From contig CAYHLZ010000001.1 of NCBI GenBank assembly GCA_964357635.1, positions 133,166 to 197,165 of the forward strand: a stretch of DNA of 64,000 nucleotides, in the 5' to 3' direction. Numbering within the stretch: the stretch's first letter is position 1; each line of letters starts with the position of its first letter. Below, piece by piece: positions 1 through 64,000 of this stretch. The stretch comes from an uncultured Candidatus Saccharibacteria bacterium (GTDB lineage Bacteria; Patescibacteriota; Minisyncoccia; Phycocordibacterales; Zambryskibacteraceae). Both the position numbers and the translations under genes were made by a program. The notes under the pieces are model-generated. The model made no database searches. It saw only the letters and a list, made by a program, of their open reading frames with translations, and was not told the origin of the DNA.

Positions 1-1105
1 TTCTATAAAGGAGCATAAACAACAGGTATACCGTCTAGTTTGGGCGACAGTAAGCCTTGCTGTTCTCCTTACGTCGTTTCTATTTGCTAATTTCTTTGGT
101 ACTTACTTTGTAGCTTATGAAATAAGTCAGCTTGGTCACGTTGCGGTACCTATTTTCGCCGCTCTTCTCGCTTATATAACCATAAGATTTGACACACTAG
201 AGTCTAGAATTTTGCTGATTGACGTGCTGACTTCAAGCCTTACTATTTTAATATTCTCCCTACTGTTTATCAGAAATGAAGATGCTCAAACCGTGGTTGT
301 CCTTATATCTTTGGCCCTATCAATACCTACGGCTTACACGCTAATGTCGGGTATTAGAAAAGAGGTTCATTCAAGGCAACGTATAGAACAACTAGCAGGA
401 GATCTCAGGCGGGCAAACGAGGGGCAGTCTAACCTGATACACATTATTAACCACCAGATTAAGGGTTACTTGGCGAAAGCGAGAAACATCTTCTCCGAGC
501 TTTTGACCGAGCCGTCCTACGGACCGATGCCAGAGACAGCCAAACCGATGCTTGATGAAGGACTCAAGTCTCTCACTGAGGGAGTGGACTTCGTCAAAGA
601 TTTTCTTGATTCTGCAAACATAGAAAAAGGTTCTTTTGCCTACAGTATTGAGCCTCTAGACTTTAAGGCAATGGTGCTAGATGCGGCGGAGAAACAAAAA
701 GGTTTGGCAAAAGAGAGAGGACTCTCCTTTGAAGTTAAGATTGCCGATGGTGACTACAAAACCAAAGGAGACAAGACCCAGCTCGGACAAGCAACCAGAA
801 ATATGATTGATAACTCTATCCGCTACACTCCTAAAGGCTCTGTTACGGTAAACTTGGCTCGCGCTGGTAACAAAATTTTGTTCTCGGTAAAAGACACTGG
901 AGTTGGTCTCTCGGAGGAACTCAAGCCGAAGCTCTTCACCCAAGGGGGCAGAGCAGAGAACTCAATTAAAATTAATATAAACTCAACCGGCTTCGGTCTC
1001 TCGTTTGTTAAGTCTGTGGCAGAAGGACACAAGGGGCGTGTCTGGGCAGAGTCTGCGGGGGTAAACCAAGGCTCCACTTTCTATATGGAGTTGCCGGTCG
1101 TTTAA
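1..1105 (+). CDS. Sensor histidine kinase, 5'-partial (frame is open back to the window start)
   Basis: The C-terminal HATPase_c motifs 'DNSIRYTPKGSVTVNL...VKDTGVGLSEE...GFGLSFVKS' and the H-box region 'HQIKGYLAKARN' are present. An N-terminal TM segment precedes them. The reading frame of the 212..1105 ORF has no stop between position 2 and 212. Confidence 0.8.
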   Translation, partial: SIKEHKQQVYRLVWATVSLAVLLTSFLFANFFGTYFVAYEISQLGHVAVPIFAALLAYITIRFDTLESRILLIDVLTSSLTILIFSLLFIRNEDAQTVVVLISLALSIPTAYTLMSGIRKEVHSRQRIEQLAGDLRRANEGQSNLIHIINHQIKGYLAKARNIFSELLTEPSYGPMPETAKPMLDEGLKSLTEGVDFVKDFLDSANIEKGSFAYSIEPLDFKAMVLDAAEKQKGLAKERGLSFEVKIADGDYKTKGDKTQLGQATRNMIDNSIRYTPKGSVTVNLARAGNKILFSVKDTGVGLSEELKPKLFTQGGRAENSIKININSTGFGLSFVKSVAEGHKGRVWAESAGVNQGSTFYMELPVV

Positions 1106-1106
1106 T

Positions 1107-1559
1107 ATGGAATACAAAGGGAGAAGCAGAAACATCAGAGCAGTACTCGGGATTCTTAAAAACGAGGTGGACGGAGCCGTGGTGGCGGCCTTTGACAAGA
1201 TGGCAGAGGATTACTCCATGACCTGGATGTATGAGCGTGGTGGAAAGCTTTTTCCTAGTACCGGCAAAAAAGTCACGCAAGAGATGGAAGAAGCGTATTC
1301 TATCAAGGGCAGGAAGTATGACATTAGAAACATTGCAGAGGCGGACAACACAGTCTTTGTTGAACTTGTTGAAAGTTACCCTGACCTAGAGAGTGGTAAG
1401 AAGTATCGCACTCCGCTTGTCCTCGTACTTGAGATGGAGGACGGCAAGATAAAAACGGGTCGCCACTACTGTGACCCACAGGTCTCGTTTATGCACCTGA
1501 CAGAGAAGGAGATAGATAGGGGGCTCAAAGATGCTCCTTCAAAAATCATAATTGATTAA
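1107..1559 (+). CDS. Hypothetical protein, possibly NTF2/SnoaL-like fold
   Basis: 150-aa ORF with weak resemblance to NTF2-like/ketosteroid-isomerase-like proteins. It abuts the kinase gene by 1 nt. Confidence 0.35.
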   Translation: MEYKGRSRNIRAVLGILKNEVDGAVVAAFDKMAEDYSMTWMYERGGKLFPSTGKKVTQEMEEAYSIKGRKYDIRNIAEADNTVFVELVESYPDLESGKKYRTPLVLVLEMEDGKIKTGRHYCDPQVSFMHLTEKEIDRGLKDAPSKIIID

Positions 1560-1569
1560 TAACTACACA

Positions 1570-1587
1570 CCCCTTATTCTCACGAAT
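1570..1587. repeat. Left copy of an 18-bp perfect inverted repeat (ccccttattctcacgaat) flanking arsR; putative operator
   Basis: Its exact reverse complement occurs at 1909..1926. This copy lies in the arsR promoter region and overlaps a local hairpin ACCCCT...AGGGGT. Confidence 0.6.
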
Positions 1588-1614
1588 GAGGGGTATATGA
1601 TATAGTGTGTAAGC

Positions 1615-1881
1615 ATGAAAGAAAAAGAACTTGAAAAAATTTTTAAAGCTTTAGGCAACAGGAGAAGACTACTGATTCTCATTTTTATCAAAAAGAGAAA
1701 AAAGGCAAACGTCGGCGAAATTTCTGAAGCGATAAAACTTTCTTTCAAATCGACATCACGACACTTGAGCATTCTCGTTTCGGCCGGTATTTTAGAAAAG
1801 GACCAGTTCGGGCTATTTTCGATATACTCACTCTCCGAAGAGATGGGGGATATGCTGAAACGCATTCTCTCCTCACTCTAA
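1615..1881 (+). CDS. ArsR/SmtB-family HTH transcriptional regulator
   Basis: The HTH signature 'LGNRRRLLIL...VGEISEAIKLSFKSTSRHLSILVSAGIL' is present in an 88-aa protein. Confidence 0.8.
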   Translation: MKEKELEKIFKALGNRRRLLILIFIKKRKKANVGEISEAIKLSFKSTSRHLSILVSAGILEKDQFGLFSIYSLSEEMGDMLKRILSSL

Positions 1882-1908
1882 ACACACCTCAATTTCCCTA
1901 TAGGACAT

Positions 1909-1926
1909 ATTCGTGAGAATAAGGGG
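1909..1926. repeat. Right copy of the 18-bp inverted repeat (attcgtgagaataagggg); putative operator upstream of the membrane-protein gene
   Basis: Reverse complement of 1570..1587. It lies between the arsR stop and the start of the 1957 gene. Confidence 0.6.
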
Positions 1927-1956
1927 GATAGAGGTGTATTAGAAAGAATAAAGAGT

Positions 1957-2466
1957 ATGGGGGTGACATGTAAACTCTATAATTGTATATTACTACCAAT
2001 GAAACCATATCTTACGCCCAACGAACCGCTTGCCTTTGTGATTCAATGGGGCCTACTTATAGTTTCAATACTTTTGGTTTTTTCTCCGTTTATATACTTA
2101 GGTATTAGAAAGTGGAAGAAACAACTTACTGTCGGTTGGTGGCAGGTAATGGGTGCATATATCGCGTCAGTTGTGATATTCGTGTTCTATATGTATTTTG
2201 CTAGTAGTAAGTTGGGGGATTGGCTAGTAGCCAAGTACCCATGGTTAGATTATCCATTTGTAGAAGCACTTTCCCACTTATTATTGGTATTCCCGTTAGT
2301 TTTAGTACTATCGGTATTTTATTCAACACTACTAATTAGATCAAAATTCACAATATTAAATATAATAGTATCAATATTAATAGCCGCTATTATAACTTGG
2401 ATATTTATTTTGTTGCTACCATATGCGGTAGGGTTGATGCTGGGGTATATTAGAAGTCATATTTAA
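1957..2466 (+). CDS. Polytopic small membrane protein (hypothetical), likely ArsR-regulated
   Basis: 169 aa with 4-5 predicted hydrophobic helices. It sits immediately downstream of arsR and the second inverted-repeat copy. Confidence 0.5.
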   Translation: MGVTCKLYNCILLPMKPYLTPNEPLAFVIQWGLLIVSILLVFSPFIYLGIRKWKKQLTVGWWQVMGAYIASVVIFVFYMYFASSKLGDWLVAKYPWLDYPFVEALSHLLLVFPLVLVLSVFYSTLLIRSKFTILNIIVSILIAAIITWIFILLLPYAVGLMLGYIRSHI

Positions 2467-2472
2467 TTAAAT

Positions 2473-4338
2473 ATGCAAAAAATAACTATTGCAATAGTAA
2501 CAGGACTAGTATTTATACTGCCATTTAATTCTAATGCCCAAACACTTCCTGATCCTATAATCATAGTTCCTGGAATAATGGGTTCGTGGAATTCGGAGGT
2601 TATTTTAAGTAGTAATACTGGTGTGGGTACATGGTCGTTTTTTCCACTAGACCACACTTGGGACAACATAATAAGCGCCTTGGAAGATGCTGGATATGAG
2701 AGGGATTTGAATTTATTTGTTGCATTCTATGATTGGAGACAAAGTAATATTAACTCTGCTACTGACTATCTGATTCCTACAATAGACCAAGCTCTTTTAA
2801 ACTCTCCAACAGGAAAAATAAACATCATTGCTCACAGCATGGGAGGTTTAGTGGCTCGTAGATACATCCAAAGCCATAATTACAGAGGAGATGTTAATGA
2901 ACTAATAATGCTTGGTACGCCAAATTACGGCTCTTCCGATGTATATACTCTTTGGGAGGGGGGTTTTGTACCAAAGAATTGGGATTTTGGTACTCGAATC
3001 TTTGCAAATAACGTAATAGATATTCTAAATATCAAGGATATTACAACAGATGACGAGTATGATACTGTCCATAAATATATTCCTTCAATAGGAGAACTTT
3101 TACCAGTTTATGATTTTTTGGTGGATTCGGAAAATGAGAATAATTTAAAAACATATGATGGTTTAATAGAGGCACAAAACCCATTTTTAGCAAATCTGAA
3201 TTTTAGTGGTACGGGGGTCGAACTCCAAGGTCTTAGTGGTATTACTGTGGTAGCTGGTAGAGGGGAAGGAACTGTTGGGAATATTCCGGTAGTTGGTCGA
3301 CCAGTGCCAGAAACCAAACTTTGGGCAGATGGCAGACCTGAACCACTTTCGCCAGCGCAAGATAATATGGAAGGTGACAACAGAATACTTCTTTCTAGTG
3401 CCCATATAGACGAAATCGTTTTTCCCATATCGCCAGCGCGAGGTTTCTGGGATAAGCTTTTTGCCCTCTTTTCTCCGAAAGTCCACGCACAACTTCCAGA
3501 AGAAGAATTCTTAAAACACATAGAAATAGATTCCAAACACGGCGATTTGCCGACCACCGCAATTGATTATGTTTTTGATGCCCTAGGAATTATTAGACCG
3601 ATAGGAGACTTTGTGCCTCCGCCAGAGCCGGATAACATCACTTCTTTCTGGCTTGCCTCTCCTGTAGAGGTCAAAATTACTGACCCGCAAGGAAGAGTTA
3701 TAACAAGAGATTCAAACAATGTCCCAGATGCAGTCTATACAGGCGAGAGTGATCCAAATGGAGTAAAAATTATAATAATTCCAAACGGACCCTCGGGGGA
3801 TTATGAAATTGAACTTACAGGTATGGCAGATGGCGAGTATCATATGGGGGTATCTAATCTCTCCGACGTTGTTGATGAAACGGTAATAACACAAAAAAAC
3901 GTCGTAGAAGGAGAGATTGTTGAATACACCGCTAATATTAATCATGAAGCACTATCATCTTCTATTAATTTAAGTGAACCAACAGTAACTGAACCTGAAA
4001 CTGATTCTCCAGTCGATTTAACCAAGGCCCTAATCTCAAGGTTGAAAGATTATTATGAAAATGGCGCGATTAGTAGCAAGGGAGTTTACCAGTCTCTTTT
4101 TAATCACCTTAAAATTGCCCTTGCTGCCCTTGAGGAAGTGGAGATTAAAAGACCGATTGGAGAAAAACATCAAAAACTTCACGAACTTAAGGTCGCATTG
4201 GCAAAAAGACTTGCTCAAAAAACGCTAAAATCTTTCATATCGGAGGTAAAGAAACAAAATAGCAAAGATCGCATTACTAATGAAGCGACACAGAATCTTA
4301 TTAGTAGTGCGGAGGCAATTATCATAAAGGTCGACTAA
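2473..4338 (+). CDS. Secreted alpha/beta-hydrolase lipase/esterase (LCAT/PGAP1-like, GxSxG = AHSMG) with a long C-terminal extension
   Basis: Signal peptide 'MQKITIAIVTGLVFILPFNSNAQT', followed by 'IIVPGIMGSW' and the nucleophile elbow 'IIAHSMGGLVARRY'. Confidence 0.7.
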   Translation: MQKITIAIVTGLVFILPFNSNAQTLPDPIIIVPGIMGSWNSEVILSSNTGVGTWSFFPLDHTWDNIISALEDAGYERDLNLFVAFYDWRQSNINSATDYLIPTIDQALLNSPTGKINIIAHSMGGLVARRYIQSHNYRGDVNELIMLGTPNYGSSDVYTLWEGGFVPKNWDFGTRIFANNVIDILNIKDITTDDEYDTVHKYIPSIGELLPVYDFLVDSENENNLKTYDGLIEAQNPFLANLNFSGTGVELQGLSGITVVAGRGEGTVGNIPVVGRPVPETKLWADGRPEPLSPAQDNMEGDNRILLSSAHIDEIVFPISPARGFWDKLFALFSPKVHAQLPEEEFLKHIEIDSKHGDLPTTAIDYVFDALGIIRPIGDFVPPPEPDNITSFWLASPVEVKITDPQGRVITRDSNNVPDAVYTGESDPNGVKIIIIPNGPSGDYEIELTGMADGEYHMGVSNLSDVVDETVITQKNVVEGEIVEYTANINHEALSSSINLSEPTVTEPETDSPVDLTKALISRLKDYYENGAISSKGVYQSLFNHLKIALAALEEVEIKRPIGEKHQKLHELKVALAKRLAQKTLKSFISEVKKQNSKDRITNEATQNLISSAEAIIIKVD

Positions 4339-4368
4339 GGTTCGAATAAACTGGTATTATTAAGAGAT

Positions 4369-5373
4369 ATGGCAGAGAAGAAAGTCTTGGTCTCGGGAGT
4401 TAAGCCGACAGGCAGGCCGCATATCGGCAACTACTTTGGCGCGATGAAACAGTTTGTTGAATTGGGAAATCTATATGAAAGTCACGTTTTCATCGCTGAC
4501 CTGCACGCCATAACCAGTCTCCAGAACGGTAAGGAGTTGAGTCAAAACAGCTTTGAGGTGCTCCTAGACTACCTTGCCATCGGTCTTGATCCGAAAAAGA
4601 TTGCTATCTACAAACAGTCCGATGTGCCACAAGTGACAGAGCTCACATGGATTTTCAACTGCCTCATCACCATGCCGTATCTTGCGCGTGCCCACGCATT
4701 TAAGGCTGCATTAGGCGATTTAACTGACGCAACTCCATCACAGAGACTTCTTGTCAAAAAACTTGAACAATTACCCGAAATTAACGTTGGAGTATTTGAA
4801 TATCCACTACTCATGGCAGCAGACATCTTGATACAAGGTGCTGATGTGGTACCAGTTGGAGCAGACCAGAAACAACACGTGGAGATTGCTCGAGATGTGG
4901 CTTTGAAATTTAACAATACTTTTGGAGAGACATTTAAACTTCCGGAAGCTTTAATAGTAGATAACGTAGCAACTGTCCCTGGGACTGACAGCAGGAAGAT
5001 GAGCAAGAGTTATGGCAACACTATAGAACTTTTCGCCACAGACGAGGAGATAGAAAGAGCGGTGATGGGCATAGTGACGGACTCGGCAGGTGAGACACCT
5101 GAAAATGTATTTAAAATTCACCAACTCTTAAGGTCAAAAGAAGAGTTAGATAAACTCTATGACGCAAATAAGGGTAAATACAAAGTACTTAAAGAAGCTC
5201 TGGCCGAAGATTTGAAAAAGTTTATTAAACCCATGCGAGAGAAAAGAATGGCTCTTTCTAAAGACAGGAAGCAAGCACTAAGTATTCTTGAATCCGGTGG
5301 CAGACAAGCACGACTACGAGCAGAGAAGAAGATGGAGGAGGTGAGAAAGAAAGTTGGGCTAACACTATCATGA
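4369..5373 (+). CDS. trpS: Tryptophanyl-tRNA synthetase
   Basis: HIGH motif 'GRPHIGNYFG' and KMSKS motif 'KMSKS'. 334 aa, ending at a TGA stop. Confidence 0.92.
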   Translation: MAEKKVLVSGVKPTGRPHIGNYFGAMKQFVELGNLYESHVFIADLHAITSLQNGKELSQNSFEVLLDYLAIGLDPKKIAIYKQSDVPQVTELTWIFNCLITMPYLARAHAFKAALGDLTDATPSQRLLVKKLEQLPEINVGVFEYPLLMAADILIQGADVVPVGADQKQHVEIARDVALKFNNTFGETFKLPEALIVDNVATVPGTDSRKMSKSYGNTIELFATDEEIERAVMGIVTDSAGETPENVFKIHQLLRSKEELDKLYDANKGKYKVLKEALAEDLKKFIKPMREKRMALSKDRKQALSILESGGRQARLRAEKKMEEVRKKVGLTLS

Positions 5374-6611
5374 TACAAGGATTCGTACATGCTCTACGGG
5401 CGCAGTCTAAAATAGTTTTTGTTATTGTCAGAAATCTCTCTGGACTAACACAGGTAGTGGTTACGGCAGATAACCCAGAGTTTGAGACGGCAAAAAACCT
5501 TTCTCTTGAGTCAGTTATCAGGGCAACAGGAGAAATGAAGAAGGAGAAGAATGCACCAGGTGGCATTGAGATACATCCTACAAAGATTGAAGTTTTATCA
5601 AAATCAGAACCAGAACTTCCTATACCTGTTGTTACCCTAAAAGGTGGGGAAGAGACAGATGCTCCACTTCGATTTGATTACCGATGGATTGACCTTAGAA
5701 AGCCAGAGAAGGCAAAGATTTTCAAAGTTTGGACGGAGTTTGAAAAAGGTTGGAGAAAGTATTGGAGCGACAACAACTTTATCCAGCTTTACCCACCAGC
5801 GTTTATGTCTACACCATCGGAGTCAGGTTCAGAAGTTTTTGAAGTAAATTACTTTGACCGCAAGGCTTACTTGGCTCAGTCCCCGCAGTTTTACAAACAA
5901 ATGGCGATGGCTGGAGGGTTGGAGAAAGTTTTTATGGTTTCCCCGGTGTTCCGAGCAGAACCTTCCTTTACCACCCGTCACCTTACCGAATTTACTGGCT
6001 GGGACTTTGAAATCTCTTATATTGAAAACTATCATTCTGTTATGGATGCGGAAGAGGGGATGATTGTATCTGGCTTTAAACAACTTCTGGAAACCTTTCC
6101 AGACCTCGGCATAACAGTACCCACACAACCATTTCCAAGAATGACTATGGTAGAGGCCAAAAAAATCCTTGAGAAAGAAGGAGTCCCAAGCCCAGAAGAA
6201 CACGACCTTTCTCCAGAAGAAGAACGCGCTATTTCAGAATATGTAGAGAAAAAACACAAACACGATTTTGTCTTTATCACTGATTACCATAAGTCTAAAA
6301 GCGCTTTCTACCACATGCGACTAGAAGAAGGTTCGGACAGAAGTAGGCGAGCCGACCTACTCTACAGAGGTGTTGAGGTGACAACTCTGGCCCAACGCGA
6401 ACACAGACCAGAAGTCTTAGAAAAACAAGCAAAAGAAAAAGGTATGGATCTTCTACCACTCAAAGACTACATAAACTTCTTCCGCTACGGCTGTCCGCCA
6501 CACGGAGGTGGTGGAGTGGGTCCCGCACGCTTCATCATGAAGATTCTTCTACTACCAAATGTCCGCGAAGCAACCTTCGTTCCTCGTGATGTCAAAAGAC
6601 TGAACCCTTAA
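5370..6611 (+). CDS. aspS: Aspartyl- (or Asp/Asn-) tRNA synthetase, archaeal/eukaryotic-type class IIb, 413 aa
   Basis: N-terminal OB anticodon-binding domain. Class II motifs 'FRAEPSFTTRHLTEFTGWDFE' and 'GCPPHGGGGVGPARFIM'. ATGA overlap with trpS. Confidence 0.8.
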   Translation: MIQGFVHALRAQSKIVFVIVRNLSGLTQVVVTADNPEFETAKNLSLESVIRATGEMKKEKNAPGGIEIHPTKIEVLSKSEPELPIPVVTLKGGEETDAPLRFDYRWIDLRKPEKAKIFKVWTEFEKGWRKYWSDNNFIQLYPPAFMSTPSESGSEVFEVNYFDRKAYLAQSPQFYKQMAMAGGLEKVFMVSPVFRAEPSFTTRHLTEFTGWDFEISYIENYHSVMDAEEGMIVSGFKQLLETFPDLGITVPTQPFPRMTMVEAKKILEKEGVPSPEEHDLSPEEERAISEYVEKKHKHDFVFITDYHKSKSAFYHMRLEEGSDRSRRADLLYRGVEVTTLAQREHRPEVLEKQAKEKGMDLLPLKDYINFFRYGCPPHGGGGVGPARFIMKILLLPNVREATFVPRDVKRLNP

Positions 6612-6663
6612 GCACTAGATACCTGTAATTGAGTAAACTTTCGTTTTATGGTGTAATAGCACG

Positions 6664-8463
6664 ATGCAAATTAAGAATGAGAATAAGACAGAAAAAGCTG
6701 AAATCAAGAGAGGGATAAGGGCTATCTGGCGACACATTAGTCCTTTTAAGAACCAACTCACTTTTCTAGTTGCCTTAGGTCTAATTTCCGCTATGGCCAA
6801 TGGCGCAGTTCCATATGTGACTGGGCGCTTTTTCGATGCTCTTGTGGATCTATCGCAAAACGAAGGAAGTGTGGGGTTAGGAAATCTTCCTGTTTGGGTC
6901 ATCTTTCTTGCTATTTGGACCATCATACAACTCATAGCAAACAATATTGACTGGGTAATGGATAGACTACGTCGAAACGTTGATGACAAGGTTCATTTCA
7001 ACATACTAGCTGAAGGATTTGTTCATCTTCTACAACTACCTCTTAGTTATCATAAAAATGTTCACATAAACGGAGAATTACAAAAGATTTCTCATGCGGG
7101 TTGGAGGATATCGGCGATATTGAGGACAATTATTCAAATTGCCCCTCAATTTCTTAGTATAGTTATTGGTATTGTTTTGGCTGCGAGTATAAACGTAATG
7201 CTTGCCGGTGTTCTTTTGGCTGGGGTAGTTCTCTACACTCTTCTACTGGTTAGGATTTTACTACCAATAGCATCCATAGACTTTGCTGCACATAAAGTTT
7301 GGAATGAAAGTTGGGATGATTCGGCTGCTGCGATACAGCAGATAGAGAGCGTAAAACAAGCCACCGCAGAACCTTACGAATCAAAGAGAGTAAAAAATTC
7401 TTTTCTTGAGAAAACATATTTCTTGTGGCAAAAGATTGAAAAGAATTGGAGCAATGTCAGTTTTTTCCAAAGAACGATAGTGTTTTTCACTCAACTAACG
7501 GTATTTATTTTTTCAGTTAAATTAATTTCAACAGGGGTAATAAGTGTTGGAGAACTTGTGGCACTTAATGGCTATGCCCTTATGTTTTTTGGTCCATTTG
7601 TTCAGCTCGGCTATAGCTGGCAAACGATTCAGAATGGTATCACCAGTGCTACACGAGCTGAAGATATCTTTGAGACTGAGCCAGAAAAATATACTCCGAT
7701 AAACGCCGTTAAGTTAGGTAAGATAAGGGGTGAGGTAAATTTTAAAAATGTTTCATTTAAATATACCAAGGAACAACCAGAGATATTAAAAAGTATCAAT
7801 TTTACAGTCAGCCCTGGTGAAATTGTTGCCCTGGTTGGTGAGTCAGGGGTTGGTAAAAGCACAAGTATTTCCTTGATTTCTGGTTACTACTTTCCTACAA
7901 ATGGGGAAGTACTTATAGACGGATTGAATGTTAAAAATCTTAATTTACATGATTTACGAAAACAAATAGGAGTAGTGCCTCAAGAAGTAGCCTTGTTTAA
8001 TGACACAATTGAAACAAACATTCGTTATGGCTCTTTTGATGCAAATGAGGAAAATATTAAAAGGGTTGTCAAAGAGGTTCACTTAGATGAATTTATTGCT
8101 ACTCTGCCGGAAGGTTACAAAACTCTGGTGGGTGAGAGAGGTATCAAACTTTCTGTTGGGCAGAAGCAGAGAATTTCTATAGCTCGAGCAATGTTACGCA
8201 AACCAGCAATTCTTATACTAGATGAACCAACCAGTGCCCTAGATGCACAAACTGAACGGACCGTTACAGAAGCACTTGAAAGATTGATGCAAGATAGAAC
8301 AACTTTTATCATCGCTCACCGTCTCTCTACTGTCCGCAAGGCAGATAAAATTTTGGTTTTCCAGAAAGGAGAAATTGTAGAAATAGGCACGCACGACAAA
8401 CTCATTAAGAAAAAGGGTGGAGTTTATCGCCATCTCTATGAGTATCAAGTGGGCTTACACTAA
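6664..8463 (+). CDS. ABC exporter, fused permease plus ATPase (MsbA/Lipid A-export-like)
   Basis: Six-TM N-terminal half. Walker A 'GESGVGKST', ABC signature 'LSVGQKQRISIARA' and Walker B 'ILILDEPTSALD'. Confidence 0.88.
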   Translation: MQIKNENKTEKAEIKRGIRAIWRHISPFKNQLTFLVALGLISAMANGAVPYVTGRFFDALVDLSQNEGSVGLGNLPVWVIFLAIWTIIQLIANNIDWVMDRLRRNVDDKVHFNILAEGFVHLLQLPLSYHKNVHINGELQKISHAGWRISAILRTIIQIAPQFLSIVIGIVLAASINVMLAGVLLAGVVLYTLLLVRILLPIASIDFAAHKVWNESWDDSAAAIQQIESVKQATAEPYESKRVKNSFLEKTYFLWQKIEKNWSNVSFFQRTIVFFTQLTVFIFSVKLISTGVISVGELVALNGYALMFFGPFVQLGYSWQTIQNGITSATRAEDIFETEPEKYTPINAVKLGKIRGEVNFKNVSFKYTKEQPEILKSINFTVSPGEIVALVGESGVGKSTSISLISGYYFPTNGEVLIDGLNVKNLNLHDLRKQIGVVPQEVALFNDTIETNIRYGSFDANEENIKRVVKEVHLDEFIATLPEGYKTLVGERGIKLSVGQKQRISIARAMLRKPAILILDEPTSALDAQTERTVTEALERLMQDRTTFIIAHRLSTVRKADKILVFQKGEIVEIGTHDKLIKKKGGVYRHLYEYQVGLH

Positions 8464-8510
8464 CCTCTAAAGTTCTTTCCAAAGAGCCTAGAAACGCCTA
8501 TAATAAAGGG

Positions 8511-9257
8511 GTGAAAGAAGCCTCATATACCGTAAAAACAGACGTTTTTGAAGGTCCTTTGGACCTTCTTCTTGAACTGGTGACCAAGAGAAAACTCTTT
8601 GTAAACGATGTCTCGCTCTCTGAAGTGACAGACGACTTTATCGCCTATTTGGAGAAGCATGATGAGTTTCCTATAGGAGAATCGGCAGAATTTATCGTGG
8701 TGGCTTCCACCCTGATGCTCATAAAGTCTCGCTCTCTTCTGCCGATGATAAAGCTTACGGACGAGGAGGAAGAAAGCATTCATGACCTTGAAAACCGCCT
8801 CGCCATCTATGCCAAGGTAAAGGTCTTAGCAGCAAGTCTCAAAAGTATTTTTGGCAAAAAAATTATCTTTGAGAAAACTCCTTCAAAAAACATGTTGGTA
8901 GTTTTCTCTCCAGACTCTAAAACCGATACAGCAAATCTCTTGTCTGCCCTTGATAGGGTAATAGAGTCTTTGCCGAAGAAGCAAAACCTACCTAAGCTTG
9001 TCGTTAGAAAAGTCATTAGTCTTGAAGAGATGATTACTAGACTCTCGGAGAGGATCTCTAAAGCAAGTAAAATTAATTTCAAAGACTTCCATGCTACAAA
9101 AGGTGCTCTTACGTATGAGAAAAAAGTTTCTATCATTGTCGGATTCTTGGCGATGCTTGAGCTTGTCAAACGTGGTGCTATCCGTGTGACGCAGGAAGGT
9201 AGCGGTGACATTGAGATGGAGAACGAATCTGTCCAAGCGCCCGTCTATGCCAAATAA
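8511..9257 (+). CDS. scpA: Segregation and condensation protein A
   Basis: 'FEGPLDLLLELVTKRKLFVNDVSLSEVTDDFIAYL' is characteristic of ScpA. Confidence 0.85.
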   Translation: MKEASYTVKTDVFEGPLDLLLELVTKRKLFVNDVSLSEVTDDFIAYLEKHDEFPIGESAEFIVVASTLMLIKSRSLLPMIKLTDEEEESIHDLENRLAIYAKVKVLAASLKSIFGKKIIFEKTPSKNMLVVFSPDSKTDTANLLSALDRVIESLPKKQNLPKLVVRKVISLEEMITRLSERISKASKINFKDFHATKGALTYEKKVSIIVGFLAMLELVKRGAIRVTQEGSGDIEMENESVQAPVYAK

Positions 9258-9810
9258 TATGCTTAGTCTAGAATCAAAAATTGAATCAGTGCTTCTTTTC
9301 AAAAACGAGCCAGTTTCCATAACAGAGCTTGGTAAGTGGCTCTCCGAGAAACCCGAGACGATTAAAGAAGCCCTAACAAACTTAACAAATTCTTATAAAG
9401 ACAGGGGTTTGGTGATAGTTTCGGACAAAGAGTTTGTGAGTCTCGGCACGCATCCGGAAGCAAGTGTTCTTATAGAAAATTTACAGAAAGAAGAATTATC
9501 GCGAGAACTCGGCCGTGCCGGACTTGAAACACTCTCAATTGTTCTCTACAAAGGACCGATTTCTCGCCGTGAGATTGACCATATCCGCGGTGTTAACTCA
9601 AGCTTCATCCTCCGCGCACTACTGATACGAGGGTTAATTGAACGCACAGAAGGGACAGAAAGAAGCTATAGTTACAAAGCGACCCTTAAGCTCTTACAAT
9701 ATCTTGGTATTACTCGTATAGAAGATCTACCCGAGTACGAGAACGCCTTTAAGAAAATTGAAGAGTTTAAGAACACAACTCCACTAGAAGAAACCGAACA
9801 AAATGGATGA
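9205..9810 (+). CDS. scpB: Segregation and condensation protein B (the start is probably at an internal Met near 9247)
   Basis: Winged-helix pair with 'LETLSIVLYKGPISRREIDHIRGVNSSFILRALLIRGLIERT'. Confidence 0.82.
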   Translation: MTLRWRTNLSKRPSMPNNMLSLESKIESVLLFKNEPVSITELGKWLSEKPETIKEALTNLTNSYKDRGLVIVSDKEFVSLGTHPEASVLIENLQKEELSRELGRAGLETLSIVLYKGPISRREIDHIRGVNSSFILRALLIRGLIERTEGTERSYSYKATLKLLQYLGITRIEDLPEYENAFKKIEEFKNTTPLEETEQNG

Positions 9811-10744
9811 CCAAAATACTATAACCGAAGGTCCAGAAATACGACTTTTCATAATTTTACTCTGCGCCCTTTTACTTTTGTTTGTGGCATCTTTCATCTT
9901 TGATATTGGTAAACGAGATGCTTCAACTTCTTCTGGAGTGGCCTCCAAGGCGTTTCCGGAAGTTAATATAAGTGCTCGCGCCGCCTATGTTTACGACATT
10001 CGCAAAGAAATTGTTTTGTATGCAAAAAATGAAGACACCCGTCTCTCACTTGCTTCCTTAACCAAGGTTATGACGGCTCTTGTGGCAGAAGACTTAAACC
10101 CGCTCCACAGTACCGTCACAATAAATACTGAGGCGCTCCGTGCAGAAGGGGATAGTGGTTTGTACAAAGATGAGAAGTGGTCGCTCAAAGACATTTTGGA
10201 CTTCTCCTTAATCTCTTCTTCCAATGACGGCATGCGGGCCGTGGCTCTCGCTCTCGGCGCAATCTCAAGGTCCAATGCCACCACGGAGGAGATTATCACC
10301 GACTTCGTAAGAGAGATGAACATGAAAGCAAGTGAGCTTGGTCTCAAAAATACTTATTTCTGGAACGAGACTGGACTTGATGAGTCAGATGTTAAGGGCG
10401 GTGCTTATGGGACGGCAAAAGACATGAGCATGCTTTTTGAATACATTCTTAAAAATAAGCCAGAACTCATAGAGGCGACCAAGGAATCCGTAGAATCATT
10501 CTCTTCTTTGGATCGTCGCACGCACACCGCCAAGAACACCAACATTATTACAAGCAAAATCCCTGGACTCTTGGCTTCAAAAACTGGTTCCACTGACACG
10601 GCTGGAGGGAACTTGATAATTATCTTTGACCCAGAACTTGGCAGGCCGATTATCGTTTCTGTTCTTGGTTCAACCGAAGAAGGCAGGTTTAAGGATGTTG
10701 AGATTCTAGTCAACGCGACAATGAAGTATATAGAAAACAACTAA
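9803..10744 (+). CDS. D-alanyl-D-alanine carboxypeptidase (peptidase S11, PBP5/6-like)
   Basis: N-terminal TM segment. SxxK motif 'ASLTK', an SxN-like motif and 'KTGS'. It overlaps scpB by 8 nt. Confidence 0.82.
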   Translation: MDDQNTITEGPEIRLFIILLCALLLLFVASFIFDIGKRDASTSSGVASKAFPEVNISARAAYVYDIRKEIVLYAKNEDTRLSLASLTKVMTALVAEDLNPLHSTVTINTEALRAEGDSGLYKDEKWSLKDILDFSLISSSNDGMRAVALALGAISRSNATTEEIITDFVREMNMKASELGLKNTYFWNETGLDESDVKGGAYGTAKDMSMLFEYILKNKPELIEATKESVESFSSLDRRTHTAKNTNIITSKIPGLLASKTGSTDTAGGNLIIIFDPELGRPIIVSVLGSTEEGRFKDVEILVNATMKYIENN

Positions 10745-10748
10745 GATT

Positions 10749-12575
10749 ATGTGTGGCATCGCCGGAATAATTGGACACTCTCAAAAAAACTCTATAAAAG
10801 AGATGGTTTCTGCAATCGAGCACCGTGGACCAGACGATGATGGTTATTTTTCTGACAACCTTGTTTCTTTGGGCATGAGACGACTCTCCATCATTGACCT
10901 TGTCGGAGGGAAACAGCCCATAACCTCAAGTGACGGTCGGTTTCAAATCTTTTTTAATGGAGAAATATACAATTTCAAAAACCTTCGTTACGAGCTCTTG
11001 GATAAGGGAGAAATATTTAAAACCTCAAGTGATACAGAAGTAGTCTTAAGATTGTTTGAAACCTACGGCACAAGCATGCTCACGCGCCTGCGCGGCATGT
11101 TCGCCCTCGCCATTTATGACAAGAAATATGGCAAAGTTACTCTAGCCAGAGACTTCTTCGGCATTAAACCACTCTATTATTTAAAAAAAGGAGAGAGCGT
11201 CACCGCTTTTTCTTCAGAGATTAAAAGCTTTTTGACGTTTCAAGATTTTACTAGAGAGATAAATGATGCTGCGGTTTTCAATTATCTTTCGTACCAATAC
11301 AACCCACTGGCGGAAACTTTTTTCAAAGGAGTTTTCAAGTTACCACCGGCGCACTTTATGGAAATAGATGTCAAAACAGGAAAATTTGAAATAAAGAAGT
11401 ACTGGCAGTTTAAATTTAGGCAAAAGAATTCTCTTTCCGAGGAAAAGACTCGCCACAAAATTTTGGAAACCATGGACGACTCTGTCACTCATCATATGGT
11501 CGCTGATGTAGCGGTCGGCGCCTTCCTTTCTGGAGGCATAGACTCAAGCATCATTGTCGCCCTGATGCAGAAAATTCGTGGCAAGGACAGGGTAAAGACC
11601 TTTAACATGAGTTTCGGGTCTTTGTCAGAAGCAGACGAGGCAAGGGAAACTGCCGAACTACTCAAAACAGAACACCACGAGATTATTGTGGGTAGAGAAG
11701 AATACTTCAAACACTTGTCAAAAGCTGTCTGGCACTTCGACGAACCGGTGGCTGACCCTTCTGCTATCGGACTATATTTTCTAGCGCGGGAAGCCAGTAA
11801 ACATGTCAAAGTAGTGCTCTCTGGGGAAGGCGCTGACGAACTCTTCGGTGGCTACAATATTTACCTAGAACCTTTTGCCAGAAGGAAAATCCTTGGTCTG
11901 CCGAAAGCCTTGTTAAATTTCTTTATAAAACTTCCTTTTGAATTTAAGGGTAAAAACTTTGCTCGCCGGGGAAGCCTTAAACTTGAAGACTGGTACATCG
12001 GCAATGCCTCCATCTTTAAGAGGGCAGAGGTGGCAAAACTTTGGACTGGAAGTCCACAAAAGCCGTTTTTACTTCACGGTTTATATAACGAGGTTAAAGA
12101 TTTGAGCGACTCTACCAAAATGCAGTACATTGATATCAACACTTGGCTTGTCGGAGATATCCTCGCCAAAGCCGACAAAATGAGTATGGCACACTCGCTT
12201 GAACTGCGAGTACCATTTCTTGATATAGAAGTTTCTCGTCTAGCAGAAGTGCTGCCTGACCGCTTCAAGTGGAGTGGGGGTACTACTAAACACCTTTTGC
12301 GCCAAGCTTTCAAAAAAGTGTTACCGGAAGCTGTCCGTAAAAGAAAAAAGCTTGGATTCCCAACGCCCATTAAAGACTGGATAGCAAAAGAAAAAGAAAG
12401 CATTACCACCACCATAGTCAGCAACCCGTACATAAAAACTCATTTAAATCTTCGGTATGTTAGGCAACTCATTGACGAGCACGTTTCAAAAAAGAGTGAT
12501 AACGCAAGAAAGATTTACCTCCTCCTTATGCTTGCAATCTGGTACAATACTTTTATTGAAAAAAGAGCACTCTAA
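10749..12575 (+). CDS. asnB: Asparagine synthetase (glutamine-hydrolysing)
   Basis: 'MCGIAGIIG' Cys-2 nucleophile of an Ntn glutamine amidotransferase domain, followed by an AsnB synthetase domain containing 'SGGIDSS'. Confidence 0.9.
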   Translation: MCGIAGIIGHSQKNSIKEMVSAIEHRGPDDDGYFSDNLVSLGMRRLSIIDLVGGKQPITSSDGRFQIFFNGEIYNFKNLRYELLDKGEIFKTSSDTEVVLRLFETYGTSMLTRLRGMFALAIYDKKYGKVTLARDFFGIKPLYYLKKGESVTAFSSEIKSFLTFQDFTREINDAAVFNYLSYQYNPLAETFFKGVFKLPPAHFMEIDVKTGKFEIKKYWQFKFRQKNSLSEEKTRHKILETMDDSVTHHMVADVAVGAFLSGGIDSSIIVALMQKIRGKDRVKTFNMSFGSLSEADEARETAELLKTEHHEIIVGREEYFKHLSKAVWHFDEPVADPSAIGLYFLAREASKHVKVVLSGEGADELFGGYNIYLEPFARRKILGLPKALLNFFIKLPFEFKGKNFARRGSLKLEDWYIGNASIFKRAEVAKLWTGSPQKPFLLHGLYNEVKDLSDSTKMQYIDINTWLVGDILAKADKMSMAHSLELRVPFLDIEVSRLAEVLPDRFKWSGGTTKHLLRQAFKKVLPEAVRKRKKLGFPTPIKDWIAKEKESITTTIVSNPYIKTHLNLRYVRQLIDEHVSKKSDNARKIYLLLMLAIWYNTFIEKRAL

Positions 12576-13621
12576 TGGATATTATTAAAATCATTTTTCC
12601 GACCATTTTAAGTTTCTTCATCGGTCTTTCCATTACCCCTTTCTTCTCCCGATACTTCTACCAGTACAGAATGTGGAAAAAAATGCCGAGAATAGATCCA
12701 GAATTCTCAAAAACTTTTAGCGAGCTCCACGACACCGATACAGAAGTAAAGACTCCTCGTGTCGGCGGCATCATCATTTGGGCAGCGGTTCTCTTTACTG
12801 TCTGTGTTATTTATCTACTCTCTGTATTTTTCCCATCTGAATTAACTTTTGAACTTAATTTTTTCTCAAGAAGTCAGACCCTGGTACCACTGGGTGCATT
12901 CTTTTTCGCGGCGTTTATCGGACTTGCCGACGACATGCTTCAGATTACTGGTATGGGTGCCTATGCTGAAAATGACCTGCTTTATCGCAAGCTAAAAATT
13001 GTGATTGTGGGCCTAATCGGCGTTGTTATCAGCCTCTGGTTCTACTTTAAACTGGACTTTAACTCTGTTCACATCCCTTTTTCGGGCGACCTCAACCTTG
13101 GATTATGGTTTATCCCGTTTTTCATCTTTGTGATGCTTGCCACTTTCTCTACCTCGATCATTGACGGTCTAGATGGCCTTTCTGGCGGGGTGCTTGCTTC
13201 TGCCTTTAGCGCCTTTGCCTTTATCGCTTATACCAACAGTCAGTTTGATATCTCTGCTCTTTGCGGAGCTATTGCCGGCGCCATCCTTGCATTCTTGTGG
13301 TTCAACATTCCACCCGCGCGGTTCTACATGGGGGAGACGGGGATTCTTGCACTCACGGTAGTACTCTCTGTTGTTGCCTTTCTTACAAACTCGGTTCTTC
13401 TTTTACCCATTATCGCTTTTCCTTTGGTTATGACCTCTCTCTCGGTAGTGATACAACTTGTTTCTTTCCATTTATTTAATGGGAAGAGAGTCTTTAGAGT
13501 GGCTCCGCTTCACCACCACTTCCAAGCGCTAGGCTGGTCAAGAGAAAAAGTGGTGATGCGTTACTGGATCGTCTCCGTTATTTCGGCTTTTACTGGCGTT
13601 ATCCTCGCGCTCTTAAGCTAA
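12575..13621 (+). CDS. mraY: Phospho-N-acetylmuramoyl-pentapeptide transferase
   Basis: Polytopic protein. GT4 motifs 'DDMLQITG' and 'IIDGLDGLSGG', and the C-terminal 'PLHHHFQALGWSREKVVMRYWI'. TAATG overlap with asnB. Confidence 0.85.
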   Translation: MDIIKIIFPTILSFFIGLSITPFFSRYFYQYRMWKKMPRIDPEFSKTFSELHDTDTEVKTPRVGGIIIWAAVLFTVCVIYLLSVFFPSELTFELNFFSRSQTLVPLGAFFFAAFIGLADDMLQITGMGAYAENDLLYRKLKIVIVGLIGVVISLWFYFKLDFNSVHIPFSGDLNLGLWFIPFFIFVMLATFSTSIIDGLDGLSGGVLASAFSAFAFIAYTNSQFDISALCGAIAGAILAFLWFNIPPARFYMGETGILALTVVLSVVAFLTNSVLLLPIIAFPLVMTSLSVVIQLVSFHLFNGKRVFRVAPLHHHFQALGWSREKVVMRYWIVSVISAFTGVILALLS

Positions 13622-13628
13622 TTAATTT

Positions 13629-14153
13629 ATGCCAAAAAAAGTTCCACAAGTAATATTTAAAACCAGAGTCCGAGACGAGAAGTTAAAAGGGGACAACCCT
13701 TACCGCTGGCAAGATGTCTCCACCGATGAAATCTTTAAGGGAAAGTCGGTGGTAGTCTTTGCTTTACCCGGCGCGTTTACTCCAACATGTTCCTCCACAC
13801 ACCTGCCCGGGTTTGAAGCGAAGTATGACGAAATAAAAGCTCTCGGAGTTGACGAAGTTTATTGTCTCTCGGTCAATGATGCGTTTGTTATGAATCAGTG
13901 GGCAAAGCATCAGAACGTGAAGAAAGTAAAAATGTTGCCAGACGGCTCAACTCAGTTCAGCAAAGGCATGGGAATGTTGGTAAAGAAAGATGACCTCGGT
14001 TTCGGAGAGAGGTCTTGGAGGTACAGTATGTATGTAGTAGATGGTGAGATAAAAAAGATTTTTTCTGAACCTGGGTTTATGGACAACTGCCCAGATGACC
14101 CATTTGTCACCTCCGATGCCGACACGATGATTAAGTATCTAAAAAGTTTATAA
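13629..14153 (+). CDS. Peroxiredoxin, Prx5-like (AhpC/TSA family)
   Basis: 'FALPGAFTPTCS' peroxidatic-Cys motif. Confidence 0.85.
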   Translation: MPKKVPQVIFKTRVRDEKLKGDNPYRWQDVSTDEIFKGKSVVVFALPGAFTPTCSSTHLPGFEAKYDEIKALGVDEVYCLSVNDAFVMNQWAKHQNVKKVKMLPDGSTQFSKGMGMLVKKDDLGFGERSWRYSMYVVDGEIKKIFSEPGFMDNCPDDPFVTSDADTMIKYLKSL

Positions 14154-14159
14154 ATAAAA

Positions 14160-14552
14160 ATGGATAGGTATGCATCAAGAGTTTTGAGAATAGGCACTGC
14201 TTTAGTCTTTATCTGGTTTGGCTTTGAACAACTGACCAATGTTAATGAGTGGACAGGCTGGCTTCCGAGTTACACCTCTGGTTTTCCGATAAGTGCTACC
14301 ACCCTTGTCTATATAAACGGTGCTTTTGAGACCATTTTCGGACTTCTTCTCTTGGTTGGGCTCTATACAAAGCTTTCTGCCTCCTTACTTGCGCTACACA
14401 TGGCACACATTATCTCTGTGGTCGGCTACGGAGAAATAGGGGTACGAGACTTCGCCATCTTTGTTGCCGTACTATCGGTGGCGCTTAGTTCCTCTCACGA
14501 CTTTAGCCTAGACACATTCTTTTCCCGAAGGAAAACAGAACAAGTTCAATAA
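14160..14552 (+). CDS. DoxX-family membrane protein
   Basis: 130 aa with four hydrophobic helices. 'RIGTALVFIWFGFEQL' is DoxX-like. Confidence 0.6.
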   Translation: MDRYASRVLRIGTALVFIWFGFEQLTNVNEWTGWLPSYTSGFPISATTLVYINGAFETIFGLLLLVGLYTKLSASLLALHMAHIISVVGYGEIGVRDFAIFVAVLSVALSSSHDFSLDTFFSRRKTEQVQ

Positions 14553-14585
14553 GTAAGCACATTTTTAGTGTTATAATCGGCAATT

Positions 14586-15689
14586 ATGACGACTAGCCGA
14601 TTGAGAGTTGATAAACCTTTTTTAATCATCTCCATCATCCTCATGACTGTGGGGTTCTTTATCTTCAACTCGGCATCCTTAGCCCTCTTGGCCAAGGAGA
14701 ATTCAAACTACGGAGACATTGCCTTCTCCCAAATGGTCTTCGGACTTTTCTTCGGCACTATTGCGATGATAGTGGTAGCGCGCAAAGATTTCAAAATCTG
14801 GAAGAAACTAGCTTTCTACCTCCTGATAATTGCAATTATTCTAAACATCTTGGTTTTGGTGCCAAGCATCGGCTTTGAACATAACGGTGCTAGACGTTGG
14901 ATTAGACTTCTGGGCATTTCCTTCCAAACTTCAGAAGTGATGAAGCTTGCCTTCATCCTCTACTTCGCTGCGTGGGCAGGCTCTATCAAAGATAGGATAA
15001 AAACTTTCCGTTGGGGATTCCTGCCACTCCTTATTCTCTTTGGTATCTCTGCCTTCCTCTTACTCCAACAGCCCGACACAGACAACTTTCTTTTAATTGT
15101 TATCGCTGGTATGAGTATGTTTGTCGCAGCGGGAGGACAGTGGCGGCATATTTTCTTCATTATCTTCACGGGCATTATCGGTCTTACGATGCTTTACTTT
15201 ACTCAAGGCTATATCAAGGCGCGTATTGATACTTTTTTAAATCCGCAAGCGGATGCTCAAGGAGCAAGTTTTCAAGTCCAACAATCTCTTATCGCCATCG
15301 GCTCTGGTGGTCTCTTTGGTAAAGGCTTCGGACAAAGTGTTCAGAAATTTACTTATCTACCCGAGCCGGTAGGGGACTCTGTCTTTGCGGTGGCGGCGGA
15401 AGAGTTCGGATTTGTTGGTTCGGTTTTTCTGATAGTAGTATTTATCCTCTTTGCTGCCAGAGGTTTAAAAATCGCCGGAGAAACAGAAAACTCTTTCGCT
15501 AGACTGACCGTTGTGGGAATTGTTATAATGATTGTATGCCAAGCATTCGTCAACATTGGCGCGATGCTCGGAGTAATTCCACTCTCAGGCATCACTCTAC
15601 CGTTTGTCTCTCACGGCGGTACCTCACTTTTCATCACTTTAGTTGAAGTGGGTATTGTACTCTCTATTTCTAGGTCTCGAGGATCATAG
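14586..15689 (+). CDS. ftsW: SEDS-family peptidoglycan glycosyltransferase FtsW/RodA
   Basis: 'SLIAIGSGGLFGKGFGQS...LPEPVGDSVFAV' are SEDS hallmarks. Ten TM segments. Confidence 0.88.
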   Translation: MTTSRLRVDKPFLIISIILMTVGFFIFNSASLALLAKENSNYGDIAFSQMVFGLFFGTIAMIVVARKDFKIWKKLAFYLLIIAIILNILVLVPSIGFEHNGARRWIRLLGISFQTSEVMKLAFILYFAAWAGSIKDRIKTFRWGFLPLLILFGISAFLLLQQPDTDNFLLIVIAGMSMFVAAGGQWRHIFFIIFTGIIGLTMLYFTQGYIKARIDTFLNPQADAQGASFQVQQSLIAIGSGGLFGKGFGQSVQKFTYLPEPVGDSVFAVAAEEFGFVGSVFLIVVFILFAARGLKIAGETENSFARLTVVGIVIMIVCQAFVNIGAMLGVIPLSGITLPFVSHGGTSLFITLVEVGIVLSISRSRGS

Positions 15690-15715
15690 TTCCATAAGCT
15701 CACTATAAATAAAAA

Positions 15716-16849
15716 ATGCGCATTTTATTCACCGGTGGTGGCTCTGGAGGGCATTTCTACCCGATAATCTCCATTGCCGAAGAGCTGAACAACTTAACCA
15801 AGGAGAAAAAACTCTTGGAACTTGAGCTTTTCTACATGTCTCCCACTCCTTATAACCCGGGAGTTCTCTTTGAAAACGGTATAATTTATAAGAAAAATAC
15901 TGCGGGTAAGCTTCGCCGTTATTTCTCTATCCTAAACTTCTTTGACCTGTTTAAGACAGGGTGGGGGACACTTACTTCCCTCATCACGGTTTATAGGCTC
16001 TATCCTGACGTGGTTTTCGGTAAGGGTGGGTATGCAAGTTTCCCAGTCTTACTGGCAGCAAAGCTCTTGCGTATCCCTGTGGTGATACATGAGTCGGACA
16101 CAGTGCCTGGTAGGGTAAATAAGTGGGCAGGGAAGTTCGCTAGCCGAGTGGCTGTTTCTTATAAAGAAGCGGCCCAACATTTCCCAGAAGGCAAAGCGGT
16201 TTACACCAGCCAGCCGATACGCAAAGAAATTTCTAAAACAATAACAGATGGTGCCAGAGAGTTCCTGAAAATTGAAGAAAATGTGCCAGTGGTTCTGGTG
16301 CTCGGTGGTTCACTCGGCGCCGAGAAAATTAATGACACAGTCCTTGAAGGTCTCAAGAATTTGGTGGAGAAATACGCCATCATCCACCAGACAGGTAAAA
16401 ACAATATCGTAGAAGCTCGGGCCACCTCCGAGGCAGTCCTCTTTGACTCGCCTCATAAAAACAGATACAAAGCCTTTGACTACCTAAACACTCTGGCACT
16501 ACGCATGGCAGCTGGAGTCGCCTCGGTGGTAGTCTCTCGAGCGGGCTCAACCATCTTTGAGATTGCCGCGTGGGGGATACCCTCAATCATCATCCCGATA
16601 AAAGATTCAAACGGTGACCACCAGAAACAAAACGCCTTTGCCTACGCCCGAGCCGGAGCCTGCTCTGTTATAGAAGAAGGAAACTTGCGACCAAACATCT
16701 TGGCATCAGAAATTGAGCGACTAGTCACAAACCAAGCCGAACGAGAGAAGATGAAGGCAGCGACGGAAAGTTTTTATAAACCCAATGCTTCGCGCCTTGT
16801 GGCAGAAGAAATATTAAAGATTGCCCTCGGGCACGAGTTAGAAAAATGA
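15716..16849 (+). CDS. murG: UDP-GlcNAc:undecaprenyl-PP-MurNAc-pentapeptide GlcNAc transferase
   Basis: 'MRILFTGGGSGGHFYPIISIAEEL' is the MurG N-terminal G-loop. Confidence 0.9.
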   Translation: MRILFTGGGSGGHFYPIISIAEELNNLTKEKKLLELELFYMSPTPYNPGVLFENGIIYKKNTAGKLRRYFSILNFFDLFKTGWGTLTSLITVYRLYPDVVFGKGGYASFPVLLAAKLLRIPVVIHESDTVPGRVNKWAGKFASRVAVSYKEAAQHFPEGKAVYTSQPIRKEISKTITDGAREFLKIEENVPVVLVLGGSLGAEKINDTVLEGLKNLVEKYAIIHQTGKNNIVEARATSEAVLFDSPHKNRYKAFDYLNTLALRMAAGVASVVVSRAGSTIFEIAAWGIPSIIIPIKDSNGDHQKQNAFAYARAGACSVIEEGNLRPNILASEIERLVTNQAEREKMKAATESFYKPNASRLVAEEILKIALGHELEK

Positions 16850-18027
16850 CTCAAAAAGTTATCACCCGCTTTCCACCTTCGCCGACTGGGCCCCTACACA
16901 TCGGCAATGTAAGAACAGCTCTATTTAACTACCTTTTCGCCAAACACAACGGCGGAAAATTTATCTTGCGCATAGAAGATACAGACAAGGCAAGGTCAAA
17001 AGAAGAGTTTGAAAAAGGAATGTTAGAAGGCTTGGAGTGGCTTGGACTCAAGTGGGACAATAAACCCGAGCGACAGTCCGAGAGAACAGGAGTGTATAAA
17101 AAATATTTAGAAAAACTAATTAAAGAAGACAAAGTGTATGTCTCTCTAGAGACAGAAGGGGAGAACAAAGAAGTTATTCGCTTTAGAAATCCAAACAAAA
17201 CAGTTTCATTTGAGGACCTTGTCAGAGGCGAAGTTAAGTTTGACACCAAAGAACTCGGAGACTTTATCATTGCAAAAAATATAAATGAGCCACTTTACCA
17301 CCTAGCCGTCGTCATAGACGACTTTGAAGCGTGGGTTACGCATGTTATCCGCGGAGAAGACCATGTTTCAAACACGCCAAGGCAGATTCTTATCCAAGAG
17401 GCCATAGGTGCTCCTCGACCCGTTTATGCACACTTACCTCTCATCCTCGCCTCTGACAGGTCAAAACTTTCCAAGCGTAAACATGGAGAATCGGTTTCCC
17501 TAGACTACTACCGTAAGAAAGGTTATCTCCCGCAGGCCATCCTCAACTACCTTTCTCTATTGGGTTGGAACCCTGGGACGGATAAAGAAATCTTTACCTT
17601 AGAGGAACTCATAAAAGATTTTGATGTTGAAAAAATTCAGAAAGGTGGAGCCATCTTTGACGAGAAAAAACTGGACTGGGTCAATAAGGAACACGTGAAG
17701 CTCCTCTCGCCAGAAGAGCGCATTAAACTTGTTGCCAAAGACTTTGACGCACAAACCAAGCCAAAACTTGTGAAAGAAAAAATTTCTTGGAAAAAAATTT
17801 CTTCAGAAGAAACAAAAAAACATTTAGAGAAAGCGAAAGAAATTTTGAAAAAAGATGGCGACCTTATGTCTTATGCGAGCGAGATGGGGAAGGGGAATGT
17901 CCTCTGGCCTCTGCGCTACGCCCTGTCAGGACAGGAAGTCTCTCCTGACCCGTTTACTCTCATATCTATCCTCGGCAAGGAGGAGTCAATAAAGAGAATA
18001 GATGAGTGCCTCAAACTTCTAGAGTGA
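16846..18027 (+). CDS. gltX: Glutamyl-tRNA synthetase, short form (393 aa)
   Basis: HIGH motif 'PTGPLHIGNVRT', 'HVIRGEDHVSNTPRQI', and 'KLSKRK' (the KMSKS equivalent). The C-terminus ends with the GluRS-type 'LRYALSGQEVSPDPFTLISILGKEES'. ATGA overlap with murG. Confidence 0.85.
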   Translation: MTQKVITRFPPSPTGPLHIGNVRTALFNYLFAKHNGGKFILRIEDTDKARSKEEFEKGMLEGLEWLGLKWDNKPERQSERTGVYKKYLEKLIKEDKVYVSLETEGENKEVIRFRNPNKTVSFEDLVRGEVKFDTKELGDFIIAKNINEPLYHLAVVIDDFEAWVTHVIRGEDHVSNTPRQILIQEAIGAPRPVYAHLPLILASDRSKLSKRKHGESVSLDYYRKKGYLPQAILNYLSLLGWNPGTDKEIFTLEELIKDFDVEKIQKGGAIFDEKKLDWVNKEHVKLLSPEERIKLVAKDFDAQTKPKLVKEKISWKKISSEETKKHLEKAKEILKKDGDLMSYASEMGKGNVLWPLRYALSGQEVSPDPFTLISILGKEESIKRIDECLKLLE

Positions 18028-18028
18028 T

Positions 18029-19351
18029 ATGAAGAATAAATTACTAATAACTCTCACCCTACTTTTTACCCTTACTGCATTTAACCAAGCCCTCGCTCTC
18101 ACTCCGACTGAATTAGAGCAACAAATTGAACAGGTTAAAAATGAGCGAGAAGACCTTGTCGCAGAGCAAAAGAAGCTTCAGGCGGAACTTGATGCCGTAA
18201 ACAAAGAAAGCCAGACCTTGGGCAGTGCGGTAAAGTCACTTGATGCCACCAAGAAAAAACTTGCTGCGGATATTCGTGTGACACAGTCAAAAATAAATTC
18301 TACCAGTCTCACCATTAAATCCTTGGAAAACACGATGGGGGAGAAGGAACAGCAGATTGTCGTACACCAAAAGGCGATTGCTCTTGCACTCCAAACTCTC
18401 TCCGAATACGATTCTCGCTCTCTGGTCCTAGACTTCCTTTCATCCGCCAACTTCTCTGATGTCTGGAGAGACAGAAGCCAGCTTGAAGGACTTAATGAAA
18501 GTCTTGAGAGCGAGATAAATAATTTGCGCGAGACAAAAAAAGTTTTAAATCAAGAAAAGAAACAGAAAGAGAGGGTAAAAGAAGAGCAGGTAAGTTTACA
18601 GGGACAGTTGAGCGGACAGAAGTCTGTGGTGGAGGAGAGTCAGAAAGCAAAAGAGAGACTACTTGCCGAAACTAAAAATAAAGAAGCAGATTACCAGAAA
18701 AAATTGGCAGAAAATCTTGCCAGACAAAAACAATTTGAAGAGGATCTCTTGCGCCTTGAAATGGAGCTTAAGATTACTCTAGACCCGTCTCTTATCCCAG
18801 ATACACGCCACGGCATTCTTTCTTGGCCTCTTGGCGACGTTTTCGTAACGCAGACTTTCGGTGAGACCGAGTTCTCTCGTAGTGGCGCTTATAGCGGTAA
18901 AGGACACAACGGCATAGATCTGCGTGCTTCCATGGGCACGCCAGTAAAAGCGGCGCTTGCAGGAGTTATAGAGGGCGCAGGCAACACTGATGAAATGAAT
19001 GCGCAATACAGAAGGGCAGGGAAACCCGCTTGTGTCTCGTATGGTCGCTGGGTACTCATAAAGCATGGAAACGGACTTTCTACCGTCTACGCCCACCTCT
19101 CTGCCTCTCTCGTCAAAGTAGGACAAACTGTTCGAACAGGGGAGACAATCGGCTACTCTGGGGGTGCTTATGGGGTCAACGGTTCCGGTTACTCCTTCGG
19201 TCCGCATCTCCACTTCGGGCTTATGGCATCGCAAGGTGTGGAAGTTCGCCAACTTACCAACAGCAAGGGCGGTTGCAGACTCATCTACATGCCCGTAGCC
19301 CTCGGTCTCAATGCCTATCTTGACCCGCTTGATTATCTTCCGTCTCTCTAA
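18029..19351 (+). CDS. Secreted coiled-coil protein with a C-terminal M23/LytM endopeptidase domain (EnvC-like)
   Basis: Signal peptide, then ~230 aa of heptad-rich coiled coil, then 'GKGHNGIDLRASMGTPVKAALAGVI' and 'HLHFG', which are M23 motifs. Confidence 0.85.
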   Translation: MKNKLLITLTLLFTLTAFNQALALTPTELEQQIEQVKNEREDLVAEQKKLQAELDAVNKESQTLGSAVKSLDATKKKLAADIRVTQSKINSTSLTIKSLENTMGEKEQQIVVHQKAIALALQTLSEYDSRSLVLDFLSSANFSDVWRDRSQLEGLNESLESEINNLRETKKVLNQEKKQKERVKEEQVSLQGQLSGQKSVVEESQKAKERLLAETKNKEADYQKKLAENLARQKQFEEDLLRLEMELKITLDPSLIPDTRHGILSWPLGDVFVTQTFGETEFSRSGAYSGKGHNGIDLRASMGTPVKAALAGVIEGAGNTDEMNAQYRRAGKPACVSYGRWVLIKHGNGLSTVYAHLSASLVKVGQTVRTGETIGYSGGAYGVNGSGYSFGPHLHFGLMASQGVEVRQLTNSKGGCRLIYMPVALGLNAYLDPLDYLPSL

Positions 19352-19355
19352 TAGA

Positions 19356-19390
19356 CCCCGCCCCGTTTGATATTAAATAAGAGGCGGGGT
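19356..19390 (+). terminator. GC-rich hairpin after the M23 gene (ccccgcccc...ggcgggg); no clear T-tract
   Basis: 9-bp G/C stem 5 nt after the stop codon. Confidence 0.45.
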
Positions 19391-19404
19391 AGACTTATAA
19401 GTAT

Positions 19405-19632
19405 ATGAAAAAGCAAGGTGGATTCATCTCTTGGCTTATCCTTATCATCGTCGGTTTGGCGCTTCTTAAGTATTTCTTCAATTGGTCTATCTTTGACGCC
19501 GCTTCGTCTGAAAAAGGTCAAGCTACGATAAGTTATCTAAGGGATATTCTTAACCTTACATGGAAGTATATTGGCACCCCTGTCATGTGGCTCTGGGATA
19601 GGGTAGTGGAGCTCTTGCCTGCCCGATCGTAA
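19405..19632 (+). CDS. Small membrane protein (hypothetical, 75 aa)
   Basis: A single N-terminal TM helix 'FISWLILIIVGLALL'. Confidence 0.45.
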   Translation: MKKQGGFISWLILIIVGLALLKYFFNWSIFDAASSEKGQATISYLRDILNLTWKYIGTPVMWLWDRVVELLPARS

Positions 19633-19842
19633 TAAAAAATTATGAAGCCCTTAAAAGTAATTGGTTTTTTTCTATTGGCGCCGATTTATATTCCGCTATA
19701 TTTTATTATGAACTTCACCTTTAAGTGGTGGTCAGGTCTGTTAGACGATTAGTTAGTATGCCCCTAGGGGGCCTAAACCCCTCTATTGCGCCTCTCCGGC
19801 GCATCCGCCGAGGAGGCGGAATGGATGTCACAAAAGATATAT

Positions 19843-19855
19843 TGTGCGACACCTA
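19843..19855. repeat. 13-bp direct repeat tgtgcgacaccta (copy 1), upstream of the NUDIX gene
   Basis: Identical 13-mer at 20384..20396. The two copies bracket the NUDIX gene. Confidence 0.6.
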
Positions 19856-19911
19856 TATAATCGGCCAAAGCCACTTCCCCTCGGCACTAAGGAGTAATAT
19901 TATGTAAATCT

Positions 19912-20373
19912 ATGAAGATTGCGACACTTGCTATCATTGTTAAGGGTAATAAAGTGCTACTGGGATATAAAAAGAAAGGCGAAATCGGTACAAATACCCT
20001 AAATGGCCCTGGGGGCAAATGTGAGCCAAATGAGTCCCCTATTAACTGCCTCATACGAGAGACTAAGGAGGAGCTAGATATCACTTTGGATGCCAAATAT
20101 CTTGAAAAAATATCTGTAATTACTTTTTTCTTCGCCGGAGTAGCAAGTTTTGAGGTCCATGTGTTCCGCACAGATAGGTTTGAAGGCACCCCAAAAGAGA
20201 CCGCAGACATGATACCTGACTGGTATGACGTCAATAACCTACCCCTAGACAAGATGCTTGAGTCCGACCGCGAGTGGTTTAGTAAAGCAATACGAGGCGA
20301 AAAATTTAACGCCAATGTTTATTACCGCGCCCGCGCCTCCAACTTCGAAAAAATTGAGTTTTTACCTACCTAA
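19912..20373 (+). CDS. NUDIX hydrolase
   Basis: Nudix box 'GGKCEPNESPINCLIRETKEELDI' (GX5EX7REUXEEXGU). Confidence 0.85.
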   Translation: MKIATLAIIVKGNKVLLGYKKKGEIGTNTLNGPGGKCEPNESPINCLIRETKEELDITLDAKYLEKISVITFFFAGVASFEVHVFRTDRFEGTPKETADMIPDWYDVNNLPLDKMLESDREWFSKAIRGEKFNANVYYRARASNFEKIEFLPT

Positions 20374-20383
20374 TTAACCCCCC

Positions 20384-20396
20384 TGTGCGACACCTA
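20384..20396. repeat. 13-bp direct repeat tgtgcgacaccta (copy 2), downstream of the NUDIX gene at the edge of the AT-rich segment
   Basis: Exact copy of 19843..19855. Confidence 0.6.
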
Positions 20397-20403
20397 GATA
20401 TTA

Positions 20404-20646
20404 TCACTCTGCTGAACCACCTTCTACTGATATAACCTTCATATCTTTACTATTCAAATATATTCTCAACCAATCAATAAATTCAGCAGAGGGTTTAATA
20501 TTTAGATGTGGAAATATTTCCTTCCCTGCCGTAGTTAAATCATAGCAATTTGGAAAATGCCAATTATCATCATCTGACTTTGGTTCAATTTTTACAATAA
20601 TTTCACAATATTTAATTGTAAAAATTGAATTTTTTTCACATTCCAA
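20404..20646 (-). CDS. C-terminal continuation of the upstream ORF in another frame (frameshift at the A7 tract). This is either a pseudogene, a phase-variable gene or a sequencing error.
   Basis: 80-aa ORF that overlaps 20592..20646 of the upstream ORF. A one-nucleotide slip in the A7 run fuses the two into a single protein of about 290 aa. Confidence 0.4.
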   Translation of the reverse strand: MECEKNSIFTIKYCEIIVKIEPKSDDDNWHFPNCYDLTTAGKEIFPHLNIKPSAEFIDWLRIYLNSKDMKVISVEGGSAE

Positions 20647-21272
20647 GATCTTGTATAGTCTCCTGCCTGAATTAACCCTAGGTTCTGTAAATCAAGAAAA
20701 TCAGAGTAATCTACATCAAGCTTCAGTCTTAAATTATAAGCATCTTTTTTCATGCTAAAAAAATCAGCCAGAAATCCATGTTCTTTTAAATAAAAACTAC
20801 CAAAGAAAGACATTTTTTCTAATTCTTTTTTACTAAGTGATTTTAAAATTTGTAACGTACTCATGGAATAAGTGCCCGGTTTATTATATTCTCCAGCTAG
20901 TATCTTCGCTATCACTTCTTGCATCTCATCATTTGAAACCGTTTGAGCATGATCTAATAGACCCCAAAAAACATCATTTTCTATTCCAACCTCGCTCTTT
21001 TTCGCTGGATCGATATACCTTGCTACTTTTGTACCAACATTAATCAAGTTAGCACTTGAACGAAAGGTGCTCACATATTGAAGACCCAAACCTTTCCGTT
21101 TGGCTTCTTCAAAACCCTCTAATATTTGTTTTTTCACTACCTCTCCTTGTGCACCCCACTCGCTAACCTTAAAGCCCAATAATTTATCAATTATTGTAGC
21201 GAAAAATGGAGTGCCAGCCACTTTTGTTGAATTGTTAACAGCGGCTGATAAGGCTGAAGTTGGATCAAACAT
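20592..21272 (-). CDS. Hypothetical protein, N-terminal part of a gene split at an A7 tract; AT-rich, compositionally atypical
   Basis: 226-aa ORF with no recognisable motifs. A -10-like TATATT sits 6 nt before the ATG with no SD. The ORF terminates just after the minus-strand 'gtgaaaaaaattc' run at 20630..20636. Confidence 0.5.
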   Translation of the reverse strand: MFDPTSALSAAVNNSTKVAGTPFFATIIDKLLGFKVSEWGAQGEVVKKQILEGFEEAKRKGLGLQYVSTFRSSANLINVGTKVARYIDPAKKSEVGIENDVFWGLLDHAQTVSNDEMQEVIAKILAGEYNKPGTYSMSTLQILKSLSKKELEKMSFFGSFYLKEHGFLADFFSMKKDAYNLRLKLDVDYSDFLDLQNLGLIQAGDYTRSWNVKKIQFLQLNIVKLL

Positions 21273-21350
21273 GCTAAATATAAAAAATTAAAAAGTAATT
21301 CAACACAAAGTCTATCACATTTAATGCCATAATCTCCCTTACAATAACAC

Positions 21351-21377
21351 AAACCCCGCCTTGCGGCGGGGTTTGGT
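21351..21377. terminator. Bidirectional intrinsic terminator aaaCCCCGCCttgcGGCGGGGttt
   Basis: Perfect 7-bp GC stem flanked by A3 and T3-GG-TTT. It lies between the SLT gene and the AT-rich gene. Confidence 0.7.
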
Positions 21378-21384
21378 TTAAGGA

Positions 21385-21792
21385 TTATCTCCTTGCGATT
21401 TCAGATTGGCTGAACTTAGCCCAACAGGCGGATGAGGACATCCAAGGCTTGGCTCCTTGCTTCTCGTAGAGATAACGTGCATATTTCACGTTATCATCAA
21501 GATCATGGACATCCAAACCCATCTCCTCTGCATCCTCGGCGTGATACAAGACGTTAATCTGCATCACTCCTCTGTCAAAGCTATTTTCCTCCCCTCTTAA
21601 GACATTACCTTTAGAGTTGAAGTGACGGTAATGCGACTCGCATCCTGCAATCTTGGCAAGGACGGGAATATCGGCGAAGTAATCATTAATGAATCTTTCA
21701 ATATTCTTAGAATCTGTAATCGGCTGATAGTCTTCTGACTTGACCTCCCTAGGTGCCGGTTCTACCGCCACCACTCTTCCCGTCGGTAACAC
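21385..21792 (-). CDS. Lytic transglycosylase (SLT/lysozyme-like domain), probably secreted. The true start likely lies upstream near 21858 with a non-ATG initiation codon.
   Basis: 'AGCESHYRHF...DRGVMQINVLYH' are the SLT catalytic Glu and GLMQ-type motifs. The in-frame upstream peptide 'LQLTTISLLLSLSSSAVDVL' looks like a signal peptide. Confidence 0.65.
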   Translation of the reverse strand: MLPTGRVVAVEPAPREVKSEDYQPITDSKNIERFINDYFADIPVLAKIAGCESHYRHFNSKGNVLRGEENSFDRGVMQINVLYHAEDAEEMGLDVHDLDDNVKYARYLYEKQGAKPWMSSSACWAKFSQSEIARR

Positions 21793-22080
21793 TAGCGATG
21801 GAATCGCTGGTAATACGTCAACGGCTGAAGACGAAAGGCTTAAAAGAAGACTAATCGTCGTGAGCTGTAAAATAACAGTAGTTTAAACTTCTAATTTTAG
21901 GTTGCCGTGTCCGTAATTCGTCCACGCCGTTGGCGGGATAAACTCTCCTAAATGAAAAGCCAGCACCTGGCTGACTTATTAATATACTAGCACATTAGAG
22001 ACTTGCTGTCAAGAGTTTTGTGTGGTGAAATTTATAAGAAACGGCTCTGTTGAGCCGTATTATGGCCAAAATAACAAAGC

Positions 22081-22488
22081 TTAACGAGGCTTACAATTGG
22101 CTGCTAGGGTGTATCCGGCCGATTCTGCCAAACTAGGGCTCGCAAAGACGATTTTGTTCTCTTCTTTTATCTGTTTGGCGCCGGAACAGTGTAAATAATG
22201 ATATTTTTCTCCATTTTTTGAGACTACTACAGTCTGTGAAGCGTTCACAGGAACCGAAGGAAGCTCTTTTACGGCACTTATGGCAGAAGCAGTGTTTGAA
22301 ACTGTATTTAACGAAGAGTCGTACTCAATCTTTATAGGCTCGCCCTTCCCCATCATGGAGAGTCTGCCAATGCCAAACGAAAGCGTGGCTACCAAGATAA
22401 TGACAAGAGAAAGGAAAAGCTTCTTAAAGAGCGGAAAGCGCTCTACTTCCCCATCCTTGTCATAAGTCACCTCTTCTGATATATTCAT
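22081..22488 (-). CDS. Membrane-anchored hypothetical protein with a C-terminal Ada-like metal-binding-type motif
   Basis: TM helix 'LFLSLVIILVATLSF'. The C-terminal 'GEKYHYLHCSGAKQIKEENKIVFASPSLAESAGYTLAANCKP' resembles the Ada N-terminal Zn-binding arrangement (H/C...N.I.F.S...A..GY...C). Confidence 0.4.
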   Translation of the reverse strand: MNISEEVTYDKDGEVERFPLFKKLFLSLVIILVATLSFGIGRLSMMGKGEPIKIEYDSSLNTVSNTASAISAVKELPSVPVNASQTVVVSKNGEKYHYLHCSGAKQIKEENKIVFASPSLAESAGYTLAANCKPR

Positions 22489-22539
22489 ATGGCTCTAATT
22501 ATACCCTTCGACAAGCTCAGGGTAAATGTTAAAACATTT

Positions 22540-22818
22540 ATGGCACATAAGAAATCAGCAGGTACAAGTAAAAACGGCCGAGATTCCAACCCAAAATACC
22601 TTGGAATTAAGGTTACTCACGGCGCCCTCGCCAAGGTTGGCTCTGTTCTCGTGCGTCAGAGAGGTACCGATGTCCTCCCCGGGAAGAATGTTTCCATGGG
22701 TTCGGACCACACCCTTTTTGCTATCAAAGACGGCAGAGTTTCTCTCACCTATAAAAGAAAGGTTCACTTTGACAACAAAGTTATGAAGAAGAAGGTTATG
22801 AACGTTGTTCCTGCCTAA
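22540..22818 (+). CDS. rpmA: 50S ribosomal protein L27 (C-terminally extended)
   Basis: '[25 protein letters not shown]...[24 protein letters not shown]'. The called ORF start at 22489 is an upstream artefact, and the canonical MAHKK start is at 22540. Confidence 0.88.
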
Positions 22819-23062
22819 ACTTCTCAAGCTCCAAGTGTTTTGCCTCTCGTTTTGATTCCTTTTCTTTAATCTCTTGTTCTAGAATAAGTTTCTTTGCCTC
22901 ACTCTGCTCTTTGAGTTGTTTGACCATAGATTCATTCTGTTTGGTGAACGGGAGAGCAAGTTTTTTTGGTATGAGGAAATTTATGCCGTAACCATCCGAA
23001 ACATTTTTTTCTTCAAATTTTCTGCCCACTCCTTTTACATCCTGTAATAAAATGACTTTCAT
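22796..23062 (-). CDS. rplI: 50S ribosomal protein L9, N-terminal domain plus helix only (88 aa)
   Basis: '[40 protein letters not shown]' matches the L9 N-domain. The C-terminal globular domain is absent. Confidence 0.7.
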
Positions 23063-23063
23063 T

Positions 23064-24287
23064 TCATTGTTGTTTCAAAATTTCCAAAGCTTTCGCCATC
23101 TGGGGATCACGCTTGGCTTCCCTATCTTCAACTGTATATTTGACGAGGTGTGTCGGTGTGATACCACCGTCAGAAATGGAGACGCCGTTTGGAGTGAGCC
23201 ATCTTGCAATGGTGACCTTAAGAGAAGTCTCCGAAGTAATGTCCACAAGTTCCTGAACAGAACCTTTGCCAAAAGTTTTATCTCCGACGAGTATTGCTCT
23301 GCCGTGCTCCGCCAGAGCTCCAGCCAAAATTTCTGAGGCAGAAGCTGACCCGCTATCAACGAGTATCACAAACTTTAGGTTGTCGTTGAAGACGTCATAA
23401 CCCTTGCTTCTATAGACCTTCTCCTCATCTCCGGCACCGAAGTCTTCTCTCACGACCACCTTGCTTGAAGGCAGAAACCAGCTTGCCATATCTATGGCAG
23501 CCTCTAGGTATCCACCTGGGTTGTTTCTAAGGTCTAAAATGAGCTTGTCATTTTTAGAAACGATAAATTCTCGCAGTGCCGTGCGGAAAAGGTTTGGCGA
23601 CTGCGCCGAGAAGCTATATAGCTCAATGACAAAGACGCCTCCCGGCAGCTCTTTTGTAGCTATCGTGGGGATGTCTATAACCTCACGCACCACATCTATT
23701 TCAAAAGGTTCTGCAACACCATCTCTAAAGATAGTGAGATTTACTTTTGTCCCCTTCTCTCCGCGGATAAGTTGCACCGCATCCTCTGTTCTAAGGCTGG
23801 CGGTATTCTTGTCGTCAATTTTTATAATTTTATCTCCCGGTAAGATGCCGGCTCGTGCCGCAGGAGAATCCTTCAATGGTGCAACGACAGTGATGGCACC
23901 GTTCTGCGCCAAGATTTCCATCCCAACACCTTCAAAGTTGCCACGGATATCTGCTTCAAAGAGTTCTGCCTCTACTGGTGGGAAAAAGACCGTGTACGGG
24001 TCGCCCAGAGAACTCGTCAAACCTTGGATAGCACCCCAAACTTTTTCTTGGTTGCCAACTGTCTTCGTTGTGGAGGAGGCTGGCACATACTTTTCATTTA
24101 TTAGATTCCAAGCTTTCCAGAATGGTGCGAAGTCAACATTGACGGGCTCTCCCTCCGTCTTGTTTTCTAGACCCTCAACGGAGCGAGTCAAACTCTCTTC
24201 TCCAGAGTTGAAGCCTACTAGGTATGAGCCGACGATGAGAACAAGTCCTAGTGTCAGGAGTGCGGCGTATCTTTTGAAAAATTCCAT
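23064..24287 (-). CDS. ctpA: Carboxyl-terminal processing protease (peptidase S41)
   Basis: N-terminal TM segment and a PDZ domain. '[23 protein letters not shown]' and '[36 protein letters not shown]' are present. Confidence 0.88.
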
Positions 24288-24325
24288 TTAGGAGATTATA
24301 ACATCTTTCCTGTTATAATGAAGCT

Positions 24326-25699
24326 GTGAGTATCAAACTCCACAACACACTCTCTGGCACTCTTGAAGAATTCCGGCCGATAAAGCCCGGTGAGGCTCTC
24401 ATGTATCACTGCGGTCCGACGGTTTACAATTATGCGCACATTGGCAATCTTCGTTCATATGTCTTTGCCGACATCTTGAGACGAACACTAGAATACCTTG
24501 GATTTGAAGTGACTCAAGTTATAAACATTACCGATATTGGTCACCTTACTTCAGATGCCGATACTGGAGACGACAAAATGCTCAAAGGTCTTAAGCGAGA
24601 AGGTTTGGCCATAAGCTTGGAGGGTCTAAAAGAGCTTGGAGACAAGTACGAAGACGCCTTTAAGAAGGACCTTGAGGCTCTAAATATAGAAACACCGCAT
24701 CACTTCCCTAGAGCGACAAAATATCTAAAGCAAGATATAGAGCTGGTGCAAAAGCTTGAACAGCTTGGATTTGCCTACAAACTTGCCGATGGTGTTTACT
24801 TTGATACCGGAAAATTAAAGGATTATGGCAAACTTGGTGGACTCACCCCCACAAGCGAGGCACTTGCTCGTGTGGGTAGCGATGAGAAGAAGAATCCTAG
24901 GGACTTTGTGCTCTGGAAGCTCTCTAAGGACGACCATTTAGGATTTGAAAGTCCGTGGGGTGTGGGCTTCCCCGGCTGGCACTTGGAGTGCTCGGTGATG
25001 TCAAAAGCAATTTTGGGTCAGCCGTTTGACATCCACACTGGTGGGATAGACCACATTCCAGTGCATCACAACAACGAGATTGCTCAATCCGAATCTGCAT
25101 ACAACTCAGCACTTTCAAACTTTTGGTTACATAATGAATTCTTAACACTTGCCGACGGTAAGATGGCAAAGTCAGAAGGTAACGAAATTATTCTAAATAC
25201 TTTGGTAGAAAAAGGATTCTTCCCACTCGCCTACCGCTACTTCCTCCTCATGGCGCACTACAGAACTCCTGTTAATTTTTCCGACACAGCACTTTCTGCT
25301 GCACAGAATGCATATAGGAAACTTAAAGACGTGCTAACTCTCTTACCTAAGGACGGCAAAATTTCTCCTAAATATAAAAAAGATTTTCAAAGTGCACTTG
25401 AAGACGATTTGAACACTCCCGAAGCGCTTTCTCTGGTCTGGGGATTAATAAAGGACGATAGTATCTCTCCCGCCGATAAGCGAGCCACTCTTCTAGACTT
25501 TGACCAAGTGCTTGGGCTCAATCTTTTGAAAAATGAATTCTTGGATATTCCAAAAACTATTTTGGAGTTGGGAGAGAAAAGAAAATTGGCAAAAGAGAAA
25601 GGAAATTTCCAAGAATCAGATAAGATAAGAGAAGAGATAGAGAGTCAAGGCTTTGAAATAAGAGATACGGGTGAGACTTTTGTGATATTTAAACGATAA
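24326..25699 (+). CDS. cysS: Cysteinyl-tRNA synthetase
   Basis: 'MYHCGPTVYNYAHIGNLRSY' HIGH motif, the Zn ligands and the 'KMAKSEGN' KMSKS motif. Confidence 0.92.
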   Translation: MSIKLHNTLSGTLEEFRPIKPGEALMYHCGPTVYNYAHIGNLRSYVFADILRRTLEYLGFEVTQVINITDIGHLTSDADTGDDKMLKGLKREGLAISLEGLKELGDKYEDAFKKDLEALNIETPHHFPRATKYLKQDIELVQKLEQLGFAYKLADGVYFDTGKLKDYGKLGGLTPTSEALARVGSDEKKNPRDFVLWKLSKDDHLGFESPWGVGFPGWHLECSVMSKAILGQPFDIHTGGIDHIPVHHNNEIAQSESAYNSALSNFWLHNEFLTLADGKMAKSEGNEIILNTLVEKGFFPLAYRYFLLMAHYRTPVNFSDTALSAAQNAYRKLKDVLTLLPKDGKISPKYKKDFQSALEDDLNTPEALSLVWGLIKDDSISPADKRATLLDFDQVLGLNLLKNEFLDIPKTILELGEKRKLAKEKGNFQESDKIREEIESQGFEIRDTGETFVIFKR

Positions 25700-25780
25700 T
25701 TTTTAATCCCCAGCTTACTCCCGCTGTTCTCAACAAATTTCCATTTGTAGAAGATAGCCAAAAGTTGCTAAGATGGGGGT

Positions 25781-27199
25781 ATGAAAATTTTGACTCTAGA
25801 CGAAAAAAGCGGTCTCCGTATCCCACCCCATTCTCTCGAAGGCGAGGCAGCCCTTCTTGGCTCTATCATGCTCCGCCCCGATGCTATTTATGAAGTGCTT
25901 GATATCGTTACGCCAAGCTCGTTTTATTTTGAAAAGCACAAAACAATTTTTGAAACCATGCTTGAACTCTTCGGCAAGCATCAGCCGATAGATATCCTCT
26001 CACTCTCTTCTAGACTCAAGGAAAAGGACTTACTGGAACGGGTCGGGGGCGCAACTTTCCTTACCGAACTTTCCTCCGCTGTCCCCTCTTCCGCTAATGC
26101 TAAGCACTATGCAGAAATTGTCATGAAGAAATTTATGATGCGCCAACTCATAGAAGCATCAGAGTTTCTCTCACATCTTGGTTTCAACGAAGCTGGTGAC
26201 TTGGAAGAAATTCTTGACAACGCAGAGAAAAAAGTTTTTGACATCACCGAACGTTTTGCCGGTACTGCTCGTTTCAAAGATCTTGTTCCCCTACTTCACG
26301 AAGCCTTTGACCGTTTTGAAAAACTTTCTTCCTCGGAGCACAAACTCCGCGGAGTGCCGACAGGTTTCAAATCTCTTGACGATATTTTGGGCGGTTTCCA
26401 AAACTCTGACCTTATCATCATCGCTGCTCGTCCTTCTGTCGGTAAAACTGCTCTTGCCCTTGATATTGCTCGCAGGACCGCGAGCCTGCATCAGACACCT
26501 GTGGGCATTTTCTCTCTTGAGATGAGTGCTGACCAGTTGGTAGATAGAATCGTGGCTGCCCAGTCACGCACCGACTCTTCTGTCATTAGAAAAGGTATCA
26601 AGACTCAAACGGGCACTTGGCGTGATGATGTTTTCAAAAATATTCGCGACGCACTTGATGAACTCTCTCGCACCCCAATATATATTGACGACCAAGCCGG
26701 CAACACCATCATGAAGATGCGCTCGGCTGCCCGCAAACTTAAGATTGAAAAAGGACTGAAACTCTTGGTGGTGGACTACCTACAACTAATGGCACCTTCA
26801 ACTGCCCGCGTGAACGACTCCATGGTCCAGCAAGTCACCGAGATTTCTCGCTCACTCAAACACTTGGCACGCGAATTGAATATCCCAGTGGTAGCACTCT
26901 CACAACTTTCTCGCGCCGTTGAGACTCGTGGCGGTAAACCCAAACTCTCCGACCTCAGAGACTCTGGTTCTATAGAACAAGATGCCGACCTTGTGATGTT
27001 TATCCACTCAAACGAAGAAGACATTCGCGACGAGTCAGGCAAGATAAAAGAAGTTCAGAGAAAAGAGCTCATCATCGCCAAGCACAGGAACGGTCCCTTG
27101 GGTGTCGCAACTCTTGACTACCACACCCGCTTCAACACCTTTGTTGAGATAGATTATTCAAACTACGGCAAGGCTGAAGAAGAGTTTAAAAACCTTTAA
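25781..27199 (+). CDS. dnaB: Replicative DNA helicase DnaB
   Basis: 'PHSLEGEAALLGSIML' N-terminal domain. Walker A 'ARPSVGKTALAL' and the RecA-like fold motifs. Confidence 0.92.
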   Translation: MKILTLDEKSGLRIPPHSLEGEAALLGSIMLRPDAIYEVLDIVTPSSFYFEKHKTIFETMLELFGKHQPIDILSLSSRLKEKDLLERVGGATFLTELSSAVPSSANAKHYAEIVMKKFMMRQLIEASEFLSHLGFNEAGDLEEILDNAEKKVFDITERFAGTARFKDLVPLLHEAFDRFEKLSSSEHKLRGVPTGFKSLDDILGGFQNSDLIIIAARPSVGKTALALDIARRTASLHQTPVGIFSLEMSADQLVDRIVAAQSRTDSSVIRKGIKTQTGTWRDDVFKNIRDALDELSRTPIYIDDQAGNTIMKMRSAARKLKIEKGLKLLVVDYLQLMAPSTARVNDSMVQQVTEISRSLKHLARELNIPVVALSQLSRAVETRGGKPKLSDLRDSGSIEQDADLVMFIHSNEEDIRDESGKIKEVQRKELIIAKHRNGPLGVATLDYHTRFNTFVEIDYSNYGKAEEEFKNL

Positions 27200-27201
27200 T
27201 C

Positions 27202-27807
27202 TTGATGAATTCTATAGATAAGCTCTCAGAGATTTTTGCTCGTTTTCCGGGTATTGGCCCAAGGCAGGCCAAGCGCTTTGTCTACTTTCTCCTCTCTAAG
27301 AATGGCGATTATTCCGGTGAAGTTATTAAGGCCATAGAGAACCTCAAGAAAGACATTGTCCAGTGCGAATCTTGCATGCGTTTTTTTGTCGGTAATGGAG
27401 CAAAGAAAAAAGTTTGTTCTATCTGCTCCGATGATACTCGTGACACTTCCATGCTCATGCTTGTGCCAAGAGATATAGACTTTGAAGCGGTAGAGAAAAG
27501 TGGCAGTTATAAAGGACTTTACTTTATCCTCGGTGGCGTGATACCAATTTTAGAAAAAGAACCAGAGAAAAGAATTAAACTAAAAGAACTAGAGAGCCGA
27601 ATCAAGAAGAGTAAAAATCTTAAAGAAATTATTTTAGCCATGAACGCCAATCTTGATGGCGAGAACACTGCCGAATTTATCAAACAAAAGTTTTTACGGA
27701 CGGGCATAACCTTCTCCACTTTAGGCAGAGGTTTATCTACTGGTATAGAACTTGAATACGCTGACCCGGAAACTCTCAAGAACGCATTTCTGCACCGAAC
27801 TAAGTAA
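27202..27807 (+). CDS. recR: Recombination protein RecR
   Basis: 'FARFPGIGPRQAKRFVYFLL' HhH motif, a C4 zinc finger 'CESC...CSICSD' and a Toprim domain. Confidence 0.92.
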   Translation: MMNSIDKLSEIFARFPGIGPRQAKRFVYFLLSKNGDYSGEVIKAIENLKKDIVQCESCMRFFVGNGAKKKVCSICSDDTRDTSMLMLVPRDIDFEAVEKSGSYKGLYFILGGVIPILEKEPEKRIKLKELESRIKKSKNLKEIILAMNANLDGENTAEFIKQKFLRTGITFSTLGRGLSTGIELEYADPETLKNAFLHRTK

Positions 27808-28219
27808 TTGAATCAATCTTCACCTCAAAGTAAGGTTGGCGGTGTCCGTATTTTTTAAAGTAGCGCGACTTCTGTTTGTACTTGATGACGTCAATAGTTT
27901 TGTATCTGCCGATTTTATTTAAAGTAGCATTAACTTCTGCCCCCTTGATGTAAGGCGTGCCGATAGTGGCCGTACTCTTACCATCATCAACCAGAAGCAC
28001 TTTGTCAAAGACAATTTTGTCCCCTTCTTTATGTTCATCACCCAATTTTTCAATCTTAACCAAATCCCCTATACCAACGTGATACTGTTTGCCACCAGTA
28101 GAAAAAACTGCACAAGTGCCATTCTTTTGCGGAACTTCTTTAGTAGCTTTTGCCACCACCTTTTTGACAGGGGTCTTTCTTGGGGCCTTGGCTACCTTGG
28201 GCTCTTTGGCTTTAACCAT
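27800..28219 (-). CDS. rplU: 50S ribosomal protein L21 with a Lys/Ala-rich N-terminal extension
   Basis: 'CAVFSTGGKQYHVGIGDLVKIEKL...KYGHRQPYFEVKI'. Confidence 0.88.
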   Translation of the reverse strand: MVKAKEPKVAKAPRKTPVKKVVAKATKEVPQKNGTCAVFSTGGKQYHVGIGDLVKIEKLGDEHKEGDKIVFDKVLLVDDGKSTATIGTPYIKGAEVNATLNKIGRYKTIDVIKYKQKSRYFKKYGHRQPYFEVKIDSIT

Positions 28220-28226
28220 AGGTTCA

Positions 28227-29282
28227 CTATTCTACCGATGGTTTGTCTAAAGTCAACGGCTCAAGGTCTATGCCAGATCCGGTGATACGGAGAACGTCTT
28301 TATCTACCTTGCCAAGCTCCTTATAGCCGGAGTTATAGTGGTTTATGGTTGTGGAGAGGGCGTTACCGAGCTTGGTGTAGTACTCTTCATAGCTTTTGAG
28401 GTGTTTACCCAGTTCCTCTACCCTCTTTATAATCTCAACCGCCTTCTCTTCTATATGTAGAGCGTTTAGACCCTGTAAAACAGTCTGGAGGTAAGCAAGA
28501 AACGAGGTTGGAGAGACTATTAGTACATGGTATTTGGACGCAGCACGCTGGATTAGAGTCTCGGAGTCCTCTTTCAGTGCTCCAATCTTGTTTATTATGA
28601 GGTCATAGTAGATGGCTTCGTGCGGGATGAACATAAAAGCGAAGTCCATGGTGCCTTGAGAGGGCTGAATATACTTGGCAGTCTCGGTAATACGGTTTTT
28701 CAAGTCGGCGACAAAGGCTTTTTCCAATTTTTCTTTCTCAACTTCATTTTTTTCTTCAATAATTCTATTGTAATTCTCCAAAGAGAACTTGGAATCAACT
28801 GGAATGATCTTGTCTTTGACGAAAACGGCGGCATCAACAATAGTGCCGTCTTTGAAAGCGTATTGCATCTGGTAAGAGCCGGGTGGTAAAACATTTTTCA
28901 ATAAAGTTTCCAAATAATATTCACCAAGCACTCCTCTCTGCTTAGGATTTTTTAAAATATCTTGCAGAGATTGCAGTTGATCTGCAAAAGAAACAACCTG
29001 TCTGTTTGTCTCATCAAGTTTTGTCAGTCCCGTTGTTACTTCGCGAATAAGTTTTGCCGACTCACCGAATTGCGCCCGCACCGACTCGTTCATCATTTTA
29101 TTTGTCTCCGCCATCTTCTGGTCCACGGTGCGAGAAAATTCATTGAGCTGTGTCAAAAGTAATTTCATCCCCTCTCCATCAGTCTCCGATTTTTTTCCGC
29201 TAAATCTTTTTGCAAAGACAAAAAGTGCGATAGCATTGACTACTACAAGAGAGACAACTACCACTAGAACGAGATTAGACAT
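28227..29282 (-). CDS. rmuC: DNA recombination protein RmuC (start at the TM helix MSNLVLVVVV)
   Basis: N-terminal TM helix, a coiled coil and a C-terminal RmuC nuclease-like domain containing 'MDFAFMFIPHEAIYYDLI'. The longer ORF start at 29396 would overlap the next gene and is rejected. Confidence 0.85.
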   Translation of the reverse strand: MSNLVLVVVVSLVVVNAIALFVFAKRFSGKKSETDGEGMKLLLTQLNEFSRTVDQKMAETNKMMNESVRAQFGESAKLIREVTTGLTKLDETNRQVVSFADQLQSLQDILKNPKQRGVLGEYYLETLLKNVLPPGSYQMQYAFKDGTIVDAAVFVKDKIIPVDSKFSLENYNRIIEEKNEVEKEKLEKAFVADLKNRITETAKYIQPSQGTMDFAFMFIPHEAIYYDLIINKIGALKEDSETLIQRAASKYHVLIVSPTSFLAYLQTVLQGLNALHIEEKAVEIIKRVEELGKHLKSYEEYYTKLGNALSTTINHYNSGYKELGKVDKDVLRITGSGIDLEPLTLDKPSVE

Positions 29283-29302
29283 TCTTGTATTATAATAGAT
29301 AT

Positions 29303-29776
29303 ATGTCACTTCACCAAGATATTCGCCAAGAAATGACAGAGGCGATGAAAGCCAAAGATGCCTTATCTTTAAACGTTTTACGGGGACTCCTATCAAGCTT
29401 TACTAATGAAGCAGTTAGCAAAAAAAGAAAGCCAGATGAAGAACTTTCTGACGAAGAAGCACTTACCGTCATCAGTCGCGCTGTTAAACAGAGAAAAGAT
29501 TCTATCTCTCAATTTGAAAAAGGAAATCGTGCTGATTTGGCAGAAATAGAAAAATTAGAGCTCAAAATTCTTGAAAAATACCTCCCCGCCCAGCTCTCTA
29601 AAGAGGAAATTTCGGCCTATGTAAAGTCTAGACAAGCCGAACTTAATATGACAGATTTTTCCAAGAAAAATATCTTTATGGGTACGATAATGAAAGAATT
29701 AAAGGGTAAAACCGACGGCGCGCTCGTTAAGGAGGTTATTGACTTGGTCTTCTCCCCAGATTTTCCTTCCAAATAG
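29303..29776 (+). CDS. GatB/YqeY-domain protein
   Basis: 'LRGLLSSFTNEAVSKKRKPDEELSDEEALTVISRAVKQRKDSI' is YqeY-like. The ATG lies 7 nt downstream of a TATAAT at 29291..29296 with no SD, so the transcript is possibly leaderless. Confidence 0.8.
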   Translation: MSLHQDIRQEMTEAMKAKDALSLNVLRGLLSSFTNEAVSKKRKPDEELSDEEALTVISRAVKQRKDSISQFEKGNRADLAEIEKLELKILEKYLPAQLSKEEISAYVKSRQAELNMTDFSKKNIFMGTIMKELKGKTDGALVKEVIDLVFSPDFPSK

Positions 29777-29840
29777 TTACGCAGAACCACTCTCGGGGAC
29801 TATAATAGAGAGATAAATTATTAGTATTAATTTTAGCACC

Positions 29841-32183
29841 GTGAAGAAAAATACCACCGCCAAAAAATCAGTTCTCGCAAAAATTATCAAGCGAGACAAG
29901 TCAGTTGTTGCCTTTGATGCAAAAAAAATTGCACGCGCGGTGGAAAAAGCGATGCTCGCAGCTGGAGAGTTCCGTGCTGGGCAAGCCGAGAAGATAACAG
30001 ATGCTATTTCCGACAAACTTTTGGCGCAGAAAGAGACGGAACCAAACTTTGTTCCAACAGTTGAAGGTGTCCAAGACTTGGTGGAAGCAGAACTGATGCT
30101 CCACAAGTTCCCTGCTACTGCCAAGGCATACATTCTTTACCGTGCCGAGCGCACTCGCGTGCGAGTAGAGCGTGGTGATGTGCCAGAACACGTACGAGTC
30201 CTTGCAGAAGAGAGTAAAAAACATTTCAAAAATAATCACCTTGGAGAATTTATTTATCTCCGCACTTATTCCAAGTGGATAGAGTCAGAAGGCCGTCGCG
30301 AGACTTGGGTTGAAACTGTGGACCGCTATGTTAACTTCATGAAAGAAAGTCTCGGTAACAAACTTACAACGGCAGAATACTCCGAAGTTCGTGAAGCAAT
30401 CTTGAAACAAGAGGTTATGCCATCAATGCGACTGATGCAATTTGCTGGAGAGGCAGTACGAAGATGTAATACTTGTGCGTACAACTGTTCTTTTATTGCT
30501 CCGGCGAAATTGGGTGACTTCGCGGAGATTATGTATCTTTCAATGATGGGTACTGGCGTTGGTTTCTCTGTTGAGAGTCAAAATATTGAAAAACTTCCAC
30601 AGATAAAAAAACAAACTGGGAAAAAACTTGCCCCCCACGTTATTGAAGATTCAAAAGAAGGTTGGGCCAACGCTCTAACTCTTGGTCTTAAGACTTGGTA
30701 TGCGGGTAAAGATATAGAATTTGATTATTCCCTCATCCGTCCAGCTGGTGCCAGACTAAAAACTATGGGTGGCAAGGCTTCCGGACCAGAACCACTTCGC
30801 TCTCTCTTGGTTTTTGCTCGCGAAAGGATTCTTAAACGCCAAGGTAGACGTCTCCGGGGCATAGATGCACACGATATCACTTGTAAAATCGGCGAATGTG
30901 TCGTCGCTGGAGGTGTCCGAAGGACGGCCATGATTTCTCTCTCTGATTTGGATGATTCTGATTTGCGTGATGCCAAGAAGGGCCAATTTTTCCTCACTGA
31001 CCCACACCGCTCGGTCGCAAATAACTCTGCAGTCTATGAGACAAGACCCTCAAACACAGAACTCATGACAGAATGGGTTTCTCTAATGAAGTCCGGTTCT
31101 GGTGAACGAGGCATCTTCAACCGTGGGGCTATCGGCAACACCCTACCAGAACGCCGTGCCAAATATTTTAGAAAAGCTGGATTTATAGACGCAGACGGAG
31201 TGGTGCAGGGCCCTATTGGTACCAACCCGTGTGGAGAGATTCTTTTGCAATCAAAACAGTTTTGTAATCTCTCCGAAATTATCGCTCGTGCGGGAGATTC
31301 TCGAGAAGAACTTGTTCGCAAGGCACGCATAGCTTCTATTCTTGGAACGTATCAGTCCACTCTTACAAAGTTTAGGTATATCTCAAAAGACTGGAATAAG
31401 CACTGTGATGACGAACGTCTCTTGGGTGTCTCTATCACAGGTCAGTGGGACTCTGAGGTCGCTCGCGAACCAGAAAGTATGCAAGCAATGCGCGACACCG
31501 CTGTTGAGACAAATCAAATTTATGCCAAAAGATTTGGAATTAAGCCTTCCACTTCTGTTACCGCAGTCAAACCTTCTGGCAATGTCTCACAAACTTTCAA
31601 TTGCTCATCTGGTATTCACCCCCGCCACTCCAAGTACTACATCAGACGTGTAAGAATTTCTGCCACCGACTCACTCTTCAAAATGCTGAAAGACCAAGGT
31701 GTACCGTATAACCCAGAAGTTGGTCAACAAGAAGGCACGGCATCTACCTATGTCATTGACTTCCCTGTTGAAGCCCCGGGCGGTTCTACTTTCAAAGACG
31801 ACTTAACTGCACTTGATCAACTTGAATACTGGAAGAAAGTAAAAATGAATTTCACCGAACACAATCCTTCAGCCACTATCTCTGTCGGAGAAAATGAATG
31901 GATCGGTGTTGTGGACTGGCTCCAGAGAAATTGGGATATCATCGGCGGACTCTCCTTCCTGCCACGCACAGACCACGTCTACCGCCTTGCTCCCTACGAA
32001 TCTATAGACCAAAAGCGTTATGAGGAACTCAAAGCAAGTTTCCCTAAAGTGGACTACGCCAAACTCGTTACTTACGAAAGAACTGACGATACAGACCAGA
32101 AGAAAGAAATGGCCTGTGTTGGAAATGTCTGCGAGATTGACTCCGTTGAGATGTCAGGCGTTGCCACCCAATCTAGCTCCTAA
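29841..32183 (+). CDS. nrdJ: Adenosylcobalamin-dependent (class II) ribonucleotide reductase with an N-terminal ATP-cone; GTG start
   Basis: ATP-cone 'KRDKSVVAFDAKKIARAVEKAM', the active-site 'NPCGEI' and thiyl-radical Cys motifs. 780 aa. Confidence 0.9.
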   Translation: MKKNTTAKKSVLAKIIKRDKSVVAFDAKKIARAVEKAMLAAGEFRAGQAEKITDAISDKLLAQKETEPNFVPTVEGVQDLVEAELMLHKFPATAKAYILYRAERTRVRVERGDVPEHVRVLAEESKKHFKNNHLGEFIYLRTYSKWIESEGRRETWVETVDRYVNFMKESLGNKLTTAEYSEVREAILKQEVMPSMRLMQFAGEAVRRCNTCAYNCSFIAPAKLGDFAEIMYLSMMGTGVGFSVESQNIEKLPQIKKQTGKKLAPHVIEDSKEGWANALTLGLKTWYAGKDIEFDYSLIRPAGARLKTMGGKASGPEPLRSLLVFARERILKRQGRRLRGIDAHDITCKIGECVVAGGVRRTAMISLSDLDDSDLRDAKKGQFFLTDPHRSVANNSAVYETRPSNTELMTEWVSLMKSGSGERGIFNRGAIGNTLPERRAKYFRKAGFIDADGVVQGPIGTNPCGEILLQSKQFCNLSEIIARAGDSREELVRKARIASILGTYQSTLTKFRYISKDWNKHCDDERLLGVSITGQWDSEVAREPESMQAMRDTAVETNQIYAKRFGIKPSTSVTAVKPSGNVSQTFNCSSGIHPRHSKYYIRRVRISATDSLFKMLKDQGVPYNPEVGQQEGTASTYVIDFPVEAPGGSTFKDDLTALDQLEYWKKVKMNFTEHNPSATISVGENEWIGVVDWLQRNWDIIGGLSFLPRTDHVYRLAPYESIDQKRYEELKASFPKVDYAKLVTYERTDDTDQKKEMACVGNVCEIDSVEMSGVATQSSS

Positions 32184-32190
32184 TACCGTC

Positions 32191-32445
32191 TTAAGCCTTC
32201 AGGAAGCCTTCTTTTCTCAAGATTTTGACCTTGGCGAGGTGTCCCGACCTATACCCGCCTATATCACCATTTGAGCGAATGACCCTGTGGCAGGGCACTT
32301 TTGGGCTAGTGTTTTTATTCAAAATATTTCCTACTGCCCGTGAGGCCCCTGGATTCCCCGCCCTCTTTGCCACTTCTTTGTATGTCAAAACTTTTCCCTT
32401 CGGGATCTTTGCTACCACCGCATAAACTTTTTCTTTAAAAGTCAT
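32191..32445 (-). CDS. ogt: Methylated-DNA-protein-cysteine methyltransferase, catalytic/DNA-binding domain only (85 aa)
   Basis: 'PCHRVIRSNGDIGGY' active-site Cys motif. The start is taken at 'MTFKEKVYAVV'. The longer ORF start at 32541 would run through a terminator hairpin. Confidence 0.85.
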   Translation of the reverse strand: MTFKEKVYAVVAKIPKGKVLTYKEVAKRAGNPGASRAVGNILNKNTSPKVPCHRVIRSNGDIGGYRSGHLAKVKILRKEGFLKA

Positions 32446-32466
32446 TGGTTTATATATTACACGATA

Positions 32467-32506
32467 TGTATAAAATAAAAGACGCCGTACCCGAAGGTCG
32501 TGCGTC
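32467..32506 (-). terminator. Intrinsic terminator on the minus strand: GACGCACGACCTTCGGGTACGGCGTC followed by TTTTATTTTAT
   Basis: Stem-loop with a UUCG-type loop followed by a U-rich tract when read on the minus strand. It sits at the end of a 650-bp ORF-free region and upstream of ogt. Confidence 0.7.
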
Positions 32507-33000
32507 TGGCTAGCTAGGCGATCAGGGAGTGGAGATTCCACAACGATTTTGTTTGACTGGCGGTGAAGCCTGCCATTCTAGTCGTTGAGGAGGTTCCCCA
32601 ACTACCCTGATGCCCTGCACCCGTTGGCCCTAGTTTTTTAGTCTATGACCAAAGATACCCTTTTTTACCGTTGACACCGGAATGTATGTCTTTGGATCCC
32701 AAGGAATGGGGAATCAACTCTTCTAAGCCATCTGTTTAGTTTTGCAACCAATCGCGGTTATCCTACCCGCGACCCAGGGGCATTTGCCTTTTGTGAGAGT
32801 CTCTTAGGATTAGAGACTATTCTCACTGAGACAATTTTTCGTTGAGTCAATGATACGAGTGACTGCTCGTGTTTAGGATACTCCTTTCGGAGATCCTTTG
32901 AAGGAAGATCGCTCTCCCAATGATTACTGGTATTGAAACCAGAAACAAGGTATTCCTCCCTGTCCCATAACCATTACAGTCTTTAGTACACAGATCTAAC
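32507..33000 (-). ncRNA. Unassigned structured ncRNA candidate (possibly more than one RNA); identity not established
   Basis: There is no ORF of 60 aa or more on either strand across 32446..33113. The segment is packed with stable local hairpins, e.g. GTGAGAGTCTC...GAGACTATTCTCAC, GGATACTCC-TTTC-GGAGATCC and CGCGG...CCGCG. On the minus strand a candidate promoter TTGACA-N16-TAGTAT lies at ~33035..33006. The minus-strand terminator is at 32467..32506. Confidence 0.4.
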
Positions 33001-33113
33001 AGGAAATACTATCAGTTTAACTTTTAGTGTCAATTGACTTTTATCGTTTTTGTGGACTATTTTGTGGATAAATTGTTGATAAAGACCAAAATTTTCGCTA
33101 TTCTTGGCTTCAC

Positions 33114-33185
33114 GGCCCTATCGTCTATCGGCTAGGACGGAGCCTTCTCAAGGCTCAAAGCGGGGTTCGATTCCCCGTAGGGTCA
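33114..33185 (+). tRNA. tRNA-Glu (anticodon CTC), 72 nt, CCA not encoded
   Basis: Cloverleaf: acceptor GGCCCTA/TAGGGTC; anticodon stem GAGCC/GGCTC with loop TTCTCAA; T-arm CGGGG-TTCGATT-CCCCG. Confidence 0.85.
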
Positions 33186-33320
33186 CAAATTGACTTCCCT
33201 ATTTTATTGTCATTGACACGGGCGCCTTTTAAATTCCGAAAAAATTTTGTCCACAATTTTTTCCTAAATTGGGAGATTTTTAAATTAAGATTAAGAAAGA
33301 CTTTTGTGAGGGCTACTTTT

Positions 33321-33650
33321 ATGCGAAAGCGACGAAGACGAGTACAGGTAACCTGTCTCTGTTCGGCTTACGAGTTTCCCCACCGTATCGGTGGAGGACG
33401 CTGTTCTGGAGGTGCTTGGGCCAGAAGCTACATGGAAACTGTCGGCGAGTGTTGCAAGCACTGCGTTGCCAACCGAGGTGCCTCCGAGTGTGACGTGGCA
33501 GATGGTGCCGAAACCATTGCACACTGCGAAGGCTTCAGAGACCACCTTCTCTACCAACCGACCATTCGTCTCCCTGTCAGGGTGGAGACACTTATGGAGA
33601 GACGTCTCTTCTACTACGAGTATGCGGAGCTTGTCTTTGACCGGGCGTAA
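33321..33650 (+). CDS. Hypothetical basic Cys-rich small protein (109 aa) in a GC-rich segment; coding status uncertain (ncRNA is the alternative)
   Basis: ATG preceded by GAGGG at -13. 'MRKRRRRVQVTCLCS...GECCKHCVANRGASECDV...HCEGF'. The stop codon is embedded in a perfect terminator hairpin. Three overlapping ORFs here reflect high local GC content. Confidence 0.35.
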   Translation: MRKRRRRVQVTCLCSAYEFPHRIGGGRCSGGAWARSYMETVGECCKHCVANRGASECDVADGAETIAHCEGFRDHLLYQPTIRLPVRVETLMERRLFYYEYAELVFDRA

Positions 33651-33683
33651 CATGAAGAATGTTACGCCCGACTTCTTTTTGTT
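33643..33683 (+). terminator. Intrinsic terminator GGGCGTAACATgaagaATGTTACGCCC followed by GACTTCTTTTTGTT
   Basis: Perfect 11-bp stem plus a T-tract. Confidence 0.85.
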
Positions 33684-33699
33684 AAGTTATACTTAGCAA

Positions 33700-34365
33700 G
33701 TGAATATAGAAAACAAACCGCTTCGCTACCCTTCAAACGAACTTACAAGTGGCCTGCTCCACCTCGTGGGAGCTCTCTTTGCCATCGTGGTACTAGTAGT
33801 GCTTATTGTTCTTGGTGCACGCTACGGAAACTCTTGGCACGTGGTGGGTTACAGTCTCTACGGTGCAGGACTTATCCTTCTCTACGTGGCGAGCGCCTCT
33901 TACCACCTGATCCCATCCAAATTTGAGCGAGCAAAAGGGATCGCGAGGCATCTTGACCACGCCATGATTTTCGTCCTCATCGCCGCGACTTACACCCCAG
34001 TCACTTTTCTTGCACTTGAGGGTGCGTGGCGCTGGTCGATTTTTGGCACCATCTGGGGACTCGCCATCCTCGGCGTTGCGATAAAACTTTTTCGCATACC
34101 ATTTCATCCCGCACTCTCCACCGCTCTCTACCTCTTCTTGGGCTGGCTTATCGTTCTTGCCATTGCTCCCCTCCGCGCTTCTTTATCTCCCGCAGAACTT
34201 GCTCTTCTCTTTTTTGGCGGTCTTTCTTATACTCTTGGCGTAGTCTTCTTTGCTCTAGATAAAGTGTTGGCGCCGAGAAAACACTTCTGGATGCATGAAA
34301 TTTTTCATGTCTTTGTTCTAGGTGGCAGTACCCTTCACACTATCCTCATGTTTCTCTTGCTCTGA
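33700..34365 (+). CDS. Hemolysin-III / PAQR-family membrane protein
   Basis: Seven-TM protein. His-rich motifs 'ASASYHL', 'HLDHAMIF' and 'HEIFHVFVLGGSTLH' are typical of HlyIII. Confidence 0.85.
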   Translation: MNIENKPLRYPSNELTSGLLHLVGALFAIVVLVVLIVLGARYGNSWHVVGYSLYGAGLILLYVASASYHLIPSKFERAKGIARHLDHAMIFVLIAATYTPVTFLALEGAWRWSIFGTIWGLAILGVAIKLFRIPFHPALSTALYLFLGWLIVLAIAPLRASLSPAELALLFFGGLSYTLGVVFFALDKVLAPRKHFWMHEIFHVFVLGGSTLHTILMFLLL

Positions 34366-34378
34366 TAATTTGTTTTTT

Positions 34379-34909
34379 CTATTGCCCAAACCACTGGTTC
34401 AAAAGAAACCCGACAGCAAACGCAAGTGTCGCAGCAACACCACCGATGAAAAGCGTTCTTAAGGCGGTGAGAGATTTATTTTTTTCTGTGATGTAACCCT
34501 GTATTCCGCCAACTACTAAGAATGCCACAGCAGCGAAGGCAAAAGAAAATATGGGTGTGTGAGTGCTAATGAGTGGAGAAAACGGTGCCACAAGAAATGG
34601 CAGAAGCGGGACAAATCCAACTACGACAAAAGAAGCAAAGGTTGTAAGACCACTGGCCATGGGATTTTTCCAATCAGGGTGTTCGCGGTTGTGCGCCGCC
34701 ACCAGATCGTTTTGTGAACGAGTAGATAGATAGTCAGAAACTCCCATGGAGAAACCATCTGCCACGAGGTTTGCAAACCCTAAAATGATAACAATAAGAG
34801 GACTCAAAGCTGCGCCCATCGCCCCAGCCATGATGGCCAAAGTAGTGATGGCGCCATCAATCCCGCCATAGACAAAGTCCGAGAGGTATTCGTTATCTTT
34901 CCCTAGCAT
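34379..34909 (-). CDS. VIT1/CCC1-family iron/manganese transporter-like membrane protein
   Basis: 'DFVYGGIDGAITTLAIMAGAMGA' is the VIT-family N-terminal motif. Five TM segments. Confidence 0.8.
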   Translation of the reverse strand: MLGKDNEYLSDFVYGGIDGAITTLAIMAGAMGAALSPLIVIILGFANLVADGFSMGVSDYLSTRSQNDLVAAHNREHPDWKNPMASGLTTFASFVVVGFVPLLPFLVAPFSPLISTHTPIFSFAFAAVAFLVVGGIQGYITEKNKSLTALRTLFIGGVAATLAFAVGFLLNQWFGQ

Positions 34910-34928
34910 TGTATATATAGCTTACTAC

Positions 34929-34967
34929 ACAAACAAAAAAGCGGGGGCGTCTTTCAACACCTCCCGC
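34929..34967 (-). terminator. Intrinsic terminator on the minus strand: GCGGGAGGTGTTGAAAGACGCCCCCGC followed by TTTTTTGTTTG
   Basis: Located directly after the stop codon of the basic-protein gene. Confidence 0.8.
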
Positions 34968-34968
34968 T

Positions 34969-35331
34969 TCACACCATGAGCTCAAGCTGTCCTCCCGCTC
35001 CGAGCTTGGAAGGGATGATTCCCTTTTCTTCAACTCGACTGGGTATACCACGGACACGCTTGGAAGCCCTGATAAGGCCACCACGTCGACCGAAGTATGC
35101 ACCGAGTGCAGAGTTGTAAGCTCGACGTACCTTCTTGTCCTTGATGTGGCAATCATTGAGAGCGTTACGTCGCACATCAATGAAAGACATATCGGTATAC
35201 TTCTTGCGGATCTCACCCATCTTCTTGATGATGATCTCCAGAGTCTGTGGATGGACTTTGGCCGAGTGCTTTACTACGGCCTTCTTGATGACAGCTATTT
35301 CAGCGTCTGTGAAGAACGAATTTGAATTCAA
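34969..35331 (-). CDS. Abundantly expressed small basic protein of unknown identity (TTG start, 120 aa); possibly a ribosomal or RNA-binding protein
   Basis: Consensus promoter TTGACA-N18-TATAAT. Perfect SD AAGGAGGTGA 6 nt before the TTG. Own terminator. 'MNSNSFFTDAEIAVIKK...KKVRRAYNSALGAYFGRRGGLIRASKRVRG'. Confidence 0.55.
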   Translation of the reverse strand: MNSNSFFTDAEIAVIKKAVVKHSAKVHPQTLEIIIKKMGEIRKKYTDMSFIDVRRNALNDCHIKDKKVRRAYNSALGAYFGRRGGLIRASKRVRGIPSRVEEKGIIPSKLGAGGQLELMV

Positions 35332-35354
35332 GGTAATCACCTCCTTTCTACCAA

Positions 35355-35388
35355 GTATTATAGTACACAATAGCCTCAATTGTCAAGT
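35355..35388 (-). promoter_or_regulatory. Near-consensus sigma70-type promoter (TTGACA-N18-TATAAT) driving the basic-protein gene
   Basis: The plus strand reads attata at 35357..35362 and tgtcaa at 35381..35386, i.e. TATAAT and TTGACA on the minus strand. Confidence 0.7.
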
Positions 35389-35392
35389 ACTG

Positions 35393-37153
35393 TTAAGAAC
35401 GAGGCGGGGGTGGCGCTTCCCTATCTGGGGCGATGTTGTAGTAGTTAATAAGAAACTTGGCCATTTCTATAAAACTTTCTGTCAGAGTTTCTGATGCGTA
35501 CTTAACGTTCTTGGGATAGTAAGTAAAGAGAAAGACCAGAAACTCTGGATCATATGCCGGGAAGTAACCGAAGAAAGAGTGAAAGTAGCGGTCCTCGTAG
35601 TAACCTCCTCCGCCCGGTTTTGCAATCTGTGCTGTGCCGGTCTTTGCGGCAATAGAATGATGTTCTAGTCGCACGGTGCCGTCGCGAAGAGACCTGTCAA
35701 CAACTTCGGTAAGCATGCGCGATATCTCTGCTGAAGATTCTTCGGACAAGACTCGGACTCTTTCTTCTTCTGTGGGATACGAAATAATTTTGGTTGTGCC
35801 AATTTTATATTTAACCTCTTTTACTAAGTGCGGAGTGATAAGTGTCCCGCCATTGGCCAGAGCCGAAAGAGTTCGCACCATCATGATAGGAGTAAGAGCA
35901 ATACCTTGCCCGAACGAAGCTTGAGCGGGCTCCAGGTCACGATTTGTTTTCAAATTGGAAACCAGAGACTTGCCTTCATTGGGCAGGTCAATGCCGGTAG
36001 TTTCTTCAAGACCGAAGGCAAGCATGGCTTTACTAAACTTCTCGCTTCCCACTCGAGAGACAACGTGAGCTGCTCCGGTGTTTAGTGATTTGGAGAGTAC
36101 TGTCTGCATTGAAATGTACGTGCCGTGCGACTTACCGTCATAATTGCAGAAGTTTCTGGTGTTTAAAGTTATACAACCTGGGTCGTTGTAAGTGGTTCTT
36201 GCTGTGATAGCACCCTCGTTAAGCCCAATGGCAAGAGTCACTGCTTTCAAGATTGAGCCCATCTCATAACGGTCTTCTACTAACTTATTTCTGAAGACTC
36301 CAGCACCACTTTCAGACTGTGGAGAGTTGGGGTTAAAGGTTGGTGTGAGTGCCATGGCATATATCTCTCCAGTATTTGGGTCAATAACTACTCCACCGGT
36401 AAAATCGGAAGAATAAGTTTGAGATACCTTTGCTATCTCTCGTTCAAGAAATGCTTCAACAGAGGGCTCTATGGTCGTTACGATATCCCCTTCCAAACTT
36501 TCATCTTCACTAACCACTTTCTTTATATTTGAGAAGATTTCAGCAAAGAAATTAACAAAAATCCCTTCAGCATCTCTTTTGAGTACCGGCTCAAAAAGGC
36601 TTTCTAGTCCGTAGCGCCCCGCAAGCTCATCTCCACTGTAGCCAACGAGCCCAAGCACATGCGCCGCCGCCGTCTCTCCCGGATAAGCGCGCCATCTTTC
36701 TCCAGAGACAAGAACACCAGGGATTTTAAGAGCCTTTATTTTCTCTGCTGTGCTTGCTTGCAGGCGCCTTGCCAATTCTTCGTAGGGGTCACTAGTCTTC
36801 TTTGCTTTAGCCAAAAATTCTTCTTTATCTATCTCTGTAATGTTTGTAATCTTTGTATATGTTTCTTCCAAATTGCTATTCTCACTCAAAATACTTGGGT
36901 TTATGTGGAGAATGAATCCAGTCTTAATAGATGCTCCTGGGACCAAGCTGCCATTTTTATCTGTGAAGAAAATGGACCCACGGTCAAAATAATTCTCCCC
37001 TGCTAGGTATTGGTCCTCTGCTCTTACTTCGTAACGCTCACTTGTGACAATCTGGACAAAATAAAGTTTTGCTATAAGTAAAAGAGCAAAGATAAGTATA
37101 AAAAGGGAGAGGAGTCGCAGTCGGCCACTATGAGCACTCTTGTGAGCACGCAT
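35393..37153 (-). CDS. ftsI: Penicillin-binding protein 2 / FtsI-type transpeptidase
   Basis: N-terminal TM segment, a PBP dimerisation domain, and a transpeptidase domain with 'SILKAV' (SxxK) and 'KTGTA'. Confidence 0.88.
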   Translation of the reverse strand: MRAHKSAHSGRLRLLSLFILIFALLLIAKLYFVQIVTSERYEVRAEDQYLAGENYFDRGSIFFTDKNGSLVPGASIKTGFILHINPSILSENSNLEETYTKITNITEIDKEEFLAKAKKTSDPYEELARRLQASTAEKIKALKIPGVLVSGERWRAYPGETAAAHVLGLVGYSGDELAGRYGLESLFEPVLKRDAEGIFVNFFAEIFSNIKKVVSEDESLEGDIVTTIEPSVEAFLEREIAKVSQTYSSDFTGGVVIDPNTGEIYAMALTPTFNPNSPQSESGAGVFRNKLVEDRYEMGSILKAVTLAIGLNEGAITARTTYNDPGCITLNTRNFCNYDGKSHGTYISMQTVLSKSLNTGAAHVVSRVGSEKFSKAMLAFGLEETTGIDLPNEGKSLVSNLKTNRDLEPAQASFGQGIALTPIMMVRTLSALANGGTLITPHLVKEVKYKIGTTKIISYPTEEERVRVLSEESSAEISRMLTEVVDRSLRDGTVRLEHHSIAAKTGTAQIAKPGGGGYYEDRYFHSFFGYFPAYDPEFLVFLFTYYPKNVKYASETLTESFIEMAKFLINYYNIAPDREAPPPPRS

Positions 37154-37158
37154 GACTC

Positions 37159-37482
37159 TTATCTGTTAAGAGTGTTGAATGAGAGAGAATTTGCTTGCGT
37201 GCGGGAGACATAGAGAGGATTCTTGTTCTCCTTGAAACCGCGCTCAAAGGCAAGTTCTAAAGTGACATTGTTCTTTAATCTAATGTAAGCAAACTCCAAT
37301 GAGTCAAGGTTTGCCCCATCTCGCGCCATTTGTCTTTCCAAATTTTGTCCAAAAGCGGCATTTCTAGCAGTAACGTTTATAGCGTAGATATAGACAACGA
37401 GAGAAAGTATTGAAAGGGCGGACATAATCCAGAAAAAGCGCACTCTGTCTTGGTATGAAATTGTTTTTATTTTACTAATCAT
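37159..37482 (-). CDS. ftsL: Cell-division protein FtsL-like (bitopic membrane protein)
   Basis: 107 aa with one TM segment. Its position between rsmH and ftsI matches the conserved gene order. Confidence 0.65.
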   Translation of the reverse strand: MISKIKTISYQDRVRFFWIMSALSILSLVVYIYAINVTARNAAFGQNLERQMARDGANLDSLEFAYIRLKNNVTLELAFERGFKENKNPLYVSRTQANSLSFNTLNR

Positions 37483-38342
37483 ATTTTTTCTATAACTCGT
37501 AACTTGGCACTTCGTGAACGCGGGTTTCTTTCCATCTCCTCCTTACTTGCTGTTATTGGTTTTATTCTCTTGCCAACCCTTCTTGCAGATCCTTCTTTTA
37601 TTCTGTCGCGGAAGAAGTTTTTTACTATCCTGTCTTCTCCGCTGTGGAAGGATATAACCACAAACCTTCCTTCTTCTTTTAGTACTCTGAAGCCTTTCTC
37701 TAAACCGTGCTCTAGGGCGGTGAGTTCGTCGTTGACCGCAATGCGCAAAGCTTGAAAGGTCTTAGTGGCAGGATGAATCTTGTCTCTGAAAGTTCTTGGT
37801 CTTACCTTAAGCACCGTATCTACGAGGTCAAAGGTGGTTTCAAATGGCTTTCTTTGCCTCCTTAGAACAATTTCTCTTGCAATTTTTTTTGAGAATTTTT
37901 CTTCCCCAAAACCACGTAAGACCACCTCAAGCGCAGATTCGTCCCAAGAGTTGAGTAAATCTTTTGCCATGATCCCTTCAGCCGACATGCGCATATCTAG
38001 CGGTTCATCTCTAAGAAAAGAGAATCCCTTACCCGAGTGTTCTAGTTGGTCACTAGATATCCCGAGGTCAAAAAGAATGGCGTCAACTTCTCCGACAGAG
38101 AGTTTTTTCAAAACTTGGTCAAGGTTCCTGAAACTTTCTTGTCTTGTTTCTATCCCCAACTCTTGGGCGTGAAGAACCGCATCTCTGTCACGATCTAGTC
38201 CAACGATTTTTACTTTCGGAAAGCGCCGCAACACTTCCCGAGAGTGTCCGCCTCCGCCAATGGTAGCGTCGAGGAAGATTTCTCCGTTTTCTAGATCAAG
38301 AGCACTAATTGTTTCCTGTAAAAGAACGCTTATATGGATCAT
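37479..38342 (-). CDS. rsmH: 16S rRNA (cytosine1402-N4)-methyltransferase RsmH (MraW)
   Basis: 'HISVLLQETISALDL...DATIGGGGHS'. Confidence 0.9.
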   Translation of the reverse strand: MIHISVLLQETISALDLENGEIFLDATIGGGGHSREVLRRFPKVKIVGLDRDRDAVLHAQELGIETRQESFRNLDQVLKKLSVGEVDAILFDLGISSDQLEHSGKGFSFLRDEPLDMRMSAEGIMAKDLLNSWDESALEVVLRGFGEEKFSKKIAREIVLRRQRKPFETTFDLVDTVLKVRPRTFRDKIHPATKTFQALRIAVNDELTALEHGLEKGFRVLKEEGRFVVISFHSGEDRIVKNFFRDRIKEGSARRVGKRIKPITASKEEMERNPRSRSAKLRVIEKI

Positions 38343-38343
38343 T

Positions 38344-38775
38344 TCACTTTAGAGAAACTGTGCCCAGTTTCTCAGCCATCATGTCAGCTTGGGACTCAAT
38401 CTTTCTTTTGTAGGCATCCCAACGTTTCTTGTTCCAGATTTCAATGCGGTCATGGACACCGGCAAAGATTACTGGACTTAGAAGTTCCGCAAACTCTCGG
38501 AGATAGTCTGGGATAAGGATTCTACCCATAGAGTCAACATCTATCTCGGATGCGCCACTAAACATAAAGCGAGTGAAGCCTCTGGCATCGGCACGCCAGC
38601 CAAGTTTTGCCATCTCCTTGGAATTTGCCTCCCAAGTTTTTTGGGGAAAGAGAAAGAGACAATTATCTAAGCCTCGAGTAACAACCACTTTCTTACCAAG
38701 TTCCTTACGGAACTTGGCTGGCAGTGAGATTCTATTTTTGTCATCTACTGTGTGTTTATACTCGCCGATTAGCAT
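38344..38775 (-). CDS. mraZ: Transcriptional regulator MraZ
   Basis: 'MLIGEYKHTVDDKNRISLPAKFRKELGKKVVVTRGLDNCLFLFP' contains the duplicated SpoVT/AbrB-like halves. Confidence 0.88.
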   Translation of the reverse strand: MLIGEYKHTVDDKNRISLPAKFRKELGKKVVVTRGLDNCLFLFPQKTWEANSKEMAKLGWRADARGFTRFMFSGASEIDVDSMGRILIPDYLREFAELLSPVIFAGVHDRIEIWNKKRWDAYKRKIESQADMMAEKLGTVSLK

Positions 38776-38896
38776 AATAGTTTGTTTCCCACTCTTTCCC
38801 ACCTGACTGAAAGTATATCCCACCACTTGCCACACTACTACCAAAGTTATCCACTTTCTATCCACACGTGCCTCATGAGAATGCTAATATAAAGCT

Positions 38897-39532
38897 ATGA
38901 ATAGCCCTAAAAAAGGAAAAACTATTTTTATTTTTTCCATATTTTTTGTTGTTTTAATTGTCTTTTTATATTTTATGTTTACTGGAAATAAAAATATAAA
39001 AAATTATCCCTCAGAAGGCGAAGACATTATTGCTTTTGGAGATAGTTTGGTGGAAGGAGTGGGTGCCTCAAGTGAAGAGAATAATTTTGTTTCACTTCTG
39101 GGAGAAAAAATTGGAAAACCAATTATAAATCTTGGTGTCTCCGGTAATACCACAGAAGATGGACTGGAGCGTCTTAATGAGCTTGATGAATATAATCCTA
39201 AAATAGTTTTACTTCTTTTGGGTGGCAACGATCATCTTAAAAAAGTTCCAAGAGAAACCACATTCCAAAATTTGGGAAAAATAATAGAAAACATCCAAGC
39301 CAGAGGTGCGGTAGTTATCCTCTTGGGTGTGAGGGGCAATCTCTTTGTAGACGGTTTTGACGAAGAGTTTGAAAAGCTAGAGAGTAAGTACAAGACAGCT
39401 TATGTCTCTGATGTTTTAGACGGACTCTTTAACAACACTAAGTATATGTCAGATGTCATACACCCAAACGATCTTGGGTATGAAAAAATTGCTTTGCGAA
39501 TCTATCCAGTATTACTAGAAGTTTTAGAATAA
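38897..39532 (+). CDS. SGNH/GDSL-family hydrolase (lipase/acylesterase), membrane-anchored
   Basis: 'IIAFGDSLVEGVG' block I, plus downstream 'GGND' and 'DxxHP' blocks. Confidence 0.8.
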   Translation: MNSPKKGKTIFIFSIFFVVLIVFLYFMFTGNKNIKNYPSEGEDIIAFGDSLVEGVGASSEENNFVSLLGEKIGKPIINLGVSGNTTEDGLERLNELDEYNPKIVLLLLGGNDHLKKVPRETTFQNLGKIIENIQARGAVVILLGVRGNLFVDGFDEEFEKLESKYKTAYVSDVLDGLFNNTKYMSDVIHPNDLGYEKIALRIYPVLLEVLE

Positions 39533-39533
39533 A

Positions 39534-41495
39534 CTAAACATCAAGGACTGCTTTCTTGGCGTTAGATTGGATAAAACTTTTTCTTGACGGCACATCACTA
39601 CCCATAAGGACATCAAAGATACGATCTGCTTCCCTTCCATCTTCCACCGTGACCTGTTTCAAGACTCGTGCCTCTGGGTTCATGGTGGTTTCCCAAAGTT
39701 CTTCAGAATTCATTTCTCCCAAACCTTTGTAACGCTGGATGTCTGCACCGGAGACAGTTTTTGCATCCTTCTCTTTGTCGGAATAGGCATAAATAATTTC
39801 CTTACCTTTCTTAATTTTATAGAGCGGTGGTTGCGCTATGTAGACATGTCCGGCATCAACGAGAGGGCGGAAAAATCTATAAAGAAGCGTCAGTAACAAA
39901 GTTCTAATGTGTGCACCGTCCACATCAGCATCGGTGGCAATAATAATTTTATGATATCTAAGTTTTGTAATATCAAAGGTATCCCCTATGGCTGTACCAA
40001 AGGCCACTACCAAGTTTTTTATCTGTTCACTGGCAAGCATTTTATCAAGGCGGGCTCGTTCAATGTTTAAAATCTTACCGCGTAGTGGCAGGATGGCTTG
40101 AATGCGTCTGTCTCTTCCCATCTTGGCAGTACCACCCGCCGAGTCTCCCTCTACAATAAAAAGCTCTGACTCTTCTGCTGAACGCGACTGGCAGTCTGCA
40201 AGTTTACCTGGAAGAGTCATGCCTTCAAGTGCACCCTTACGCAAAACAGAATCTTTGGCTGCCTTTGCCGCCTTTCTCGCTTTAAGGGCCAACACTACTT
40301 TCTGGATAACACTCCTTGCATCATCTGGGTTTTCTTCTAGGAAGTTTGAGAAAGCGTCTCCGAAAACGCTTGTTACCATGCTCTGCGCCTCAACGCTACC
40401 GAGTTTAGACTTGGTTTGTCCCTCAAATTGAATTTCACGTAATTTTATTGAAATTACCGCTGTCAGACCTTCAAGAACGTCGTCTCCAGTGAAATTATCC
40501 TCTTTTTCACTTACCAGATTATTTTTGCGGGCATAAGTATTTAGGCTTCTCGTTAAAGCTGTTTTGAAACCCGTGACGTGAGTACCCCCTTCAGCGGTAT
40601 AAATGTTGTTGGCAAAAGGCAGGATTCTAGAAGAAATGTCATCAACATACTGAAGCGAAACCTCAACCGTTTCGTAATCATTACCATTGGCCTTCTTTTC
40701 AACATAGAAAATATTTTTGTGTATCGGCTTGGAGTGCTCGTTTTCAAATCGCACCAAGGATACAAGCCCTCCTTCAAAATAAAAAGACATTGATGGAGTA
40801 TCAAGTCCCAACTCTCTCATATAGAAGACTTTAGAATCATCTACCTTCGCTATCTCTCTTGCGTCTAAAACAGAAATACGAAGACCCTTTACTAAATAAG
40901 CTTGCTGGCGAAGATGGTTGGCAATGCGGTCAAAGTTAAAGTTGGTGTCTGGGAAAATGGCGGAGTCTGGTTGAAAAGTGATAATAGTGCCGTTAAGTTT
41001 TGAGCTACCAATCTTTTTAACGGCGCTTTTACGTTTACCTTGGCTGTATTCTTGCATAAAGACACCACCGTCTCTGTGCACCTCTGCCTTGCAGTATATT
41101 GACAAGGCGTTCACCACGGAACCACCAACACCATGGAGTCCGCCGGATATCTTGTATCCCTCACCACCAAACTTTCCTCCCGCGTGCAAGGTTGTCATGA
41201 TAGTCTCAAGAGCAGAAACTTTTGTTTGCTTGTGGGTATCAACTGGGATACCTCTGCCGTTGTCTGCCACTCGTACCCTGTTTCCTGGCATCAAGGTAAT
41301 CTCTATGTTATTGGCAAAGCCACCCATGGCTTCGTCCCTAGAGTTGTCAAATATCTCCGTTACCAAGTGGTGAAGACCATCTGGTCCGGTGGTACCAATA
41401 TACATACCCGGTCGCTTGCGGACCGGTTCTAGACCCTCTAGAACTGTGATAGATTCAGCACTGTAATTGCCACTAGTTTTGACTGGTTTCGGCAT
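39534..41495 (-). CDS. gyrB: DNA gyrase subunit B
   Basis: 'YSAESITVLEGLEPVRKRPGMYIGTTGPDGLHHLVTEIFDNSRDEAMGG' GHKL ATPase domain. Toprim motifs 'EGDSAGG' and 'IIATDADVDGAHI'. Confidence 0.9.
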   Translation of the reverse strand: MPKPVKTSGNYSAESITVLEGLEPVRKRPGMYIGTTGPDGLHHLVTEIFDNSRDEAMGGFANNIEITLMPGNRVRVADNGRGIPVDTHKQTKVSALETIMTTLHAGGKFGGEGYKISGGLHGVGGSVVNALSIYCKAEVHRDGGVFMQEYSQGKRKSAVKKIGSSKLNGTIITFQPDSAIFPDTNFNFDRIANHLRQQAYLVKGLRISVLDAREIAKVDDSKVFYMRELGLDTPSMSFYFEGGLVSLVRFENEHSKPIHKNIFYVEKKANGNDYETVEVSLQYVDDISSRILPFANNIYTAEGGTHVTGFKTALTRSLNTYARKNNLVSEKEDNFTGDDVLEGLTAVISIKLREIQFEGQTKSKLGSVEAQSMVTSVFGDAFSNFLEENPDDARSVIQKVVLALKARKAAKAAKDSVLRKGALEGMTLPGKLADCQSRSAEESELFIVEGDSAGGTAKMGRDRRIQAILPLRGKILNIERARLDKMLASEQIKNLVVAFGTAIGDTFDITKLRYHKIIIATDADVDGAHIRTLLLTLLYRFFRPLVDAGHVYIAQPPLYKIKKGKEIIYAYSDKEKDAKTVSGADIQRYKGLGEMNSEELWETTMNPEARVLKQVTVEDGREADRIFDVLMGSDVPSRKSFIQSNAKKAVLDV

Positions 41496-41564
41496 CTGTT
41501 TTTACTATTTTCTATAAGCCCATTTTAGCATAAATAGGCTTTAAAAGAAAGGACTTTTTGGGGA

Positions 41565-42719
41565 TTAGACCCTGCGAATTTCGGCTCTAAAATCAGCCAC
41601 AGTCTTGTCTTCTAATCCAGCGTGCAAGGTGTTAACTTCTGCATTGGTTAAAGTTCTCTCTAGGCTCCTATAAGTGATACGGAAGGTATAACTTAACTTC
41701 CCTTCTCCGAACTTTTTATCATTCTCAAATTTGTCTAAAAGAAGAACTTCTTCCGCAAAATCGCCAAGGTGGTCTCGAATTAAGTCAAAATAATTGTTCG
41801 GGATAAAGCTTTTAGGAACAACAAAAGAGATGTCACGGACGACTGGTGGGAACTTAGAAACCTCTTTAAACTTGTTACCAAGCTTTAACTGCTTCAGGAC
41901 CCGCTCGTCTTCTGACCAGAGAAGTCTAATATCCGGTAGATCCATGGAAGCGATTGCCAAACGCTCAAGACCAAAGCCGAATGCCCAGCCGTTGTAACCC
42001 TCCAGTCCAAAGTTTGATAAAACAGTCTTTCTCGGCAGACCAGAACCAAGCATTTCCATCCAGTTACCATTGATTTTTGCCTCCATCTCAAAACTTGGAT
42101 CAGTATAAGGAAAGTTGTGATCATAGAATCGGAATTCAACTTTATCTCCAAATATGTTTCTAGCAATTTCACTTAGAACATTTTTAAGATCTTCCGGAGT
42201 TACCTTTTGTTTTGAATCAGGAGCAAGATATAGTCCACCTATCTGATGGAAGACGTTCATGTGTTTCCTGTCAATCTCGTCTTTGCGATAAACTTTACCG
42301 TAACAGATTACCCCCAAAGATTCTTTATTCTCAATTTTCTCCTTAATTTCTGGATGATTAAGAAAGTAGTACCACATAACTGTGTCATGAGTGCGCAAGA
42401 TGAAATCATCGTTTACATAATATGTATCTGATTTACTTCTTGCGGGATGTCCTACTGGCATGTTGAAAAGGTCAAAAGTAACTTGAGTTGGCACTATTTC
42501 AGGAATTTTAATAACATCAAAACCCTTTAAACCTGCTGTTTTTAGGGTTTTTTCTACAATCTCATGAAGTGGACTTCCTTGGGTACGCGAAAGGTCTTTC
42601 ATGTTTAAAAACCGCCTTAGGCGCTCTGATTCTGGGTCTTTCTTCTTCCCCAGCTCTTTCAAAAGCTTCTTTTCCTCCTCTGATTCAATGATTATAGTTT
42701 CGTGCATGTAATCACTCAT
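41565..42719 (-). CDS. pheS: Phenylalanyl-tRNA synthetase alpha-type catalytic subunit fused to a C-terminal FDX-ACB (PheT-type anticodon-binding) domain
   Basis: Class II core containing 'FPYTDPSFEMEAK...GWAFGFGLERLAIA'. The C-terminal ~100 aa 'SKFPPVVRDISFVVPK...KLSYTFRITYRSLERTLTNAEVN' matches the FDX-ACB domain normally found at the C-terminus of PheT. No pheT is adjacent. Confidence 0.85.
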   Translation of the reverse strand: MSDYMHETIIIESEEEKKLLKELGKKKDPESERLRRFLNMKDLSRTQGSPLHEIVEKTLKTAGLKGFDVIKIPEIVPTQVTFDLFNMPVGHPARSKSDTYYVNDDFILRTHDTVMWYYFLNHPEIKEKIENKESLGVICYGKVYRKDEIDRKHMNVFHQIGGLYLAPDSKQKVTPEDLKNVLSEIARNIFGDKVEFRFYDHNFPYTDPSFEMEAKINGNWMEMLGSGLPRKTVLSNFGLEGYNGWAFGFGLERLAIASMDLPDIRLLWSEDERVLKQLKLGNKFKEVSKFPPVVRDISFVVPKSFIPNNYFDLIRDHLGDFAEEVLLLDKFENDKKFGEGKLSYTFRITYRSLERTLTNAEVNTLHAGLEDKTVADFRAEIRRV

Positions 42720-42784
42720 TATACGAAAAAAGCTTGAAAAAGTCTAAATAAGCCTATACAATCTAGCAATTGTAGTTTCAAGTC

Positions 42785-44023
42785 ATGGACATCCAAGATA
42801 TTATTTTATACGTCTCGCTCTTTATCTCTCTCTTTTTTGAGGTTTTTCTTTTGATTACTTATCTCGAAGTGCGCGAGGAGCTTGTTTTGGAAAAAAGACA
42901 TCTTGCTAAAGATATAAAACAGTTTCCAACGGTAAGCATTATTGTGCCATGTTTCAATGAGGAAAAAACAGTTGTCTCCACCTTAGAGTCACTTCTCAAG
43001 CTTGATTATCCTAAAGAAAAACTTTCTATCATTGTTGTGGACGATGGCTCAACTGATAACACGGCCGAAGAACTTCTTAAATTTAAAGAGCACTCTCAAA
43101 TCAGTATTTTGTCTAAAACGAATGGTGGTAAGCACACAGCGCTTAATTTTGCTCTAGAGAAGATAAATACTGACTTAGTTGGATGTCTTGATGCTGATTC
43201 TTTTGTTAATCCCGACGCGTTAAAAAAGATTATTCCCTTCTTTGATGATCTGGATATTAAGGCTGTTACCCCGTCTATCAAGGTATTTGAGCCTAAAAGC
43301 GTCTTACAATATGTGCAAAAGATTGAATACAGCTGGGGAATATTCTTGCGCCGAATGCTCTCATCTTTAGGGGCACTCTATATTACCCCTGGGCCATTCT
43401 CAATTTTTCGCACCCAAGTGTTCAAAAGTCTCGGTGGATATGTGCACGGGCACCACACGGAAGATTTGGAAATGGCCCTACGTCTTCAGAAAAATCGCTA
43501 CAAAATTGTTAACTCTCATGGTGCGCATGTCTATACCTCTACCCCAGCGCAACTCCAGGGACTTTTTAAGCAAAGAGTTCGTTGGACATACGGTTTTCTA
43601 AATAACGCTATAGATTACCGAGAAATGTTCTTTAATAAAAAATATGGCAATATTGGCTTCTTTATTCTCCCTATCGCGACCGTCTCAATTTTCACTGTTC
43701 TATACACTGTTGGCAATGTAGTCTGGAACAGTCTGTCCAGGGTTTTTGACGCAGTAATCAGATATCGTACTGTTGGCATAAGTTGGGAATTCCCTTCTTT
43801 TGATTGGTATTTTCTCAATACCAATGTTACGGCAATTCTTGCCATAAGTGCTATCATATTTACTTTTGTGATTCTTTACCTCTCAATCAAGATGGCTGAC
43901 GGTAAAGCCAAGTTCTCAAAAGGCGTTTTCTATTATCTGGTACTCTACATTTTCCTAGTGCCCTTGTGGTTGACCAAAGCACTGTTTAACACCATTTTTA
44001 AGAGACAAATCAGCTGGAGATGA
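42785..44023 (+). CDS. Processive family-2 glycosyltransferase (PgaC/NodC/cellulose-synthase-like), membrane-embedded
   Basis: 'VSIIVPCFNEE', 'VVDDGSTDNT', 'LDADS' and 'QRVRWTYG' (QxxRW motif). Multiple C-terminal TM segments. Confidence 0.85.
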   Translation: MDIQDIILYVSLFISLFFEVFLLITYLEVREELVLEKRHLAKDIKQFPTVSIIVPCFNEEKTVVSTLESLLKLDYPKEKLSIIVVDDGSTDNTAEELLKFKEHSQISILSKTNGGKHTALNFALEKINTDLVGCLDADSFVNPDALKKIIPFFDDLDIKAVTPSIKVFEPKSVLQYVQKIEYSWGIFLRRMLSSLGALYITPGPFSIFRTQVFKSLGGYVHGHHTEDLEMALRLQKNRYKIVNSHGAHVYTSTPAQLQGLFKQRVRWTYGFLNNAIDYREMFFNKKYGNIGFFILPIATVSIFTVLYTVGNVVWNSLSRVFDAVIRYRTVGISWEFPSFDWYFLNTNVTAILAISAIIFTFVILYLSIKMADGKAKFSKGVFYYLVLYIFLVPLWLTKALFNTIFKRQISWR

Positions 44024-44721
44024 TGGATTCAAAGAAGTACATCGTGGCGTTTCTTATCACTGCTGTTATCTTTGGCACTGCTATTTTTGTATCCAACATC
44101 CTGAATCAGAAAAAACTGGAAGATGTTCGTGTCATAGAAAACCGCGTAGCATTAGACATCCTCTCTTCAGAAACACAATTTGCTCTTCTTGAAGAGACTT
44201 CTTGTTCAGATATTGGCCCAGGATTTCTATCTAAAGAACTTGGTTCTCTCGGAGAGAAACTTACTTATGCAGAAAATCAGACCGACCTTATAAGTGCCGA
44301 CCTTGAATATCTTAAACGCTCTTATTTCTTACTTGAAATTAAGGATTACCTCTTGATGAAGCGTCTGACAGAGAAATGTGGTATTAAACCAACTTTTATC
44401 CTCTATTTTTATTCAACTGAAAGTTCTTGTGATGATTGCGAGAGAATGGGCTATGTTCTGACTGCTATGCGGGATAAATATCCAGATCTTCGAGTATATT
44501 CATTTGACTACAACTTTGATGTTGGTGCCATAAACACCCTTGTTTCCATATATAAAATTGAGCCAAATCTGCCTGCCATGATTATTAACTCCGATCCATA
44601 TTACGGCTTCTATTCTATTGAAGACCTAGAAACCAAGGTGCCTGCCATACAAAGACTTGCGACAACCCGCACCAAGGCTCTTAAAGAAGCCACCTCAACT
44701 CTAGAAACCCCCACTAACTGA
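44020..44721 (+). CDS. Membrane-anchored hypothetical protein (possible thioredoxin-like CxxC 'SCDDC'), translationally coupled to the GT2 gene
   Basis: ATGA overlap with the GT2 gene. N-terminal TM segment. No confident family assignment. Confidence 0.45.
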   Translation: MMDSKKYIVAFLITAVIFGTAIFVSNILNQKKLEDVRVIENRVALDILSSETQFALLEETSCSDIGPGFLSKELGSLGEKLTYAENQTDLISADLEYLKRSYFLLEIKDYLLMKRLTEKCGIKPTFILYFYSTESSCDDCERMGYVLTAMRDKYPDLRVYSFDYNFDVGAINTLVSIYKIEPNLPAMIINSDPYYGFYSIEDLETKVPAIQRLATTRTKALKEATSTLETPTN

Positions 44722-44793
44722 GCCACCTCCCGGGCTTGAACCGGGGACCTTTACTTTACAAAAGTATTGCTCTACCAACTGAGCTAAGGTGGC
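44721..44793 (-). tRNA. tRNA-Thr (anticodon TGT), 73 nt
   Basis: Acceptor GCCACCT/AGGTGGC; D-arm GCTC-AGTTGGTA-GAGC; anticodon loop TTTGTAA; T-arm CCCGG-TTCAAGC-CCGGG. The 3' end overlaps the stop codon of the upstream gene by 1 nt. Confidence 0.85.
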
Positions 44794-44821
44794 AATGTCC
44801 CGCTATAGCGCGGACGGACTT

Positions 44822-45247
44822 CTACTTTAACTCTTTTTTGTCTTCTTGAGAACTATCTGGGTAAACTTCGTTTACCTCGCCATTCCCCTTCTCTACATCA
44901 GACATATTCTTAAAAAACTCTGATATGCCGTCAGGTTTTTTTAAGAGTCTTGAGTCTCTCATGTTTCCGACATACTGCTCCCTTTTTTCCTTAATGAAAG
45001 AAATTAATTTATTTAATAGATTTCTTGAGCGTATAGGAACTTGTTTTTTAAGGAGAAACCAACTCTTCTCCTTGCTATCTGAATATAAATGCACCATCCT
45101 GTGGTAAAGAGAACGAACATGGATATCGCCACTTGAGATTAGAGTTAGAACGAAGAAAGGTTTTCTTCGTTTTCTCTCTAAACTCTTAGCAGAAAGAAGA
45201 GTTAAGATGGCGAGCCCGGAGACAGTGAATATTGCTATCAATGTCAT
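44822..45247 (-). CDS. Hypothetical membrane-anchored protein
   Basis: 141 aa with an N-terminal TM helix 'LIAIFTVSGLAILTLL'. Confidence 0.45.
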   Translation of the reverse strand: MTLIAIFTVSGLAILTLLSAKSLERKRRKPFFVLTLISSGDIHVRSLYHRMVHLYSDSKEKSWFLLKKQVPIRSRNLLNKLISFIKEKREQYVGNMRDSRLLKKPDGISEFFKNMSDVEKGNGEVNEVYPDSSQEDKKELK

Positions 45248-45260
45248 TTTTGATTTTTTC

Positions 45261-45713
45261 TTAGTCTAAAGAAAAACGCACGAAGCGTCCCACCTCGGTT
45301 CTCTCACCAAATTTCTGAACGGTGTTGCTTATAAGGTCACTTACTTTTAGTGACGGGTCCTTGATAAATGGTTGTTCTAGAAGTTCTTTGGTATCAGAAG
45401 GCTTCATGGCAGCAATGTGCATACCAATATCACGAGCCACTGATTTAAATTCAGGATTTTTAGAAACGAAATCCGTTTCGCACAGAAGCTCAAGCATTAC
45501 TCCCACCTTTTCTCCGGTGTGAATATAAGAAGCGACAACGCCTGCGCCTAGGGTGCGGTCACCTTTTTTGCGAGCGATTTCATTGCCTTTCTTTTTAAGT
45601 AGTTCTATTGCCTTACTTTTGTCTCCCTTAGCCTCTTCAAGCGCCTTTTGGCACTGCATTACAGAAAGACCAGTTTCCTCGCGTAGGGCTTTTATTTCCT
45701 TTGTGGTTATCAT
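45261..45713 (-). CDS. tsf: Elongation factor Ts, short form (150 aa)
   Basis: 'ITTKEIKALREETGLSVMQCQKALEEAKGDKSKAIELLKKKG' UBA-like N-terminus plus a single dimerisation core. Confidence 0.85.
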   Translation of the reverse strand: MITTKEIKALREETGLSVMQCQKALEEAKGDKSKAIELLKKKGNEIARKKGDRTLGAGVVASYIHTGEKVGVMLELLCETDFVSKNPEFKSVARDIGMHIAAMKPSDTKELLEQPFIKDPSLKVSDLISNTVQKFGERTEVGRFVRFSLD

Positions 45714-45715
45714 TT

Positions 45716-46456
45716 TTATTCAGATTTAGCTGCCTCAAGGTTCGCCTGATCCCTTCCTCTTTTATATGCGGATACAATTTCTTGAATTATGAAACCAATG
45801 CTCTGTCTTGAGGAATCATTGCCAGGGATGACATAATCAAGTTCGTATAAATTGGAATCGGAGCTAGCCAGTGCTACTACAGGAATTCTCATCTTACGAG
45901 CTTCTGCAACAGCGATGTATTCTTTCTTCGGATCCATGACTACTAAAACTTTTGGTAAAGATTTTAGAGTGCTTAGACCTCCAAAATAAAGAGAAAGTTT
46001 CTCTATATCACGATCAAAGAGCAGGCGTTCCTTTTTGGTATATTTGCCAAGTTCCCCCTTCTCTCTTTGAGTTGTGAGTTCTTCTAGTCTCGCTATACGC
46101 TTTTTAATCTCGCCAAAATTAGAGAGAGTACCACCAATCCAGCGTCCTGCGACAAACGGCATTTCAAGCTCGCGACCTGCCTTCCTGACCGCTTCTCTTG
46201 CCTCACTTTTGCCTCCAACCCAAAGGACAAGCACCTTTTCCCTACCCTTGCCTTCTACGAAGGCGAGAGCCTTCTCAAGTTCCTTGCTGGTCTTGGTGAG
46301 GTCAAATATTTCTATGTTGTTTTTGGAGCCAAGAATAAATGGTTTTGCTGAAGGGTGTCGGCGGGATTTGACGAAGCCGAAATGAGCCCCAACAGAAAAG
46401 AGCGCGTCCACTACGCTACCTTTATTACTATTTTTAGTTTCCTTTGTTTTTTCCAT
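45716..46456 (-). CDS. rpsB: 30S ribosomal protein S2
   Basis: 'LFSVGAHFGFVKSRRHPSAKPFILGSKNNIEIFDLTKT'. Confidence 0.9.
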   Translation of the reverse strand: MEKTKETKNSNKGSVVDALFSVGAHFGFVKSRRHPSAKPFILGSKNNIEIFDLTKTSKELEKALAFVEGKGREKVLVLWVGGKSEAREAVRKAGRELEMPFVAGRWIGGTLSNFGEIKKRIARLEELTTQREKGELGKYTKKERLLFDRDIEKLSLYFGGLSTLKSLPKVLVVMDPKKEYIAVAEARKMRIPVVALASSDSNLYELDYVIPGNDSSRQSIGFIIQEIVSAYKRGRDQANLEAAKSE

Positions 46457-46488
46457 ACAGGTTAGAGATTTTAGCAGAAAATAAGAAC

Positions 46489-47385
46489 TTAGACAATAGG
46501 CTCACCATACCCTTTTAATGAATCTAATATTGGCTCTATTTCTCCACCCAAAATTTTTTCAATATTGTGCCAAGATTTTTTAATCCGATGGTCAGTTACT
46601 CGGTCTTGAAGAATGTTGTAGGTTCTGATTTTTTCCGAACGATCAGCTGTTCCAATCTGAGTCTTTCGGTTGAGAGAGTGCTTGGCGGCCTCTTCTTCTT
46701 CTTTCATCATTTCAAGCTTTGCCGAAAGGATGCGCATAGCATTCTCACGGTTTTTGAGCTGACTTCGCTCGGCGGTGGAACGAACGTCAATACCAGTAGG
46801 TTTATGAATTATTCTTACTGCAGTTTCAACCTTATTGACATTTTGTCCTCCTGCTCCGCCTGAACGAGAAAACTCTATCTCAAGGTCGGTCGGCTTAATT
46901 TCCATCTTAACTTTTTTCCTTATTGGCAAGATGGCAACCGAGGCGGTGGAAGTGTGTACTCTACCCATCTTCTCTGTTTCTGGCACTCTCTGGATACGGT
47001 GAACTCCTGTCTCAAAACGCAATTTCTCAAATACTCCTTCACCCCTGATTTCTATTGCTGCTTCTTTGTATCCACCCAAGGAACTTTCTGAGGTATATAA
47101 AATTCTTGAACCCCAATTTCTTAAACCAGCGTACATGATGTACATGTCAGAAAGCTCTTTAGCAAAGAGGGATGCCTCTTCCCCACCGGCACCGGCGCGA
47201 ACTTCTAAGATAATTTCATTTGGAAAAGCATCATTTTCAGGCACTTTTTCGACAGAGAGTATTTTCTCCATTTCCTCAAGCATCATTTCTCTTGATTCTT
47301 TATCTTCTGGCGGTAGTCGCAAAAAAGCTTGCGCTAAATACGCTGTTTTAGGGTTATTTTTGTATTTTTCTATATCAAAACTCAC
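46489..47385 (-). CDS. prfA: Peptide chain release factor 1 (short, 298 aa)
   Basis: GGQ motif '[16 protein letters not shown]'. The codon-recognition tripeptide lies in '[14 protein letters not shown]' (PxT-type, not SPF), and '[13 protein letters not shown]' is RF1-like. No internal frameshift site. Confidence 0.8.
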
Positions 47386-47663
47386 TTCTTCTTTGCTTTG
47401 GCTTGTCCCGCCGCGGCGGTGGCGCGCTTCTCTTTGAAGCGTTCAACTCTACCGGCAGTGTCAAGAATTTTCTCTTGACCAGTATAAAACGGATGCGTAG
47501 CAGACGATATTTCAACACTAAAGAGAGGGTAGTCTTTTTTATCCTTTTTAGACTTTTGAGTTTCCTTGGTTACAACCGTAGAAGGAATGATAAATTCAGT
47601 GCCGTTTGAGTTATCAACAAAAAGCACTGGTCTATAGTTCTTTGGGTGGATATCTTTTTTCAT
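47382..47663 (-). CDS. rpmE: 50S ribosomal protein L31
   Basis: '[15 protein letters not shown]...[20 protein letters not shown]'. Confidence 0.85.
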
Positions 47664-47686
47664 AGAAAGCCTATTCTAGCGCCAAA

Positions 47687-49105
47687 TTAAAGGTTTTGCA
47701 AGAAATCTATATCTCGCTGAAGTGCTGCCGCTCTTTCCATAACTTTATTGCCATAACTTAAGCCAACATTGGCTCTGCCATTGGTGTAGCAAGTTTTACC
47801 GGAATAATATCTACAAGCAGCGGTGCGTTCGTTGGTGTAGTCTCCTGTTGAAGCCCCTAAGTCACCAAGGAAAATTGCCGAAGCCATAATGGCGTCAGCT
47901 GGATTCCACGGGTCAGGAGTGTTACTTCCGGTGGCAGAGGCAATCTTTGAAACCATTAGGTTCCAAGTTGAAGGGATAAACTGTGCTGGGCCCATCGCTC
48001 CTCCATACCCGAAAGTACTGGAAACTGGGCATGATACTCGTGTCTCATGCGGGTCACGCCCAAGATCTTTCAAGATATTTTCAAGGAGTGGTAAATCTCT
48101 CGTTGGATGTATACCATTTGAAAATATTTTTCCCGAATTAACACTCTTTGTCTCACCACTACTGAGGCTTAGTATCACACAAGAACCAACATTGGCGCCC
48201 AAATTTGATTCTTGCTGAAGTATTGCCAATATAAATGCCGGTCTTACGCCAGTTTTTTGACTAGCTGCTTCGGCATATTGAAGTGCAGTACCGAACGGGA
48301 TGGCAACAGAGTCTCTCAAAGGAAAAAGAACTGCTCTAATTTGTGCTGCCTTAGCCTGTTTGTCTGCCAAGACTTGGGCATAAGTTTTTTCCTTGGTTTG
48401 GTTAATGGCAAGAAGAGTTTTCTTCTCCGCTTGGTTGACCTCTACCTCCTTTTTAGCCACCTCTATGGCTGCTTTCGCTGCTGACTCGGCTTCCTTTTTT
48501 TTATTCAATTCTTTTTTCTCTGCTTCTGTTTGCGTTTTGATACCGCGTAGTTCATCAAAGAGATCGGCTAGAGCCTTTTCTGTGGAAGCATAAGTATCTA
48601 TATCCACAAAGAATTCTGACAAGTTTTTATCAGAAAGCATTGCCTCAACCAGTGAGTAAGAGTTAATCTCATTAGTTTTGCGCAAAATGTCGGCAATAGC
48701 TTGTTTGCCCTTATTTAGGCGAGTATCTAAAACAGAGATTTCTTTCTGTTTTACCGCAATATCTTTTGTCAGGTTGGAGATGGCAATATTTTTACTTTTT
48801 ATATTGGCTTGGGCAGCGTTAATCTTGGCCGTCAGGGCCGCGATGTCTCTAGAAAACGAAGCGCTGTCTTGTTTAGTCTTATTTAAAATCTCTGTCCATT
48901 CGGCAATTTCTTTGTTACAGGCCTCTAGTTCCCTCTCAAGCTGTGCCCTATCTTTACCACCAATTTGATCTGTACAGGCAGCTTGGGCGTGAGCATTATT
49001 ATTTTGCACAGCAAAAAAGCCCAAAATTAGCAAAAGAGCAAAAACTACTTTAAATGAATTATTGTTTAGGAGCCTCTTTTTTCGCTTCAGTGGGTTTGGC
49101 TTCAT
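47687..49105 (-). CDS. Secreted coiled-coil protein with a C-terminal MltB-like lytic transglycosylase domain. The start is chosen at MKPNPLKRKK and overlaps the rplY 3' end by ~46 nt.
   Basis: Signal peptide '...FKVVFALLLILGFFAVQNNNAHAQA'. About 230 aa of coiled coil. The C-terminal 'ILQQESN...GAMGPAQFIPSTW' matches the MltB 'GAMGQxQFMPST' motif. Confidence 0.75.
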   Translation of the reverse strand: MKPNPLKRKKRLLNNNSFKVVFALLLILGFFAVQNNNAHAQAACTDQIGGKDRAQLERELEACNKEIAEWTEILNKTKQDSASFSRDIAALTAKINAAQANIKSKNIAISNLTKDIAVKQKEISVLDTRLNKGKQAIADILRKTNEINSYSLVEAMLSDKNLSEFFVDIDTYASTEKALADLFDELRGIKTQTEAEKKELNKKKEAESAAKAAIEVAKKEVEVNQAEKKTLLAINQTKEKTYAQVLADKQAKAAQIRAVLFPLRDSVAIPFGTALQYAEAASQKTGVRPAFILAILQQESNLGANVGSCVILSLSSGETKSVNSGKIFSNGIHPTRDLPLLENILKDLGRDPHETRVSCPVSSTFGYGGAMGPAQFIPSTWNLMVSKIASATGSNTPDPWNPADAIMASAIFLGDLGASTGDYTNERTAACRYYSGKTCYTNGRANVGLSYGNKVMERAAALQRDIDFLQNL

Positions 49106-49736
49106 TGGTTTCTTCTTCAGTTTCTTCTTTACCCTTCTTCTCAACCTCTATCTGTGATAGATCGACGTCTACAACCTCTTCTTCTTTCTCCTCACGTGGT
49201 GCTGCTACAAGGGCAACGACTTCTTCAGGATTTTCTTTCAGAGTAACACCATCCCCAAGTTTAATATCTTTGGCCAAAATTTGGTCCTCAAAAGTGGCAA
49301 GCGCACCAATGTCTATATTGATACCGTGAGGCAAATCCTTGGGCATTGCTTCTATTTTTACTTTATAGAGAACTTTGACCAATACCCCACCAAGATCTTT
49401 AATAGCTGGAGAAACTCCAGTGAATTCTATTGGCAACTCCACTTCTACCTTGTGACCCTTCTCAAAGACGTAAAAATCTGCGTGTCTCGGTGCGCCTGTA
49501 ACTGGGTCTAGGTCTACGTCTTGAATTAGGCTTTCTTTAATACCTTTTGGTGTTTCTAGGCTAACCACGCTGTATTCTCCGGCTTTCTTCCAGATTTTTA
49601 GAAACTCAACTTTAGGAATGGCTATCGCTGTAGATGCTTCTTTTTTACCATAAAAGACTGCGGGAACCTTTCCCGCAAGTCTTACCACCTCTGGTTTTGT
49701 ATGAATATCCCGTATTTCTGCCTTTAAAGTTAGCAT
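49059..49736 (-). CDS. rplY: 50S ribosomal protein L25 / general stress protein Ctc, with an acidic C-terminal tail
   Basis: 'LKAEIRDIHTKPEVVRLAGKVPAVFYGKKEASTAIAI' N-domain and a beta-barrel C-domain. Confidence 0.85.
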   Translation of the reverse strand: MLTLKAEIRDIHTKPEVVRLAGKVPAVFYGKKEASTAIAIPKVEFLKIWKKAGEYSVVSLETPKGIKESLIQDVDLDPVTGAPRHADFYVFEKGHKVEVELPIEFTGVSPAIKDLGGVLVKVLYKVKIEAMPKDLPHGINIDIGALATFEDQILAKDIKLGDGVTLKENPEEVVALVAAPREEKEEEVVDVDLSQIEVEKKGKEETEEETNEAKPTEAKKEAPKQ

Positions 49737-49783
49737 CCGCCCATTCTACTTTATTAGGACACGATATTCAAGACGTCTTTGCC

Positions 49784-50632
49784 TTACAATTTATTGAATA
49801 GTTTTAGTTTGTTTTCTATAACCGCCTCCATCTTTTTGACTCCCTCTGCCATAAATTTATAAGGAGCCACCTCTTCCGATTTGATTCCGATTTCTACTCC
49901 ACTTTTGTATGCCACTCGTATTTCTGTATTAATGTGAACAATCCTTATCCCCGCTTCTATTGCCTCACGAATGTCTTCGTCGCTATTACCTGATGCCCCA
50001 TGCAAAACCAAGGGAACACTGACAGCACTAGCTATTTCTCTAATGCGACCAATATTGAGTCGCGGTTCTCCCCCACGGACCATTCCATGAATATTGCCAA
50101 CCGATGGCGCGAATAAATCTATATCGGTTAACTCAACAAATTTCTTGGCATCTTCGGGTTTTGTCTGCGTTTCTTCCGAGACGCCTTCCGGCACACCCTC
50201 CAATATTTTCGACGATTGGCCAATGAATCCCAGTTCTGCCTCAACCAAAACCTTGTCACCCGTGCTTTTAGCATATTCAACACACTCTCTAGTCAAGCGA
50301 ACATTTTCTTCAAAAGACTTGTCGGCACGGTCTATGATAACCGAATCAAACCCAGCATCTATAGCTTTTTTAGCTTTCTCTACAGAATAAGTATGATCCG
50401 CGTTCAAAAAAACCATCAAGCCCTTTTCTCTCTCTACTCTTACTAGAGCAGCAACTTCTTCCAAACCGATAAAATCTCTTTCTCCTTCAGAAACCCCGAC
50501 AATTACCGGAACACCAAGCTTCTTTGCCACCCCGACGACAGCAGTAAATCCTTCCGAGTCGGAGACATTGAAGTGTCCAATAGCAACTCGCTTTTCTTTT
50601 GCCCACCCTAGAGCCTCTCGTAAATTTTTCAT
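49784..50632 (-). CDS. fba: Class II fructose-bisphosphate aldolase
   Basis: 'VAIGHFNVSDSEGFTAVVGVAKKLGVPVIVGVSEGERDF' with Zn-binding His/Glu motifs. The start is taken at MKNLREALGW. Confidence 0.85.
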   Translation of the reverse strand: MKNLREALGWAKEKRVAIGHFNVSDSEGFTAVVGVAKKLGVPVIVGVSEGERDFIGLEEVAALVRVEREKGLMVFLNADHTYSVEKAKKAIDAGFDSVIIDRADKSFEENVRLTRECVEYAKSTGDKVLVEAELGFIGQSSKILEGVPEGVSEETQTKPEDAKKFVELTDIDLFAPSVGNIHGMVRGGEPRLNIGRIREIASAVSVPLVLHGASGNSDEDIREAIEAGIRIVHINTEIRVAYKSGVEIGIKSEEVAPYKFMAEGVKKMEAVIENKLKLFNKL

Positions 50633-50663
50633 TGATTCAATTCTAACATGATATACTTTTTGT

Positions 50664-51647
50664 ATGCATGACTTCATCGCCATAGGAGATATGGTTACCG
50701 ATGCGTTTATCAAACTCAAGGATGCTAGTGTCCACTGTGACATTAACGAGGAGCACTGCACTATCACCATGGCTTTCGGTGAAAAGATTCCCTACGAATC
50801 AGTAGAGGTAGTTAGGGCGGTTGGTAACAGTGCCAATGCCGCTGTTTCTGCTTCAAGACTTGGGCTCTCTTCTGCCCTCGTCTCTAACATAGGAGATGAT
50901 GAAAACGGTAAGGATTGTCTCAAAAGTTTAAAGAAAGATAACGTTGGAACCGAATTTATCTCTATTCATAAAGGAAAAAAGACTAACTACCACTACGTTT
51001 TATGGTATGAGAGCGATAGAACTATTTTAATTAAACACGAAGAATATGATTATCACCTGCCAGAAATTAGTGAACCCAAATGGCTCTATTTGTCTTCTCT
51101 GGGAGATAAAACCTTGAACTTCCACCAAGAAATAATTGAGTGGGTTAAAAAACATCCAAATGTTTCTCTTGCATTCCAACCAGGAACTTTTCAGATAAAA
51201 CTGGGAGCAAGTGTTCTTAAGGATATTTATACTAGAGCAAACATATTCTTCTGTAATGTAGGTGAGGCAGAAAAAATTCTTGGACTTACAACACTGGGAG
51301 TAGAAGAGCTCTTGAAACGCATGCATGCTCTTGGTCCAAAGATTGTTGTTATTACCGATGGCCCCAAAGGCGCATACGCTTTTGATGGAGAAAAAATGTG
51401 GTTTCTCCCTGAATATCCGACACTGGATGCTCCTTTTGAGAGAACTGGGGCGGGTGATGCTTTTGCCTCCACCACTGTAGTTTCATTAGCTTTAGGAAAA
51501 GACCTTACAGAAGCACTTCGTTGGGGTGCAGTTAACGCCATGTCGGTAGTGAGCCAAGTGGGTGCACAAAAAGGCCTTTTAAAACTCGAAGATATTGAGA
51601 AATATCTTAAGGATGCTCCAGACTTTAAGGCAAAGTTACTTAAATAA
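50664..51647 (+). CDS. PfkB-family carbohydrate kinase (ribokinase/fructokinase/phosphofructokinase-B-like)
   Basis: N-terminal GG motif and the C-terminal 'GAGDAFAS' anion-hole motif. Divergently adjacent to fba. Confidence 0.8.
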   Translation: MHDFIAIGDMVTDAFIKLKDASVHCDINEEHCTITMAFGEKIPYESVEVVRAVGNSANAAVSASRLGLSSALVSNIGDDENGKDCLKSLKKDNVGTEFISIHKGKKTNYHYVLWYESDRTILIKHEEYDYHLPEISEPKWLYLSSLGDKTLNFHQEIIEWVKKHPNVSLAFQPGTFQIKLGASVLKDIYTRANIFFCNVGEAEKILGLTTLGVEELLKRMHALGPKIVVITDGPKGAYAFDGEKMWFLPEYPTLDAPFERTGAGDAFASTTVVSLALGKDLTEALRWGAVNAMSVVSQVGAQKGLLKLEDIEKYLKDAPDFKAKLLK

Positions 51648-51649
51648 AT

Positions 51650-52636
51650 TTATCGTTTCAGGATTTTATTTACTGCTTTCAAAATATCCTTAGTACCCAT
51701 ATTGTAGTGTTCTATGAGCTCATCTGGTGTGCCTGACTGACCAAACTGGTCATCTACCCCAATAAATTCTATAGGTACTGGAAAATTTTTCGCCAAGCAT
51801 TCGGAGACAGCACTACCCATTCCCCCTCTAATTTGGTGCTCTTCAACAGTCACAATTCTTTCTGTTGTTTTTGCAAGTGAAATTAAGGCTTTTTCATCTA
51901 AAGGTTTTATTGTCGCCAAATTCATCACCAAACTTTCTATACCAGACTTCTCAAGTTCTTTAGCAGCCTCTAATGCCTTATATAAGAGAGCCCCTGTCGC
52001 AACAATACCAACTTTAGGATTCTCACTCTGCCAGAAAATTTGTGCTTCACCTATTTTAAAAGGTGTTTTCTCCGTCGTCATAATAGGAGTTTTTTCTCTA
52101 GCCAAGCGTAGGTAAACTGGTGTACCAGTTTCTACACTTGCTAAAGTTGCCTTCTTTGCCTCTATAGCATCACAGGGGGAAATAACTACCATACGCGGGA
52201 TGACACGGGTAATGGCAATGTCTTCTATGGCTTGATGTGTGCCTCCGTCTGGTCCGACAGAGACGCCTGCGTGTGAACCAACAATTTTTACAGGTCTGTT
52301 GTTGTAGCAAATCGTAGTACGAATTTGTTCCCAATTTCTCCCAGGAGAAAACATGGCGTAAGAACTTATAAAAGGGATTTTACCCATGGCTGCTAAACCA
52401 CTTGCGACACTAGCCAGATTTTGCTCCGCCACACCTATTTGGATAAATCTGTTAGGAAACTTATCTGCAAAAAGATTCATTTTGGTGGATTCTGTTAAAT
52501 CGGCACAGAGCCCAACTACATTCAAGTTCTTCTCCCCTGCTTCCAGAAGCCCTTCGCCGAAACCTTGGCGAATCGGTAATTGCTCGACATTTTTGTCAAA
52601 CAATTTTGTATTCAGTTTTAATTCTGGGTTTAACAT
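51650..52636 (-). CDS. tktB: Transketolase, C-terminal subunit (pyrimidine-binding plus C-terminal domains)
   Basis: 'FIQIGVAEQNLASVASGLAAMGKIPFISSYAMF' is the Pyr domain of a split transketolase. Confidence 0.88.
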   Translation of the reverse strand: MLNPELKLNTKLFDKNVEQLPIRQGFGEGLLEAGEKNLNVVGLCADLTESTKMNLFADKFPNRFIQIGVAEQNLASVASGLAAMGKIPFISSYAMFSPGRNWEQIRTTICYNNRPVKIVGSHAGVSVGPDGGTHQAIEDIAITRVIPRMVVISPCDAIEAKKATLASVETGTPVYLRLAREKTPIMTTEKTPFKIGEAQIFWQSENPKVGIVATGALLYKALEAAKELEKSGIESLVMNLATIKPLDEKALISLAKTTERIVTVEEHQIRGGMGSAVSECLAKNFPVPIEFIGVDDQFGQSGTPDELIEHYNMGTKDILKAVNKILKR

Positions 52637-52658
52637 TATTTATAGTGAGTTAGTCGAA

Positions 52659-53552
52659 CTATTGATGTTCGCTTCTTATTTTCCCGCCGAGAGTGCGTAG
52701 TTCTCCCAGCGCCACCTCTCCCTGTTTATCAGCGGGTACCTTGTCAGTCGGACCCTTACCTGGTGGATTACCGTGCCAGCGATAGTCGCGCTCAAATTCT
52801 GGCACACCCTTGCCAGCAATGGTGTGGGCGATAATGACCGTAGGTTTACCAAACACTGCTCTCGCCTTTTCAAAAGCATCTGCAATTTCTTCAATATTGT
52901 GACCATCAATTTCAATAACATGCCAATTCCATGCAAGCCACTTGTTTGAAAGTGATTCAAGAGGCATCACGGTTTCTGTGTAGCCATCAATCTGAATATT
53001 GTTTCTATCTATGACAGCAGTTAGATTCTGAAGTTTTTCTTTACCTGCAAGCATCGCTGCTTCCCAAGTCTGCCCAGATTCCAGTTCGCCATCAGAAAGG
53101 AGGGCATAAATGCGCCTATCGCTTGTCAGACCATGGTCAATCTTGTCAGAGAGTGCCATACCAACCGCCTGAGAAAGTCCAGAAGCCAGTGGCCCAGAAC
53201 TTGTCTCTAAGCTAGGCAAGAAGTCTCTGTGCGGATGTCCTTGGAGGCGTGAGCCAAATTTACGAAGAGTTTTGAGTTCTGCTATGGGGAAATAACCCGC
53301 ATGAGCCATTGTTGAATAAAGCACAGGGCAGATATGCCCGTTTGAGAGGACAACCCTGTCTCGTTCTGGCCAGTCAGGTTTTTTGGGATTATGTTTAAGG
53401 GTGTGGAAGAATAGAACCGTAAAGATGTCGGCCATATCAAGCGGTCCTGCGGTGTGTCCAGAGCCAGCAACAATGAGCGCCTCAATAAGTGAGATTCTTA
53501 TATTGTTTGCTTTTTCCTTGAGCTCAACTAATTTTTCGTCAGTGATTTCCAT
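52659..53552 (-). CDS. tktA: Transketolase, N-terminal subunit (TPP-binding)
   Basis: 'GSGHTAGPLDMADIFTVLFF' and the 'GDGELESGQTWEA' TPP-binding motif. Confidence 0.88.
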   Translation of the reverse strand: MEITDEKLVELKEKANNIRISLIEALIVAGSGHTAGPLDMADIFTVLFFHTLKHNPKKPDWPERDRVVLSNGHICPVLYSTMAHAGYFPIAELKTLRKFGSRLQGHPHRDFLPSLETSSGPLASGLSQAVGMALSDKIDHGLTSDRRIYALLSDGELESGQTWEAAMLAGKEKLQNLTAVIDRNNIQIDGYTETVMPLESLSNKWLAWNWHVIEIDGHNIEEIADAFEKARAVFGKPTVIIAHTIAGKGVPEFERDYRWHGNPPGKGPTDKVPADKQGEVALGELRTLGGKIRSEHQ

Positions 53553-54085
53553 AAATCTTTGAAACCTGATCCAACAACAAACCTGTCTACCCCCACCTGT
53601 TTTAATTTCTCAAAATTGGTCACATTGACTCCCCCATCAACACTTATGACAAGTGTCGGAAACTTTTCTCGAACTATCTTAATTCTATCAAAAATTCTTT
53701 CATCTAAGGGATTTCCTTGTTTGCCAATAGTAGCGATACTCATAAGGTGTAAAAAATCTATTTTTGAAACGAACGGAAAAACTTTTTCTAAAGGCACGTG
53801 TAGTTCCACCGCCAAACCTATCTCAACCCTGCCTCTAAAAGAGTTAATCTTGTCATTGAGCTCATGAACAATTATTTTTGTGGCACCTCTCTTTATCCAA
53901 GTTTCTACAATTTCTTCTGGATGAGAAACCATTAAATGTGCTTCAAAGTTGAGATTTGTTTCTGTCCAAATATCTTTTTTGAGAACATCTATGTGTACCA
54001 ACTTAAATTCAGATGGTATCTCTTTCAACTTCAAACTAAGGTCGCTTTCGTTTTCGGCTAAGATTGCCGGTATTACTTCAATCAT
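53528..54085 (-). CDS. rpe: Ribulose-phosphate 3-epimerase
   Basis: 'IPAILAEN', 'HIDVLKKD', 'HLMVSHPE' and 'VISVDGGVNVTNFEKLKQVGVDRFVVGSGF'. The start is taken at MIEVIPAIL. Confidence 0.82.
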   Translation of the reverse strand: MIEVIPAILAENESDLSLKLKEIPSEFKLVHIDVLKKDIWTETNLNFEAHLMVSHPEEIVETWIKRGATKIIVHELNDKINSFRGRVEIGLAVELHVPLEKVFPFVSKIDFLHLMSIATIGKQGNPLDERIFDRIKIVREKFPTLVISVDGGVNVTNFEKLKQVGVDRFVVGSGFKDLWKSLTKN

Positions 54086-54554
54086 GAATACGAGCCATTT
54101 TAGAAAGACGTCTCCTGTGTCGTTCGTTACCAACAAAATCTGTATTCAACCATTCAAAAACAGCTTTCTTCATTTCTTCTTCTGTTATAAAACGCGCGCC
54201 GAGCGATAAGATATTTGCATCATTGTGCTCTCTTGAAAGTTTTATGATGGACTCATCTTCTTCTTCAACTACACAATGTCCTTGTCCGTAATAAACGGCA
54301 GCACGAACATCGCTAAATTTGTTGGCGGCCATAGCCTCTCCTTGACCAGAACCACCAAAGATAATGCCTTTCAATTCATTTGGTCTTTGTGATATATCTC
54401 GTGCCAAGGGAATGATGAAGTCCGGATAATCGTCTTCCTCATTGTATTCAAAGGCACCCTTATCTTCAACCTCATAGCCAAGTTCTTGAAGGTAAGTGAT
54501 TAACTTTTCCTTTAATCCAAACCCAGCATGATCACTACCAACAAGTATTTTCAT
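54078..54554 (-). CDS. rpiB: Ribose-5-phosphate isomerase B
   Basis: 'MKILVGSDHAGFGLKEKL...GIIFGGSGQGEAMAANK'. Confidence 0.88.
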   Translation of the reverse strand: MKILVGSDHAGFGLKEKLITYLQELGYEVEDKGAFEYNEEDDYPDFIIPLARDISQRPNELKGIIFGGSGQGEAMAANKFSDVRAAVYYGQGHCVVEEEDESIIKLSREHNDANILSLGARFITEEEMKKAVFEWLNTDFVGNERHRRRLSKMARIHD

Positions 54555-54555
54555 A

Positions 54556-55581
54556 TTACTTTTTAATGTGACTTCCTAATTTAATAACATGGTCTAAGAG
54601 GGTGTAGCAGTATCCCATTTCATTGTCATACCAAGCCAAAACTTTTACCAAATTACCACCCACTACACGAGTAAGACTAAGATCGGCAATAGAACCATAA
54701 GGACTGCCAAGGATGTCGGAGGAAACAAGCTCTTCTTCTGTGGCAGTAAATATCCCTTGCCACCTCTTATCAAGCGCTGCTTTTCTTAAAATATTGTTTA
54801 CTTCTTCTCTGTCTGTCTTTCTCTTGGATATAAAAGTTATATCAACGAGTGAACCGCTCACTATAGGAACTCTAAGAGCAATACCATCAAAGAGTCCTTG
54901 AAGTTTGGTAAAAGCTTTTGTCACCGCAATAGCCGCCCCTGTTGAAGATGGCACAATGTTTTGTGCTGCAGCCCGTCCTTCTCTGAAACCTCTTTTTGAC
55001 GGTCCATCTACCAATCCTTGAGAGGCGGTATAACCGTGAGTAGTGTTTAAAACCGCTTTCTCAACACCTATTGCTTCATCAAGAATGGCTATCAAAGGAC
55101 TTCCGGCGTTAGTGGTGCAAGAAGCATTTGAGGTGATAAGGCAAGTTGAAAGTCTTTCTTCATTAATCCCCATAAGGATAGTGCCACCTTCAATGGAAGC
55201 ATCTGGGTCATCTTTCATTGGTGCTGTAACCACCACTCTCTTCGCGCCAGCGTCTAAATGAGCTTTGGCGCTCTGGAAACTGGTAAAGAATCCTGTGGAC
55301 TCAACCACCACATCTATATCCAGTTTTTTCCAAGGTAGAAGCGCAGGGTCCTTTTCGGAGATAAATTTCACCTCCTTTTTATCCACCATGAGTTTGCCGT
55401 CCTTCACGAGAACTTCAAAATTACTTTTACCGTAAACAGTGTCAAACTTCAGTAGATAAGCAATATTAGAAATATCACCCAAGTCGTTTATAACCACTAT
55501 TTCAAGCTCCTTGTGTTCCCGAGCCAATTTAAAGAAAGCTCTGCCGATTCTCCCCGCTCCATTTATCGCTACTCTTATTGC
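54556..55581 (-). CDS. gap: Glyceraldehyde-3-phosphate dehydrogenase
   Basis: 'MAIRVAINGAGRIGR' Rossmann motif and the 'ASCTTNAGSP' catalytic Cys motif. Confidence 0.9.
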   Translation of the reverse strand, partial: AIRVAINGAGRIGRAFFKLAREHKELEIVVINDLGDISNIAYLLKFDTVYGKSNFEVLVKDGKLMVDKKEVKFISEKDPALLPWKKLDIDVVVESTGFFTSFQSAKAHLDAGAKRVVVTAPMKDDPDASIEGGTILMGINEERLSTCLITSNASCTTNAGSPLIAILDEAIGVEKAVLNTTHGYTASQGLVDGPSKRGFREGRAAAQNIVPSSTGAAIAVTKAFTKLQGLFDGIALRVPIVSGSLVDITFISKRKTDREEVNNILRKAALDKRWQGIFTATEEELVSSDILGSPYGSIADLSLTRVVGGNLVKVLAWYDNEMGYCYTLLDHVIKLGSHIKK

Positions 55582-55591
55582 CATTTGACTA

Positions 55592-56032
55592 TTATTGTAC
55601 CACAGCACCTATGTCAATACGATATTTGTTGGCTGACCCGGAAGCTAGTTCAAGCACATATTTTGCCGGCACGCTGGGGTAAAAAACATTTGGATAAGTT
55701 TCTGGCTCTACCGCCCTTTCTACGTGCACTACTTGGCCGTTTTCACTAATCCAGATTATATCTATCGCAAACTTCATATCTTTCATCCAGAAACCATGGG
55801 TATCCGAAGTATTAAAGATAAAAAACATACCCTCTTTGTCCCCAAGACTCGGTTTTCCAGATAATCCTTGCTGTCGAGTTTCTGCTGTATCCGCAAGTTC
55901 TACTTGAAAACTTATATCGTTTATCTTTACGACTTCGCCCACCTTATCCATGTTTACTGGTCTGTTCCATAAGAGATAAACAGAACCAAATATTACTAGG
56001 AGACCTAAAAGGAGGAAGAAAAAATTTTTCAT
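55592..56032 (-). CDS. DUF192-family protein (COG1430), membrane-anchored or secreted
   Basis: 'GLSGKPSLGDKEGMFFIF...GFWMKDMKFAIDIIWI' matches DUF192 conserved blocks. Confidence 0.65.
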   Translation of the reverse strand: MKNFFFLLLGLLVIFGSVYLLWNRPVNMDKVGEVVKINDISFQVELADTAETRQQGLSGKPSLGDKEGMFFIFNTSDTHGFWMKDMKFAIDIIWISENGQVVHVERAVEPETYPNVFYPSVPAKYVLELASGSANKYRIDIGAVVQ

Positions 56033-56040
56033 GCTCTAAA

Positions 56041-56060
56041 TTATAACAAAAAACCCGCTT
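56041..56060 (-). terminator. Intrinsic terminator (CCCGCGCAAGCGGG plus T6 on the minus strand) after the RRM gene
   Basis: The plus strand reads aaaaaacccgcttgcgcggg. The hairpin is flanked by A6/T5 runs, so it is near-bidirectional. Confidence 0.7.
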
Positions 56061-56100
56061 GCGCGGGATTTTTGATTCACTCCGTTTGAAACGGGGTTAC

Positions 56101-56379
56101 TTACATTGGTCTGCGGTCGTTGTTGCGAGGTTCAAGCGGGCGAGCAACGTTTACAGTCAATTTTCTTCCTTCGAAGTCTTGACCATTAAACATGTTGATA
56201 GCTGCTTGAGCTTCTTTGTCGTTTGACATTTCAACGAATCCGAAACCCTTGCTTCTGCCGGTCATGCGATCAATTATGATTGATGCAGAGGAGACAGCTC
56301 CTGCTTTAGCGAAAAGATCACTAAGAGCAGCTTCTGTCGTAGAATATGGAATTCCACCGACGTATAGCTTTGTTGACAT
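56101..56379 (-). CDS. RRM-domain RNA-binding protein (92 aa)
   Basis: RNP-2 'LYVGGI' and RNP-1 'KGFGFVEM'. Confidence 0.85.
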   Translation of the reverse strand: MSTKLYVGGIPYSTTEAALSDLFAKAGAVSSASIIIDRMTGRSKGFGFVEMSNDKEAQAAINMFNGQDFEGRKLTVNVARPLEPRNNDRRPM

Positions 56380-56510
56380 TTTATTTGCGCCGACATTATT
56401 TTAACCATGTAAGTGTCGGTCCCATCTCATTTCGCGCTCTCTTTCGGTTCTACCTAAAGTAACCTCTCAACGAGAACCTTACATACCACCATTATAGTCT
56501 ATAGTCAAAC

Positions 56511-57305
56511 TTATGTCAAGCCACCCCTCTTTTCCCAGTTTAAGATTTTCTTTGCCAGCTTGTAGCGCACACTCGGAGTCCAGTCTCTAAGCATATAATT
56601 CTTGCCGACTGATGGATCTTGAGCAATTCTTGGCAGATTTCCACCTTTATAAAGTTTCTGTATGATCTCAAGATATAGTTCTTTTGCCTTTTTATTTAAT
56701 TCTAGAAAAAGATCTCTCGGCCTCTTTGAGATGTCGGCACTCAAAGTTTCAATAACATCACCAGTGTCCACCCCCTCTTTTACGTAGTGGATGGTAGCAC
56801 CCAAACGGTTTGGCTCGTCATTGATTAAGGCATATTGATTTGCCACTGAACCACGATAATACGGACATAAACCCATATGTAGATTTAGCACCTTCTCTGC
56901 CGTGGCAAGAATATCCTTTTTAAGAATAGTATTTCCCCAAACAACAAGAATTTTTGGTTTTATTTTCTTGAGGATTTCTAGAACCTCTGGGCTATTTACA
57001 GAAGAGACTTCTATAGTTTTTGTTAGATATGTTTTCTCTGTTTCCACATCTCCAAAATTTCTGAAATATTCCAAAACCTTTTGCGCCGGTTTATTGAATC
57101 TCAAAAGTAGCGCGTAAAAAAGTTCTCTTGGTAAAGCAGGTAGTCCAACAGCTCTTTTAAGTCGCCCAATACTCTCAGTAAAAGATTCGTTAAAAATTTT
57201 AGACTTCTGAATTATTACAAGTTCTACGCACCCAGTTTTTTTATGGAGAGAGTTTGCAAAATCACGCCTCTCCCCTCCTGGTATCGTGATAACGACAATA
57301 CTCAT
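56511..57305 (-). CDS. Formyltransferase-family protein (Fmt/PurN N-terminal domain-like), 264 aa
   Basis: 'ILVVWGNTILKKDILATAEKVLNLHMGLCPYYRGSVANQYALINDEPNRLGATIHYVKEGVDTGDVIE' matches Formyl_trans_N (SLLP..RG...H...D.G). Confidence 0.7.
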   Translation of the reverse strand: MSIVVITIPGGERRDFANSLHKKTGCVELVIIQKSKIFNESFTESIGRLKRAVGLPALPRELFYALLLRFNKPAQKVLEYFRNFGDVETEKTYLTKTIEVSSVNSPEVLEILKKIKPKILVVWGNTILKKDILATAEKVLNLHMGLCPYYRGSVANQYALINDEPNRLGATIHYVKEGVDTGDVIETLSADISKRPRDLFLELNKKAKELYLEIIQKLYKGGNLPRIAQDPSVGKNYMLRDWTPSVRYKLAKKILNWEKRGGLT

Positions 57306-57523
57306 GAGTGATGATTTTTACTAGTAGCTTTCTTCCCCCAGTGCTTAAGTTTATTCCAAACACGAGCTCTAACCCCAAGCATTTCTAATCCTAGTATCAA
57401 AAGAAAACCTACTGGCGTAAACGGAGTAATGATAGAAAGAAGGCCGACAATGATAAGAGTAGTGCCTGTTGCTCTTATCAATTTAGGACTCTCGGCCCAA
57501 TACTTCTTTAGACGACCTTTCAT
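57302..57523 (-). CDS. Small membrane protein (hypothetical, 73 aa, 2 TM)
   Basis: Overlaps the formyltransferase gene by 4 nt. Hydrophobic hairpin. Confidence 0.4.
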   Translation of the reverse strand: MKGRLKKYWAESPKLIRATGTTLIIVGLLSIITPFTPVGFLLILGLEMLGVRARVWNKLKHWGKKATSKNHHS

Positions 57524-57625
57524 AACTTTAATTGTAGCAATTTTATCTCTGTACTAAAAACTTTTTAAGGAAAAGGCGCCCAGTTTGGTGTCTGGGCGCC
57601 CCTGTGTTCTGGACGAAAAAAGGAT

Positions 57626-57931
57626 TTAACCTTTGCGCCCGGCGTAGATGCGTCCGCTCCCGTTGGGGCCGCCAGGGATGACATAGATCCAGTAGAATTC
57701 CAGCGCTTTTTCGGGGGTGGTTTTGTAATAGGCTGCGACCACCCTCAAAGCAAAGTCTCTTGTGGCATCTGAATCTCCATAGTGATGGCCTTCATTATTG
57801 TAGGCATCACCGACGAAGCTCGGCATCTGTTCCCAGCTTTCATCAAGTTCAGGAATCTGCCCAACATTGAATATTGGAACAGTAAGTGGAGAGATTTCCC
57901 GTCTTTCTCCGTTGGTGGGCTTTTCAAACAT
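57626..57931 (-). CDS. Hypothetical protein (start taken at MFEKPTNG)
   Basis: An ORF with no recognisable motifs. It is followed on the minus strand by a terminator hairpin GGCGCCCAG...CTGGGCGCC plus a T-rich tract at 57570..57598. Confidence 0.4.
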   Translation of the reverse strand: MFEKPTNGERREISPLTVPIFNVGQIPELDESWEQMPSFVGDAYNNEGHHYGDSDATRDFALRVVAAYYKTTPEKALEFYWIYVIPGGPNGSGRIYAGRKG

Positions 57932-58085
57932 TTCTTTCTCCTTAGGGTTCGGGTGTCTCACTAATATATAGCACAAAATTTACTTAGAGTCAATTTAGAA
58001 TTTATTTAAAAATGTTCATTGACAAAGATGTCTCTTTGCGGAGAATACAAAAAGGAACAGGCTTAACTGAACAAGGGAGACAGCC

Positions 58086-58622
58086 ATGAAATTAAGTATT
58101 AGTCGAAAGCGTAAGGTGGTGTCCTTGTGGATACTTATCCTTTTCGCATTCAGTGTCGGAAACTACATTGCCACTGAACCTGTGGAGTCGGAAAAACCAC
58201 AACGAGTTCAGAACGCATTGCCACTCTCAACCTCAATCATTCGCGGTGACTACGGCAATATTCACACGGAACAGAGAATGGCCAGAGACGAATTCGAAAG
58301 AATCGTTGAGGCCTCTCCGTACGAAGTTGACATCCTGAATGTGAAGTACTTTTTCACCCCAGACGGCTTCATCGTCAAAATCGTCCCTGCTTTCTCGACA
58401 AGGCGGAAGACGATACACACGCAGTATCGCTATCTTGCTTTCGTCAGTAGCGATAAGGAGTTCGTTACGTATCTCACTTCAGGGTTTGAGGCATTTGAGC
58501 ACGAGGTCATCAGGAATGACGAAGTTTTTGAGAGCGGTGCCGAACTAACAGCGCCTGTCGGTGGCACAGAGGTTCCGGTTCTCATTCTCATCAAGACCAA
58601 ATCTATTTTGACCAAAACCTAG
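58086..58622 (+). CDS. Hypothetical secreted protein (178 aa)
   Basis: Signal peptide 'VVSLWILILFAFSVGNYIA'. Own terminator GGCACCCT...AGGGTGCC followed by TTTTGTT at 58642..58672. Confidence 0.45.
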   Translation: MKLSISRKRKVVSLWILILFAFSVGNYIATEPVESEKPQRVQNALPLSTSIIRGDYGNIHTEQRMARDEFERIVEASPYEVDILNVKYFFTPDGFIVKIVPAFSTRRKTIHTQYRYLAFVSSDKEFVTYLTSGFEAFEHEVIRNDEVFESGAELTAPVGGTEVPVLILIKTKSILTKT

Positions 58623-58739
58623 AGTAACAACTGTTTACTCGGCACCCTACCCAAGGGTGCCTTTTGTTAAAAAGAAAGAGGCGGAAAAAGATTTCTCTCG
58701 TCCGCCCCCGATGATGTTGTCACCATGTGTACTGACTGG

Positions 58740-58973
58740 TCAGAAGAACAGCTTAAGTTCCCTTGTTATACCTTTCTTGTCGTGAACGAGAAGCGTGTCC
58801 CCAGAACGAGCGAGATCAATCATGTGTTCGTAGAGCTTGAGCGCGTTCTTGGTGACTTCGGCGTAAGAGGATGCCTCCGTCTTGTCTTTGAGTGACCTTA
58901 GCCTCTTCATGGACACCGGAGACAATTCTAACTGGACTCTGGTGCTTGTTTTGCTCGGCATTTTTAGCTCCAT
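58740..58973 (-). CDS. Small hypothetical protein (77 aa), possibly a ribbon-helix-helix-like DNA binder
   Basis: Weak resemblance only. Own minus-strand terminator at 58683..58712. Confidence 0.3.
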   Translation of the reverse strand: MELKMPSKTSTRVQLELSPVSMKRLRSLKDKTEASSYAEVTKNALKLYEHMIDLARSGDTLLVHDKKGITRELKLFF

Positions 58974-59365
58974 TCGTTTCTAAAGATTCTGGTGGAGATG
59001 GTGAAGCTCAAGATAGAGATGACTATCGTGAGAATTACTTGCGCTCCGATGTACCACATGTAGAGGTATTCCACCATGAGGTACAACAAGAGTGTGTTGC
59101 CGATGAGAAAGGAAATGGTCATGGCGACATACAGCGCGAGCTGACGGCCAACCATGTGAGTTCCTTTGTTCTGGACATTCCAGAATTTCTGAAGCGTGAA
59201 GTTCAGTCCTGTGTTCAGAACGAACCCAATCACCGCAGAAATGACATACCAGACGCCGAAGTACTCCGTGAGGCCGTACAGCGCAGTGTAATAGGCAATG
59301 ACGCCGGCGACTCCTACAACGCAGAACCGCACGACTTGCCCGAGGCGAGACGTTTTGGTTCGCAT
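58964..59365 (-). CDS. GtrA-family membrane protein
   Basis: 'RFCVVGVAGVIAYYTALYGL' and four TM segments are typical of GtrA. The start is taken at MRTKTSRLGQ. Confidence 0.7.
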   Translation of the reverse strand: MRTKTSRLGQVVRFCVVGVAGVIAYYTALYGLTEYFGVWYVISAVIGFVLNTGLNFTLQKFWNVQNKGTHMVGRQLALYVAMTISFLIGNTLLLYLMVEYLYMWYIGAQVILTIVISILSFTISTRIFRNEWS

Positions 59366-59436
59366 TGAGGATTCCCCTTCTCTGATTGTTGAAATGTGCG
59401 GTTCGGTTAGTAAATTATCAGGAATAACCTTAAAAA

Positions 59437-59676
59437 TCAAACAATTTCAAAAACTTTTATTTTGGACGTGGCGCCGGAGATGAGTCGGACTTGCAAGCGA
59501 GAAACTTTAAAATGTTCAGCTAAGATTTTTATAATTGCTTCATTGGCGCGACCTTCCACAGCTCGTTCTTTGACGGAAACTGTGTAAAATTCTTTACCGT
59601 CAGGCATGAGCTTAAGCGGTGGAAGAACAATCTTGTTTTCCTTTGCTCCCGGCTTGGCTTTAACAAAAATTTTCAT
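59437..59676 (-). CDS. DUF167 (YggU)-family protein. The ATG immediately abuts the CCA end of tRNA-Ser.
   Basis: 'MKIFVKAKPGAKENKIV...VKERAVEGRANEAIIKILAEHFKVSRLQVRLISGATSKIK' matches DUF167 blocks (KPxAK...V.A.P..GKAN..L...L...). Confidence 0.7.
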   Translation of the reverse strand: MKIFVKAKPGAKENKIVLPPLKLMPDGKEFYTVSVKERAVEGRANEAIIKILAEHFKVSRLQVRLISGATSKIKVFEIV

Positions 59677-59764
59677 TGGCGGAGGCGAAGAGATTCGAAC
59701 TCTTGAGAGCTTGCGCCCTACACGCTTTCCAAGCGTGCGCACTAGACCACTATGCGACGCCTCC
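59677..59764 (-). tRNA. tRNA-Ser (anticodon GGA), class II with a long variable arm; CCA encoded
   Basis: Acceptor GGAGGCG/CGCCTCC; D-arm GCAT-AGTGGTCTA-GTGC; anticodon stem CACGC/GCGTG with loop TTGGAAA; 16-nt variable arm; T-arm AAGAG-TTCGAAT-CTCTT; then G-CCA. Confidence 0.85.
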
Positions 59765-60010
59765 TAAGTAATTTTTTAACTTTTCCTTTAACACCTCTCT
59801 GCCATGACCGCTCTTAAAGTATTTTTCTGCGATACGAGCGTCTGTCTTATTAAGATACGCTTCATAGAACACTAAATCAAATTTTCCGTTCCTAGATGCA
59901 AAAGATGAACCCCTTGCTTGATGTTCCCTTATTCTCCTTTTTAAATCTTCTGTGTAACCATAGTAAAATTTACCATTGGATCTAAATCTTAATACGTAGA
60001 AGTAAAACAT
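59750..60010 (-). CDS. GIY-YIG nuclease-family protein (UPF0213-like, 86 aa). Its last 5 codons overlap the tRNA-Ser 5' end.
   Basis: 'FYFYVLRFRSNGKFYYGYTEDLKRRIREH' is the GIY-YIG motif. Confidence 0.75.
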   Translation of the reverse strand: MFYFYVLRFRSNGKFYYGYTEDLKRRIREHQARGSSFASRNGKFDLVFYEAYLNKTDARIAEKYFKSGHGREVLKEKLKNYLGGVA

Positions 60011-60067
60011 CTTCTAATCCTAAATCCGCCTCCTCGGCGGATGCGCCGGAGAGGCGCAAGCAAATTT

Positions 60068-60664
60068 TCAAGAAACTTCCGAATACCTAACCACTTTATT
60101 TCGTCCGCCGTGTTTTGCAGCATAAAGTGCTTTGTCAGCACGCTTAACAAGCTCTAGAACATTAACTCCCGTTTCGGAAGAAGCAATGCCGGAGCTTATA
60201 GTTATGCGCAAATCTTCTAGTTCTGGAAAAACTATTTTCTCTATCGTTTCCCGTATTTCCTCCGCCTTGTCTCTAGCATCAGATTCGTCTGCACCCAAGA
60301 GAGATACGACAATCTCTTCCCCACCCCAACGTGAGGCAGTATCCCCTGTTCTTAAGCCACCTTGTATAGTTTCTGAAACTTTTTTTAAAACTATGTCACC
60401 GGTTTCGTGCCCGTATTTATCATTCACCGACTTAAAGTGATCTATATCAAAAAAGATAATGCCAATGTTTTTGAACCCGAACCATTCTTTTCTTTTTCCT
60501 TCCTTGTTTTGTGCTATAGCTCTTAAATAGACATCAAGTTCTTCTTCAAAAAAAGCTCGGGTTTTGAGTCCAGTAAGCGCATCATGGATAAGATCTTTTT
60601 CCAGGCCATGAACCTGCGCCTCAAGTTCGGTTATCCGGTTTTCCAGATTGTTGTTTTCTTTCAT
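60068..60664 (-). CDS. Diguanylate cyclase (GGDEF domain, active-site variant GGEEI) with an N-terminal coiled coil
   Basis: 'FFDIDHFKSVNDKYGHETGD...SRWGGEEIVVSL'. Confidence 0.82.
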   Translation of the reverse strand: MKENNNLENRITELEAQVHGLEKDLIHDALTGLKTRAFFEEELDVYLRAIAQNKEGKRKEWFGFKNIGIIFFDIDHFKSVNDKYGHETGDIVLKKVSETIQGGLRTGDTASRWGGEEIVVSLLGADESDARDKAEEIRETIEKIVFPELEDLRITISSGIASSETGVNVLELVKRADKALYAAKHGGRNKVVRYSEVS

Positions 60665-61560
60665 ATATTTTTTACTCCAACAAGGGCGCTAACTCTTTCT
60701 TCCACAGGTGGATGGGTCATGAAAAGTTTGTGTAAACCAGAAATCCTTTTTTCACCAAACGGGTTTGATATGAAAAGATGTGCTGTTGCATCGTTGGCGG
60801 TCCTCATGGGTGTCGGCACCGAACTAATCTTTTTTAAAGCACTTGCCAATCCTTCCGGGTAACGGGTCAGAAGTGCGCCACTTGCATCCGCCAAGAATTC
60901 TCGTTTACGTGAAATAGCTAAACGAATAAGAGTGGCTGCTAATGGCGCAAGTATGGCAAATATCAGTCCCACCAGTACTATGACAGCACCCGCTCTACCG
61001 TTGTCTCGCCCACCACCCCCATGAATTCGTGAACGTAAAAAGATATCTGATACAAGAGTAATAAACCCCGCAAGTACTACGACCACTGTGGAGAGAAGCA
61101 TGTCACGATTACCAATATGAGAGAGCTCATGTGCAATTACACCTTCAAGTTCATTTTTTTCTAAAATAGAAAGTAAACCTGTTGTTACTGCTACAACGGC
61201 ATGGCTCGAATCTCTGCCTGTGGCAAATGCATTTGGAGCGGAGTCTTCAACGATATAGAGTTTTGGCATCGGCAGACCTGCAGCGATGGAGAGGTTTTCT
61301 GTAGCATTCCACAGGTCAAAATACTCTTGTCTCGTGGCTAGTCTTGCTTTGTGTAATTTTAAAACAATCTTATCTGAAAACCAGTATGAGAAAATATTCA
61401 TAAAGATAGCGAAGAAAACTGCAAAATATAAAATACCTGGGCTTTCAAAATAGTAAGAAATAAACCAGCCCAGAACAATGACTAGGGCAAAGAAGAACGT
61501 CATCAGGAACCAGGTTTTAAGGATGTTCCTGTCTTGGTGAGTGTATAGATTCATAGACAC
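60661..61560 (-). CDS. htpX: Membrane zinc metalloprotease HtpX (M48)
   Basis: 'HELSHIGNRD' HExxH motif plus four TM segments. Confidence 0.88.
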   Translation of the reverse strand: MSMNLYTHQDRNILKTWFLMTFFFALVIVLGWFISYYFESPGILYFAVFFAIFMNIFSYWFSDKIVLKLHKARLATRQEYFDLWNATENLSIAAGLPMPKLYIVEDSAPNAFATGRDSSHAVVAVTTGLLSILEKNELEGVIAHELSHIGNRDMLLSTVVVVLAGFITLVSDIFLRSRIHGGGGRDNGRAGAVIVLVGLIFAILAPLAATLIRLAISRKREFLADASGALLTRYPEGLASALKKISSVPTPMRTANDATAHLFISNPFGEKRISGLHKLFMTHPPVEERVSALVGVKNI

Positions 61561-61602
61561 CCCGCTACTTGCCCCGCCATGGCGGGGTGAAGCGGGGCAA
61601 GC

Positions 61603-62157
61603 TTAGAACTTAACTTCAACTGGGCTACGGCCTGCTATCTCCTCAAGTTCAAAGAATTCCATTTTGGCAAAATGAAATGCCTTAGCAATAAGGTTTGAAG
61701 GAAAAGATTCAACAGAAGTGTTCAAGTCACGAACATTGGTGTTATAGAAACGTCGCGCAGCCTGAATTTTATTTTCAGTATCAGATAATTCTTTCTGAAG
61801 TTCAAGAAAGTTGGTGTTCGCCTTAAGGTCCGGATAAGCTTCAGCAACGGCAAAAAGAGATTTGAGAGCTCCTGTTAGCATGTTTTCTGTCTTACTTTTT
61901 TCTGCGAGGTTTCCAGCACCCATGGCAAGCGCGCGCGCCTTGGTAACATTTTCAAATGCGCTTGATTCGTGCTTCGCGTAACCTTTTACAGAATTAACAA
62001 GGTTTGGGATAAGATCGTAACGGCGCTTGAGTTGAACATCAATATCTGCCCATGCTTCTTTAGCCCTGTTGATAATGCGGATAAAGTGGTTGTAAGCAAA
62101 AATTACCCACAAAACGAGAAGGGCAAGAATTGCTAAGACAATAAATGTTAATGACAT
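61603..62157 (-). CDS. lemA: LemA-family protein
   Basis: N-terminal TM segment followed by 'FIRIINRAKEAWADIDVQLKRRYDLIPNLV', which is LemA-like. Confidence 0.85.
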   Translation of the reverse strand: MSLTFIVLAILALLVLWVIFAYNHFIRIINRAKEAWADIDVQLKRRYDLIPNLVNSVKGYAKHESSAFENVTKARALAMGAGNLAEKSKTENMLTGALKSLFAVAEAYPDLKANTNFLELQKELSDTENKIQAARRFYNTNVRDLNTSVESFPSNLIAKAFHFAKMEFFELEEIAGRSPVEVKF

Positions 62158-62175
62158 ATCTTTATTATAACAAAA

Positions 62176-63840
<1,665 letters not shown>

Positions 63841-64000
63841 TTATTTAATGACTGCTAAAACATTATCTTCTTTCAATAAATAAAGCTCTTCTCCGTCTTG
63901 AGAAACTTCATCATATCCATACTTAGAAAAAATGATCGTATCCCCCACCTTTATATTTATCGGCACAAGTTTACCCTCTAACCACTTACCTTCCCCAACC
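63841..64000 (-). CDS. groS: Co-chaperonin GroES, C-terminal part (5' end beyond the window)
   Basis: The reverse-complement translation ends '...VKVGDTIIFSKYGYDEVSQDGEELYLLKEDNVLAVIK*'. Confidence 0.85.
   Translation of the reverse strand, partial: VGEGKWLEGKLVPINIKVGDTIIFSKYGYDEVSQDGEELYLLKEDNVLAVIK

Follow-up and report, generated by a model that had tools for sequence, protein, structure and literature searches.

The window, by which is meant the whole 64,000-nucleotide stretch of DNA analysed here, carries a gene of the DUF2806 family whose reading frame is broken by a single base. It is probable that this gene is a recently inactivated, horizontally acquired defence-type cassette, lodged in a hypervariable intergenic hotspot for insertions in the genome of a groundwater member of the Patescibacteria. 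A DUF2806 cassette of approximately 0.92 kb, bringing along its own AT-rich 5' region, would have been inserted between a conserved region encoding a small membrane protein and a lysozyme-like gene. The intact ancestor would have encoded a protein of approximately 289 aa, with helices in its long N-terminal part and a beta/alpha domain at its C-terminus. Deletion of a single base at codon 214, either an A from a run of eight or the G from AAA AAA GAT, would then have left the present product of 226 aa, which is predicted to lack most of the C-terminal domain.

The broken gene and its family

The gene consists of two open reading frames (ORFs) on the minus strand, one frame apart, that meet at GTGAAAAAAATTC. 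The 5' ORF (21272..20592) encodes 226 aa, of which residues 1-213 are authentic and the last 13 constitute an out-of-frame tail; it is identical to the database protein P0001, annotated as ‘DUF2806 domain-containing protein [Patescibacteria group bacterium]’. The 3' ORF (20646..20404), in the -1 frame, encodes 80 aa from a TTG codon and contributes the authentic C-terminal 76 residues from 20633 downwards. The frameshift site itself, at 20630..20636, is a run of seven A (A7) on the coding strand, within GTG AAA AAA ATT C, and accordingly T7 on the plus strand. As the initial annotation had recognized, the frame is broken at this A7 and a one-nucleotide slip joins the 226-aa and 80-aa ORFs; insertion of one base at the run gives a fusion of 289 aa. 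The DUF2806 reading frame is interrupted at 20630-20636 not only in the window but also in the four other contigs compared.

The identity of the missing base can be approached through the family. Addition of an A at the site gives V-K-K-N-S, while addition of a G instead (AAA AAA GAT TCA) gives V-K-K-D-S, which is the family consensus, and of the eight closest homologues, seven carry Asp at the frameshift position (K-K-D-S). The simplest history would be that the GAT codon lost its G, with the A7 run created as a scar of the deletion. Alternatively, an Asp-to-Asn change would have made a run of eight A (A8), followed by slippage, a history that would require two steps, the second of them fast. 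Intact relatives have no A-run at this site, reading GAG AAA GAT AAA, AAG AAG GAT GAA and similar. Past the break, the 76 residues align without gaps with 36 intact homologues and keep the conserved P241, G250, H256, L257, W268 and L269. Because these downstream codons are still open and the conserved residues have been kept, the lesion would be recent. As an observation in its own right, a pristine downstream frame fits recency and also continued use through slippage.

The gene had been described as an orphan with no recognisable motifs, a view that is overturned by its clear family membership. The fusion matches the Pfam model DUF2806 (PF10987) with an E-value of 9.1e-20 and a score of 71.9 bits, the cut-off being 24.5, and the match extends over residues 89-269, equivalent to profile positions 30-220 of 221, so that it spans the break. 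Among 5.8 billion protein clusters, 229 homologues were found; of the 120 matches listed, nearly all are intact and about 283 aa in length, with 88-100% of the fusion covered. Patescibacteria groups account for almost all source names of the closest matches, and labels of Bacteroidetes begin at about 41% identity among the matches listed. The closest intact relative, P0002, is 71% identical, and no intact allele closer than that is present in the 5.8 billion protein clusters; an alignment-based metagenome scan gave 64 loci, P0002 not being among them. The fusion aligns end to end with the 36 intact homologues, with no gap across the break, and this alignment has 17 invariant columns, including the motifs NDVFWG and AKI(I/L)AGEYNxPG. 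The DUF2806 model is matched by all 37 aligned relatives. The protein is not a member of TIGR03899 (NCBIfam), to which it gives only a partial match (residues 83-151) that reaches 65 bits, where the cut-off is 155.65.

In a confident AlphaFold2 model (pLDDT 88.7, pTM 0.82), the N-terminal residues 1-197 of the fusion are helical and residues 201-284 form a beta/alpha domain, the part encoded by the 3' ORF having a pLDDT of 92-96. On this model, the frameshift at residue 213 is shown to remove most of a well-folded C-terminal domain. A structure search with the model gave no informative match among solved structures, and one phage-encoded structural relative (BFVD A0A291AUV8, E 9e-11).

Composition, edges and site of the insert

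The segment at 20384-21300 has a GC content of 33.0%, compared with 42.7% for the 64-kb window, which is the minimum among all 917-bp windows of the stretch and lies about 3.2 SD under the mean. Its trinucleotide distance from the window corresponds to z = 3.5, and GC3 is 0.27 and 0.17 in the two parts of the DUF2806 gene, against 0.44-0.50 in neighbouring genes. Comparison with the 64-kb window bears out the impression of the initial annotation that the block is more AT-rich than its surroundings, and shows it to be compositionally unusual. The GC of the DUF2806 gene is 11-14 points under that of its flanks in three of four loci compared and 1.4 points under in the fourth. The DUF2806 unit as such covers roughly 20404-21330 (about 0.92 kb, minus strand), with the stop codon at its left junction. 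Atypical composition is thus combined with a presence/absence polymorphism at a conserved site, the two features by which a genomic islet is recognized, and the evidence supports the view that the block is a compositionally foreign, horizontally acquired single-gene insert.

The polymorphism is evident from four relatives (L008-L011) that have a common backbone, in the order GltX, M23, hyp75, a gap, the lysozyme-like gene, hyp135, L27, L9 and Ctp, and whose M23 peptidases are 59-74% identical to that of the window. The content of the gap is what varies. In the window, it measures 1,752 bp and holds a NUDIX gene and the broken DUF2806 gene; in L009 (about 2.3 kb) and L010 (about 2 kb), it is occupied by pyrE/pyrF-like genes; and in L011 (5.4 kb), by pyrE, pyrF, a murF-like gene, a tyrosine recombinase and a 190-aa ORF. 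L008, the closest relative, has a gap of about 270 bp and no gene comparable to the cargo of the window, and the comparison suggested earlier has therefore located the same site without the block. Because this site is empty in L008, both the DUF2806 and the NUDIX genes are placed in an insertion hotspot. Alignment with L008 further identifies 19633-19855 as backbone, a stretch that holds the motif GTCACAAAAGATATATTGTGCGACA and a conserved ORF for a small membrane protein of 36 aa. DUF2806 homologues are solitary at all loci examined, flanked by wide intergenic gaps and unrelated housekeeping neighbours.

The neighbouring genes had been listed as a NUDIX hydrolase and an SLT-domain transglycosylase, of which the former is secure and the latter weak. 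The MutT-like NUDIX gene (19912..20373, plus strand; Pfam E 1.5e-11) has a genome-typical GC content of 43% and is a second, independent occupant of the variable site. Unlike most genes of the window, it is preceded by a leader with a strong AAGGAG. In its homologues, GC-rich terminators stand directly past the stop codon, and its own terminator seems to have been truncated where it meets the second copy of a 13-mer repeat. A role for the NUDIX protein as functional partner of DUF2806 was considered and rejected, as homologues of each occur in unrelated contexts. On the other side, the lysozyme-like gene (21792..21385, minus strand) matches SLT_3 with an E-value of 0.012 only, under the Pfam cut-off.

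Both elements that had been proposed to bound the block do exist, and neither does so. The exact 13-mer TGTGCGACACCTA occurs at 19843-19855 and 20384-20396 on the plus strand, within copies that extend to 17 bases with one mismatch. The first copy (19843..19859) forms the end of the backbone motif GTCACAAAAGATATATTGTGCGACA, and the second (20384..20400) stands directly past the NUDIX gene, 4 nt from the DUF2806 stop codon, so that the two bracket the NUDIX gene and not the block. GATATTATCAC, which follows the second copy, matches GATAGCTATTCTCAC in L008. As a boundary or attachment site of the DUF2806 block, the 13-mer was rejected, there being no third copy at the other end of the block. The only common sequence at that end is a short TATCAC, which could be a matter of chance. 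The GC-rich hairpin at 21350..21375 (minus strand; 11 pairs and a 4-nt loop) is likewise genuine as the intrinsic terminator of the lysozyme-like gene; since L008 keeps it at its empty site, without the block, it belongs to the lysozyme-like gene and the backbone.

The 5' region of the DUF2806 gene (21273..21330, minus strand), with a GC content of 22%, is carried with the gene. It contains TTGAAT (21303-21298), the best -35-like hexamer, then a 15-nt spacer and TATATT (21282-21277), followed by TAGC and the ATG, with no Shine-Dalgarno (SD) motif. In the closest homologues, TATAAT or TACAAT stands 6-9 nt ahead of the ATG, and a leaderless design for this DUF2806 subfamily is plausible from these sequence features. 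The earlier proposal of a leaderless promoter holds with respect to the missing SD motif, but the distance between TATATT and ATG is 4 nt and not 6, and the arrangement is not distinctive in this genome: an SD motif precedes 4 of the 53 large ORFs of the window, and many show TATAAT 6-9 nt before the ATG. Because SD-less starts are usual here, a leaderless-type start is no mark of a foreign block.

Nature of the frame break and its alternatives

The 226-aa product P0001 is on record in six contigs. Four contigs from separate sample assemblies were compared, two from ENA (R2 and R3, replicate filters of Hainich groundwater well H41) and two from Logan (ERR3858120 and ERR3858121, separate runs), representing two pipelines in all. 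They are 99.98-100% identical to the window and free of gaps, and the only two differences fall in the M23 and GltX genes. At the assembly level, A7 is present at the frameshift site in all four contigs. As A7 is the sole allele in every assembly examined, the locus is better regarded as a freshly inactivated gene than as a demonstrated on/off switch.

Immediately beside the A7/T7 run, and abutting it, is a perfect 15-bp inverted repeat at 20584..20629, with arms at 20584-20598 and 20615-20629 and a 16-nt loop. It is the longest perfect hairpin (loop of at most 20 nt) in the 64-kb window, and an equivalent hairpin at the position of the break is absent from the homologues examined. In the mRNA, the hairpin begins 1 nt past the heptamer G_AAA_AAA and recalls a stimulator of -1 frameshifting, except that the spacing is wrong and the stem AU-rich, with 2 G-C pairs. 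Read on the plus strand, it precedes U7 and resembles an intrinsic terminator, and because the terminator of the NUDIX gene is apparently cut off, such an element on this strand could matter. The hairpin might have promoted the deletion during replication. That it touches the A7 run is a feature for which a simple model of decay offers no explanation.

Interruptions have also been found elsewhere in the family. Examination of about 60 family loci revealed three further ones with one premature stop each in an otherwise open frame: TAG at codon 220 in L092, 7 codons from the break of the window; TGA at about codon 202 in L146; and TGA at the invariant Trp103 in L147. An alternative genetic code was considered for the interrupted homologues and rejected, as it fits only a further locus, L108, where six TGA codons, all at glycine columns, indicate code 25 and an intact gene, and not the window, L092, L146 or L147. 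Three of the four lesions of the family are at residues 200-220, the junction of the helical and C-terminal domains, which hints, from four cases, that splitting or silencing of the protein may occur preferentially at this junction.

Several other readings of the break have to be weighed. It is extremely improbable that the break is a sequencing or assembly artefact and that the real gene is intact. Homopolymers are classic error sites and the coverage of the public contigs is low (5-9x, from contig names), but the same A7 recurs in four contigs, four sample assemblies and two pipelines. Moreover, there are 32 A/T runs of at least seven in the window and the other 31 are without a frame break (29 lie within open frames of 100 codons or more, and two are spanned by none), which argues against a systematic homopolymer error. 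A phase-variable contingency gene, off with A7 and on with A8 through replication slippage, would keep a costly defence gene active in part of the population. Genes of this kind, with homopolymer tracts, are known from Neisseria, Haemophilus, Campylobacter and Helicobacter, and the present one resembles them in that an accessory, probably costly gene loses its frame at a mononucleotide run. Addition of an A restores a full-length protein that folds well in the model, the downstream frame is pristine, and the tested member of the family is toxic, so that stochastic silencing could be advantageous; A/T runs of eight are rare (4 in 64 kb), suggesting instability or counter-selection. Nevertheless, phase variation is judged unlikely. 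A8 is found in none of the four contigs, and there is no intact allele on record. The tract, at seven bases, is short for a contingency tract and, in contrast to known contingency genes, does not vary in length among assemblies, is absent in relatives and may stem from the deletion itself, and the 31 other runs of at least seven are unbroken. The most parsimonious ancestor (KKDS, AAA AAA GAT) had no A8 run either. The initial annotation, which proposed a phase-variable or decaying gene in an accessory or defence-type islet, had itself named reads uniformly supporting A7, together with intact relatives lacking the frameshift, as evidence for a pseudogene rather than a phase-variable gene. At the level of assemblies, this is what the four contigs and the relatives without an A-run display, and the islet and the decay are retained while phase variation is not.

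Programmed recoding would rescue the frame at the level of expression, either through -1 frameshifting on G_AAA_AAA, stimulated by the hairpin, or through transcriptional slippage on A7, and would supply a trickle of toxic full-length protein. A -1 slip on G AAA AAA indeed gives V-K-K-N-S in the correct frame, the longest perfect hairpin of the window is 1 nt past the heptamer, and the downstream frame is fully conserved. The canonical spacer of -1 frameshifting, however, is 5-9 nt, compared with 1 nt here, and the stem is AU-rich with 2 G-C pairs. G_AAA_AAA is non-canonical, being no classic X_XXY_YYZ site, and A7 is short for efficient transcriptional slippage. On the plus strand, the hairpin with T7 is equally like an intrinsic terminator for NUDIX read-through. 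Since run and hairpin are found in no homologue at this site, they are not a conserved recoding signal, and recoding appears very unlikely. Also to be given little credence is a functional split gene, which would produce two polypeptides, or the N-terminal 213 residues alone, for instance as a detoxified or differently regulated variant. The clustering of three of the four family lesions at residues 200-220 favours it, as does L092, where an ATG stands one codon past the premature stop and a 63-aa gene is called. The cases are four only, though, one of them at residue 103; the sole start of the 3' ORF of the window is a TTG within the upstream ORF, with no obvious initiation signal; and in more than 95% of the family the protein is a single polypeptide. 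A bolder idea, a long shot in our estimation, is that A7 and the hairpin together act on a toxic abortive-infection gene as a -1 recoding signal, or as an antisense or terminator element by which silencing of this gene is linked to the convergent NUDIX transcript. If true, a defence gene gated by recoding or antisense would be described for the first time in Patescibacteria, and the junction at residues 200-220 would be suggested as a regulated breakpoint in the DUF2806 family.

Likely function and significance

The preferred reading, that of a recently inactivated defence-type cassette, draws its functional part from Belisama, a single DUF2806 protein encoded by a cassette of the chromosomal integron of Vibrio cholerae (bioRxiv 10.1101/2024.07.02.601686). 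At a low phage dose, cultures with Belisama are protected, while at a high dose they undergo unrecoverable lysis with phage amplification blocked; over-expression of the protein is toxic, and its homology to Abi-alpha is detectable (bioRxiv 10.1101/2024.07.02.601686). The criterion that the authors applied was blastp homology to the V. cholerae protein (bioRxiv 10.1101/2024.07.02.601686). The gene of the window agrees with the Belisama type in that it is a single gene with a DUF2806 domain, is solitary at every locus examined and has no conserved partner. Both are stand-alone DUF2806 proteins, and both belong to solitary, mobile single-gene units. They differ in host, which is Pseudomonadota in the case of Belisama and Patescibacteria here, and in setting, an integron cassette versus a locus with no integron; furthermore, the copy in the window is frameshifted. 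The putative link of its subfamily to Belisama is one of shared Pfam domain membership.

A relationship to Abi-alpha, an abortive-infection family often found in prophages, would be remote homology at best. Abi_alpha (PF14337) matches weakly, in the central helical region, 11 of 37 family members (best E 4.5e-4), and the protein of the window gives an E-value of 0.12 and 12.7 bits, under the gathering threshold of 29 bits. The defence models of PADLOC (2023), a library older than Belisama, give no match, and none of the 37 family members is matched in PHROGs. With tblastn, plasmids yielded no relatives and phages a single weak match, in Sinorhizobium phage phi3LM21. By analogy with Belisama, the intact ancestor most likely was a stand-alone abortive-infection-type anti-phage protein, harmful when active. 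The toxicity of Belisama offers a plausible reason for the frequent inactivation of DUF2806 genes, and the repeated recent losses are consistent with rapid turnover of a costly gene.

Taken on its own, the specific finding is modest, being a pseudogene and a new, broken representative of a domain family already known. Classical phage-defence systems are believed to be few in the Patescibacteria, whose genomes are tiny. In these organisms, solitary DUF2806 genes are widespread, compositionally foreign and recurrently freshly broken, all of which fits a costly abortive-infection gene with rapid gain and loss. If so, a very recently described defence family, Belisama, would extend to distant and poorly studied bacteria, and the clean hotspot, with an empty site in a relative, would be usable for studying the uptake of single genes in reduced genomes.

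A repeat-bracketed NUDIX unit in the hotspot

The variable gap between hyp75 and the lysozyme-like gene, the insertion hotspot of the backbone, carries in the window a 541-bp unit encoding the MutT-like NUDIX protein (19912..20373, + strand), and this unit is bracketed by two copies of a direct repeat at 19843-19859 and 20384-20400, identical over 13 bp and over 17 bp with one mismatch. In L008, a relative whose site is empty, there is one repeat copy only (L008 11775-11787). The pair has the look of a duplicated target or core site, left by the insertion of a single-gene NUDIX cassette, and the pattern would equally fit a deletion between the repeats in L008. The backbone also includes a conserved small hydrophobic ORF of 36 aa (19642-19752; MKPLKVIGFFLLAPIYIPLYFIMNFTFKWWSGLLDD), which fell below the 40-aa minimum of the window ORF list and has a near counterpart in L008 (MKVLKITAFFLLAPIYVPLYFLMNFTFKWWSGLLDD).

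Two Logan contigs matching the window, L003 and L004, end at window positions 20432 and 20373, respectively, both no more than ~60 bp from the point where the 3′ end of the DUF2806 gene meets the 13-mer. These ends could represent strain-level variation at the junction, or could merely reflect low coverage of AT-rich sequence. Across the whole window, the only region exceeding the DUF2806 block in trinucleotide atypicality is 1600-2500. Two genes lie there, for a 169-aa polytopic membrane protein and then a 621-aa secreted, lipase-like protein, and the bias is therefore probably that of hydrophobic coding sequence and not the mark of an island.

Initiation and termination signals

Within the whole window, an SD-like motif precedes only 4 of 53 large ORFs, and in many ORFs TATAAT lies 6-9 nt 5′ of the ATG, for example at 29303, 14586, 62157(-), 29282(-), and 24287(-); leaderless initiation seems to be the default mode of the source genome. 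Upstream of the NUDIX gene, a strong AAGGAG (within 19888-19914) is located 7 nt, the optimal spacing, from a two-codon ‘start-stop’ ORF, ATG TAA (19902-19907), and the NUDIX ATG follows 4 nt past this ORF, 17 nt from the SD. Because the SD-to-ATG distance is normal in NUDIX homologues of other loci, this arrangement may be a translational control element.

Directly 3′ of the NUDIX stop lies TTAACCCCCC (20374-20383), and then the 13-mer. Since the NUDIX homologues in L158 and L160 have full GC-rich terminators immediately past the stop, the terminator in the window appears to have been cut off at this junction, and the NUDIX transcript would therefore be predicted to run antisense into the convergent DUF2806 gene.

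Interrupted DUF2806 homologues

In a DUF2806 homologue of 61% identity, found in two samples (L092 5001-5855, and L093), codon 220 is an in-frame TAG; the break in the window gene lies 7 codons away. The 63 codons beyond this TAG are open and conserved, beginning at an ATG one codon on. The homologue in L108 (3001-3860) contains six in-frame TGA codons, and as every one falls at a conserved glycine column, a host using genetic code 25, of the Gracilibacteria or Absconditabacteria type, is indicated.

Hotspot cargo in relatives

Variants of the repeat motif occur in L010 at 13376, adjoining variable cargo, and in L011 at 5896, shortly 5′ of the ATG of a tyrosine recombinase. In three relatives, pyrE/pyrF-like genes occupy the same hotspot (L009 6900-9250, L010 11500-13500, and L011 2500-8000), which in L011 additionally holds a murF-like gene, the tyrosine recombinase, and a 190-aa ORF; therefore, even pyrimidine-synthesis genes behave as movable cargo at this site.

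Follow-up and report, generated by a model that had tools for sequence, protein, structure and literature searches.

A candidate multi-domain structured RNA gene upstream of an ogt-like gene in a narrow clade of Patescibacteria

Comparison of related loci indicates that a stable, multi-domain structured non-coding RNA is probably encoded, as an independent transcription unit, on the minus strand between an ogt-like gene and tRNA-Glu(CUC); it would constitute a new family in a narrow clade of Patescibacteria. The predicted transcript of ~530 nt (32471-32999, minus strand), delimited with the help of full-length homologs, has an alifold consensus of 146 pairs. A promoter, a terminator, a covarying structure and an absence of coding potential were found, as expected of a stand-alone non-coding RNA gene, although the transcript itself is a prediction. 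A structured minus-strand RNA with its own promoter and terminator had been proposed in the original prediction, and this part stands, whereas the lead towards RNase P RNA that accompanied it does not.

The largest ORF-free gap in the window, that is, the entire 64-kb stretch of DNA analysed, of which 93% is coding, has the block 32446-33113 at its core. In a greedy ORF map, this gap extends over 665 nt (32542-33206), and the median gap is 13 nt; the earlier estimate had been about 90% coding DNA with short spacers. Between the ogt-like coding sequence and tRNA-Glu, no ORF is longer than 33 aa, well below the 60 aa that no frame had been said to reach. The ogt-like gene (32191-32445, minus strand) encodes an MGMT-family protein of 84 aa containing PCHRV (PF01035, E=1.8e-29), its true start being the ATG at 32445-32443 (minus strand); a GTG-extended ORF of 116 aa (32191-32541) is an artefact. 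On the other side lies the divergently oriented tRNA-Glu(CUC) (33114-33186, plus strand), identified by ARAGORN and Rfam; the adjoining segment 33187-33699, another non-coding candidate, proved to encode a small protein. An apparent gap elsewhere in the window (50771-51226) resulted only from the way in which ORFs had been picked.

A protein-coding gene was rejected, as the small ORFs of the block are not conserved in frame. The only one that seemed conserved, GTG-MQGIRV..., contains a compensated frameshift between the window and the homologous locus L002, and its conservation is therefore at the nucleotide level. A pseudogene was also rejected, since the only matches in a tblastn search with 4205 neighbour ORFs were to homologous non-coding DNA and were spread over several frames. 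No part of the RNA occurs twice within the window, and a repeat, a DGR template and a mobile element were discarded. Phage origin was discarded as well: there was no match among 50,697 phage records or in IMG/VR, and the locus has no prophage context.

A sigma-70-type promoter, TTGACA-N16-TAGTAT, with a score of 10/12 and a TG before the -10 element, is located at 33006-33033 (minus strand). Its -35 hexamer TTGACA (33028-33033) lies within the palindrome GTCAATTGAC and is separated by a spacer of 16 nt from the -10 hexamer TAGTAT (33006-33011), which places the predicted transcription start at ~32999 (minus strand). The homologs carry TTGAC(A/G)-N16/17-TAAACT/TAATAT; the hexamers are kept and the spacer sequence is free in 6/6 full-length copies. 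Farther upstream, an A-rich block (33040-33085, minus strand) consists of phased (A/T)CCACAAAA / CAACAA repeats, includes one perfect DnaA-box-like sequence, TTATCCACA, at 33063-33071, and is conserved in L080, L082, L083 and L086, including loci with a gene other than tRNA-Glu on the upstream side. This block is probably a UP-element or curved DNA, or a site at which a regulator acts on the RNA promoter. An origin of replication was rejected because DnaA boxes are not enriched in the window (7 observed versus 6.9 expected) and there is no GC-skew switch at the locus.

At the opposite end, an intrinsic terminator (32471-32506, minus strand) is formed by a bulged G+C stem with a UUCG loop, GACGC(A)CGACC-UUCG-GGU(A)CGGCGUC, followed by the U-tract UUUUAUUUU. 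Every homolog has it, the pairs 175/200 and 177/198 showing compensatory changes, and a simple terminator scanner missed it because of the bulges in the stem. Both boundary signals had been pointed out before on the minus strand, the promoter as TTGACA-N16-TAGTAT; it is found at 33033-33006 and conserved in all six full-length homologs, and the terminator covaries in all homologs.

Evidence for a conserved fold comes from thermodynamics and from comparative covariation analysis. The MFE z-score is -6.1 for the minus strand versus -3.8 for the plus strand. Among five full-length copies, 25 of the 146 pairs were changed on both sides, compared with 12.3±2.3 in shuffled alignments (0/500 as high), and for the 3' part, aligned from seven copies (alignment A6), the corresponding values were 15 of 45 pairs and 8.2±1.8 (0/500); these shuffle statistics are inflated by the relatedness of the sequences, which comprise only 5-6 full-length and eight 3'-module copies from one narrow clade in which the flanking RNR is 79-89% identical. 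When pairing partners were slid, only 2-7 pairs in the full-length alignment and 1-3 in the 3'-part alignment were changed on both sides. The compensatory changes support the structured minus-strand RNA that had been proposed. In the full-length alignment, 93.5% of the cells are paired on the minus strand versus 81.6% on the antisense (G-U cells in this strand test, 95), and the strand test, the promoter and the terminator all agree on a minus-strand RNA. Helices H1, H3, H7 and most of H9 are invariant, so covariation cannot speak to them, and a brute-force covariation search yielded no convincing additional long-range or pseudoknot helices.

The 5' region of ~370 nt is a multi-helix structure with two junction domains and two GNRA-capped hairpins. 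Domain I (32852-32990, minus strand), a multi-helix junction corresponding to helices 2-8 of the alifold consensus, contains the hairpins H5 (32942-32966, minus strand), with the loop AGGAAUA, H7 (32903-32918, minus strand), with the GNRA cap GCGA that is GCAA in relatives, and H8 (32876-32896, minus strand), with a GAAA cap and 4/6 pairs changed on both sides. Its strands GUACUAAAGACUGUAAU and CACGAGCAGUC are invariant. This domain is remodelled in L086, in which the 3' module persists. A small hairpin is also present in domain I.

In domain II (32713-32851, minus strand), which is supported by covariation, the long-range helices H9 and H10 enclose three elements. These are a two-tier hairpin, GUGAGA.../...UCUCAC, with the conserved loop AAUCC(U)AA (32793-32826, minus strand), whose fold is identical in five homologs despite different stem sequences; a second element, GGC-AAAU-GCC; and a covarying CGCGG/CCGCG hairpin (~32752-32773, minus strand). 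Two pairs of H10 are changed on both sides, and H12 shows GC<->AU exchanges. The GUGAGA/UCUCAC, GAAA-capped and CGCGG/CCGCG hairpins, all three singled out in the original prediction, exist and covary in the homologs. Three hairpins join the 5' region to the 3' module (32629-32712, minus strand): CCCA...UGGG, GACAU...GUGUC within CC...GG, and a linker hairpin at ~32629-32651, whose covariation supports this segment. The linker stem reads UAG/CUA, CUG/CAG, CAG/CUG or GUUG/CAAC, with 5/5 pairs changed on both sides; it is helix 1 of the 3'-part alignment, and helix 16 of the full-length alignment agrees with it.

The 3' module begins with the 13-nt motif GCCAACGGGUGCA (32616-32628, minus strand), which is identical in all eight homologs, is mostly unpaired and stands at the extreme 5' end of the short L002 form. 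Its CGGGU can pair with an invariant AUCUG at the 5' end (32991-32995) in all long forms; pair 46/445 of this interaction changes from U-G to C-G in L086, with no other covariation. Complements of the 13-mer occur within the 64-kb window at chance level, without enrichment. The motif leads into an irregular hairpin of ~110 nt, the 3' rod (32513-32618, minus strand), detected with the covariance models R1/R2 at 48-151 bits in eight distinct loci. Two internal loops of the rod, GAACC/AAUAA and CUAGAU/ACAAAA, are conserved, the largest measures ~6x6 nt, the basal half is the conserved half and the tip is the most variable part. A spacer of 0 to ~20 nt with variable sequence separates the rod from the terminator in the homologs. 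The 3' module is ~90% conserved, more than the 5' region, and, on the basis of these sequence comparisons, the rod is the conserved core of the RNA family.

In total, eight distinct homologous loci were recovered from related Patescibacteria MAGs and metagenome contigs. Full-length homologs were found with nhmmer in L001, L080/81, L082, L083/84 and L086/87; L030 contains a partial copy, and L002 contains a short form consisting only of the 13-mer, the rod and the terminator, with ~370 nt of 5' region missing. In L002, a TATAAA box lies ~5 nt upstream of the invariant 13-mer, and a partial duplicate of the tRNA-Glu 3' end is found nearby. When ±10 kb of each relative was inspected, L028, the closest RNR relative, had no RNA between ogt and tRNA-Glu. 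A search with covariance model R2 of 545 kb of related CPR loci and L090-97 revealed no remote homologs, and a metagenome DNA-pattern scan gave a single match, L027, attributable to chance in a coding contig of high GC content. The upstream neighbour of the RNA varies between tRNA-Glu, OmdA/DUF2200 and DUF817, with a tRNA gene adjoining in 3/6 contexts. Judged from the sequences retrieved, the RNA appears so far to be restricted to a small clade of Patescibacteria (Paceibacteria/Minisyncoccia-like).

We propose that transcription would start at ~32999 from the conserved sigma-70-type promoter behind the phased A-rich block, and that the covarying intrinsic terminator would end the transcript at ~32471. 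The RNA would fold into ~20 helices, with two junction domains bearing GCRA- and GAAA-capped hairpins followed by the 13-mer and the rod. The 3' module may be the functional core, given that no other part is as well conserved or has been kept in L002. The RNA may act in trans, either using its conserved internal loops to bind a protein partner or presenting the 13-mer for base pairing, and the 5' region may serve as an accessory or regulatory scaffold able to mask the 13-mer through the AUCUG:CGGGU pairing. Since close relatives lack the RNA at the locus, it is presumably accessory rather than essential. The GNRA-capped hairpins suggest, at the level of the modelled fold, a compact tertiary structure. 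A more ambitious reading, which we hold only tentatively, is that the RNA belongs to a new class of large tertiary-structured RNAs of ultra-small episymbionts, a ribozyme or an RNP or assembly core unrelated to ROOL, GOLLD or OLE. The short form in L002 could alternatively reflect decay of the gene and not a smallest working unit.

The main rival explanation is that the RNA is a cis-acting leader or attenuator of the ogt-like gene, whose terminator decides on read-through into ogt. Such a leader might sense a ligand, a protein, or stress arising from alkylation or replication. The genomic arrangement is compatible with this proposal, given that the ogt-like gene lies directly downstream of the RNA and co-oriented with it, and next to it in 8/8 loci of these close relatives, whereas the upstream neighbour varies; in addition, just 25-45 nt separate the end of the terminator from the ogt start codon, and in L089, from a different lineage, an unrelated structured RNA of ~200 nt with promoter and terminator sits in the corresponding place in front of ogt. 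The adjacency can, however, be explained by descent from a common ancestor within a narrow clade, and in L002 the RNA is separated from ogt by a membrane-protein gene. No alternative (anti-terminator) pairing is conserved, and the spacer between rod and terminator is variable in length and sequence. The terminator itself is strong and covaries. The ogt-like gene is near-leaderless, with its own -10-like element TGTAATAT 8 nt before the ATG (7-9 nt across the loci), and its orthologues in close relatives have no leader of this kind; ogt is found without the RNA in L028 and L094-97. With 530 nt and ~20 helices, the RNA is also far larger than known riboswitch leaders, and we consider a leader function unlikely.

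It is equally doubtful that the locus encodes two RNAs, one of ~370 nt from the 5' part and one of ~150 nt from the 3' part, processed apart or with the latter having its own start. The idea had already been raised in the original prediction, and the modules do show a degree of independence: L002 possesses the 3' module alone behind its TATAAA box, L086 retains this module next to a remodelled domain I, and conservation is higher in the 3' module than in the 5' region. Nevertheless, the long forms have just one conserved promoter and one conserved terminator, with no conserved internal promoter at the junction, and the AUCUG:CGGGU pairing with its one consistent change (U-G to C-G) would connect the two parts in all of them. 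The RNA may behave as two modules.

There is little likelihood that the element is a non-functional remnant, such as a decayed gene, a mobile-element scar or chance structure in a variable spot next to a tRNA gene. Close relatives do differ in presence or absence and in long or short form, the spacer between ogt and tRNA-Glu carries different inserts in different lineages, and the partial tRNA-Glu duplicate lies near the L002 copy; against this reading stand the compensatory changes in many helices, the conserved promoter hexamers and terminator, the lack of protein similarity in any frame, and the absence of repeats elsewhere in the window and of phage matches.

To relate the element to known RNA families, Rfam 15 was searched with gathering thresholds on the whole window and with E<=10 (~13 bits or more) on the window copy, L083 and L001, and only chance-level matches were obtained for these three copies. 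None of the families that the original prediction had named for a cmsearch comparison (RNase P, tmRNA, 6S, SRP and introns) was matched at E<=10, whether in the window copy or in the two homologs. ARAGORN found no tmRNA within the window, and there was no Rfam tmRNA match. For 6S RNA there was likewise no Rfam match, and the consensus rod has only small internal loops (<=6x6 nt). Bacterial SRP RNA gave no match, the sole SRP match being a chance-level Fungi_SRP fragment of 15.8 bits in L083. Group I and group II introns had no Rfam match, no domain-V-like hairpin was seen in the sequence, and an intron is further opposed by the location of the element between genes with its own promoter and terminator. 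ROOL, GOLLD, OLE, raiA and HEARO had no match in Rfam 15 either.

RNase P RNA was rejected on the basis of motif conservation and of motif position relative to the promoter. The earlier lead had rested on a 'CR-V' motif, and ACAGAUGGCUUAG is indeed literally present at 32724-32736 (plus-strand coordinates), but it is not conserved: relatives have CCAGAAGGC-UAG or CCAUGAGGC-UAG. This CR-V-like string, ACAGAUGGC, is the 3' strand of H10 and pairs with UUGUCUnnG ~100 nt upstream, with covariation, as a local helix. AGUCCA (33053-33058), put forward as the P4 partner, is located upstream of the -35 element and falls outside the predicted transcript, within which there is neither a CR-I-like string (GGAAAGUCC) nor a P4 with CR-V (ACAGAAnnCGGCUUA). 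The models RF00010, RF00011 and RF00373 gave no match at gathering thresholds or at E<=10 (~13 bits or more); for comparison, 10/35 circularised CPR genomes had RNase P RNAs that were missed at standard thresholds, and 5-13 bits was the score range used for RNase P in CPR (PMC8172020). A highly diverged RNase P RNA is thus hardly credible: sub-threshold scores are known for CPR RNase P RNAs (PMC8172020), and the ~370-nt 5' region, the GNRA-capped helices and the tRNA-adjacent position would be compatible with one, as is the literal motif, but no model matches in three copies, CR-I is missing from the transcript, the 'CR-V' varies among close relatives, L002 has lost the 5' region, L028 lacks the entire RNA at the locus, and 545 kb of related CPR sequence yielded no copy. 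The locus does not encode the RNase P RNA that CPR genomes have sometimes been said to lack.

Genomes of CPR/Patescibacteria measure ~1 Mb and contain almost no spare DNA; a conserved non-coding gene of ~530 nt with a strong-looking promoter is therefore costly and presumably useful. To our knowledge, very few lineage-specific structured RNAs have been described for CPR/Patescibacteria, a large and uncultured section of the bacterial tree, and none turned up in the literature searched or in Rfam 15. Should the RNA be a ribozyme or the compactly folded core of an RNP, a further class of large RNAs would become known; a link to the ogt-like gene would make it an unusual case of RNA-based control over alkylation repair. 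In practical terms, a covariance model and eight loci are available for building a family.

Partial similarities connect the RNA to several known systems. Its 5' region resembles RNase P RNA in length, tRNA-adjacent position, multi-junction architecture and a literal ACAGA-GGCUUA-like string, but has no CR-I/P4, no conserved 'CR-V' and no covariance model match, and is truncated, or absent from this locus, in close relatives. The 3' module is similar to 6S and Ms1-type rods in its 110-150 nt, its internal loops, its own terminator and a strong-looking promoter; in contrast to these, the rod lacks a large central bubble, and conservation is found in the basal half instead of the bubble flanks. 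Like riboswitch and attenuator leaders, the RNA is co-oriented with and directly upstream of one gene family, with a terminator 25-45 nt before the start codon, but it is ~5x the typical size, shows no overlap of terminator and anti-terminator, has a variable spacer, and precedes an ogt gene equipped with a -10 element of its own and found in relatives without the RNA. The L002 form, an unpaired 13-mer followed by a stable hairpin and a Rho-independent terminator, is reminiscent of seed-bearing trans-acting sRNAs, although no target complementarity was found in the 64-kb window, the hairpin is unusually long and conserved, and most copies carry a structured 5' extension of 370 nt. ROOL, GOLLD, OLE and the raiA class are large 'ornate' bacterial non-coding RNAs of unknown function, and with these the RNA shares its size of ~530 nt, many covarying helices, GNRA-capped hairpins, a patchy distribution and, in 3/6 contexts, a position next to a tRNA gene. 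It matches none of their Rfam models, and the resemblance is in kind only; the RNA is set apart by its location outside any prophage context, its occurrence in only one clade of Patescibacteria and its detachable 3' rod.

The window belongs to a Patescibacteria (CPR) MAG, and its flanking class II ribonucleotide reductase (RNR) is best matched in MAGs labelled Patescibacteria, Minisyncoccia, or Paceibacterota. Between an ogt-like gene of the MGMT family (Pfam match PF01035; minus strand, true ATG at 32445-32443) and the tRNA-Glu(CUC) gene (33114-33186, plus strand, found by Rfam and ARAGORN), the longest ORF has at most 33 amino acids. In a greedy ORF map, no ORF-free gap of the window is larger than that at 32542-33206 (665 nt); the median gap is 13 nt and 93% of the window is coding. 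The original prediction of an ORF-free block carrying an unassigned structured ncRNA on the minus strand, with its own promoter and intrinsic terminator, was borne out by both signals, by covariation, and by the lack of a matching Rfam family. Our results indicate that the block encodes a structured RNA under selection for structure, in a predicted transcription unit of its own.

The promoter, TTGACA-N16-TAGTAT (33033-33006, minus strand), is the top sigma-70 match of the region and predicts a transcription start at about 32999. Its hexamers are kept in six of six long forms, which include the 5' region, as TTGAC(A/G)-N16/17-TA(G/A)(T/A)(A/C)T, with a freely varying spacer sequence. The terminator (32506-32471, minus strand) is plain in the sequence and was rejected by a simple scanner because of its bulged stem; all copies have a G+C hairpin and a U-tract, with covarying pairs 175/200 and 177/198. 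Upstream of the promoter, phased CCACAAAA-type repeats mark an A-rich block of about 50 nt (33040-33085, minus strand), which is conserved in homologs and retained also next to upstream genes other than tRNA-Glu; the exact DnaA-box sequence TTATCCACA (33063-33071), just upstream of the promoter, is also conserved. An origin of replication was ruled out, as the window shows neither DnaA-box enrichment nor a skew switch; the block could be a site for DnaA or another regulator, or curved UP-like DNA.

Folding z-scores against shuffled controls were -6.1 for the minus strand and -3.8 for the plus strand. In the full-length alignment of five sequences, RNAalifold predicted 146 pairs, with 93.5% of cells paired. 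Both sides had changed in 25 pairs, against 12.3±2.3 in column shuffles (reached in 0 of 500) and only 2-7 when partners were slid by 1-3 columns; for the 3' part (seven sequences), the figures were 15 of 45 pairs, 8.2±1.8 (0 of 500), and 1-3, and since the aligned sequences are all closely related, comparison with shuffles overstates significance. Several long-range helices are invariant, and covariation support is limited to the remaining ones. In the hairpin at 32793-32826, five homologs share one two-tier shape and the conserved loop AAUCC(U)AA with differing stem sequences. The strand is indicated by 95 G-U cells; the identical pairs on the opposite strand are just 81.6% canonical.

Read along the minus strand, the RNA begins with domain I (32990-32852), a junction of helix H5 (loop AGGAAUA) and two hairpins, one GCRA-capped (32903-32918) and one GAAA-capped (32876-32896). 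Domain II (32851-32713) has two long-range helices around three hairpins, and three additional hairpins follow (32712-32629), among them a strongly covarying linker hairpin. The invariant 13-mer GCCAACGGGUGCA (32628-32616) leads into a rod (32618-32513, about 110 nt) whose internal loops are conserved and whose tip varies. The model has about 20 helices and two tetraloops of the GNRA type, which suggests a compact tertiary fold. As judged from sequence comparison, the RNA is modular: the short form in L002, a relative's locus, consists of the 13-mer, rod, and terminator only (together, the 3' module) and is preceded, at a distance of about 5 nt, by a TATAAA box, and in the relative L086 domain I is remodelled and the GNRA hairpin has moved.

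Relatives came first from scanning genomes with the RNR protein and then from looking up RNR and ogt-like homologs by exact protein. The genome scan gave a full-length homolog in L001, where the order RNR, ogt, RNA, tRNA-Glu is as in the window, and a homolog of the 3' part alone (about 175 nt) in L002. Full-length homologs are present in L080/81, L082, and L083/84/85, a more divergent one in L086/87/88, and a partial one, ending at the contig edge, in L030; in total, the 3' module occurs in eight distinct loci and the long form in six. L028, the closest RNR relative (86%), lacks the RNA and has ogt about 100 nt from tRNA-Glu; close relatives can thus do without the RNA at this position. Outside the clade, a metagenome DNA-pattern scan and two viral scans yielded no true homolog, and covariance model R2 (eight sequences) detected no additional copy across 545 kb of loci from related CPR bacteria, so the family is either narrow or sited elsewhere in other genomes.

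Other features of the neighbourhood were also recorded. A GC-rich (55%) stretch at 33321-33650 (plus strand) gave the first impression of a second non-coding block, which was dropped: it is a conserved gene for a Cys-rich protein of 109 aa (MRKRRRRVQVTCLC...CCKHC...; no Pfam match), with changes mainly at third codon positions relative to L001 and L002 and a terminator extending to about 33690. A protein of about 600-617 aa without a Pfam domain is encoded between RNR and the ogt-like gene in some relatives (L029 6951-8756, L082 1443-3296, L083 2144-3973). In L002, a partial direct copy of the tRNA-Glu 3' end (TGACCCTACGGAGA, 7896-7915), about 160 nt beyond tRNA-Glu (8072-8143, minus strand), resembles the att-type scar that an integration event would leave in this variable region.

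We infer that the RNA acts in trans, with the 3' module as its functional core; this core would either contact a protein via its conserved internal loops or base-pair through the 13-mer. In the long form, a 5' AUCUG could mask the 13-mer by pairing; a single U-G to C-G change in L086 fits such a pairing. A search of the 64-kb window for target complements of the 13-mer stayed at chance level, and no co-varying pseudoknot was found. The main rival is a cis action on the ogt-like gene, which the RNA directly precedes, co-oriented, in every case; in L089, another Paceibacteria-like contig, the same position is taken by an unrelated structured RNA (3700-3990, plus strand; about 200 nt) with promoter and terminator. 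However, the spacer between rod and terminator is variable and offers no alternative pairing, L028 and L094-97 carry ogt without the RNA, and another gene separates the two in L002. Moreover, the ogt-like genes have their own -10 box (TGTAATAT or TATAAT; within 32446-32470 in the window, and likewise in homologs) only 7-9 nt 5' of the ATG and lack a Shine-Dalgarno sequence; this suggests mRNAs that are leaderless or nearly so. The L089 RNA has TTGACG-N18-TACAAT and z = -6.6 on the ogt strand versus -1.6 on the opposite one, and it has no match in Rfam; another ogt-like gene, in L090, is preceded by a GC-rich non-coding stretch of 767 nt (229-995, plus strand), for which Rfam gave no match at E<=1. 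In several lineages, non-coding inserts seem to accumulate in the region 5' of ogt.

Rfam 15 at gathering thresholds returned three tRNAs only, and at E<=10, in the model search proposed originally, chance-level matches only for the window copy and two homologs; ARAGORN detected no tmRNA. As CPR RNase P RNAs may score under standard thresholds (PMC8172020), the suspected RNase P identity, based on a CR-V-like string and AGUCCA as P4 partner, was judged by defining features, and it did not hold. The string ACAGAUGGCUUAG reads CCAGAAGGC-UAG or CCAUGAGGC-UAG in close relatives; as the 3' strand of a local helix it pairs with UUGUCUnnG, some 100 nt upstream, and two pairs of this helix changed on both sides. 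AGUCCA (33053-33058) falls outside the transcript, upstream of the -35 hexamer, and the transcript has no GGAAAGUCC-like element. RNase P RNA was therefore rejected, and with 64 kb of genome inspected we consider it very improbable. Protein-coding, pseudogene, and repeat readings were ruled out, since the only ORF appearing conserved (GTG-MQGIRV...) carries a 1-nt deletion between the window and L002, compensated 21 nt later, so that nucleotides and not the frame are conserved, no neighbour protein matched, and no part of the block recurs within the window.

The RNA is classed here as a new family among stand-alone large structured ncRNAs, outside every named family, and is relevant to RNA biology and CPR biology within the reach that its narrow distribution allows. 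It differs from ROOL, GOLLD, and OLE, the orphan large structured bacterial RNAs, in matching none of their models and in its non-phage context, but it is like them in size, in ornate covarying structure, in patchy distribution, and in having a tRNA gene as neighbour in half of its contexts.

What the first reader, a model, noticed from the sequence alone, without database searches (positions are those of the whole stretch)
33186..33700. GC-rich anomalous segment directly 3' of tRNA-Glu: a basic Cys-rich ORF (or ncRNA) terminated by a perfect intrinsic terminator
GC content rises visibly here, and three overlapping ORFs of 100 aa or more appear in different frames, which is typical of GC-rich or structured sequence. 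The best coding candidate (33321-33650) has a GAGGG SD-like element. Its protein starts MRKRRRRV and contains CxC...CCxHC...C...HC, consistent with a small metal-binding protein. Its stop codon lies inside an 11-bp perfect hairpin followed by CUUCUUUUUGUU. A position immediately downstream of a tRNA 3' end is a classic integration site for mobile DNA, so this could be a horizontally acquired cargo gene, a small metalloprotein, or a structured RNA.
Basis: seen in the sequence. Interest (0 to 1): 0.55.

Follow-up and report, generated by a model that had tools for sequence, protein, structure and literature searches.

The report
Small zinc-type protein gene, phage-related family
The GC-rich stretch after tRNA-Glu is a real, conserved gene for a 109-residue cysteine-rich (probably zinc-binding) protein; its uncharacterised family occurs in tiny 'candidate phyla' bacteria and in the early genes of many phages, so it is a genuine but functionally unknown gene, not an RNA or a fresh insertion.

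Summary
Window 33321-33650 (+) is the most GC-rich 330-nt stretch of the 64 kb. It carries three overlapping ORFs of at least 100 aa and ends in a 12-bp hairpin plus T-run that contains the stop codon.

Only the 33321 frame is real. It has orthologues in related Minisyncoccia (Patescibacteria) genomes at the same chromosomal place, with dN/dS 0.11-0.14 and substitutions mostly at third codon positions. The other two frames are closed in the orthologues. No Rfam family matches.

The protein belongs to an uncharacterised family: PHROG 5016, no Pfam or NCBIfam model. It has about 245 clusters at 50% identity and matches in 520 phage records, mostly T1-like early regions. The signature is CxC-x2-Y-x-FPHR-x-GGG-x-C followed by CxxC...C...C. 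A confident AlphaFold model (pLDDT 94.7) matches no solved fold.

I infer a two-site zinc protein with a basic N-terminal arm that acts on DNA or on DNA-processing enzymes. Function is not shown. A recent insertion at the tRNA is not supported: no att repeat, no integrase, conserved synteny.

In passing: a conserved, covarying RNA candidate of about 530 nt, with no Rfam match, lies on the minus strand just upstream (about 32473-33000).

The parts
33114..33186 (+). tRNA-Glu (anticodon CTC). This is the upstream neighbour and not part of the gene.
   Evidence: Found by ARAGORN and Rfam tRNA at 53.2 bits. The same tRNA lies 0.6-1.4 kb from the orthologous small gene in L001, L005 and L006, inverted in L006.
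33187..33320 (+). Upstream region that travels with the gene, probably its own promoter and 5' UTR. It contains a promoter-like site TTGTCA-17-TAAATT at 33207-33235 and the Shine-Dalgarno GAGGG at 33308-33312.
   Evidence: Conserved blocks (ATTGACA, TTTTAAATTCCGAAAA, ATCCCCAA-TTTTTT-ACTAAAT, ATTAAGAAAGA, purine-rich SD) are shared with L001, L005 and L006, although the gene upstream differs in each locus. Promoter function is inferred, not shown.
33321..33650 (+). CDS of the 109-aa Cys-rich protein (FPHR-knuckle family, PHROG 5016), stop codon included.
   Evidence: Homologues at 52-79% identity. phrog_5016 match at E=6.9e-18. dN/dS 0.11-0.14, with substitutions by codon position about 25/20/55. 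It is the only frame open in all orthologues. AF2 model pLDDT 94.7.
33321..33353 (+). Basic N-terminal arm (residues 1-11, MRKRRRRVQVT, net charge +6).
   Evidence: Across the family the arm before the first Cys has a mean net charge of +3.4 and is positive in 89% of 192 members.
33354..33404 (+). First metal-ligand module (residues 12-28): C12-x-C14-x2-Y17-x-F19-P20-H21-R22-x2-G25-G26-x-C28.
   Evidence: C12, C14, Y17, P20, H21 and C28 are invariant, and F19, R22 and G26 nearly invariant, in 78 diverse members. This module occurs alone, or with a different C-terminal part, in viral loci L040-L045. It is therefore a separable unit. Metal binding itself is inferred.
33453..33527 (+). Second metal-ligand module (residues 45-69): C45-x2-C48 ... 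C57-D-V-A-x-G-x-E ... C69.
   Evidence: C45, C48 and C57 are invariant and V59, G62 and E64 nearly invariant. C69 is invariant in the 7 close relatives and is the majority residue family-wide.
33582..33644 (+). C-terminal helix (residues 88-108), the variable tail of the family.
   Evidence: The AF2 model gives a helix at 88-108. The tail is not conserved outside the close relatives. It lacks the acidic ...[IV]PF ending seen in 13 of 214 family members.
33642..33680 (+). Intrinsic terminator: 12-bp stem (33642-33653 / 33659-33670), 5-nt loop, then ACTTCTTTTT. It overlaps the last two codons and the stop (CGG GCG TAA).
   Evidence: Found by the scan. The hairpin base CCGGGCG...CGCCCGG plus T-run is conserved in L001, L005 and L006, while the upper stem and loop differ. 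This also explains the conserved C-terminal Arg-Ala.

Best explanation
**Shown**
- 33321-33650 (+) is a protein-coding gene under purifying selection. It is conserved at one chromosomal position in related Minisyncoccia (Patescibacteria/CPR) genomes.
- It has its own conserved upstream region and its own conserved intrinsic terminator, so it is most likely a monocistronic unit.
- Its 109-aa product belongs to an uncharacterised family (PHROG 5016; no Pfam or NCBIfam model). The family is found in CPR chromosomes and, much more often, in the early regions of tailed phages.

**Inferred**
- The protein is cytoplasmic and binds two metal ions, most likely Zn(II).
  - Site 1 is C12, C14, H21 and C28, the 'FPHR knuckle', which also exists as a stand-alone module.
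  - Site 2 is C45, C48, C57 and C69.
- The arginine-rich N-terminal arm, together with the metal-stabilised core, contacts nucleic acid, most likely DNA, or a DNA-processing enzyme.
- The protein would then serve as a small accessory or adaptor factor in replication, recombination or DNA modification. The variable C-terminal tail would provide the partner contact.
- In a subset of the family the tail ends in an acidic ...D[IV]PF tip like that of bacterial SSB. The window protein lacks this tip.

**My estimates**
- Real gene of this family: 0.95.
- Metal (Zn) binding: 0.7.
- DNA-associated accessory role: 0.35.
For: **Coding**
- There are 6 homologues at 52-79% identity with conservative substitutions.
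- dN/dS is 0.11-0.14, dS is saturated, and differences by codon position are about 25/20/55.
- Only this frame stays open (at least 111 codons) in six loci.

**Family**
- All 7 close sequences match phrog_5016, best E=7.6e-20.
- A profile search finds 245 representative clusters at E<1e-3.
- tblastn finds 520 phage records, all annotated 'hypothetical'.

**Ligands**
- Seven Cys/His are invariant in 78 diverse members.
- The first four occur as a separate module in L041 and L043-L045, and with another C-terminal part in L040 and L042.

**Fold**
- The AF2 model has pLDDT 94.7 and pTM 0.82.

**Own transcription unit**
- The upstream region is conserved regardless of the upstream neighbour.
- The terminator is conserved.

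**Link to DNA**
- The N-arm is positive in 89% of members.
- Phage copies sit among early genes, next to DNA methyltransferase and helicase in T1-like phages and next to an exonuclease in a Yuavirus.
- Neighbours in 13 phage and viral loci include UvrD helicases, DNA polymerase A, ERF, PD-(D/E)XK nuclease, thymidylate synthase, ADDT and HMUDK.
- There is an in-frame fusion to the 5-hmdU DNA kinase helical domain inside a thymidine-hypermodification cassette (L035).
- There is a fusion to a replication-protein-O-like segment (P0035; E=9e-6, below Pfam's cut-off).
- 13 of 214 members end in acidic ...PF, against about 0.4 expected from amino-acid frequencies (my estimate).
Against: - No experiment or annotated homologue gives a function.
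- Metal binding rests only on the conserved Cys/His pattern. I could not inspect the model's coordinates, so the assignment of ligands to two sites is indirect.
- An Fe-S cluster is not excluded.
- The fusions are single cases, and one is below Pfam's threshold.
- Phage 'early region' neighbourhoods are rich in DNA-metabolism genes anyway, so the neighbour census has no control.
- In CPR chromosomes the gene has no conserved partner. Its neighbours are tRNA genes, RNase Y, MetRS, HlyIII and transporters.
- The window protein lacks the SSB-like tip.
- A basic arm would serve RNA binding equally well.
Confidence: 0.5

Rival explanations
1. The segment is a structured non-coding RNA, and its ORFs are by-products of GC-rich, structured sequence.
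For: - Three overlapping long ORFs occur in different frames.
- The 386-nt stretch folds better than shuffles, z = -3.4.
- GC is elevated.
Against: - No Rfam family matches at gathering score or at E<=10.
- dN/dS is 0.11-0.14, with most differences at third positions.
- Protein-level homologues reach down to about 30% identity in hundreds of phages, where the DNA is no longer alignable.
- The two other frames are interrupted in the orthologues.
- Much of the folding signal comes from the terminator hairpin.
Confidence: 0.02
2. The gene is cargo of a mobile element that recently integrated at the 3' end of tRNA-Glu, such as a prophage remnant or genomic island.
For: - The family is predominantly phage-borne.
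- The gene has the highest GC, and an atypical GC3, in the window.
- The genes between the MGMT-family gene and the PBP gene differ among related genomes. HlyIII, DUF817, DUF2127, Cu-oxidase and VIT1 come and go.
- In 4 of 7 independent CPR contexts a tRNA gene lies within 1.4 kb.
- A related genome (L031) has tRNA-Glu without the gene in the 7.4 kb held.
Against: - No direct repeat of the tRNA 3' end exists anywhere in the 64 kb, even allowing 3 mismatches.
- No integrase or other phage gene is nearby.
- The gene, its upstream region and its terminator are conserved at the same place in four genomes whose synonymous sites are saturated.
- The orthologues are also GC-rich relative to their loci. 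The composition is therefore maintained, not a fading foreign signal.
Confidence: 0.1
3. It is an RNA-binding or ribosome/translation-associated zinc protein of CPR bacteria. Phages would have borrowed it, as they borrow some ribosomal proteins.
For: - The arginine-rich N-terminus and small Cys-rich body resemble zinc-binding ribosomal proteins (general knowledge).
- The gene lies next to tRNA genes in several CPR loci and next to RNase Y in L019.
- High GC3 would fit a highly expressed gene.
- It lies 320 nt from a large conserved RNA candidate.
Against: - No similarity to any ribosomal-protein family in Pfam or NCBIfam.
- No structural match.
- The phage contexts and the fusions point to DNA metabolism.
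- The neighbourhood links to RNA genes are weak statistically; my rough binomial estimate is about 0.015.
Confidence: 0.12
4. It is an Fe-S (redox or oxygen-sensing) protein rather than a zinc protein, for example a WhiB-like regulator.
For: - Seven or eight conserved Cys/His ligands occur in about 60 residues.
- The spacing C28-x16-C45-x2-C48-x8-C57 loosely recalls the C-xn-C-x2-C-x5-C of WhiB-like proteins (my recollection of that family).
Against: - No match to the Whib Pfam family or to any Fe-S family.
- The first four ligands form a separable module that includes a His, which is typical of structural zinc sites.
- The family occurs in aerobic enterobacterial phages.
Confidence: 0.12

Closest known systems
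PHROG 5016 (phage protein family of unknown function)
   Same: The window protein matches residues 3-78 to profile positions 2-74 of 79, E=6.9e-18. All seven close relatives match. The Cys/His pattern and the size (about 75-110 aa) are the same.
   Different: The window copy is chromosomal, in a CPR bacterium, with its own promoter region and terminator. It also has a longer helical C-terminal tail. The phage copies are early genes packed in operons.
Small structural zinc modules (zinc knuckle, zinc ribbon, treble clef)
   Same: It has short beta-hairpins carrying CxC/CxxC, ligands at helix N-termini, two sets of four ligands, and a small size.
C-terminal tip of bacterial single-stranded-DNA-binding protein (SSB-Ct, ...DDDIPF)
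   Same: 13 of 214 family members, including CPR-chromosomal P0157 (...DDWQDVPF) and a short viral form (L045...DDEYPF), end in an acidic stretch plus [IV]PF.
   Different: The window protein ends ...VFDRA and has no such tip. The family has no OB fold. Binding to SSB partners is untested, so the resemblance is a lead from my knowledge of SSB and not a result.
Accessory domains of phage DNA-modification and replication enzymes (5-hmdU DNA kinase, lambda O-like initiators)
   Same: One viral contig fuses the domain in frame to the HMUDK helical domain, within an ADDT / kinase / ThyA-like cassette. One protein carries a Phage_rep_O-like segment after it.
   Different: These are single fusions. 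The window genome has no such enzymes nearby. The papers on thymidine hypermodification that I searched do not mention such a domain.

Membership tests
PHROG 5016 | Significant match to the family HMM over most of its length. | tested here: met
   E=6.9e-18, 65.3 bits, protein residues 3-78 against profile positions 2-74 of 79. All 7 of 7 close relatives match.
FPHR-knuckle family (as defined here from 78 members) | Invariant C-x-C-x2-Y-x2-P-H ... C, followed by C-x2-C ... C. | tested here: met
   C12, C14, Y17, P20, H21, C28, C45, C48 and C57 are all present in the window protein.
FPHR-knuckle family, SSB-tip subgroup | C-terminus ends in acidic residues followed by [IVLC]PF. | tested here: not met
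   The window protein ends YAELVFDRA. The last two codons are part of the terminator stem.
Known zinc-finger, zinc-ribbon or Fe-S protein families (Pfam, NCBIfam) | Match to a curated family model. | tested here: not met
   There are no Pfam hits at E<=1 for the window protein and none for the long relatives except weak sub-threshold hits. There are no NCBIfam hits.
Any solved protein fold | Structural similarity of a confident model to a PDB chain. | tested here: not met
Metal-binding protein | Bound Zn or Fe-S with tetrahedral Cys/His geometry. | not testable with these tools
   Only the ligand pattern and its conservation are available.
Rfam RNA families (structured ncRNA reading) | Covariance-model match. 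| tested here: not met
   No family matches in 33186-33700 at gathering score or at E<=10.
tRNA-targeted integrative element | Direct repeat of the tRNA 3' end (attL/attR) flanking the insert. | tested here: not met
   The 3' 12-24 nt of tRNA-Glu occur once in 64 kb, even with 3 mismatches allowed.
tRNA-targeted integrative element | Integrase or other mobility genes next to the tRNA. | tested here: not met
   The neighbours are RNR, an MGMT-family gene, HlyIII, VIT1, a 136-aa ORF with no Pfam hit, and PBP.
Anti-phage defence proteins (PADLOC) | Match to a defence-system model. | tested here: not met
   0 of 7 close relatives match at E<=1.
Rho-independent terminator | G+C-rich hairpin followed by a T-run, conserved at the gene end. 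| tested here: met
   A 12-bp stem plus T-run. It is conserved in 4 orthologous loci, with an invariant base and a variable upper stem. Termination itself was not measured.

The most novel reading that the evidence does not exclude
The FPHR-knuckle proteins may be a new two-zinc fold that works as a portable docking module for DNA transactions.

Under this reading:
- The basic arm and first knuckle hold DNA or a DNA enzyme.
- The variable tail recruits or titrates partners. In some members it is an SSB-tip mimic.
- Phages would use the protein early in infection to redirect host replication and repair proteins, or to guide DNA-modifying enzymes such as 5-hmdU kinase.
- Minisyncoccia and other CPR bacteria, which have minimal replication and repair toolkits, would have domesticated a copy as a core chromosomal factor.
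Probability: 0.15. Interest if true: 0.6.

Novelty: new member of a known kind. Interest (0 to 1): 0.4.

Why it matters

What is worth keeping is the family.
- It is widespread: 245 clusters at 50% identity and 520 sequenced phages, including hundreds of therapeutic-candidate Klebsiella phages.
- It has no Pfam model, no annotation and no structural relative, yet its model is very confident.
- It has a sharp signature.
- It is shared between phages of Proteobacteria and the chromosomes of CPR bacteria.

A defined function would annotate many phage early genes at once. It would also add a piece to the poorly known DNA-handling machinery of CPR bacteria.

The neighbouring large structured RNA candidate, which has no Rfam match, may be the more novel object in this stretch.

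Tried and rejected
- **Rfam on the region and on the orthologous loci**: only tRNAs were found.
- **Curated protein libraries:** Pfam, NCBIfam and PADLOC on the protein and its relatives gave nothing.
- **PDB by sequence profile**: only chance-level trypsin hits.
- **Literature:** searches for phrog_5016, the FPHR motif, Drexlerviridae zinc early genes and SSB-tip mimics found nothing relevant. The thymidine-hypermodification paper does not mention such a domain.
- **att-site search:** negative.
- **The search for related loci with the broad alignment A2:** failed because the alignment has no conserved stretch.
- **Metagenome pattern scan for the neighbouring RNA:** 0 hits.
- **RNase P RNA reading of the neighbouring RNA:** I considered it because two motifs look similar by eye. 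No Rfam RNase P model matches at E<=10, and RNAalifold places the 'P4-like' motif in a hairpin loop. I dropped that label.
- **WhiB-like or anti-sigma ZAS readings of the protein:** no model match, and the motifs do not fit.
- **Yuavirus link:** I checked whether the Yuavirus copy sits inside the hypermodification cluster. Its immediate neighbours are not such genes.
- **SSB in the window:** no SSB gene is present for comparing tails.
Full report
**1. Observation**

The window has the make-up of a Patescibacteria (CPR) genome. Its overall GC is 42.7%. An MGMT-family protein identical to the one encoded here is named 'Patescibacteria group bacterium' in NCBI, and the closest relatives of the gene under study come from Minisyncoccia MAGs.

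- tRNA-Glu(CTC) lies at 33114-33186.
- Downstream, 33321-33650 is 55.5% GC. That is the highest value of any 330-nt window in the 64 kb, about +3.1 sd. GC3 is 55.5% against 40.0 +/- 6.3% for 43 long ORFs.
- Three ORFs of at least 100 aa overlap there in different frames.
- A GAGGG lies 8 nt before the ATG at 33321.
- A 12-bp hairpin (33642-33670) followed by ACTTCTTTTT contains the TAA stop.

The only correction is 12 pairs rather than 11.

**2. Coding or RNA**

The 109-aa product has six homologues at 52-79% identity. Their differences are conservative, and the Cys/His positions are invariant.

I compared the gene codon by codon with three orthologous genes fetched with their genomic context.
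- dN/dS is 0.11-0.14.
- Synonymous sites are saturated.
- Differences by codon position run about 25/20/55.

Across six loci only this frame stays open, at 111 or more codons. The +1 frame, open for 114 codons in the window, closes to 38-75 codons. The antisense frame, open for 131 codons in the window, closes to 43-97.

Rfam gives nothing at gathering score or at E<=10. The RNA reading is therefore rejected. The other two ORFs are by-products of a GC-rich coding sequence.

**3. Genomic setting**

In L001, L005 and L006 the order is:
- RNR, then an MGMT-family gene;
- a variable stretch containing tRNA-Glu(CTC);
- the small gene;
- another variable stretch;
- CTP_transf_like, an 86-aa gene, PBP, an FtsL-like gene, RsmH and MraZ.

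The small gene and the tRNA are constant. HlyIII, DUF817, DUF2127, a Cu-oxidase, VIT1 and unnamed ORFs come and go. HlyIII lies upstream of the small gene in L006 and downstream in the window.

About 130 nt upstream of the start codon is conserved whatever the upstream neighbour is. The terminator (CCGGGCG...CGCCCGG plus T-run) is conserved in all four loci and overlaps the last codons. This explains the conserved C-terminal Arg-Ala. The gene therefore looks like an autonomous unit with its own promoter region and terminator.

There is no repeat of the tRNA 3' end in the window and no integrase nearby. The orthologues are also GC-rich relative to their loci, at +1.2 to +1.8 sd, so the composition is maintained rather than a recent foreign signature.

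A recent insertion at the tRNA is not supported. An old acquisition is possible for three reasons.
- The family is mainly viral.
- The surroundings are a variable region.
- In 4 of 7 independent CPR contexts a tRNA gene lies within 1.4 kb. My rough binomial estimate for this is about 0.015.

**4. The family**

- All seven close sequences match PHROG 5016, annotated 'unknown function', with E down to 7.6e-20.
- A profile search of 1.84 billion representatives gives 245 clusters at E<1e-3 and 93 at E<1e-10. Most are 70-130 aa.
- None carries a Pfam domain or an informative name.
- tblastn finds the family in 520 phage records: Klebsiella 354, Pseudomonas 52, Escherichia 30 and others. Most are roughly 50-kb T1-like Drexlerviridae and all matches are annotated 'hypothetical'.
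- In those phages it sits in a run of small early genes upstream of a DNA methyltransferase and a helicase.
- In a Yuavirus it precedes an exonuclease.
- Chromosomal copies occur in Minisyncoccia, Moraniibacteriota, Nomurabacteria and Paceibacteria MAGs, in housekeeping neighbourhoods without phage genes. The genome scan that found them used patterns biased to close relatives, so this is not a census.

**5. Protein anatomy**

- In 78 diverse members C12, C14, Y17, P20, H21, C28, C45, C48 and C57 are invariant. F19, R22, G26, V59, G62 and E64 are nearly invariant. C69 is invariant among close relatives.
- The signature is CxC-x2-Y-x-FPHR-x-GGG-x-C, then CxxC...C(D/E)V...G.E...C.
- Viral contigs encode short proteins with only the first motif (L041, L043-L045) and a variant with a different C-terminal part (L040, L042). 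The first four ligands therefore form a separable unit, and the second four most likely form a second site.
- The arm before the first Cys is basic, with mean charge +3.4 and positive in 89% of members. In the window protein it is MRKRRRRVQVT, +6. The core is acidic.
- AlphaFold2 with the 78-sequence alignment gives pLDDT 94.7 and pTM 0.82. The model has short hairpins and helices at 31-40, 70-78 and 88-108.

**6. Clues to function**

- (a) The basic arm suggests nucleic-acid contact.
- (b) Phage copies lie in replication, recombination and modification modules. A Pfam census of 91 neighbouring ORFs in 13 phage and viral loci lists UvrD helicases, DNA polymerase A, ERF, PD-(D/E)XK nuclease, an Rv2179c-like exonuclease, thymidylate synthase, ADDT and HMUDK. 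There is no control set, so this is only suggestive.
- (c) In L035 the domain is fused in frame to the helical domain of 5-hmdU DNA kinase (PF18723, E=1e-38). The fusion sits inside a cassette of amino-acid:DNA transferase, P-loop kinase and a ThyA-like enzyme, which is a thymidine-hypermodification cluster of the kind described in PMC8989533.
- (d) P0035 carries a replication-protein-O-like segment after the domain, at E=9e-6, below Pfam's cut-off.
- (e) 13 of 214 members end in an acidic stretch plus [IV]PF, for example DDDVPF, LEDIPF and DDWQDVPF. 'PF' is the commonest C-terminal dipeptide in the family, against about 0.4 expected. A short viral form ends DDEYPF. From general knowledge this is the signature of the SSB C-terminal tip that recruits replication and repair proteins. 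The window protein lacks it.

Taken together, I favour a two-zinc, DNA-associated accessory or adaptor protein. I put that mechanism at about 0.35 and metal binding at about 0.7. Rivals are an RNA- or ribosome-associated role and an Fe-S protein.

**7. Verdict**

This is a real gene and a new member of a catalogued but uncharacterised family. It is not an RNA and not a fresh tRNA-site insertion. Interest is moderate: the locus is ordinary, but the family is widespread, sharply defined, structurally unmatched and unannotated.

**8. Seen in passing**

The 670-nt ORF-free gap between the MGMT-family gene and tRNA-Glu is more conserved at the DNA level (77-81% identity) than the protein gene (69-73%). 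No ORF in the gap exceeds 33 aa.

On the minus strand it has these features:
- a promoter-like TTGACA-16-TAGTAT at 33033..33006;
- about 530 nt of sequence;
- an intrinsic terminator at about 32508-32473;
- about 30 nt later, the start of the 82-aa MGMT-family gene.

RNAalifold on five copies predicts 127 pairs in 23 helices.
- 92.5% of cells are paired.
- 18 pairs carry compensatory changes, against 9.1 +/- 2.1 in shuffles (0 of 500 shuffles reach the observed value).
- Slid controls give 1-5 such pairs.

No Rfam family matches at E<=10. L006 keeps only the 3' 160 nt.

This is a candidate large structured RNA, or a very long leader. With only five sequences the support is preliminary.

Noticed in passing
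window ~32473-33000, minus strand (promoter-like site 33033..33006; terminator ~32508-32473): An ORF-free, highly conserved stretch of about 530 nt lies between the MGMT-family gene and tRNA-Glu. DNA identity to L005, L027 and L029 is 77-81%, higher than in the adjacent protein gene. RNAalifold on 5 copies gives 127 pairs, 18 of them with compensatory changes (0 of 500 shuffles reach this; slid controls give 1-5). It has its own terminator, about 30 nt before the MGMT-family start codon. No Rfam match at E<=10. It is a candidate large structured ncRNA or a very long leader.
   Followed up: partly
window 33027-33063: The palindrome GTCAATTGAC gives back-to-back promoter-like sites. On the minus strand, TTGACA-16-TAGTAT faces the RNA candidate. 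On the plus strand, TTGACT-18-TATTTT faces tRNA-Glu. The block GTGTCAATTGACTTTTATCGTTTTTGTGGAC is conserved in L001 and L005.
   Followed up: no
window 32191-32541, minus strand: The 116-aa ORF listed mechanically is probably an 82-aa gene starting at the ATG at 32439. Orthologues are 82-88 aa, and the extra 5' part overlaps the RNA's terminator. The product is only the DNA-binding domain of O6-alkylguanine transferases (PF01035). It is very conserved across Patescibacteria, with 3472 hits at E<=1e-20 and about 70-80% identity among the best 120 listed.
   Followed up: partly
L035:3418-4686 (IMG/VR UViG_3300009194_000377): This is an in-frame fusion of the 5-hmdU DNA kinase helical domain (PF18723) with the FPHR Cys-rich domain. 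It sits in a cassette with an amino-acid:DNA transferase (ADDT), a P-loop kinase and a ThyA-like enzyme, which is a thymidine-hypermodification cluster.
   Followed up: partly
L040, L041, L042, L043, L044, L045 (viral contigs): Short proteins of about 40-70 aa carry only the first motif CxCxxYxFPHRLGGGxC; one of them ends ...DDEYPF. A variant (L040, L042) has a different Cys-rich C-terminal part (FG.G.TE.WG..STH.D...S.CCEA). The FPHR knuckle is therefore a modular unit.
   Followed up: partly
family members P0010-P0019, P0029, P0041, P0053, P0069, P0133, P0157, P0160: Their C-termini end in an acidic stretch plus [IVAC]PF, like the tip of bacterial SSB. 'PF' is the commonest ending in the family, in 13 of 214 members.
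   Followed up: partly
window 33186-37153 compared with L001, L005, L006: The stretch between the MGMT-family gene and the PBP gene is a variable region. HlyIII, VIT1 and a 136-aa ORF without a Pfam hit (34969-35379, minus strand) are found in the window. The relatives instead carry DUF817, DUF2127, a Cu-oxidase, CTP_transf_like and unnamed ORFs. tRNA-Glu is inverted in L006.
   Followed up: partly
L010/L011, L020, L021, L023 (other CPR loci): Chromosomal copies of the family often lie within 0.2-1.4 kb of a tRNA gene (tRNA-Gly GCC, tRNA-Gly TCC, tRNA-Ser). This holds in 4 of 7 independent contexts. It could reflect old integration sites or shared expression; the cause is undecided.
   Followed up: no
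L023:5001-5275: The Paceibacteria copy of the gene contains in-frame stops and a frameshift. It is either a pseudogene or an assembly error.
   Followed up: no
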